Shown here in pieces: positions 1 through 32,000 of a stretch of DNA of 32,000 nucleotides; within the stretch, counting starts at the first letter, position 1, and each line of letters starts with the position of its first letter. The DNA is from Pasteurella multocida (GTDB taxonomy: Bacteria; Pseudomonadota; Gammaproteobacteria; Enterobacterales; Pasteurellaceae). A program made the translations under genes and the position numbers. Below the pieces are notes generated by a model that saw only the letters and a list, made by a program, of their open reading frames with translations, was not told the origin of the DNA and did no database searches. The DNA lies in assembly GCF_900187275.1 (NCBI RefSeq), contig NZ_LT906458.1, forward strand, positions 2,010,001 through 2,042,000, written 5' to 3'.

Positions 1-14
1 TTAATTCCCAAAAG

Positions 15-41
15 AAAGGCTTGGTTATCCAAGCCTTTTTT
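15..41 (+). terminator. Rho-independent terminator of an off-window upstream + strand gene
   Basis: Stem aaaggcttgg (15-24) pairs with ccaagccttt (29-38) across a 4-nt loop, followed by a T-run to 41. A USS core sits at 57-65. Confidence 0.6.
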
Positions 42-215
42 CTTACTTACACATAAAAGTGCGGTTTATTTTTATAAAATTTTATTATCCAGCGGTATCG
101 CCTTAATGTTTTGTTATGGGCTGTTGTGATCAGTACTAAACCTTGCTTAGCTCCCTCATTCTACGCTCTTTGCGTTCACTTTCCTTTGCTTAAGATTCTT
201 TTCTCATTTTATTTC

Positions 216-229
216 GTGATCCCTATCAA
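216..229 (+). promoter_or_regulatory. FNR-like box (gTGATccctATCAA) upstream of the DcuC-family transporter
   Basis: 9/10 match to TTGAT-N4-ATCAA. A TAAATT hexamer at 252-257 would place the box near -41.5, the class II position. Confidence 0.4.
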
Positions 230-371
230 TAAAATATGATTTTTAAATTCCTAAATTAAGCTGAACCACGCATACTGAGTGCAAGATTTTTTTGATAGTA
301 AAGTGTCAAGATTATTAAAAAATATCTTGTTTTGGTCAGTAGTTAACATTTAAGACATTGAGGAGCTGATT

Positions 372-1670
372 ATGGTGGCATTGAAAGCAATTATTGCGCT
401 TACTGGCATTATTGTTGCTGTCTATTTATTAATAAAGAAATATGAAACACGCACAGTATTAATTGGTGTAGGGTTGTTCATGGCGATTGCAACACTTAAC
501 CCAATGGGGGCACTCGATGCATTTGCGAAAAGCATGACATCGGCAGGGCTAATTATGGCAATTTGTTCGAGTATGGGCTTTGCTTATGTGATGAAATATA
601 CGCAATGCGATACGCATTTAGTCCATTTATTAACAAAACCATTAAGTGGCTTGAAGTTTTTCTTAATTCCTATCGCCACAATCATTACCTTCTTTATTAA
701 CATTGCGATTCCTTCTGCAGCAGGTTGTGCGGCAGCCGTGGGGGCGACGCTCATTCCAGTATTAAAAAGTTCCGGTGTTCGTCCAGCAACAGCTGGGGCA
801 GCAATTCTTGCGGGAACGTTTGGATCGATGATGAGTCCGGGATCGTCGCATTCAGCCATGTTAAGTGAAATGTCAGGTTTAACGGTGACACAAGTTAACT
901 TATCTCATGCGCCTTATACGATGATTGCAGGGGCGATCGGGGCCGTGATGTTAACGATTTTAGCGATTGTGTTTAAAGATTATGGGGAAGAACACCGTCA
1001 AGCGTATTTGCTTGAAAATAAAGAGAGTGAGCAAAATGCAGAAAATATGAAAGTGAATATTTTTTATGCATTAGCACCATTAGTACCTTTAGTGATTTTA
1101 GTTATTGGTGGAACATCTTTACAAAAAATGCCGGGTTTAGAATGGACGAAGATGGGTGTACCACAAGCGATGTTAATTGGTTCATTATATGCTGTTGTGA
1201 TGACACGCATTTCACCGGTCAAAATTACAAATGAGTTCTTTAATGGAATGGGTAATTCTTATGCGAATGTGTTAGGTATCATCATTGCGGCAAGCGTCTT
1301 TGTTGCGGGTTTAAAATCAACAGGAGCCATTGATAGCGCGATTGAATTCCTGAAACATTCAAATGAATTTGTGCGTTGGGGAGCAACCATAGGACCATTC
1401 TTAATGGGCATTGTGACCGGATCGGGAGATGCTGCCGCGATTGCGTTCAATACCGCGGTGACGCCTCATGCAGTCGAATTAGGTTATACCCATGTTAATT
1501 TAGGTATGGCTGCCGCGATTGCGGGGGCAATTGGACGTACAGCCTCTCCAATTGCTGGCGTGACAATTGTCTGTGCAGGTTTAGCGATGGTTAGTCCGGT
1601 TGAAATGGTCAAACGCACTGCACCAGGCATGATTCTCGCGATCTTATTTTTAGCATTGTTTATGTTGTAA
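372..1670 (+). CDS. DcuC-family (anaerobic C4-dicarboxylate carrier family) membrane transporter
   Basis: 432-aa polytopic ORF with SD aggag at 361-365. The C-terminal half aligns by eye with E. coli DcuC (TGSGxA..., GRTxSPxxGVxxxxAGxAxxSPxExVKRT). Confidence 0.7.
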   Translation: MVALKAIIALTGIIVAVYLLIKKYETRTVLIGVGLFMAIATLNPMGALDAFAKSMTSAGLIMAICSSMGFAYVMKYTQCDTHLVHLLTKPLSGLKFFLIPIATIITFFINIAIPSAAGCAAAVGATLIPVLKSSGVRPATAGAAILAGTFGSMMSPGSSHSAMLSEMSGLTVTQVNLSHAPYTMIAGAIGAVMLTILAIVFKDYGEEHRQAYLLENKESEQNAENMKVNIFYALAPLVPLVILVIGGTSLQKMPGLEWTKMGVPQAMLIGSLYAVVMTRISPVKITNEFFNGMGNSYANVLGIIIAASVFVAGLKSTGAIDSAIEFLKHSNEFVRWGATIGPFLMGIVTGSGDAAAIAFNTAVTPHAVELGYTHVNLGMAAAIAGAIGRTASPIAGVTIVCAGLAMVSPVEMVKRTAPGMILAILFLALFML

Positions 1671-1690
1671 TCATAAAGAGGAGCGATTCA

Positions 1691-2959
1691 ATGAGTATAA
1701 CACTTGAACAACTCATCCAATGGCGTCGTGAATTTCACCGTTTTCCAGAGATTGGTTGGTCTGAGTTTTGGACGACGAGTCGTATTGCAGATTATCTTGA
1801 GGAAATGGGATTTGACATTTTATTGGGTGATAAAATTATCAATCCTGAATTTGTACGTGGTCGCCAGCAAGCGGTTGTCGAAGCAGGGTTAGCCAAAGCA
1901 ATAGCGTATGGCGCAAAAGCAAAATGGCTTGACCAAATGAAGGGTTATACGGGGTGTGTAGCAGTATTAGATACAGGCAAACCGGGTAAAACAGTCGCAT
2001 TACGTTTTGATATTGACTGTGTTAATGTTAGCGAAACCACCCATCCTGAACATATACCAAATCAATATGGTTTTGCTTCGTTGAATGATGGTTTTATGCA
2101 TGCTTGTGGACATGATGCTCATATTACCATTGGATTAGGTACGGCTAAATGGTTAGCCGAAAACAAAGATAAACTGCGTGGTAAAATTAAAATTGTTTTT
2201 CAGCCTGCTGAAGAAGGGGTACGGGGGGCTGCCGCGATTGCAGCGAGTGGCATCATTGATGATGCGGATTATTTCGCTAGTTCACATATTAGTTTCTGTG
2301 CGGATACGGGGACAGTCATCTCAAATCCTAGAAATTTCTTATCGACGACTAAAATTGACATTCGTTATCAAGGTAAGCCGGCACATGCTGGCGCTGCGCC
2401 ACATTTAGGTCATAATGCGTTACTTGCTGCGGCACACACAGTCACTCAGCTTCATGGTATTGCACGCCATGGTGAAGGGATGACACGGATTAATGTGGGC
2501 GTGCTCAATGCGGGTGAAGGACGCAACGTTATCCCAGCAACCGCACAACTTCAATTAGAAGTGCGAGGCGAAAATAAAGCCATTAATGAATATATGGTGG
2601 CGCAAGTCATGCAAATGGCGAAGGGGATCGCGATCGGCTTTGATGTTAGCTATGAAACGGAAATCATGGGAGAAGCCGTCGATATGGTGAATGATGAAGA
2701 GCTTATTCAACTTGTCGAGAATATTGCATTACAGCAAGCGGATATTAAACAAGTTAATGCAGATTATGCCTTTAATGCGAGTGAAGATGCGACGATTTTA
2801 GGACGTCGTGTACAAGAGCAAGGAGGTAAAGCCATTTATTTTATCCTTGGTGCAGATCGTACTGCTGGACATCATCAAGCTGAGTTTGATTTTGATGAAA
2901 CACAGTTATTAACTGGTGTGAATATCTACACGGCATTGCTTCAACATTTACTGGCTTAA
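1691..2959 (+). CDS. M20D-family amidohydrolase (AbgA / hippurate hydrolase-like)
   Basis: 422 aa with motifs HACGHDAH, FQPAEEG and GKPAHAGAAPHLGHNA. The 20-nt gap after the transporter gene carries SD aagaggag, which suggests an operon. Confidence 0.8.
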   Translation: MSITLEQLIQWRREFHRFPEIGWSEFWTTSRIADYLEEMGFDILLGDKIINPEFVRGRQQAVVEAGLAKAIAYGAKAKWLDQMKGYTGCVAVLDTGKPGKTVALRFDIDCVNVSETTHPEHIPNQYGFASLNDGFMHACGHDAHITIGLGTAKWLAENKDKLRGKIKIVFQPAEEGVRGAAAIAASGIIDDADYFASSHISFCADTGTVISNPRNFLSTTKIDIRYQGKPAHAGAAPHLGHNALLAAAHTVTQLHGIARHGEGMTRINVGVLNAGEGRNVIPATAQLQLEVRGENKAINEYMVAQVMQMAKGIAIGFDVSYETEIMGEAVDMVNDEELIQLVENIALQQADIKQVNADYAFNASEDATILGRRVQEQGGKAIYFILGADRTAGHHQAEFDFDETQLLTGVNIYTALLQHLLA

Positions 2960-3001
2960 TATTGACCGGGCGTATTATCCGTTTTAATGCTTGGTATGTA
3001 T

Positions 3002-3035
3002 AAAAAAATAGCTGTGTTTCACACAGCTATTTTTG
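3002..3035. terminator. Bidirectional rho-independent terminator between convergent genes
   Basis: Stem atagctgtg (3008-3016) pairs with cacagctat (3022-3030). An A-run precedes it and a T-run follows. Confidence 0.75.
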
Positions 3036-3043
3036 TGTTTATT

Positions 3044-3862
3044 TTAGAATGTGACATTGAACCCAACACTACCACCCCAGTATGCATTTCCTGATAATCC
3101 ACGACCTACATAAGGTGTGAGATCAATACTGCTTTTGGCGCTAATGTTATAACGTAGTGTACTGCTAATATCCCCACGTAACCATTTAAAATCGCCTTGC
3201 ATTTTCACATCACCAATGCCATCAGCTTTAGCCTGATAGTGTGGATTTTTTAATGAAAGCGCATATTCAATTTCGGCTTTAGGCTCCCAAAAGAGTTGGT
3301 TTGTTAACGGAATCGACGTTGTTATACCCAACATGGCAGCTGTATGGCGGAATTTAAGTGGTGCATAAGAAACTGGAAAAGTCACGCTTTCTTCTTGATA
3401 GCCATGTTGTTTTACTTCCGTATATTTTAACCCTGTGTATAAACCGGCATGACCACCACTCAAAATATGTGCATTGGCACCGGCGAGTAATGCGACAGAT
3501 TGGCTAGAAACGTTTGTTTTACCCTTCGCTTGTTCTGTGCCCTCAATTGCCTGACGCTCAATCTCAACCTGATAACGATTCACTGCACCTGTCGCACGGA
3601 GATACCAATGTCCATTTTCTACTGCTTGTTTCCATTGTGCATATAAACCAATCCCTAAATTATCACTTGTCCGTTTGTAACCATTGACTTGTTTACTATA
3701 TGGAGTATGGAAAAGTGCGGTACCAAGTGCAAAATTTTCATTCATGACATAACCAATATTGAGCTGAGTGAGCAAGCTACGATCTTGTTTCTCTGCATCG
3801 ACAGTAGCTTTAGTACGTACAAAAATGCGTCCAGCCTGACCTGTTGCGTACAATTTACTTGG
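3044..3862 (-). other. Autotransporter beta-barrel translocator domain (aa ~1005-1276); boundary approximate
   Basis: About 270 aa of amphipathic beta-strand pattern after a helical linker region (aa ~930-1000). Ends with an aromatic residue (F). Confidence 0.7.
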
Positions 3863-6800
3863 CTGAGTTTGACGATTGAGATGACTTGGTAAAGTGCTTT
3901 TCGCTTCAACGAAAGTATTTCTGAAATCAATACGACTGTAATCGGCTAAGGCATAAGCATTGGAATCTATTGCATCAAAGCCAGAAAAACTCTCAGTTAA
4001 TGAACTGAGTAGTCGGTTTTGGCTAGAAATCGTTGCCAATGCACGAGTACCTAACCGTCCCATTGTCTCTCTGGTGTCTTGAATTGACACTGGATCGCTC
4101 ACTTTAGGGATAGCCTGTGTATAATCAAGTTTCCACACGGTTGCTTTTTGAATTGGACGATTAAAATCATCCGTTAAGTCTGTTTCTGACACCCCAACAG
4201 CAATTGTTCCATCATGATTGAGTCCGTAAATTGCCCCTTCACCGATGCCTTCCGTTTTTAAGGTGCTGAGTACAACAGGTTTTTGGGTACTGTCATACCA
4301 TATCACTGGGCGACTAACACAATTATCATCTGGTCGATCTGTGGTTGCACAACCTTGATCAATGGCTGCGGTACCCCCAATAATATTGCCTTGTGCATTC
4401 AAGGCATAAGCAAAACTCGAACCCGCATCATGTTGATCGGACGTATAGTTGGTTAAGGATTTTAAATAGGTATGATGCCAGTTTTCGCTTCGTCCTTTGT
4501 TTTGCCCATTATTTTTCCATAAGACAGCTTGGTTTTGTTTCACATTCGGACTGACTTGTGTATAACCTATCGCCACTGAGCCATCTGCGTTCAATGCATG
4601 TACAGCACCATTAAAGTTGTGTTTCGTGTCCACATTTAAACGCGTGACTTTCCAGTCCTCAGAACCATCATCTGTCCAAATCGCAGGGCGTTGATTTTTA
4701 ATAGACTGTCTTTCTAAGCGTTTTCCAATAAAATCGGCACTGCCTGCAATCACTTGACCGTCATGACTAATGGTTCGGGCATCAGCGGATGGTGTATAGT
4801 AAGTGCTATTGCTAAAAGGTGTTTCTAAGCGAATCGGTTTACTACCTTCCTGCCATTGTGTTCCCTCTCGTTTCCATAATACGGCTTGTTTCGCTCGTGG
4901 ATCAAAAGTGTAATCGATTGGCGCGATACTTTGTCCTACGGCAAAGGCACCATCGGCACTTAGTGCACTGACTTTACCTGACACCTGTGTGGGATTATCA
5001 ATCAGATTATTCACCGCACCCATCCCATTTAGCCCAAGTGTATCGAGGCGAGTTGGATGGTCGTGACCGTTTTGCCAAATTGCAGGGTACTTAGAAATCA
5101 CTTTTCGGTTGTCTGCTTTGCGGAAGTAATGACTACGCGCTTCGCCACCATAAGTGAGCCCATCATGGCTGATCGCCCACACAGCAGCATGGTTTGTGTT
5201 GCCTTCAAAATTGCGTAACGCAATAGTTTGCCCCTCTTTCCAAATGGTTGCCGCACCGCCGCGTTCTGTACGGCTTTCACCTATTCCGCCGATGACGCGT
5301 CCATCACCAGAAATTGTCATCGCAAAAGAATAGCCCAGGACGGTTGAGGTCGGGGTTTCTACTGAACTGACCGTATAAGTAATAGGTGCTTGCTCAGGTG
5401 TTGATGGTAACGTATTCAGCTTTGGTGTATCTGGTTGCGTCGGCTTAGGTGATGTCGGCGCTTCAGGGAGCGGTGTTTTGGGATAAGTAATTTTCCATAC
5501 CACGGCTTTTTGTGTTCTGGCATAGCCATCTGTCAAATCAGTATCAGCGACACCGACTGCAATGGTACCATCATCATTGAGAGCATAGACCGCACCATTG
5601 CCCGAACCATCCGCTTTTAAGGTATTTAATTCTAGCGGTTTGCTAGTAGTGTTATACCATACAACAGGACGTGCGATGCAGTTATCATCTGGTTTTTCAG
5701 TTGTGGCACAATCTTGTTCAGTGGTGGCAATTCCCCCGACAATAGAACCATCTTTATTTAAACTATAAGCAAAACTGGAACCAGCATCATGTTCTTCCGC
5801 ACGATGATGTGTGAGGGATTTTAAATAAGTAAAAGTCCAGTTTTCACTGACGGATTTATCTTGTCCGTTATTTTTCCATACGACCGCTTGATTACGTTTT
5901 ACATCTGTTGTGGTTTGCGTATAACCTGCCACGGTGATGCCATCCGCGCTAATGGCATGTGCCATGCCGTTAAAATTATCATGCTCTTCAACAGGTAAAC
6001 GAGTGACTTTCCAATCGCTTAAATTTTCACTTGTCCAAATAGTAGGGCGTTGATCTTTACTAAATGACGTATTTTTATTGACCGCTTTAATCCAATCTGC
6101 GCTACCGGCAATGACATTTCCAGCATGACTAATGGCATTGGCATTCGCACTTGGGGCGTAATAATCACTTTTTTCATAAGGAGTAGGCAATATTTCTGGT
6201 TTCGTACCTGTTATCCAACCGTTTTCTCCACGTTTCCAAAGTACCGCCAATGTTGTGCTACTTTCATTGTAGCTGTCTTTTTCTGGAATACTCTGTCCTA
6301 TCGCAATCGATCCATTTGCACTGAGCGCATTGACTTTGCCTGATACGGTTGTATTGTCACCTGCTCGATTGCCAATGGTACCGAGCCCCCCTTGTCTTAT
6401 TGTCGCTAGACGAATTGGTTTGTCATTGTCGGCTAACCAAATAGCCGGAAATCTTGCTTTGAAATCCCTTGTTGTAAAACCTGCTTTTCCTCGATAGCTA
6501 TACAGTGCTTCACCGGCATAAGTTGAACCATCGTGGCTAACTGCCCAAATGGCCGCATTATTTGCTTTATAGGATGTTGGATGTACCTTTGTTTCGTCGT
6601 AGTAGGCTCTCCCAAAATTCATGAATTCTTTTATCGTTCCATTTTGCCAAATGACGGCAGCACCTGCGCGCTCATGGCTACCTTCGCCAATCCCGCCGAT
6701 CACGTTACCGTCACCAGAAATGGCACGTGCGCTAGAGAAGTAAAAGTTTTTAGCTGAGTTTATGTCATTTGTTAGTAATGTCGGTGTCATTGATTCAGCG

Positions 6801-6874
6801 TGAGTTGTGAAAGGCAGAAAAAACGTTGAAATGAAGAGGGAAAGGTAAGTTCGTTGATATTGTCTGTTGTTCAT
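3044..6874 (-). CDS. Type Va autotransporter with a duplicated HAF-like repeat passenger domain
   Basis: 1276 aa with SD ggag 6 nt before the ATG. Signal peptide MNNRQYQRTYLSLFISTFFLPFTTHA/ES. Fourteen repeats, a Pro-rich hinge, and a C-terminal domain of alternating hydrophobic strands ending GFNVTF (terminal Phe). Confidence 0.85.
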   Translation of the reverse strand: MNNRQYQRTYLSLFISTFFLPFTTHAESMTPTLLTNDINSAKNFYFSSARAISGDGNVIGGIGEGSHERAGAAVIWQNGTIKEFMNFGRAYYDETKVHPTSYKANNAAIWAVSHDGSTYAGEALYSYRGKAGFTTRDFKARFPAIWLADNDKPIRLATIRQGGLGTIGNRAGDNTTVSGKVNALSANGSIAIGQSIPEKDSYNESSTTLAVLWKRGENGWITGTKPEILPTPYEKSDYYAPSANANAISHAGNVIAGSADWIKAVNKNTSFSKDQRPTIWTSENLSDWKVTRLPVEEHDNFNGMAHAISADGITVAGYTQTTTDVKRNQAVVWKNNGQDKSVSENWTFTYLKSLTHHRAEEHDAGSSFAYSLNKDGSIVGGIATTEQDCATTEKPDDNCIARPVVWYNTTSKPLELNTLKADGSGNGAVYALNDDGTIAVGVADTDLTDGYARTQKAVVWKITYPKTPLPEAPTSPKPTQPDTPKLNTLPSTPEQAPITYTVSSVETPTSTVLGYSFAMTISGDGRVIGGIGESRTERGGAATIWKEGQTIALRNFEGNTNHAAVWAISHDGLTYGGEARSHYFRKADNRKVISKYPAIWQNGHDHPTRLDTLGLNGMGAVNNLIDNPTQVSGKVSALSADGAFAVGQSIAPIDYTFDPRAKQAVLWKREGTQWQEGSKPIRLETPFSNSTYYTPSADARTISHDGQVIAGSADFIGKRLERQSIKNQRPAIWTDDGSEDWKVTRLNVDTKHNFNGAVHALNADGSVAIGYTQVSPNVKQNQAVLWKNNGQNKGRSENWHHTYLKSLTNYTSDQHDAGSSFAYALNAQGNIIGGTAAIDQGCATTDRPDDNCVSRPVIWYDSTQKPVVLSTLKTEGIGEGAIYGLNHDGTIAVGVSETDLTDDFNRPIQKATVWKLDYTQAIPKVSDPVSIQDTRETMGRLGTRALATISSQNRLLSSLTESFSGFDAIDSNAYALADYSRIDFRNTFVEAKSTLPSHLNRQTQPSKLYATGQAGRIFVRTKATVDAEKQDRSLLTQLNIGYVMNENFALGTALFHTPYSKQVNGYKRTSDNLGIGLYAQWKQAVENGHWYLRATGAVNRYQVEIERQAIEGTEQAKGKTNVSSQSVALLAGANAHILSGGHAGLYTGLKYTEVKQHGYQEESVTFPVSYAPLKFRHTAAMLGITTSIPLTNQLFWEPKAEIEYALSLKNPHYQAKADGIGDVKMQGDFKWLRGDISSTLRYNISAKSSIDLTPYVGRGLSGNAYWGGSVGFNVTF
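4121..5332 (-). repeat. Passenger module 2 (aa ~515-918): a paralogous copy of module 1 with seven HAF-like repeats
   Basis: Colinear with module 1 repeat for repeat: ISGDGRVIGG..AATIW, ISHDGLTYGG..PAIW, LSADGAFAVG..QAVLW, ISHDGQVIAG..PAIW, LNADGSVAIG..QAVLW, LNAQGNIIGG..RPVIW, LNHDGTIAVG..KATVW. Confidence 0.8.
5483..6739 (-). repeat. Passenger module 1 (aa ~46-464): seven HAF-like repeats
   Basis: Repeat cores: ISGDGNVIGG..AAVIW, VSHDGSTYAG..PAIW, LSANGSIAIG..LAVLW, ISHAGNVIAG..PTIW, ISADGITVAG..QAVVW, LNKDGSIVGG..RPVVW, LNDDGTIAVG..KAVVW. Confidence 0.8.
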
Positions 6875-6894
6875 AGCTCACTCCAATTAATAAT

Positions 6895-6928
6895 AGGATT
6901 GATATATAAAATTATATATAGCGATCCT
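6895..6928. promoter_or_regulatory. Palindrome in the autotransporter promoter/leader region (candidate operator)
   Basis: AGGAT-tg-ATATATAA-aa-TTATATAT-agcg-ATCCT. A candidate promoter on the - strand has TTGACA (6946-6951), a 16-nt spacer and TAGGAT (6924-6929), and overlaps the right arm. Confidence 0.4.
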
Positions 6929-7004
6929 ATTTCTTGTGCTATGAATGTCAAGATGAGTGTTATGGATTTGTTAAATAGATCACAAAATAACCAAAAAATT
7001 GTGA

Positions 7005-7033
7005 TAAAGTAGCCAACAAAGTGGCTACTTTTC
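7005..7033. terminator. Hairpin downstream of the TonB-dependent receptor gene
   Basis: Stem agtagcca (7008-7015) pairs with tggctact (7022-7029). There are T-rich tracts on both strands. Confidence 0.55.
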
Positions 7034-7042
7034 TATAACAAG

Positions 7043-9049
7043 TTAGAACATATATTTGACATTAGCAAAGTACACTCGACCTTCTTCTGGCATACCATAA
7101 GTGTAGTAATAGTTTTTATCAAAAATATTATTGATTCCTGCATCAATGACAAAGTTGGATGTAGCTTGATAAGTCAATTTAGTATTGGTTACTCCAAATC
7201 CAGCCACTTTGGTTGTATTCGCTTTGATTTGTCTATTAGGGATACGGTCAAGACTATAACGTCCAGTTTCAGCTTCTTGACTGACATAAAGTGAAAGGTT
7301 TGGTAAGACTTTCCAATCGGCATATACAAAGACTTTATGTCTTGGGATATGGTGAATAATCATCTCTTTATGCGTACGGTTTTTCGCCCGTAAATACGTA
7401 TAGTTTGCCCCTAAAGTCAGGTTATCCGTGACAAAAGCTGTGGCAGCCAACTCAATCCCTTTGCGAATTTCTTTACCATAATTCTGATTTTGTTTTAAAT
7501 TATCTGGATGATTAGGAATAACTACTTCTTCAATCGCATCATGAACATCGCTATAGAACAATGCGCCTTCTAAACGTAACCAGTCATTGAAAGTACGTAA
7601 ATAACTTACTTCATAGTGATAGGCTGTTTCAGGTCCAAGGAATGGATTAGGTTCTACACTACCAAATCGACGAGAATAGCGTTCTTTCATTGTGGGTAGG
7701 TGTGTCTTTTTCGCAAAGCTGGCAGCAAATTCATCATTTTTATCAAAGCGATGGCTTAATTTGATTTGATAATTCAGTGCGTGTTGATTGCCCAGTTTGA
7801 ATGGATTAATTGATTTTGGGGCATTTTTGCCTTTTGATTTTACATCAAACTTCTCAGCACGATTGGCTTTACGATAATCATAGCTGATCCCTGATATCAA
7901 TTGCGTATTGCTTGCTAATTGATAGGTATGTTCTAGTCCAATACTGTAAGTTTGATCTTTATTTTTTGTCACCGGATCATTGTTGTCATGTTCTCGGTGT
8001 ATATCTGCTTTATAGTTTAGTGCCAATTTTAAGGTGTGTTGTGTGGTTAAGTCCGCGCCCAATTCAATACCTGCGCCATAGGAATAATCGCGGTAGTAGC
8101 TAGTATCAGCAGTAGTAAAAGTCGCATCTTTAAACATGTCTAAGTCATTTTTGAAAGTATCATAGAATACTTTGCTATTGATATAGGCATTATGTGGGGC
8201 AAATTGAGTATGTGATAAGAAATAGAGGCTGTCTTTATCCCATGCATTCCAACGCCAAAAACGCCCTGCACTTTGGTGTTCGCCAGCATAGAAGGGCTGT
8301 TCTTTTTTTGCTTTTTGTGTGCTTAGCACGAAGGCATATTCATCGGTATTATTTGGCGTATAAGCCAGTTTTAAACTTAATTTTTTATCACGATGCACCG
8401 ATTGCTCAGCTCGTCCACCGTCTTCCAAGCTTTTACCTTGCTGTTTATAGTGATGAGAAAGTTGTAACCCTTGTCGCTCAACAAAGCTGCCGTTGATCTG
8501 AGCATAAAATTGTTCTTGCTTGCTACCTAGGCTGAAATAAGTTTGGTTGGTACTTGTTTTGGCATCGCGTCCTTTTTGAAAGCCATAACCAAGTGTACCT
8601 TCTAGTGGTTTAGTTGGTTTACGACTGATTAAATTAATTGCCCCGCCCATCGTATTTGGACCATATAGCACGGCGCTTGCGCCTTTAGAAATATCAATAC
8701 GTGAGAGATCAAAAGTGCTGAAACGACCTAAGTCCATATTGCCATCATAAGGCACATATACAGGGATACCATCAATGTATATAGGGACACGACGAGCATC
8801 AAAGCCTCGTACATTAATGTTTTGCTCACTGCGTGCGCCAATACGTTCAAAACTTACTCCTGGTGTTATTTTGGCGACTTTAGCAACATTCGTAATATTG
8901 TTTTTCTCGAGCGCTTGGTATTCAAGGCGTGTCGTGGTGAGATCGCTACTGTTATCCGCAATGACTTCAATTTGTCCAAGTTGAAAGATATGTGCATAAC
9001 TTGATGCGCAAACGAGCGTAATTACACTATAAAGAAAAGTTTTTTGCAT
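7043..9049 (-). CDS. TonB-dependent outer-membrane receptor
   Basis: Start moved to ATG 9049 (MQKTFLYSVITLVCASSYA signal peptide, SD agga in the 10-nt gap). Has plug-domain motifs (NVRGF, IDGIPV), the general TBDR motif RRFG..PNPFLGPE, and a C-terminal YMF. Confidence 0.85.
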   Translation of the reverse strand: MQKTFLYSVITLVCASSYAHIFQLGQIEVIADNSSDLTTTRLEYQALEKNNITNVAKVAKITPGVSFERIGARSEQNINVRGFDARRVPIYIDGIPVYVPYDGNMDLGRFSTFDLSRIDISKGASAVLYGPNTMGGAINLISRKPTKPLEGTLGYGFQKGRDAKTSTNQTYFSLGSKQEQFYAQINGSFVERQGLQLSHHYKQQGKSLEDGGRAEQSVHRDKKLSLKLAYTPNNTDEYAFVLSTQKAKKEQPFYAGEHQSAGRFWRWNAWDKDSLYFLSHTQFAPHNAYINSKVFYDTFKNDLDMFKDATFTTADTSYYRDYSYGAGIELGADLTTQHTLKLALNYKADIHREHDNNDPVTKNKDQTYSIGLEHTYQLASNTQLISGISYDYRKANRAEKFDVKSKGKNAPKSINPFKLGNQHALNYQIKLSHRFDKNDEFAASFAKKTHLPTMKERYSRRFGSVEPNPFLGPETAYHYEVSYLRTFNDWLRLEGALFYSDVHDAIEEVVIPNHPDNLKQNQNYGKEIRKGIELAATAFVTDNLTLGANYTYLRAKNRTHKEMIIHHIPRHKVFVYADWKVLPNLSLYVSQEAETGRYSLDRIPNRQIKANTTKVAGFGVTNTKLTYQATSNFVIDAGINNIFDKNYYYTYGMPEEGRVYFANVKYMF

Positions 9050-9059
9050 AAGAGATCCT

Positions 9060-9536
9060 TTAAGAGTTAGGGGAAAATTTAAGCCGCATTGCAATATCAA
9101 TACACAAAAAGATTTTTTCATCATTGTTATGGCAAGCTTGGCGTAAGGTTTGGCGAGTGCTGAGCACCTGAATTCGCACTTGACGTAATTCGTCCAAAAA
9201 GTGCGGTTCAGATAATTGAAATTCTTCGATGAGTTGTTGCACAGTCAGGTTTTCAAACGTTTGAATTAAGCGCTCTAAAGTACAATAACTGGGGTATTTG
9301 CTGTGATAAAGCCAATCAAAAAATTGAGTATGGATTTTCTTTAATTTACTACGTCGATGAATAAGATGCAGCACAATACTGCAAATGAAAAGAAGGGCAA
9401 AAATCAGGTGAGTAGAAAGTGCAACAGGGAAGTTGATCCCAAAATAGAGAAAAAGCCCTGACAAGATTATGGCAGAAACGCTGATTAACATCAGCATAGT
9501 CAAACTAAATTTATAAATAACACTGAATTTTTGCAT
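9060..9536 (-). CDS. Uncharacterised small inner-membrane protein (2 predicted TM helices plus a soluble C-terminal domain), co-transcribed with the receptor
   Basis: 158-aa ORF with two hydrophobic segments (aa ~12-32 and ~38-60) followed by HRRSKLKK. Its stop lies 10 nt before the receptor ATG. Confidence 0.6.
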   Translation of the reverse strand: MQKFSVIYKFSLTMLMLISVSAIILSGLFLYFGINFPVALSTHLIFALLFICSIVLHLIHRRSKLKKIHTQFFDWLYHSKYPSYCTLERLIQTFENLTVQQLIEEFQLSEPHFLDELRQVRIQVLSTRQTLRQACHNNDEKIFLCIDIAMRLKFSPNS

Positions 9537-9571
9537 AATTTGAGTGAGTAAAGTGAATAAATTTAGCGCAG

Positions 9572-9590
9572 ATTATAGAGTATCATTATA
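9572..9590 (-). promoter_or_regulatory. Fur-box-like sequence overlapping a TATAAT -10 hexamer
   Basis: The - strand reads tataatgatactctataat, a 13/19 match to GATAATGATAATCATTATC. It lies 36-54 nt upstream of the ATG at 9536. Confidence 0.4.
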
Positions 9591-9620
9591 TAAAAATAAA
9601 TATAACGATAGGGATTTTTA

Positions 9621-9657
9621 AAGTGCGGTCAACATCGCTAAAATATTTACCGCACTT
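9621..9657. repeat. Inverted pair of uptake signal sequences forming a hairpin
   Basis: AAGTGCGGT (9621-9629) and ACCGCACTT (9649-9657), 19 nt apart, between two - strand genes. Confidence 0.8.
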
Positions 9658-9680
9658 TTGAACTGAAGAAAAGAAACGTT

Positions 9681-11531
9681 TTAGTGATCTGTATCTGTCA
9701 AAAAACCACCGCTTTGATGGGTCCACAGTTTGGCATATAAACCATTTTGGGCAAGCAATTCATGGTGTGTCCCTTGTTCGACAATTTGCCCTTTATCTAA
9801 TACTACTAAGCGATCCATGGCAGCAATTGTTGATAAGCGATGAGCAATGGCAATGACGGTTTTATTTTCCATCATTTTATCGAGACTTTCTTGAATGGCG
9901 GCTTCGACTTCAGAATCGAGAGCGCTGGTGGCTTCATCAAGTAATAAAATCGGGGCGTCTTTTAACATCACGCGGGCGATCGCAATGCGTTGGCGTTGTC
10001 CACCTGAAAGTTTGACTCCTCGTTCACCCACATGGGCATCATAGCCCGTACGACCTTTGGCATCACTAAGTTGCGGAATAAAATCCGCTGCTTCAGCACG
10101 TTGTGCTGCACAGTACATTTCTTCTTCCGTCGCATGAGGGCGACCATAAACAATGTTCTCTCGCACGGAGCGATGTAGGAGTGAGGTATCTTGAGTGACT
10201 AAGCCGATTTGACTACGTAAACTTTCTTGCGAGACATCACATACATTTTGTCCATCAATAGTAATTGTCCCTTGTTGTGCTTCATAAAAACGCAGTAATA
10301 AATTGACAATAGTCGATTTTCCCGCGCCGGAACGCCCAATGAGTCCGACTTTTTCACCCGGTTTAATGGTTAAATTAAAGTCTGTGAGCAACGGTTTATC
10401 AGGCGAATAGGCAAAATGTACGTTGTGAAAGCGAATTTCTCCTTGCTGAATTTGAATGGGTTTCGCGTCTTGTTTATCCACGATCGTATGGGGTTTGCTG
10501 AGGGTTTGCATACCGTCATTGACCGTACCGATATTTTCAAATAAACGTGCAGACTCCCACATAATCCAATGGGATAGACCATTGACGCGTAACGCCATGG
10601 CTACAGCCGTGGCTATCGCACCGACGCCAATACTTCCTTGTTGCCAGAGAAAAATGCCTAATATTGCGGTCCCCAATGTCAAGGCGATATTGGCAGCGTA
10701 GGTCAGAATATCTAAACCTGTGCCTAAACGCATTTGTGCGTGTACGGTAAGCATAAATTCTTCCATTGAACGTTTCGCATACGCAGCTTCTCGTGTGCCA
10801 TGAGAGAAAAGTTTTACTGTCGTAATGTTTGCGTAGGCATCCGTGATACGTCCAGTCATCAGGGAACGTGCATCAGCTTGGCGCTCTGCGGTTTTTGCCA
10901 GTTTCGGGATAAGAATACGTAAAATCGTGCCGAAAGTGATTAACCAAAGTACAAAGGGTAACAGTAACCAGCCGTCTAGGCTGGCTAACACCACACCAGA
11001 GGTAATAAAATACACCGACACATACACCACCATATCCGCTAATGTGAGTACCGTATCACGTACCGCCAGTGCCGTTTGCATCACTTTAGCAGACACTCTG
11101 CCAGCAAATTCGTCTTGATAGAACGATAAACTTTGACCGAGCATCAAGCGATGGAAATTCCAACGTAAGCGCATTGGAAAGACCCCTTGCAGGGTTTGTA
11201 AGCGGACTGCGGAGGCGATGAATGCCCATACAATACTAAACAGCAGCAAGCCTGCCATCGCCAATAGTAATGGTCCTTTTTCTTGCCACAGTGTGAGCGG
11301 GGTATATTCGGTTAACCAGTCAACCAGAATACCCATAAAACGAAAGAGTACCCCTTCCACAATGCCGATACCAATCGTGAGGAACGCTAATAAAAAGATC
11401 CAACCGCGCATGCCCTCCAAATTTGCCCAAATAAAGCGGATCAGCGTTTTGGGTGCCGTTTTGGGGGCCTCAGGTGGATAAGGATTCACCCGATTTTCAA
11501 ACCATGTAAAAATCTTATCTAACATAAGCAT
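9681..11531 (-). CDS. Fused ABC exporter (N-terminal 6-TM domain plus C-terminal ATPase); substrate unknown
   Basis: Walker A GRSGAGKST, signature LSGGQRQR, Walker B ILLLDEATSALD, H-loop IAHRL. The second ATG at 11525 is better spaced from SD aagga and may be the true start. Confidence 0.85.
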   Translation of the reverse strand: MLMLDKIFTWFENRVNPYPPEAPKTAPKTLIRFIWANLEGMRGWIFLLAFLTIGIGIVEGVLFRFMGILVDWLTEYTPLTLWQEKGPLLLAMAGLLLFSIVWAFIASAVRLQTLQGVFPMRLRWNFHRLMLGQSLSFYQDEFAGRVSAKVMQTALAVRDTVLTLADMVVYVSVYFITSGVVLASLDGWLLLPFVLWLITFGTILRILIPKLAKTAERQADARSLMTGRITDAYANITTVKLFSHGTREAAYAKRSMEEFMLTVHAQMRLGTGLDILTYAANIALTLGTAILGIFLWQQGSIGVGAIATAVAMALRVNGLSHWIMWESARLFENIGTVNDGMQTLSKPHTIVDKQDAKPIQIQQGEIRFHNVHFAYSPDKPLLTDFNLTIKPGEKVGLIGRSGAGKSTIVNLLLRFYEAQQGTITIDGQNVCDVSQESLRSQIGLVTQDTSLLHRSVRENIVYGRPHATEEEMYCAAQRAEAADFIPQLSDAKGRTGYDAHVGERGVKLSGGQRQRIAIARVMLKDAPILLLDEATSALDSEVEAAIQESLDKMMENKTVIAIAHRLSTIAAMDRLVVLDKGQIVEQGTHHELLAQNGLYAKLWTHQSGGFLTDTDH

Positions 11532-11595
11532 TCCTTTATAACATTGCGAGGTTCATCATTGAACGTCATAAAATTTATAAAAAACAGGCCGCACT

Positions 11596-12642
11596 TTAAA
11601 ACAGATTGAGTGCTTTCATTTGGGCAACAACGTCCGCAACCTCAATTTCTGCCATCAGATTTTTCCCTTTTAACTTAGTTGCCCAAGGTAATTGATTAGA
11701 CGGCTTACCGAACTCTTTTTGTACATTTTGTTCATAGACCGACACGACGTTGGCTAGATTGTTGTAAGGACCTGTACGCAAGGGATTGTGATACGCATAT
11801 AAACCAATGACATCGGTACCTTGCGTGGTGGCGAGATGTGCAGGTCCCGAGTCGGGGGAAAGCACGACATCGACCATACCGATCAATGCAGTAAGTTGTT
11901 TGAGGTTAGTTTTGCCAGATAAATCAGTAGGTGTAAACTTACATTGGGCGAGGATTTTTTGTACCATTTCTTTTTCACGTTTTGCTGGTGAAGCACAAAA
12001 AATAACATGAATGTTGTGTTGATGTGCGATATTGGCAATGTCGGCATAACGTTCAACCAACCAATCTTTTTCAGTTTTACTGGAACAAGGTGAAATCAAT
12101 AAATTTTTTCGTGTTTTATCCACATATTGGGCGACAGCATTGCGGTCTGCATCGCTAATAGCAAGTTGCCATTGTGGTGCAGTGATAGGAACGCCGAGAT
12201 AGGCTACAAATGCCATAAAACCATCAAGCACATGCGGACTTTGTGGCTCGTGAATTTTCCGATTGGTAAACAACCCTTGTCCTTCTCTTGCTCGTTTTTT
12301 GCCAAAACCCACTTTATAAGTGGCATTGATCCCGAGTGAAATCATGGAAGCGCGTAAGGCCGTTTGCATATTTAATAACGCATCAAAATGACGTGATTTT
12401 AATTGTTTCCACAGGGCAAAGATGCCTTTCCAGCCAGTTTTTTTATCGTAACTGATTAATTCAATATCAGGAATACCAGCCAGTAACTGCGCCTCTGTTT
12501 TGCCGACGATCCACGTGATTTTTGTATCTGGCCAATGGCGTTGAATTTGTTGTACCGCAGCCAATGCGTGACAAACATCACCAATAGCCGATAAACGTAA
12601 AATACAAAGTGAGTGGGGGGGCGTGCTAAACAGCGGTATCAT
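11596..12642 (-). CDS. opsX: GT9-family LPS heptosyltransferase, probably heptosyltransferase I of the OpsX/HptA type
   Basis: N-terminal LRLSAIGDVCH motif and C-terminal SPDSGPAHLA motif typical of GT9. It is divergent from kdkA, as I recall for Pasteurella multocida. The track start at 12654 is a TTG, so ATG 12642 is used. Confidence 0.7.
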   Translation of the reverse strand: MIPLFSTPPHSLCILRLSAIGDVCHALAAVQQIQRHWPDTKITWIVGKTEAQLLAGIPDIELISYDKKTGWKGIFALWKQLKSRHFDALLNMQTALRASMISLGINATYKVGFGKKRAREGQGLFTNRKIHEPQSPHVLDGFMAFVAYLGVPITAPQWQLAISDADRNAVAQYVDKTRKNLLISPCSSKTEKDWLVERYADIANIAHQHNIHVIFCASPAKREKEMVQKILAQCKFTPTDLSGKTNLKQLTALIGMVDVVLSPDSGPAHLATTQGTDVIGLYAYHNPLRTGPYNNLANVVSVYEQNVQKEFGKPSNQLPWATKLKGKNLMAEIEVADVVAQMKALNLF

Positions 12643-12730
12643 TATCTCGTCCAATAAATCTTGTGTGAATTTTAACTATTTTAAAGTAGAATGTGACCAT
12701 TCGCTATCTCTGATTTCATCTAATAAAAAT

Positions 12731-13453
12731 ATGCTTGAATTTAAACACAAAAATACGTTTTTCTTGTTTAACTTTAAACAACCTAAAGCACAGCAGGCGT
12801 GCTTTTTTCGATCTTCATTTTGGAAAAAACAAGCGCGTATTCTTGGTTCCGCACAGGGACGAGGCGTAACGTGGTTTTTACAAACAAAAGATTTGTTTGG
12901 TGTCAACGCAGCATTAAAACATTATTACCGTGGTGGGTTATGGGGCAAAATTAATCGAGATTATTATCGTTTCTCAACCTTATCTAATGCGCGTAGTTTT
13001 GCGGAGTTTTCGTTGTTAAAACAACTTCATGAAGCAGGGCTCGCTGTTCCAAAGCCCCTTGGCGCTTGTGTGGAAAAAGTCGCATTTGGTTTTTATCGTG
13101 CTGATTTGTTAACAGAAAAAATTGAGCATGCACAAGATCTCACTGTCTATTTACAACAAGATAAGCTGACGGAACAAGATTGGCACAAAGTCGGACAACT
13201 CATTCATCAATTACACAGTTTGCAAGTGTGCCATACCGACTTAAATGCGCACAATATTTTGGTACAACAACGAGACGATGGGCGTAAATTCTGGTTAATT
13301 GATTTTGATAAATGTGCACATCAGCTTGGTGAACGTTGGAAAAGTGAAAATTTAAACAGATTACACCGCTCTTTTATGAAAGAAGTGACGCGGATGAAAA
13401 TTCAATTCAGTGAACAAGACTGGCAAGCTTTGTTAGCGGGATATCAAGCATAA
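12731..13453 (+). CDS. kdkA: 3-deoxy-D-manno-octulosonic acid (Kdo) kinase
   Basis: 240 aa from ATG 12731. Kinase-like catalytic motif HTDLNAHNILV and LIDFDK. The length matches Pasteurellaceae KdkA, and the gene sits in an LPS-core context. Confidence 0.8.
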   Translation: MLEFKHKNTFFLFNFKQPKAQQACFFRSSFWKKQARILGSAQGRGVTWFLQTKDLFGVNAALKHYYRGGLWGKINRDYYRFSTLSNARSFAEFSLLKQLHEAGLAVPKPLGACVEKVAFGFYRADLLTEKIEHAQDLTVYLQQDKLTEQDWHKVGQLIHQLHSLQVCHTDLNAHNILVQQRDDGRKFWLIDFDKCAHQLGERWKSENLNRLHRSFMKEVTRMKIQFSEQDWQALLAGYQA

Positions 13454-13478
13454 GGGGAAAACATATTTCCCCTTTTTT
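13454..13478 (+). terminator. Rho-independent terminator after kdkA
   Basis: Stem ggggaaa pairs with tttcccc across a 5-nt loop, followed by T6. Confidence 0.75.
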
Positions 13479-13490
13479 CATCGTAGTGAA

Positions 13491-13967
13491 CTATTTTTTT
13501 AAGTTTTGTAAGGCGTGAAAAACGACTTCGGGCACGAGTTGACTTACATCGCCATGATGTAAATGGATTTCACGAATCATGGTAGAGGACACATATGACC
13601 AACGTTCAGAAGGTGGGAAAAATAAACTTTCTACTCCATTGGTTAATAAGCGATTTAAGTGGGCAAGCTGTAATTCATAGTCAAAATCGCTGGCACTACG
13701 CACACCACGAATAATCGCTGTGATATTTCGTTCCTTGACCACATCCGCCAGTAAATCTAAAAAACCGACTACAGTCACATTCGGTAAGTGAGCGACGGCT
13801 TGCTTGACGAGTTCCACACGTGTTGCTAAATCAAACAAAGGCTTTTTATTCGGATTGGACGCCACGGCGACTAACACATTGGGAAATAAACGTGCGGTAC
13901 GTTGAATAATATCCAGATGTCCATTCGTAATGGGATCAAAGGTGCCAGGGTAAATAACCGTAATCAT
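13491..13967 (-). CDS. coaD: Phosphopantetheine adenylyltransferase
   Basis: 158 aa with [16 protein letters not shown] and other family motifs. Overlaps the waaA stop by 4 nt. Confidence 0.95.
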
Positions 13968-15247
13968 ACTGTTTTACTTAAATAAGGATCTAATAAATCT
14001 AACAAACGTTGTAAGGCGCCACGATTTTCAATCAGGACTTCATAACCCGCATTGCCATAACGCTTACGTAATTCTTGTGAATCTAGAAATTTTTCGACTG
14101 CATTGGTCAGGGCTTTGGTGTTTTCATTCACTTCTAATACGCCTTGTACTTGCAACAGTTTTGTAAACACTTCAGGGAAGTTAAAGGTGTATTTACCACT
14201 GATGACAGGTAATTTAAAGGCAAGTGGTTCGAGTGGATTATGTCCCCCATGCTTAACCAAACTGCCTCCCACAAAAGCAATATCGGCAAGCCCATACATC
14301 AACATCAGCTCACCCATGGTATCACCAAGTACAACTTGAGTTGAGCTATCGGGCGTAACATGATCGCTACGACGAACGTAAGTCAATTTATGTTTTTTAA
14401 TTAATTCCGCCACCATATTAAAGCGTTCTGGATGACGAGGGACAAGAATTAACAATAGATTTGGGTATTTATGTAGTAAGAGACGATGAGTTTCTAAGAT
14501 AAGATCTTCTTCTCCCTCATGTGTACTTGCCGCGATCCACACCGGGCGTTGGTCAACCCAAGCCTGTTTGAGTGACGCAACTTGTTGCATCAGCGCATCG
14601 TTGAGTACTAAATCATATTTGATGTTGCCGGTTAATTTTAAACGTTGCGCATCATAACCGAGCGATAAATAACGTTGAGCACTGACGTTATCTTGTGATG
14701 CAATTAGACTGATGTGATCAAAAATGTGATGTAGTGCGCCTTTGAACCAGTGATAACGCTGTGTTGAACGTGCGGATAAACGCGCATTAGCAATAATAAA
14801 CGGAATGGCTTGTTTTTTGAGTTGCACAATTAAATTCGGCCAAATTTCAGTTTCAATCACAATACAGACTTTCGGTTGCACAAAGGCAATAAAACGGTTA
14901 ACGGCATCCGGTAAATCGTAAGGTAAGTAAAAGTGAGTAACACTGTCGCCAAAGGCGGCCTTTACTCGATCAGAGCCGGTGGGTGTCACCGTGGTGACTG
15001 TCAGGGGTAACGTCGGATAAAGGGCTTGCAGACGCTTAATCAGTGGCGTTGCTGCAATAACCTCGCCCACAGAAGCCGCATGGATGACAACACCATTTGC
15101 TTTTGGTGGTACTGCACCACAATAAAAGCCATAACGTTCATTAAGGCGTTTACGGTAATTTGGGGCTTTTAAGCTACGTCCTAGCATAAATAAGACAACC
15201 AAAGGTTGAATCAAATACATTAAGACGGTATAGACGAAACGTAACAT
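13964..15247 (-). CDS. waaA: Kdo transferase
   Basis: 427 aa with an N-terminal membrane anchor and a GT30-like sequence ([20 protein letters not shown]). Confidence 0.93.
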
Positions 15248-15329
15248 AGCATAAATATTCGGTTATGTTAAAATGACAGACATTGCCCTTAGTATAAACT
15301 GTTGCACTCAAGACATAAAGGATTAAAGT

Positions 15330-16094
15330 ATGCCAACACTTAGCGTTGCGATGATTGTTAAAAATGAAGCCGAGCATTTAGCACAATGTTTAGATACAGT
15401 GAAAGATTGGGTGGATGACATTGTGATTTTAGATTCGGGGAGTACGGACAACACAAAAGAAATTGCGTTAAGTTATGGTGCAAAGTTCTATGCGCATTGT
15501 GAGTGGCCTGGTTTTGGTCGCCAACGTCAAATCGCGCAACAATATGTGACCACTGATTACGTCTTATGGCTAGATGCGGATGAACGTGTTACGCCAGAAT
15601 TGCGTGAGTCTATTCAACGCGCGGTCGCAAAAAATGAAAAAAATGTGGTGTATAAAATTTCACGTTTAAGTGAAGTATTTGGACGCAAAATTCGCCACTC
15701 TAACTGGTATCCCGATTTTGTTTTACGCTTATATCCAACCGCATTGACACAATATAATGATGAACCGGTGCATGAAAAAGTCATGTTGCCGAGCCATGCA
15801 AAAGTGGAAAAATTAGCAGGGGATTTAGAGCATTATACTTATAAAGATATGCATCATTATTTAGTGAAATCTGCTGGTTATGCGAAGGCGTGGGCGGAAA
15901 AACGCGAAAAAGCCGGTAAAAAAGGGAGTCTGTTTTCCGCATTTACCCATGCGATTGGCTGTTTTGCCAAAATGTATATTTTCAATGCGGGTTTCCTTGA
16001 CGGTAAACAAGGCTTACTCCTTGCCATCCTCTCCGCCCATTCGACTTTTGTCAAATATGCAGACTTATGGATTAGAACACAAACGAAAAAGTAA
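15330..16094 (+). CDS. lgtF: GT2-family LPS-core glycosyltransferase (LgtF/GctA-like)
   Basis: 254 aa. N-terminal SVAMIVKNE and the DSGSTD and LDADE motifs of GT2. Divergent from waaA, as in Haemophilus and Pasteurella. Confidence 0.7.
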
Positions 16095-16110
16095 TTTAAA
16101 TTCAGAGAGC

Positions 16111-16138
16111 AGCACAAGGATTTTCCTTGTGCTTTTTT
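16111..16138 (+). terminator. Rho-independent terminator after the GT2 gene
   Basis: Stem agcacaagg pairs with ccttgtgct across a tttt loop, followed by T6. Confidence 0.8.
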
Positions 16139-16252
16139 ATGCGACATTTCTCACAAAAAACACTTTTAATTCCTTGGTTTGACGTGAAGTTATTTATTTC
16201 TTTCGATGTAAATAATAGTATATAGCGAAATCTTAACCAGAAAGGAGTGGCT

Positions 16253-17281
16253 ATGTTAACGAAATTTATTAAAAAATCGACCGCACTTTTAGTGCTTTCT
16301 TTATTTGCGGGTGTCGTCAGTGCACAAAGTGAATTCTCATTAGTGGCAGGGAAATATGGTGAGGTGGAAGGGCAAAAGGTCCAAAAAGTGTTAAGTGCAG
16401 GCAAAGTGGCAGATGTGTTGTTGATTGCATTAGCGCCTGAAAAACTATTAGGTGTATCAAGTGAATTACCGAAGAAAGGGATGCCTTATTTTTCTGAGCA
16501 AGTCCAAAAATTCGAGGTGACAGGGCGCTTGGCAGGACGAGGTTCTACCGCACCATTGGAAAAACTGGTGGCGTTGAAACCGGATATTATTGTAGATGTT
16601 GGTAGTGTGAGTAAAAGTTATCTGGCGACAGCGGAACGGGTTAATCAACAAACCCAACTGCCTTTTGTGTTAGTGGATGGTAAATTCCCACAAACTGCGC
16701 AGCAAATTCGTGAAGTGGCGAAATTAATTGGTAGTGAGGAAAAAGGTGAAAAACTCGCTACTTATGCGGAGAAAGTGCTCGCCCTGACTGAAAATAGTGT
16801 ACGCAATGAGAAACAGCCGGTTACTGTTTACTTTGCTCGTGGCGCGGATGGGTTAGAAACCGGTTTAGCTGGGTCTATCCACGGTGAAGTATTAGATTGG
16901 GTGGGGATGAAAAATGTTGCTGATGTGGCAGGTGAGAAGAAAATTGCACGTGTGTCGATGGAGCAACTTTTACAGTGGCAACCTAATGTGATTTTGACAC
17001 ACGATAAAAATTTCTATGAGTTATTGAAAACCGCAGATGTGTGGCAGCAATTAAGTGCGGTCAAAAATAAGCAATTTTATTTAGTGCCGGCAGAACCGTT
17101 CGGCTGGTTAGATCAGCCACCAAGTGTGAATCGTTTATTAGGTGCGGTATGGTTAGCTCATCATTTTGCCGCCGAGAAGGTGGATGCGAAACAGTATGCG
17201 ATGTTAATTAATGACTACTTTGCGTTGTTCTATGGTCATCAATTAGATCAAAAAGCACAGGCAAAGTTTGGCATTAAATAA
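16253..17281 (+). CDS. Periplasmic substrate-binding protein (class III, iron-siderophore/cobalamin/MolA type)
   Basis: Start at ATG 16253, with SD aaaggag 5 nt upstream. Signal peptide ...SLFAGVVSA/QS. First gene of an operon with a FecCD-type permease. Confidence 0.8.
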   Translation: MLTKFIKKSTALLVLSLFAGVVSAQSEFSLVAGKYGEVEGQKVQKVLSAGKVADVLLIALAPEKLLGVSSELPKKGMPYFSEQVQKFEVTGRLAGRGSTAPLEKLVALKPDIIVDVGSVSKSYLATAERVNQQTQLPFVLVDGKFPQTAQQIREVAKLIGSEEKGEKLATYAEKVLALTENSVRNEKQPVTVYFARGADGLETGLAGSIHGEVLDWVGMKNVADVAGEKKIARVSMEQLLQWQPNVILTHDKNFYELLKTADVWQQLSAVKNKQFYLVPAEPFGWLDQPPSVNRLLGAVWLAHHFAAEKVDAKQYAMLINDYFALFYGHQLDQKAQAKFGIK

Positions 17282-17287
17282 TTCGTT

Positions 17288-18280
17288 ATGAATGTAACCG
17301 CTCGTTTATGGCTACCACCGATATTATTAGTGTTGGTCGCCATATCAGCTTGTTTGATTGGGCAATATCACATCGCCTTGCAAGATGTTTGGCAGGCGGT
17401 ATTGCATATTGCGGCGGATAATCCTCGTACTGATGCCGAAACGGTCTTATGGAATATTCGTTTACCGCGTATTTTTACCGCCATTATTGTCGGTGCGGCG
17501 TTATCTGTTGCCGGGGCAACTTACCAAGGGATGTTTAAAAATCCCTTGGTCTCCCCAGATATTTTAGGCGTGACAGCAGGCGCAGGACTGGGGGCGGTTA
17601 CGGCGATTTATTTTGGCGGTTCGTTATTCACGATTCAAGTCGTTGCATTTTTAGGCGGATTACTAGCAGTATTTTTAGTCTATTTAATCTCACGTACGGC
17701 ACCTCATCACTCACCGACCTTAGCCTTAGTGTTAGCAGGCATTGCGATTGCATCGTTATTAAGTGCGGGCATCTCGTTATTAAAAATCTTATCGGATCCT
17801 TATAGTCAATTAACCACGATCACTTTTTGGTTAATGGGCGGATTAAATATGGCAACCTTAAATGATCTTGCTTTAGTTGCCCCTTTAATTTGTGCTAGTT
17901 TGATTCCTTTAATTTTATTACGTTGGCGGATGAATTTACTCAGTTTAGATGACGAGGAAGCTGAAACATTGGGTATTAATACGAAACGTACACGGCTTAT
18001 TTTTATCTTATCCGCAACACTCATGACTTCAGCTGCGGTGTCTATTACAGGGATTATTGGTTGGGTTGGCTTGATCATTCCGCATATTGCGCGTTTATGG
18101 ATTGGTGCGGATTTCCGGCGTTTATTGCCAACGAGTTTATTTATCGGTGCCACTTTTTTGCTACTCACTGATACCATTGCCCGTTCAATTTTCTCCATAG
18201 AAGTCCCTTTAGGCATTATTACCTCTCTGGTCGGTGCGCCGTTCTTTTTGAGTTTACTCATTCAAGGAGGGAAGCGATGA
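17288..18280 (+). CDS. FecCD/BtuC-family ABC permease
   Basis: 330 aa and about 10 TM segments, with typical FecCD sequence (RLPRI, GAALSVAG, NPLVSPDILG, GIIGWVGLIIPH). Confidence 0.9.
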   Translation: MNVTARLWLPPILLVLVAISACLIGQYHIALQDVWQAVLHIAADNPRTDAETVLWNIRLPRIFTAIIVGAALSVAGATYQGMFKNPLVSPDILGVTAGAGLGAVTAIYFGGSLFTIQVVAFLGGLLAVFLVYLISRTAPHHSPTLALVLAGIAIASLLSAGISLLKILSDPYSQLTTITFWLMGGLNMATLNDLALVAPLICASLIPLILLRWRMNLLSLDDEEAETLGINTKRTRLIFILSATLMTSAAVSITGIIGWVGLIIPHIARLWIGADFRRLLPTSLFIGATFLLLTDTIARSIFSIEVPLGIITSLVGAPFFLSLLIQGGKR

Positions 18281-19032
18281 GTTTGGTCACTTTGAAGCAT
18301 GTGAGTATAGGCTATAAAAAACAGGTGTTAGCTTCGGATCTTAATTTACAGCTTGAGCCGAATCAGGTGGTCTGTTTACTTGGGGCGAACGGCTGTGGCA
18401 AAACCACGTTACTCAAAACGTTGTTAGGTCTATTGCCTACGCTTGCTGGAGAAATATTGTTACAAAACCGACCGCACTTTACCTGGACACAAAAAGAATT
18501 GGCACAATTTATTGGTTATGTGCCACAAGTACATCATTTGTTCCATTTTACCGTACAAGAAGTGGTGCTGATGGGCAGGACTGCCCAACTTGCTTGGTAC
18601 AGTTCTCCTAAACAAAAGGATATTGCGATTGCAGAGCAGTGTCTCTCGACGTTGGGCATCGCCCATTTGAGTCAGCGTTTTTACCATGAAATTAGTGGTG
18701 GGGAGCGTCAATTAGTATTGATTGCTCGTGCTTTAGCACAACAGCCTGCTTTTTTGATTATGGATGAACCAACGTCTAATCTGGATTTTGGTAATCAAAT
18801 TCGCGTATTAGAAAAAATTACACAGCTAAAACAAACAGGATTGTCAATTTTAATGACTACACATCAACCCGAGCACAGCTTTCATGTCGCTGATCGGACT
18901 ATCTTGTTCCATCAAGGTCGTATTATTGCAAACGGTACACCAAAACAAACCCTGACTACACAAAATTTAGCCAAGATTTATCAATTAGACGAAGACGTAT
19001 TACGCAAAAATTTAAGGATATCTTATGAATAA
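18277..19032 (+). CDS. ABC importer ATPase
   Basis: ATGA overlap with the permease gene. Walker A GANGCGKTT, signature ISGGERQ, Walker B FLIMDEPTSNLD, H-loop TTHQP. Confidence 0.9.
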   Translation: MSLVTLKHVSIGYKKQVLASDLNLQLEPNQVVCLLGANGCGKTTLLKTLLGLLPTLAGEILLQNRPHFTWTQKELAQFIGYVPQVHHLFHFTVQEVVLMGRTAQLAWYSSPKQKDIAIAEQCLSTLGIAHLSQRFYHEISGGERQLVLIARALAQQPAFLIMDEPTSNLDFGNQIRVLEKITQLKQTGLSILMTTHQPEHSFHVADRTILFHQGRIIANGTPKQTLTTQNLAKIYQLDEDVLRKNLRISYE

Positions 19033-19837
19033 GCAACAAACTTTACGCGATGTGGATTTTGCCGAACTCTACCGCAATCATTATCAGATGGCATCAAGAG
19101 AACCCAAAACTGCCCAAGATTGGGATCGTAAAGCGGAAAAAATGCAACATTCAGCGTTTGATTTGAATAATCATTATGTGCAGGCATTTGTTAGTCGGAT
19201 GGATCTGAACAACGTAGAAAGCTTACTGGATGTAGGTTGTGGTGGTGGCGCAATTTGTCTTGCGATTGCACCGCAGGTTAAGCAAGTATATGGTTTAGAT
19301 TACAGCGAAGGGATGTTATCCGTGTTACAACAACGTGCGACCAAATTAGGTTTTGAGCACGTTCAAGCCATCCAAAAATCGTGGGATGACAGCTGGGAAG
19401 AGGTTCCTGTATGCGACATTTGCGTGTCTTCTCGTTCTTCTATGGTGGCGGATTTAGATGATGCAATTGATAAGCTCAATGCCAAAGCTAAGAAAGCAGT
19501 GTATATGACCATGATTGTAGAGAAAGATTTTATTGCACGCGACATTCTACAGTATATTGGTCGAGATTCTGTGGGGTTCCCTAATTATATGTACGCACTC
19601 AATTTACTACATCAAAAAGGCTACCACGCCAGTGTCGATTTTATTACTTCAAGTTGTGGTTTAGTCGAACCGGAGAAAATGACGGAAGAAAGTTTTATTC
19701 AATCGGTTCAGTGGTCAATTGGTCAGTTAACGGAGCAAGAAATACAAAAACTGAAAGCCTACTACGCGACACACCCCAACCTTACTTCAGCGCGTGGTGA
19801 GTTCAAAACATGGGCATTCGTGAGTTGGAAAAAATAG
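19025..19837 (+). CDS. Class I SAM-dependent methyltransferase, fourth cistron of the importer operon
   Basis: The ATG overlaps the ATPase stop by 8 nt. Motif I LLDVGCGGG, post-I VYGLDYS. Confidence 0.8.
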   Translation: MNKQQTLRDVDFAELYRNHYQMASREPKTAQDWDRKAEKMQHSAFDLNNHYVQAFVSRMDLNNVESLLDVGCGGGAICLAIAPQVKQVYGLDYSEGMLSVLQQRATKLGFEHVQAIQKSWDDSWEEVPVCDICVSSRSSMVADLDDAIDKLNAKAKKAVYMTMIVEKDFIARDILQYIGRDSVGFPNYMYALNLLHQKGYHASVDFITSSCGLVEPEKMTEESFIQSVQWSIGQLTEQEIQKLKAYYATHPNLTSARGEFKTWAFVSWKK

Positions 19838-19861
19838 TCTAAGCTACCGCACTTGAAACAT

Positions 19862-19890
19862 AAAAAAAGCAGATCATTGATCTGCTTTTT
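19862..19890. terminator. Bidirectional terminator between the methyltransferase gene and tpiA
   Basis: A7-gcagatca-t-tgatctgc-T5. A USS core lies at 19846-19854 just upstream. Confidence 0.8.
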
Positions 19891-19905
19891 ACATTGACGA
19901 ATCAA

Positions 19906-20691
19906 TTAGTTTTTTGCTTTTGCTGCGGCTTTGACGATCACGGCAAAGGCAGGGGCTTTTAATGAGGCACCACCAACTAATGCACCGTCGATATCGGGTT
20001 GAGTAAATAATTCAGCCGCATTCGCATCATTAACTGAACCACCGTATTGGATAATCACTTGTTCTGCCACCGCGTTGTCTTTTTTCGCGATATGACCGCG
20101 GATAAAGGCATGAACTGCTTGTGCTTGAGCAGGGGTTGCTGATTTACCGGTACCGATTGCCCAAATTGGCTCATAAGCGATAACGGCACCATTAAAGGCT
20201 TCAGCGCCTAATGTATTTAATACGGCATCAATTTGGCGTGCGCATACTTCTTCTGTTTTGCCCGCTTCATTTTCGGCTTCACTTTCACCGATACACAATA
20301 CCGGCACTAAGCCTGCTTGTTTTAATGCTGCGAATTTTTTCGCGATGAATTCATCGCTTTCTTTATGATAAGTACGACGCTCAGAGTGACCGATAATGAT
20401 ATATTTTGCACCAAAATCTTTCAGCATTTCTGTTGAAATATCGCCAGTAAAGGCGCCTTGTACATTCACATCGACGTTTTGTGCACCAAGGGCAATGGCT
20501 TTTCCGCCACAACTACAACTGCATTTTAAGGCAGCTTCTGCTTCTGCTAAATACATCACCGGTGGGGCAATTGCCACATCGCAGCCTTCAACACCCGCTA
20601 ATTCTGTTTTTAAGTCTTCGATTAATGCTTTGGTGAATGCTTTGCTACCGTTTAATTTCCAGTTACCCATAACTAAAGGACGACGAGCCAT
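19906..20691 (-). CDS. tpiA: Triosephosphate isomerase
   Basis: Start at [15 protein letters not shown] (ATG 20691, SD ggag). Colinear by eye with E. coli TpiA throughout (most residues identical), apart from a Cys-rich insertion. Confidence 0.95.
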
Positions 20692-20862
20692 AATTTTCTC
20701 CGTATTAAAGTAATAAAAAATAACCGCATTACTATAGCAAATTTTTTCCTCCATTCTGTTGATTTTAGGCAAATTTAAAAAAATTTTTTGTGAAAAGGTG
20801 ATTATTTTGTTTTAAAAAGCTACAATCCACTGTATGGATTAGACAAAAAATGCACGCTTGTG

Positions 20863-21303
20863 ATGAAAATGAAAATATTTAAAGCTGAACAATGGAATTT
20901 AGAGAGTCTTTTACCGCTCTTTGAGCAATATCGTCTTTCGCATGGCATGTCGGAAAATCCTGACCGCACTTTGGCTTTTTTGACGAATCGTATTCGTTTT
21001 AGTGAAAGTATTTTTTTTATTGCTGTCGATGACACACACCAAGCGTTAGGTTTTATTCAGCTTTATCCACGTCTTTCCTCTTTGCAATTACAACGTTATT
21101 GGCAACTGACTGATATTTTTGTGCAAGCCTGTCCTTATAAAACTGAGATCTATGCTGCGTTAATCGCAAAAGCAAAAGAATTTGTGCGTTATACGCAATC
21201 GACGCGTTTAGTGATAGAACAAGCTCCACAGCAACAGGCAATGCTTGAAGCAGAGGGGTTTAAAATGAATACAAAGAAAAGTATTTTTGAGTTGAGTTTA
21301 TAA
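20863..21303 (+). CDS. Small GNAT-family N-acetyltransferase (tentative)
   Basis: About 146 aa. The size and beta-alpha pattern around FIAVDD...GFIQLYP are GNAT-like, but the acetyl-CoA motif is weak. The start could be 20860, 20863 or 20869. Confidence 0.5.
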   Translation: MKMKIFKAEQWNLESLLPLFEQYRLSHGMSENPDRTLAFLTNRIRFSESIFFIAVDDTHQALGFIQLYPRLSSLQLQRYWQLTDIFVQACPYKTEIYAALIAKAKEFVRYTQSTRLVIEQAPQQQAMLEAEGFKMNTKKSIFELSL

Positions 21304-21432
21304 GCCTGTTTTTAACAGGAGAAAATATGCAACAGCATGTTAATCAGCGTTGACGCTCAATTTCAGTACGTTTTACATGGTTACAAGCCTATTACAGTGT
21401 CGCTCTACTAGAGATCGGATTTCTAAACAGAA

Positions 21433-21732
21433 TCACTTCAATAAGGCATTCACTTCGGCAGGGATCACTTTCGGATTAGGAATCAGAATCTGTTTATGTC
21501 TATTTAGCTCACCTTTTTCCAAGACAATGCTACTTTTCGGCACTTTAAAGGTTTTGCTTAAAAATTTGAGTAAGTGGGCGTTAGCTTGTCCATCAATCGG
21601 CGGGGCGGTGATGGTGATTTTGAGTTCATTGTCGTGTAAACCGACGATCTGATCTTTACTGGCTTTCGGTTGCAGAAAAATCCGCAACCGTAAGTGTTCT
21701 TCTTGTTTTTCTACTGCGGGTAGCTGTGTCAC
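21433..21732 (-). CDS. yggU: YggU family protein (DUF167/UPF0235)
   Basis: 99 aa with the motif [18 protein letters not shown]...V.KG. Confidence 0.85.
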
Positions 21733-21764
21733 AACGCAAATTTCCTAACAATCGACCGCACTTT

Positions 21765-22331
21765 CTAGTAACTGGCTAATGCCCAGTACACATCGAAGAG
21801 ATCGCCTAATAAACTATTTAATAGGAAAAGAATAACGGCTAATACCATTGGGGAAAAATCAATCATACCGGTATTCGGCAGAATACGTTGAATCGGGCGA
21901 AGGAGTGGTTCACTGAGTTGAGCTAAGATGAATTGGAGTGGGGTGGCACCACGGTTAAACCAACTCATCACTGCACCAATTAATAAAACGTAAAAAATCG
22001 CTTTTCCAACGGTACGGACTAAAGTGAGCATACCGATAATGGCGTAGTCTAGGATATCCGCATTGCCGATGAATAAGTTACCTACCACATGTGCAAGTGG
22101 GAATTTTAGACTAAAGAGTAAAAAAGCCAGTAGTAACGCAGCGAGGTTGATATTTTTCACAGTTGGAATAAACGTCGTTAATGGATTTAATACCGGTTGG
22201 GTGATTTTAACCAAGCTTTGTGAAATTGGATTGTAAAAATCCACGCGACTGAATTGGAACCACGCGCGTAATACTAAAATCAGACCATAAAGATCAATAA
22301 TGATAAAAACGAGTAATTGTAATGTATTCAT
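21765..22331 (-). CDS. yggT: YggT-family integral membrane protein
   Basis: 188 aa from ATG 22331 (SD agga) with four hydrophobic segments. yggT-yggU adjacency as in E. coli. Confidence 0.8.
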   Translation of the reverse strand: MNTLQLLVFIIIDLYGLILVLRAWFQFSRVDFYNPISQSLVKITQPVLNPLTTFIPTVKNINLAALLLAFLLFSLKFPLAHVVGNLFIGNADILDYAIIGMLTLVRTVGKAIFYVLLIGAVMSWFNRGATPLQFILAQLSEPLLRPIQRILPNTGMIDFSPMVLAVILFLLNSLLGDLFDVYWALASY

Positions 22332-22348
22332 ATTAACGTCCTGTAGAT

Positions 22349-23299
22349 TTATAACCAGCCTTTGCGTTTGAAATACCAATAAGGTGCAAATGCCGCCAGT
22401 GCCATTAAGCCTAACGCCATAGGATAACCAAATTTAAAGCCTAATTCTGGCATAATATCAAAGTTCATACCATAGTTAGAGGCAACCAGTGTTGGCGGGA
22501 GGAAAATCACCGACACAACCGAGAAGATCTTGATAATACGGTTTTGTTCGATACTGATGAAACCCATTGCCGCTTGCATCAAAAAGTTGACACGTTGGAA
22601 CAGTGACTCGTTGTGAGGTTGGAGAGATTCAATATCGCGTAAGATTTCACGCGCTTGTTCTAACTGGTTTGCTGGTAAGCGTGTTTTACGCACTAAGAAA
22701 CTTAACGCACGTTGCGTATCCATTAAGCATAAACGTACTTTGGAACTGGTGTCTTCTTGTTCCGTTAAGGTGGAGAGTGCTTGGTCAAAGGCTTCCCCTT
22801 GTGTGCCATCTAAAATGACACGACTTAATTTTTCTAAATCTGAGTACACGGTTTCAATCACGTCGGCTAATTGCTCGATTTTGGTTTCAAATAAATCAAG
22901 TAAAACTTCATAAGCGTTACACTCAATCAAGCGTTGACTACGTGAGCGCATACGATATAAACGGAAAGCAGGTAATTCACGATCACGGAGTGTGAAAAGA
23001 CGACCGTCACGCACAGTAAATGCCACGCTGGCTAAGTCGGCATAATCTTCTTCGTCTTCGCAATAAAAGAAAGAGTGAAGGTGTAAACCATCTTCATCTT
23101 CGAAGAAACGTGCCGATGCCTCGATATCTTCTAATTCAAGGAACGTAGCAAGGCTCTGACCTAAGCCTTCTTGTAAAATTTCGCGTTCTTCACTACTTGG
23201 TTCGATGAGATCGAGCCAAATGGCGGAATTTAATTCTGCATTGGTATTTTCATCAATGCGGACAAGGCGTGCATCTTCGAGAGCGAAAGCATTAATCAT
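22349..23299 (-). CDS. corA: Magnesium/cobalt transporter CorA
   Basis: 316 aa from ATG 23299 (SD aaggag). YGMNF motif and two C-terminal TM helices. Confidence 0.93.
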
Positions 23300-23593
23300 T
23301 TTGTCATACTCCTTAATTGGATTATGAACAACGCTATGAACAAAAGCGATCAAACGAAATCTTGTTAAAAAGAATTCAACGATAAAAGTGCGGTTAAATT
23401 TTCATTCGTTTGACTAGTGGTGATTGATATTTCAATAACCGAAAAAAGATGCCGAATAAAGCAGTGGAAGAAAAGATCTCTCAGCGAACCCTCGCCGATG
23501 TTAAGGAAATGGCGAAAGTTACAGTAAAAACTCAATTCGGTATCGACTGTGACTGTCCAAAGTGTGTGTCCTCATATTACTAAATCGGGGCGA

Positions 23594-23622
23594 ATGTTAC
23601 GCTTGAAAACTGGCTTCGTCAA
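23594..23622 (-). promoter_or_regulatory. Candidate sigma70 promoter, which would give a ~290-nt corA leader
   Basis: The - strand reads TTGACG (23617-23622), a 17-nt spacer, then TAACAT (23594-23599). I found no better promoter closer to corA. Confidence 0.35.
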
Positions 23623-23660
23623 GGTTTTATGCGCACTAATGTGGAATTCTTATGCATGGC

Positions 23661-23692
23661 AAAATGAAAAAGGCGAACTAAACTGTTCGCCT
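23661..23692 (-). terminator. Rho-independent terminator of yggL
   Basis: Stem aggcgaac (23671-23678) pairs with gttcgcct (23685-23692). On the - strand it is followed by TTTTTCATTTT. Confidence 0.8.
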
Positions 23693-23704
23693 CGCATAAA
23701 AGGA

Positions 23705-24049
23705 TTATGCATCTTTTGCTGGATATTCCCACCAGATATCAAATAATGGGCTGATTTCGATTTGTTGTAAGCCGTTTTGCTCTAACCATTCTTTGACTAA
23801 GGTGCGATGGCTTTCATCACATTTGCCTAGGGCTTCTAAGCAGACTAAACCTTCCCAATGTAAGTAACCACTGCCTTCATAAGCAAGACCGTTTGGCTGG
23901 ATTACCTCACAAATAAAGCGATCAACCACTTCATCAACTTTCTCGATGGCCGTACCTTCTGCAAATTGCCAATTCACTAAGAAACCTAGTTCTTGGAATT
24001 CAGCAAGGTGCATTTTTTTACGTTGTCTTCTGTTACGTTTAATCGCCAT
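23705..24049 (-). CDS. yggL: YggL family protein (DUF469)
   Basis: 114 aa, starting MAIKRNRRQRKKMHLAEFQELGF. Sits downstream of trmB, as in E. coli. Confidence 0.85.
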   Translation of the reverse strand: MAIKRNRRQRKKMHLAEFQELGFLVNWQFAEGTAIEKVDEVVDRFICEVIQPNGLAYEGSGYLHWEGLVCLEALGKCDESHRTLVKEWLEQNGLQQIEISPLFDIWWEYPAKDA

Positions 24050-24131
24050 GTTCGATTCTCCTCTCTGTTGGCTGATAAAATTTGTTTTACATTATGCCAG
24101 ACTTTTGTTCAAAAAGTGCGGGCTTGTTTTT

Positions 24132-24899
24132 TTATTTTTTGATGTAGTAGAGATCCCACACGCCATGTCCTAAACGATGTCCACGTTGCTCAAATTTAGT
24201 TAATGGACGGAAATCCGGGCGTGGAATGTAATCATGGGTCGCTGATGTATTTTGTAAACCTTCGGCTTGTTGCAACACGGCTAACATATGCTCTGCATAG
24301 TTTTCCCAGTCGGTGGCCATGTGAATAAAACCACCTGTTGTCAACTTTTGTGTAATGGTATTCACAAATTGCGGTTGGACGATGCGGCGTTTGTGGTGCT
24401 TTGCTTTATGCCATGGATCCGGGAAGAATAATTGCAAACCACCTAAGCTGTGGTCCGCAATGCAATCACGTAAAATTTCGGTGGCATCATGGCAAATGAT
24501 ACGTAAATTTTTTACCCCTTTTTCCACCGCATAGGCGATACAAGCCCCGACACCAGGCGTGTGAACTTCGATCCCTAAATAATTGCGCTCAGGGTTTTGC
24601 AGTGCCATGTCAACTAAAGAGTGTCCCATACCAAAGCCAATTTCGAGTACCACAGGATTATTGTTTCCATAAATAGCAGGAAAATCAAAGGGCTGGTTTT
24701 GATGTTCTAAACCGTAGAATCCCCAATGTTGATTCATGGCATTTTTTTGAAATTCACTCAAACGCCCCGTACGTAATACGAAACTGCGAACTTTGCGTTT
24801 ATAGCGCCCCTCTGCGGTAAATTCGGCAACTTCCACAGTTTTACGTTTTTGATCAGCAAAGGTTGGTAAATTCTCTGATTCTTGATTATTAAATGACAT
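24132..24899 (-). CDS. trmB: tRNA (guanine46-N7)-methyltransferase
   Basis: 255 aa with motifs [15 protein letters not shown] and [14 protein letters not shown]. Confidence 0.93.
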
Positions 24900-25022
24900 A
24901 TTTTTGTTTATAATGAGGCTAATTTGCCGCGAATTATACGGTTTTTGTTGGAAAACACCAAGCTTGTCGAGCAGGCTTGTGTATTTATTGACATTTTATA
25001 CTTGGTTGGAAAGGAATGTGAT

Positions 25023-25514
25023 ATGTCTCAAAAATACCCGAAGCCAATGATTATCCTTCATTGGCTCACATTATTGTTAGTGTTAATAGCTTATTTTACA
25101 GGGGATTATCCGCCTGCGGATGGCTTGATGGGGGAGATACATGTAGCAAGTGGTCTAAGTCTTGCCATGTTGTTGCTGTTACGTGTGGGGTTACGTTGGC
25201 ATTATCGCAATCAATTGCCTGCACATAAGCTAACGCGTTGGCAACATATTGCCGCACATTCTGTGCAAATGTTGCTTTATTTATGTCTGTTGCTGACGCC
25301 TATTGCTGGGTATTTTACATTGACTGCTGATGCGGATGACTTTATGTTATTTGGGATGAACTTGCCTTATTTTAGTCTTGAAATTTCTTTAGGTAAGGCA
25401 CATGTGATTTTGGCGAATAGCTTTATTGCGTTGTCAGGCGTGCATGCCTTAGCAGCACTATTTCATCATGTTGTCTTAAAAGATAATGTGTTAAAGAGTA
25501 TGTCGCCACATTAA
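25023..25514 (+). CDS. Cytochrome b561-family (CybB-like) four-helix membrane protein
   Basis: 163 aa from ATG 25023. Four hydrophobic helices carry His residues (ILHW, EIHV, AHVIL, GVHALAALFHH) placed as in di-haem b561 proteins. Confidence 0.6.
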   Translation: MSQKYPKPMIILHWLTLLLVLIAYFTGDYPPADGLMGEIHVASGLSLAMLLLLRVGLRWHYRNQLPAHKLTRWQHIAAHSVQMLLYLCLLLTPIAGYFTLTADADDFMLFGMNLPYFSLEISLGKAHVILANSFIALSGVHALAALFHHVVLKDNVLKSMSPH

Positions 25515-25592
25515 CCTGTGCGAGAGAATTTTCAAAGTGCGGTCGGTTTTTTTCAATGCTTTGATCGTACCTGTTTTCGGATTTTTTTATTG

Positions 25593-26729
25593 ATGATACT
25601 TGCTCAATCTTCTCCTCATGCCCCTTTTGCTCATGCCGTGTTAACTTGGTATGACAAATTTGGGCGTAAACATTTGCCTTGGCAACAGAATAAAACGTTA
25701 TACGGGGTTTGGTTGTCCGAAGTGATGTTACAACAAACTCAAGTGGCGACGGTGATTCCTTACTTTCAACGGTTTGTCGACAAATTTCCTAATATCTGTG
25801 CCTTGGCGAATGCACCATTAGATGAAGTGTTACATTTATGGACGGGGCTAGGTTACTATGCTCGTGCACGAAATTTACATAAAGCGGCACAAACCATTCG
25901 TGATCAATATGCGGGTAAGTTTCCGACCGATTTTGAACAGGTGTGGGCGCTGACGGGCGTGGGGAAAAGCACTGCCGGTGCTGTGCTTTCTTCTTGTTTA
26001 GACGCACCTTACCCGATTCTAGATGGTAATGTGAAACGCGTGCTTTCTCGTTATTTTGCGGTGTCTGGTTGGGCGGGCGAGAAAAAAGTCGAAGAACAGT
26101 TATGGCAATATAGTGCACAGGTTACGCCGACTGAACAGGTCGCCAATTTTAATCAGGCAATGATGGATCTCGGGGCAATGGTATGCACTCGAACAAAGCC
26201 TAAATGTGATCTCTGTCCTTTACGTCATCATTGCCAAGCATATTTACAACAAAACTGGCAGGCTTATCCGGGCAAAAAACCAAAAAAAGTCCTGCCAGAA
26301 AGAGAAAGTTATTTTTTGATTCTAAATGCCTATGGCAAAGTTGCGTTGGAGCAACGTGAAAATAACGGGCTTTGGGGCGGGCTCTATTGTTTTCCTCAGT
26401 TTGAAAGTAAAGCAGCGCTGTTGGCATTTTTAGCGGCACAAGGGATTGGTTATTATCAAGAATGGACCGCATTTCGTCATACGTTTAGTCATTTCCATTT
26501 AGATATTTACCCTATTTATGTTGAGTTGCAACGGTCGCAACTCGATCAAAATCGCACCGATTGGAAAAAAGTCTCAGAAAAGACCGAACAGAGTGAATCA
26601 ACTGTATTCAGTGCGGTCAAATATTGGTATGATCCACAAAATCCAGAACAAATTGGACTGGCAACACCAGTAAAGAATTTATTAACACAATTTATAAGGA
26701 ATTATTATGGCGAGAACCGTATTCTGTGA
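25593..26729 (+). CDS. mutY: A/G-specific adenine DNA glycosylase
   Basis: 378 aa from ATG 25593 (the track start is a GTG extension). HhH-GPD region, Fe-S cluster cysteines C-x6-C-x2-C-x5-C ([17 protein letters not shown]), and a NUDIX-like C-terminal domain. Confidence 0.93.
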
Positions 26730-26979
26730 ATACCTTAAACAAGAATCTGAAGGCTTGGACTTTCAGCTGTATCCAGGCGAGTTGGGTAAGCGTATTTTTG
26801 ACTCAATCAGCAAACAAGCATGGAGTGAATGGATGAAAAAACAAACTATGCTGGTGAATGAGAAGAAGTTAAACATGATGAATGCGGATCATAGACAACT
26901 ACTTGAGCAAGAAATGGTTAATTTCTTGTTTGAAGGTAAAGATGTTCACATTGAAGGTTATGTTCCCCCAACGGAATAA
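26707..26979 (+). CDS. yggX: Fe(2+)-trafficking protein YggX
   Basis: 90 aa, starting MARTVFC...L....[17 protein letters not shown]. Overlaps the mutY 3' end by 23 nt. Confidence 0.93.
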
Positions 26980-28062
26980 ATGAAGATGAAGAAGTACATA
27001 ATTTACGCATTAATCCCTTTTTTATTTGCTTGTGGTGGGACGAAAACACACCGCAGTTCGCAATTTGATGAAGCATTCGCCAAAGATACTCGTGGATTAG
27101 ATATTTTAACAGGGCAGTTTTCGCATAATATCGATCGTATTTGGGGGGTGAATGAATTACTCGTTGCGAGCCGTAAAGACTATGTAAAATATACCGATCG
27201 TTTCTATACGCGTAGCCATGTCAGTTTTGATGAAGGGTTGATTACGGTTGAAACACAAAGCGATTTACGTCACTTACAAAATGCGATTGTGCATATTTTA
27301 TTAATGGGGTCTGATGCAAATGGTATCGATCTGTTTGCTTCGGGTGATGTGCCGATTAGCTCGCGTCCTTTTTTAGTGGGGCAAGTGATCGATCATTTAG
27401 GGGGATCTATTACTAACACCACAACAGCAGGTAACTTTGCGAATTATTTATTACAGAATAAATTGCAAACGCGTCGTTTAAGTAATGGACATACTGTACA
27501 GTATGTGGTGATCCCGATGATTGCCAACCACGTTGCTGTGCGTGCACAAAAATATTTACCGTTGGTGCGTAAAATGGCACGTCGTTACAATATGGATGAA
27601 AGTTTGATTTTAGGCATCATGCAAACAGAATCCAGTTTTAACCCTTACGCGATTAGTTATGCTAATGCGATTGGTTTAATGCAAGTTGTGCCAACAACCG
27701 CTGGACGTGATATTTTCAAAATGAAAGGAAAAGGGGGACAGCCGTCCAAATCCTATTTATTTGATCCTGAAAAGAATATCGATGCGGGGACCTCGTACTT
27801 ATGGCTATTACAAAATAAATATTTAGACGGGATTACTAATCCAACCTCTAAACGTTTTGCCATGATTTCTGCTTACAATAGTGGTGCAGGCGCGGTTTTA
27901 CGTGTTTTTGACCAAGATCGTGATGCGGCGATTGCGAAGATCAATAGCCTTTATCCTGAACAGGTTTATCGGATTTTGACGACTCAACATCCATCTGCGC
28001 AAGCAAGAAATTACTTACTTAAAGTGGATCAAGCACAGAAAAGTTATCGCGTAAGACGATAA
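26980..28062 (+). CDS. mltC: Membrane-bound lytic murein transglycosylase C (lipoprotein)
   Basis: Lipobox LFAC/GG. SLT catalytic region ...[23 protein letters not shown]... and AYNSGAGAV. The start codon directly abuts the yggX stop. Confidence 0.92.
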
Positions 28063-28077
28063 TTAATAAGTAAGGTG

Positions 28078-28120
28078 AAAAAATGCTCGCTTTATTCCAA
28101 AGAATAGCGAGCATTTTGTT
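28078..28120 (+). terminator. Rho-independent terminator after mltC
   Basis: Stem aatgctcgct (28082-28091) pairs with agcgagcatt (28106-28115), followed by a T-rich tail. Confidence 0.7.
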
Positions 28121-28233
28121 ATTTATTTTTAATGAAAAAACATAAAAAATGTATGAAATTGTGTTATTTCTATGCTTTTCGTTTGTTAAATATCCAACTG
28201 AATAAAAAAAATGAGTTTTTTTGAATTTAGGTG

Positions 28234-28262
28234 TTGACTTAACCCAGAAAAAAACGTTTAAT
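28234..28262 (+). promoter_or_regulatory. Sigma70 promoter of the tRNA operon, with an AT-rich UP-like region upstream
   Basis: TTGACT, a 17-nt spacer, then TTTAAT. A GC-rich discriminator-like acgcacc follows. The A/T tracts at 28196-28230 resemble an UP element. Confidence 0.6.
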
Positions 28263-28280
28263 ACGCACCACTGATGAGTT

Positions 28281-28356
28281 GCCTCGATAGCTCAGTCGGT
28301 AGAGCAGGGGATTGAAAATCCCCGTGTCGGTGGTTCGATTCCGCCTCGAGGCACCA
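28281..28356 (+). tRNA. tRNA-Phe (anticodon GAA)
   Basis: 76 nt. Acceptor stem GCCTCGA/TCGAGGC, anticodon loop aTTGAAAAt, T-loop GGTTCGATTCC, encoded CCA. Near-identical to E. coli tRNA-Phe. Confidence 0.97.
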
Positions 28357-28360
28357 CGAT

Positions 28361-28436
28361 TCCTCCTTAGTTCAGTCGGTAGAACGGCGGACTGTTAATC
28401 CGTATGTCGCTGGTTCAAGTCCAGCAGGAGGAGCCA
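28361..28436 (+). tRNA. tRNA-Asn (anticodon GTT)
   Basis: 76 nt. Acceptor stem TCCTCCT/AGGAGGA, anticodon loop CTGTTAA, encoded CCA. Lies only 4 nt after tRNA-Phe. Confidence 0.97.
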
Positions 28437-28444
28437 AATTCTTA

Positions 28445-28473
28445 AAACCCGCTAATTTATTAGCGGGTTTTTT
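28445..28473 (+). terminator. Rho-independent terminator of the tRNA operon
   Basis: Stem aaacccgcta pairs with tagcgggttt across a 6-nt loop, with a T-run to 28473. Confidence 0.85.
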
Positions 28474-28626
28474 CATTCCTGCATTTAACCTATTTCGTTG
28501 TTGATTTTCCGCGATATTGCCATGTTGTTACCAAAAAACGTTGTTGCTTTTGGTGGAGAGAATGTATGCTCGGTTTCGCTTTTGCTAGATTGGTTATTCA
28601 GGAGTAGAGCAAGTTCTTTTTGCTTG

Positions 28627-29457
28627 TTAAGTAACAAAGCTTATTGTGACGACACGCGGGTCTAAATTGTGTTTTCCCCAGCGAGTAGCGTAAAGTAATC
28701 TTGTCCAGCAAGGATAGCGATCCCGACAGACATCGCTTATGTAATGGACTGAGCGTAATCTAATTGCCGCATGCCATGTTTCAAGCTCTTTGATCTCTTG
28801 TATCGTCCATGAAAATTCAGGGCGTTCTTGACTGTCTATTTTTTTGAGTGCATCGTGGTATTTACTACGACCGACTGCCATTGGGGGCACAATATCGAAA
28901 ATCATTGTGCTGTTAGGTAAGTTTTCAGCCACCGAGGCAATAAACTGTTTGACTTGTTCTTTAGGAAAAAACATCAATACGCCTTCAAGAATTAATAAAA
29001 CGGGTTTGTTATGTTGACTAACCGTTTTCATCCAATCTGTATTGAAAAGTGAGTCAGCCAAATAATGATTACTCGTTTCTGGTAAAAGTTGGCGACGTAT
29101 ATTGATGACTTCAGGTAAGTCTAAATCATACCACGCACTGACTTGTGGTTTGCCTAAGCGTTCAAAGCGTGCATCTAAGCCTGCACCAAGCTGCACAACA
29201 ACCGCGTCTTGGTGCTGTGAAAGAAATTTTAAGCTTTCTTGATCAAATAATTTTGCGCGTCCACAACATCCTACTTGTGATAAATGAGCAGATTCAAACT
29301 TTTGAAAGTCATAGTCAATCTGTTTTTTCATTCTTACTGCTTCGCGATCTTTCAGTAATGGATTGGCTTTATCATATTCAACTGCTTTTGCCCAAAGAGT
29401 GATTAATAAAGTAGAAGAAAGCGCAGATATCTTATTGGGTGAAATTTTGTCAGACAT
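28627..29457 (-). CDS. Class I SAM-dependent O-methyltransferase of the TcmP / leucine carboxyl methyltransferase (COG3315-like) family
   Basis: 276 aa with a strong SD (aggagg). N-terminal TLxxRA-type region (TLLITLWAKAVE) and SAM motif VVQLGAGLDARFERL. Monocistronic. Confidence 0.7.
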   Translation of the reverse strand: MSDKISPNKISALSSTLLITLWAKAVEYDKANPLLKDREAVRMKKQIDYDFQKFESAHLSQVGCCGRAKLFDQESLKFLSQHQDAVVVQLGAGLDARFERLGKPQVSAWYDLDLPEVINIRRQLLPETSNHYLADSLFNTDWMKTVSQHNKPVLLILEGVLMFFPKEQVKQFIASVAENLPNSTMIFDIVPPMAVGRSKYHDALKKIDSQERPEFSWTIQEIKELETWHAAIRLRSVHYISDVCRDRYPCWTRLLYATRWGKHNLDPRVVTISFVT

Positions 29458-29468
29458 AACACCTCCTA

Positions 29469-29487
29469 TTTAATGATAATAATTCTC
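29469..29487. promoter_or_regulatory. Fur-box candidate between the -10 hexamer and SD of the methyltransferase gene
   Basis: tttaatgataataattctc is a 15/19 match to GATAATGATAATCATTATC. Confidence 0.5.
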
Positions 29488-29500
29488 AAATAATCAAGAT

Positions 29501-29529
29501 ATCATAGAAAAAGGTGAAATCGTATTCAA
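29501..29529 (-). promoter_or_regulatory. Candidate sigma70 promoter of the methyltransferase gene
   Basis: The - strand reads TTGAAT (29524-29529), a 17-nt spacer, then TATGAT (29501-29506). Confidence 0.5.
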
Positions 29530-29564
29530 TACTTTTATTGAAGGAGTAAAAAGACTCAGAATGA

Positions 29565-29601
29565 AAAATCGATTCTCGCAACCAGGACCAGAATCGATTT
29601 T
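29565..29601 (-). terminator. Rho-independent terminator of yajG
   Basis: 12-bp stem: aaaatcgattct pairs with agaatcgatttt. A T-rich tail follows on the - strand. Confidence 0.75.
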
Positions 29602-29619
29602 AGGGAGGAAATAGTGAAT

Positions 29620-30213
29620 TTATGGGGTTGCTAAGGTCGTAATCGCATTCGCCACTTCACGATCCTGATAAATTGATCGCACGACTTCATTAAAGGTTTC
29701 GCCTAACACACGCTGAATTTCTGGGTTTTTCGCGGAAAATGCACCGGAATAAGTGCGACTGGCATTAATATTTTTACTAAAATGTCCTTTTGCACTTTGA
29801 GCATGTACAGTCACTTGTACTTTACTATCTAAGTTATAGCGTAAATTTCCTTGCTCTACATTGGCGTAAAATTGATTCACGTCCACGGTGACAGACACAT
29901 TAGCATTTTGTGCATGACCAATACGGAATCCTTTACTGATTAAATCCTGTTGTTGGACTTGTTGAAATAACTCACTGACACTCGGCATGGCAGACAGTTT
30001 AACTAATCGACCGTCAGCCACATAACTCGATACCTCACTTTGTGGACGGCTATCGCGTACAGTGACAAACACGACCGCACTTTGATTGACTGCCATCGAC
30101 GCAACCGGTGCGGGTGGGGTGAAGGTTAAAGTAGAAGGCTGTGTTTGGCAACCTGCGAATAACAGACTTCCTGCGAGAATCGTAAGAAGAGAAAGAGTGT
30201 GGTGTCGTTTCAT
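29620..30213 (-). CDS. yajG: YajG-family outer-membrane lipoprotein
   Basis: 197 aa from ATG 30213. Lipobox LFAGC. The size and the divergent bolA neighbour match E. coli yajG. Confidence 0.75.
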   Translation of the reverse strand: MKRHHTLSLLTILAGSLLFAGCQTQPSTLTFTPPAPVASMAVNQSAVVFVTVRDSRPQSEVSSYVADGRLVKLSAMPSVSELFQQVQQQDLISKGFRIGHAQNANVSVTVDVNQFYANVEQGNLRYNLDSKVQVTVHAQSAKGHFSKNINASRTYSGAFSAKNPEIQRVLGETFNEVVRSIYQDREVANAITTLATP

Positions 30214-30349
30214 AATGTCCTCATAAAATAAACGGTAGCTGCCCTTTGGGGACAGCAAAGGAGAAAAGTGGATAGATATTATTCTTGCAAAGTTAATGAG
30301 GAATGTATAGCCTTTATACCCTAAATTTATTGAAATGGTGAGGAACAAG

Positions 30350-30661
30350 ATGTCAAAACAACAAGAATTGATTACACGCTTAACGGAAGCATTTGAGCCA
30401 CATTTTTTGGTCGTAGAAAATGAAAGCCACATGCATAGTTCAGGACGCGGCGCAAATTCTCATTTTAAGATTGTGTTAGTCAGTGAACATTTCGATGGGT
30501 TAAGCAAAGTTGCTCGCCACCGTCAACTTTATCAATTTTTGGCAGATGACTTAGCACAAGGTATCCATGCTTTAGCATTACATCTTTATACCAAAGAGGA
30601 ATGGAACCACCGAGAAGAAAGCATGCCGAAATCGACGAATTGTGTCGGGATTGGACACTAA
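30350..30661 (+). CDS. bolA: BolA-family transcriptional regulator / Fe-S assembly factor
   Basis: 103 aa from ATG 30350 (SD gagga). BolA motifs VENESHMH, SHFKIVLVS..F.G and RHR. Confidence 0.88.
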   Translation: MSKQQELITRLTEAFEPHFLVVENESHMHSSGRGANSHFKIVLVSEHFDGLSKVARHRQLYQFLADDLAQGIHALALHLYTKEEWNHREESMPKSTNCVGIGH

Positions 30662-30673
30662 TTTCAAGCAATC

Positions 30674-30716
30674 AAAAACCGCACTTTCAGTATAGATGAA
30701 AAGTGCGGTGTTTTTG
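30674..30716. terminator. Bidirectional terminator built from an inverted USS pair
   Basis: ACCGCACTTT (30678-30687) pairs with AAAGTGCGGT (30700-30709) across a 12-nt loop. An A-run precedes it and a T-run follows. It lies between convergent bolA and the sugar-binding protein gene. Confidence 0.8.
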
Positions 30717-30730
30717 GTAGAACAAGTTAT

Positions 30731-31675
30731 TTAATATTCTTGTGCTTTCTGTTTATCAACGACTACCGGATCAACGTAATAAAAATCAGGCAGTTCCTGT
30801 TTGTTTAATTTTTTCAAAATACTTTCGATAGCCACGGCAACTTGTTTTTTCGGGAGCTGGTCGATGGTATTTTGCATTTTACCTTTTTTCACGTATTCAA
30901 TCGCAAGGGGAATACCGTCGTAACCTGAAACAAGGACTTTTCCTGCTAATCCGGCATTTTCAATCGCGGTGACTGCACCCAGTGCCATATTATCGTTCGC
31001 CGCAAAAATCCCTTTGATATTCGGATGTGCGGTTAAAATATTGGTTGTGACATTAAGTGCTTGTTCTGTTTCCCAGTTTGCAGACTGAGAAGCGACAACT
31101 TTGATATTTGGTGATTCAGAAAATGCTTTGAGCGCACCTGCTTTACGTTGTTCGCCATTATCCACACCAGGAATCCCTTCTAAAATAGCAACATCCCCCA
31201 TTTCGTTTAAGGCTTGTGCTAGATTTTTAGCCGCCAAATAACCACCATGGAAGTTATCGACACCAACGTAATTAAATTTTAACCCAGCTTTCTTCGTTGC
31301 TTTTTCATCTAAACGAACATCGAGATCGATAATCGGAATCCCGGCTTTTTCAGCTTTTTGAAATGCCGGAATAAAGGCGATAGAATCATTTGGGGTAACA
31401 ATGATGCCATCCACTTTTTTGGCAATCATGTTTTCGACTAGACCCACAAGCTGTTCTGTTGAATCTTCCTTTTCTGCAACTTGTACAATTAAATCAATAT
31501 TTACCTCTTTTGCTTTTTCTTCCGCTCCTTGTCGCATTGTAATGAAATATTCATTACTTAATGTTTTCATGAGTAAGGCAATTTGAGGTTTTTCTGCAGC
31601 TAGCGTAGTACCGGATAGGGCGATGAGTAAGGCGCTTGCCGTGATCGTTTTCTTCAAAAATGTTGACATCATCAT
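30731..31675 (-). CDS. Periplasmic monosaccharide-binding protein (RbsB/AlsB family)
   Basis: 314 aa with signal peptide ...LSGTTLA/AEK. Colinear by eye with E. coli AlsB (KTLSNEYF vs KTLSNPFW, and LDxxxD...KKAG). Confidence 0.85.
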   Translation of the reverse strand: MMMSTFLKKTITASALLIALSGTTLAAEKPQIALLMKTLSNEYFITMRQGAEEKAKEVNIDLIVQVAEKEDSTEQLVGLVENMIAKKVDGIIVTPNDSIAFIPAFQKAEKAGIPIIDLDVRLDEKATKKAGLKFNYVGVDNFHGGYLAAKNLAQALNEMGDVAILEGIPGVDNGEQRKAGALKAFSESPNIKVVASQSANWETEQALNVTTNILTAHPNIKGIFAANDNMALGAVTAIENAGLAGKVLVSGYDGIPLAIEYVKKGKMQNTIDQLPKKQVAVAIESILKKLNKQELPDFYYVDPVVVDKQKAQEY

Positions 31676-31735
31676 CTCTCTCCTCTCAGCGTTAAATAAG
31701 GAAACTTTAGTATAGACAGATTAAAATGATCAAAC

Positions 31736-31751
31736 TGTGATGTCATTCACA
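31736..31751. promoter_or_regulatory. CRP binding site in the divergent promoter region
   Basis: TGTGA-tgtcat-TCACA, a perfect match to both consensus half-sites with the 6-nt spacer. Confidence 0.75.
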
Positions 31752-31816
31752 TTTTTTAGACAGGGTTTAAATTATGCTATGGGTGGGAATACCTGTAAAG
31801 AATGTGGATTGACGTT

Positions 31817-32000
31817 ATGACGCAGAGAGATTGTATTTTAAAGTTAAAAAATATCGGCAAAAGCTTTTTTGATGTACTGGTATTGAAAAACGTGGATCTT
31901 GATATTTATGCGGGTGAGGTTCACTGTTTAGTGGGTGAAAATGGCGCAGGAAAATCTACATTATGTAAAATAATTGCAGGTATTTATCCATTTGAGCAGG
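31817..32000 (+). CDS. Sugar ABC transporter ATP-binding protein (RbsA/AlsA-like), 5' partial at the window edge
   Basis: My own translation is [61 protein letters not shown], with Walker [10 protein letters not shown]. The frame is still open at the window end. An alternative ATG lies at 31802. Confidence 0.8.

Follow-up and report, generated by a model that had tools for sequence, protein, structure and literature searches.

A Pasteurella multocida autotransporter related to XatA, with two tandem HAF-type repeat modules predicted to be β-propellers

The autotransporter gene and its strain-variable locus

The window analyzed here is a 32,000-nucleotide stretch of the Pasteurella multocida genome (NZ_LT906458.1, positions 2,010,001 through 2,042,000). 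The ORF list and translation show a single open reading frame filling positions 3044 through 6874 on the minus strand (1,276 residues, stop codon included in the interval); translation of the plus-strand frame of the same interval gives many stops. The exact 1276-aa protein is found on 321 public contigs under the label [quoted passage not shown]; its identity as an autotransporter is thus already annotated, and literature searches found no paper on the gene in P. multocida. The N terminus, MNNRQYQRTYLSLFISTFFLPFTTHA followed by ES, was judged by eye to be a Sec-like leader: it has a basic n-region, a hydrophobic core, and small residues at −1 and −3, and the predicted signal peptide (residues 1 through 26; 6797 through 6874, minus strand) would be cleaved after T-H-A. 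The protein ends in GFNVTF, with a terminal Phe.

A Shine–Dalgarno-like GGAG, read from the sequence at 6881 through 6884 (minus strand), lies ∼7 nt 5′ of the ATG at 6874 and favors this ATG, which gives 1276 aa, over the annotated start giving 1248 aa. The possibility that the 1248-aa “variants” are leaderless alleles was rejected; the start-region DNA is identical, and the shorter forms are therefore start-site annotation choices. The top site in a promoter consensus scan (10/12) was a sigma-70-like TTGACA-16-TAGGAT match (6924 through 6951, minus strand; ∼50 nt 5′ of the ATG), a consensus match only, and the region around it is unchanged across four strains by sequence comparison. A terminator scan located a hairpin with a 14-bp stem and T-runs (3004 through 3034) between the convergent M20 peptidase and autotransporter genes, from its sequence a likely bidirectional terminator. 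The gene has its own promoter-like site and hairpins on its flanks. Phase variation was considered and rejected, as neither tandem nor simple repeats were found within or upstream of the gene.

Locus alignment and junction sequences define a strain-variable segment of ∼6.6 kb (3035 through 9694) that comprises the autotransporter gene, a TonB-dependent receptor gene (7043 through 9049), and a 158-aa ORF (9060 through 9536). Among the loci compared, the segment is present in L004, L008, and L010 and absent from L003, L005, L006, L007, and L009; where it is absent, the M20 gene abuts an MsbA-like ABC gene. No mobile-element genes or direct repeats were found at the indel junctions, and a foreign origin by composition was rejected, the GC content (0.40 to 0.47) resembling that of the flanks. 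Besides the exact sequence there are 180 close variants, and in some strains the protein is truncated or split (794, 1068, and 1105+203 aa). As the gene is broken in some strains and missing from others, it is dispensable; in P. multocida it counts as accessory. A single-peptide-pattern search of genome contigs returned two loci only, a count that says little about distribution. In Bisgaard Taxon 46 and strain LIM206 the gene neighbors differ.

Passenger repeats and the translocator

Two modules of seven HAF-like repeats, each predicted to form a seven-bladed β-propeller, make up the passenger. Module 1 (residues 40 through 466; 5477 through 6757, minus strand) has repeat cores at residues 52, 112, 184, 248, 308, 372, and 432; module 2 (residues 512 through 920; 4115 through 5341, minus strand) has them at 521, 568, 638, 702, 761, 825, and 885. 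Between them lies a Pro/Thr/Ser-rich linker that is predicted to be disordered (residues 467 through 511; 5342 through 5476, minus strand). The modules align colinearly (residues 40 through 466 against 515 through 918) with 51% identity over 445 residues (E = 1e-151). Together with the motif counts, this bears out the proposal, made in an earlier note from the sequence alone, of 14 repeats in two colinear modules of seven. The repeats are 45 to 70 residues long, with four strands each.

The core motif proposed in the same note, [ILV]-[SN]-x-[DNA]-G-x-x-[IVYA]-[AG]-G, held in part: all 14 repeats are recognizable, but the exact pattern is present in only 8 of 14 and a slightly relaxed one in 11. 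The three other cores, LNDDGTIAVG (residue 432), LSADGAFAVG (638), and LNHDGTIAVG (885), deviate solely in their terminal V-G. The proposed end motif, [AP][AVT][IVL]W, does close every blade; its 16 occurrences are the 14 blade ends and two blade-2 starts, and each module has seven cores and seven W-ends. Shuffled sequences gave 0.003 core and 0.165 end-motif matches. A repeat HMM derived from bona fide HAF autotransporters detected 12 of the 14 repeats, six per module (i-E < 0.05).

The four Cys residues of the protein form two closely spaced pairs at equivalent positions of the modules: a Cys389-x9-Cys399 loop in blade 6 of module 1 (5678 through 5710, minus strand) and a Cys842-x9-Cys852 loop in blade 6 of module 2 (4319 through 4351, minus strand). 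They are invariant among close homologs and may form disulfides. Autotransporter secretion is not known to tolerate disulfide loops other than small ones, and the close spacing therefore fits export by this route. Conservation between species is 66 to 75% for both modules, against 54% between modules, and the sequence tree places one duplication before the split of P. multocida and Bisgaard Taxon 46. The conserved passenger positions are structural repeat residues (G, D-G, and W).

AlphaFold2 (AF2) models were obtained for the passenger (mean pLDDT 75.1), with seven groups of ∼4 strands for module 1, and for module 2 with the barrel (mean pLDDT 82.6; pTM 0.78); across both models there are seven strand groups per module. 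The linker has pLDDT < 50 (residues 439 through 484 of the passenger model, corresponding to 466 through 511 of the protein). The Foldseek matches listed for the passenger are propeller-containing proteins throughout, with no β-helix among them; among the single-propeller matches are CylK, which is an enzyme, and propellers associated with peptidases. For closure of the rings, number of blades, and number of barrel strands, the basis is DSSP strings and Foldseek matches. On these models the passenger is predicted to be two independent seven-bladed propellers, in agreement with the earlier expectation. Pfam scans of the whole protein and of the C terminus matched no passenger-associated family.

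The passenger is followed by an α-helical linker (residues 931 through 976; 3947 through 4084, minus strand; helices at AF2 model residues 427 through 457 and 461 through 472), in which a ∼30-residue helix (residues 931 through 961) precedes the barrel; in the model this is presumed to be the pore-spanning helix of the translocator. The β-barrel itself (residues 1017 through 1276; 3047 through 3826, minus strand) ends in the terminal Phe and was identified by PF03797, Foldseek, and a NalP profile match. Scanned alone, the C-terminal 318 residues score 60.5 bits on PF03797 (cutoff 26; E = 2.8e-16); a Pfam scan of the whole protein did not report the domain, a filter artifact given its recovery in the C-terminal scan. 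PDB searches with the whole protein or a single sequence were unproductive; with a profile, the NalP translocator was matched at 1.1e-8, the alignment beginning in the helical-linker region. The best Foldseek matches of the barrel are EstA (2.7e-10), NalP, AaaA, EspP, AIDA-I, and BrkA, with a target-normalized TM-score of 0.68 to 0.69 for NalP. The DSSP string of the barrel gives 13 strand elements, some split or kinked, and not a clean 12; 12-strand barrels are better Foldseek matches than the 14-strand OmpG or FadL. Assignment as a type Va autotransporter is thus supported, and the Sec leader and Phe-ending barrel described from the sequence alone stand.

HAF autotransporters and XatA

A match of the repeats to the HAF family had been suggested in the earlier note, and it stands by an indirect route only. 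Direct comparison with TIGR02913 gives 22.2 bits for the whole protein, missing the curated cutoff of 22.65 by 0.45 bit, and 21.9 and 17.1 bits for passenger segments, both likewise below it. A module profile, however, matches P0009, P0012, P0014, P0015, P0026, P0037, and P0049 at E values of 1e-40 to 1e-11, and these significant homologs score 86 to 268 bits on TIGR02913; transitive homology thus supports the repeats as HAF-type. At E ≤ 1e-3 the module profile finds 1,248 representative proteins. A homologous barrel is present in 87 of the 169 best-ranking relatives examined, and the barrel-bearing proteins are mostly single-module and 680 to 810 aa long. HAF autotransporters make up dozens of 50%-identity clusters, found in Enterobacter, Citrobacter, Xylella, and metagenomes. 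The label “HAF family autotransporter” has been used in annotations since at least 2010 (PMC2873915; also PMC8685578), examples being Chlamydia pneumoniae CPK_ORF00201 and an Agrobacterium tomkonis protein (PMC2873915, PMC8685578). The Pasteurella protein shares their domain combination (TIGR02913/IPR014262 with an autotransporter β-domain), but whereas most have regular ∼50-aa repeats and strong HAF scores, it is both diverged and duplicated.

The earlier note knew of no characterized autotransporter with such a passenger, which proved wrong. XatA of Xylella fastidiosa (PD0528, AAO28401.1; 733 aa) is a homolog in both its passenger and its barrel, with a BLASTP E value of 4e-46 and 27% identity in 673 aligned columns. 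The alignment runs the full length of module 2 plus barrel of the Pasteurella protein, and XatA itself passes TIGR02913 with 37.6 bits. XatA and XatB constitute the Xat family of AT-1 autotransporters; XatA resides in the outer membrane and vesicles, with its passenger also in the supernatant; autoaggregation, biofilm, and the symptoms of Pierce's disease all depend on XatA, and E. coli given XatA aggregates (PMC3426408). Both proteins have a Sec leader, HAF/LGxL-type repeats of ∼50 aa predicted as β-propeller, a helix, a PF03797-type barrel, and a terminal Phe. They differ in that XatA has one repeat module (∼730 aa), of six repeats as published (PMC3426408) or eight by the repeat HMM on a close XatA relative, whereas the Pasteurella protein has two modules of seven, with blades that are longer and more irregular (45 to 70 aa). 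Single-module relatives have a Cys-x(6-9)-Cys loop just before the barrel, which the Pasteurella protein lacks. Given an identity of only 27%, ligand or partner may differ. By sequence homology, the Pasteurella protein is best described as a predicted two-propeller relative of XatA, a variant of a known family and not a new kind of protein.

NanB of P. multocida and EstA and AaaA of P. aeruginosa are also type Va proteins with globular, non-β-helix passengers, and structurally the Pasteurella barrel is matched best by EstA and AaaA. The passengers of these three proteins, however, are of unrelated folds and families with known enzymatic activity and have no sequence homology to the HAF modules. 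The BNR repeat-like sialidase domain of NanB is a β-propeller. In the Pfam classification this domain of the NanB autotransporter is PF13088 (PMC5447721).

Proposed function and alternatives

We favor, with a probability of about 0.62, a type Va HAF-repeat (Xat-family) autotransporter whose passenger has been duplicated into tandem propellers that act as binding modules in aggregation or adhesion. By homology to XatA, the most likely role would be that of a surface adhesin or aggregation factor; the earlier note had put forward a lectin or adhesin role, likewise as an inference. The predicted order is Sec-type leader, propeller 1, flexible Pro/Thr-rich disordered spacer, propeller 2, ∼30-residue helix, and autotransporter barrel. 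From established type V biology, Sec export would be followed by BAM-assisted insertion of the barrel and C-to-N threading of the passenger, such that propeller 2 would be the first to emerge and fold, and propeller 1 the last. Homology to XatA suggests that the propellers, surface-displayed and possibly partly released, would serve as binding modules when cells aggregate, form biofilm, or adhere to host surfaces; the second propeller may add valency, or reach past capsule and LPS. The gene would be transcribed alone, with no conserved neighbor needed.

A different and rather unlikely view takes the autotransporter as an export device only, the propellers being a released or tethered enzyme or a soluble host-factor binder, whether hydrolase, lectin-like toxin component, or immune-evasion binder. 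Non-adhesin passengers are known, including the sialidase NanB of P. multocida itself (PMC5447721), the XatA passenger does occur in the supernatant (PMC3426408), and the CylK and peptidase-associated Foldseek matches are in keeping with such a role; however, no catalytic family was matched in Pfam or NCBIfam, conservation is confined to the structural repeat residues, and the sole characterized homolog is an aggregation and biofilm factor. Much less probable still is that the propellers capture a host iron or heme carrier and pass it to the co-inherited TonB-dependent receptor, as a surface lipoprotein partner would; the autotransporter would then take the role that TbpB and HpuA lipoproteins have with other Pasteurellaceae and Neisseria receptors. 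The joint gain or loss of the autotransporter, receptor, and 158-aa ORF in P. multocida points this way, as does the receptor's closest resemblance to heme/hemoglobin receptor models (152.8 bits, under cutoff). The pairing is not conserved, however, the homologs of Bisgaard Taxon 46 and LIM206 having no adjacent receptor; XatA-family genes stand alone; the autotransporter gene has a promoter-like site of its own, with a hairpin between it and the receptor gene; and a Fur scan found no Fur-box-like site 5′ of the autotransporter, the one site detected being a weak match (13/19) 5′ of the 158-aa ORF. On the same grounds, an operon with the receptor was rejected as the main reading.

Decay of the gene into a remnant that no longer functions would account for its loss, truncation, or splitting in some strains, but is very improbable given the intact sequence on so many contigs (321, plus the 180 close variants), the conservation of both modules across species, and a leader, Shine–Dalgarno, promoter-like site, and terminal Phe that are all intact. 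Among type Va passengers, β-helices are the majority (restated in PMC9289746), which speaks for a conventional right-handed β-helix with degenerate repeats; this reading is effectively refuted by the 45- to 70-aa period with four strands per repeat, the blade-like strand groups of both AF2 models, and the propeller-only Foldseek matches, as the earlier note had anticipated.

P. multocida is a veterinary and zoonotic pathogen, and the gene gives it an uncharacterized, strain-variable, predicted surface protein whose homolog in a plant pathogen is a proven factor in virulence and aggregation; the protein is for these reasons a reasonable candidate for an adhesin, a strain marker, or a vaccine antigen. 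HAF autotransporters with one, two, or about five propellers also offer a natural system for the type Va export and folding of closed, non-β-helix domains. Neither of these overturns present understanding. Only the arrangement of two tandem modules appears to be undescribed in print, and it recurs in other lineages, and HAF autotransporters could be an unrecognized modular passenger class that grows by whole-propeller duplication (one, two, or about five modules). The metagenomic P0024 (1088 aa) and P0025 (2301 aa), both unnamed and uncharacterized, likewise have tandem propeller modules, Pro-rich spacers, and the same barrel. The two P0024 modules (7+7 repeats by the repeat HMM) share 75% identity, as against only ∼27% with those of Pasteurella; on sequence grounds the P0024 and P0025 duplications are judged independent of the Pasteurella one. 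P0025 has about five modules, each closed by W-K/R-x-x-Y.

Gene, leader and repeat modules

The autotransporter gene lies at window positions 3044-6874, the coordinates proposed in the earlier note, on the minus strand; the reverse reading holds a single 1276-aa ORF, and translation of the plus-strand frame gives stops throughout. GGAG is found 5' of the ATG, a promoter-like site lies at 6951-6924, and the gene is bracketed by a hairpin at 3004-3034 and by a second hairpin located after the upstream receptor gene; no Fur-like site was seen 5' of the autotransporter gene. The N terminus (MNNRQYQRTYLSLFISTFFLPFTTHA followed by ES) is, by eye, Sec-like in appearance, as had been claimed, and the C terminus (...GFNVTF) ends in the expected Phe. 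In many P. multocida records the annotated product has 1248 aa, starting at Met29 and lacking the signal peptide; for L008 and L010, two P. multocida loci carrying the gene, the starts are 15100 versus 15184, equivalent to window positions 6790 versus 6874. As the DNA is identical to that of strains annotated at 1276 aa, the shorter product is a start-site miscall.

The repeat motifs described for the passenger are real. Of the 14 repeats, 8 match the strict core pattern and 11 a slightly looser one, the sole deviation of the remaining three cores being a V-G ending; the A/P-x-x-W end motif is found at 16 places in the protein (shuffled-sequence expectation: 0.003 core and 0.165 end-motif matches). 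The two seven-repeat modules (aa 40-466 and 515-918) align colinearly with 51% identity (E = 1e-151). The only Cys residues make up two short C-x9-C pairs, one per module and each in blade 6.

The assignment to the HAF repeat family stood in part. Taken strictly, the autotransporter falls outside HAF_rpt (NCBIfam TIGR02913), scoring 22.2 bits as a whole protein against a cutoff of 22.65, and both passenger segments are likewise below 22.65 bits. Homology to proteins that pass is nonetheless clear: a module profile matches single-module autotransporters (E = 1e-40 to 1e-11) with HAF_rpt scores of 86-268 bits, and an HMM built from the repeats of these proteins recognizes 12/14 Pasteurella repeats.

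Predicted structure of passenger and translocator

Both AlphaFold2 models predict that each module is all-β, with seven groups of ~4 strands; a disordered Pro/Thr-rich segment (aa 466-511) joins the two. The whole-passenger model has a mean pLDDT of 75.1 and a pTM of 0.50, in line with two independent domains. All passenger matches listed by Foldseek are β-propeller-containing proteins, including tandem double-propeller WD proteins, two-propeller GH74 enzymes and the seven-bladed propellers of acylaminoacyl and prolyl oligopeptidases. The predicted strand groups and the propeller-only matches support a reading of the passenger as two predicted propellers. A β-helix passenger, already disfavored in the earlier note, is effectively refuted; there is no β-helix among the passenger matches listed.

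A whole-protein Pfam scan (window 3047-6874) returned no autotransporter domain, PF03797 being unreported by hmmscan; the C-terminal 318 aa alone match PF03797 at 60.5 bits (cutoff 26), bearing out the proposed β-domain. The precomputed Pfam field for this protein is also empty in public collections (P0001, a protein entry; L004, a P. multocida locus with the gene), which means that automatic domain calls under-report this autotransporter. The family profile matches the NalP translocator (PDB; 1.1e-8). The AlphaFold2 model of aa 505-1276 (mean pLDDT 82.6, pTM 0.78) comprises a helix of 31 residues (aa 931-961) followed by another, short one; after a stretch of low confidence, the barrel begins at aa 1017. 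Top Foldseek ranks are EstA, NalP (target-normalised TM-score 0.68), AaaA, EspP, AIDA-I and BrkA. DSSP assigns 13 strand elements to the barrel, some of them split, and homology points to twelve strands. In single-module relatives, among them XatA of Xylella fastidiosa, a Cys-x(6-9)-Cys loop is conserved in the region that separates the helix from the first strand of the barrel; two-module Pasteurella proteins instead have a longer, Cys-free, low-confidence segment (aa 962-1016; window 3827-3991).

Relatives, duplication and putative role

The exact protein is present on 321 contigs, already under the names "outer membrane autotransporter barrel protein" or "autotransporter subunit beta". Two-module orthologues are found in another assembly (69% identity) and in Bisgaard Taxon 46 (63%), and Pasteurellaceae strain LIM206 has a single-module form of 773 aa. 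In a neighbor-joining tree, first modules cluster together, second modules cluster together and the LIM206 protein lies outside both, a grouping that indicates one duplication predating the split of P. multocida and Bisgaard Taxon 46; between-species conservation of each copy since then is 66-75%. Tandem forms arose in other lineages too: the related protein P0024 (1088 aa) carries canonical HAF repeats in a 7+7 arrangement, its modules being 75% identical to each other and ~27% identical to Pasteurella modules. A literature search found no paper on multi-propeller forms. The largest form seen, P0025 (2301 aa, metagenome assembly), has approximately five tandem propeller-like modules, each ending W-K/R-x-x-Y, before one barrel of the same type.

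An exhaustive profile search (E ≤ 1e-3) returned 1248 representative proteins; a homologous barrel is present in 87 of the 169 that were examined, and the majority of these 87 have lengths of 680-810 aa. One barrel-carrying cluster is from X. fastidiosa. Its member AAO28401.1 (733 aa, the published XatA length), which we take to be XatA from this length and accession numbering, aligns with module 2 plus barrel (E = 4e-46). XatA is located in the outer membrane and vesicles, with its passenger in the supernatant; it is needed for autoaggregation, biofilm and disease, and alone suffices for E. coli aggregation (PMC3426408). A 2022 review places it among adhesins (PMC9289746), "HAF family autotransporter" is already an annotation label (PMC2873915; PMC8685578), and P. 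multocida NanB is described as an autotransporter with a BNR repeat-like sialidase domain (PMC5447721). Given homologous XatA, the existing label and the NanB passenger, the view that such a passenger is unprecedented among characterised autotransporters fails. The observation in the earlier note is confirmed and its structural interpretation largely right; its novelty was overstated. The protein belongs to the known HAF/Xat autotransporter family, as an uncharacterised member that varies between strains and has a duplicated passenger. The BNR repeat-like sialidase domain of NanB is a propeller.

The domain order and family relationship are established. Type V biology would predict Sec export, barrel assembly assisted by BAM and a passenger that passes C-to-N, propeller 2 being the first to fold outside. 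Autotransporter secretion is known to tolerate only small disulphide loops, which the two C-x9-C pairs would fit. By homology with XatA, the propellers are probably binding modules for aggregation, biofilm or adhesion, to which the second would add valency or reach. That they act as a released binder or enzyme is a less probable, if credible, alternative. Homologues in other species have different neighbors and no adjacent receptor gene, and we consider it improbable that the autotransporter is a partner of the adjacent receptor; that the gene is decaying is more improbable still.

The strain-variable locus

The autotransporter gene, a TonB-dependent receptor gene and a 158-aa ORF make up a segment of ~6.6 kb (window 3035-9694) that some complete P. 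multocida genomes carry and others lack; in those lacking it, the M20 peptidase gene directly adjoins the MsbA-like ABC gene. The right-hand junction sits within the final few codons of this ABC gene, whose product ends …TDTDH with the segment versus …TENIGD without it. Segment composition resembles the flanks, and neither mobile-element genes nor direct repeats were seen at the junctions. Two hydrophobic helices are predicted in the 158-aa ORF (9060-9536, minus strand), for which neither Pfam nor NCBIfam gave a match; it lies directly 5' of the receptor gene, whose longest ORF overlaps it and whose start is called near 9049. At 9572-9590 there is a weak Fur-box-like match (13/19).

Some P. 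multocida genomes carry truncated or split autotransporter versions (794, 1068 and 1105+203 aa), which suggests occasional pseudogenisation. P0006, a partial 319-aa protein from a third-party P. multocida assembly, is a chimera whose first ~90 aa belong to the neighboring TonB-dependent receptor and are fused in frame to the autotransporter from ~aa 744; it reflects either an assembly artefact or a genuine allele with a ~4-kb deletion. The remainder of the window (9681-32000) is ordinary P. multocida chromosome, with LPS inner-core genes (heptosyltransferase, Kdo kinase, coaD, waaA), an iron-type ABC uptake system, tpiA, corA, trmB-like, mutY-like and mltC genes, and tRNA-Phe and tRNA-Asn at 28281-28436.
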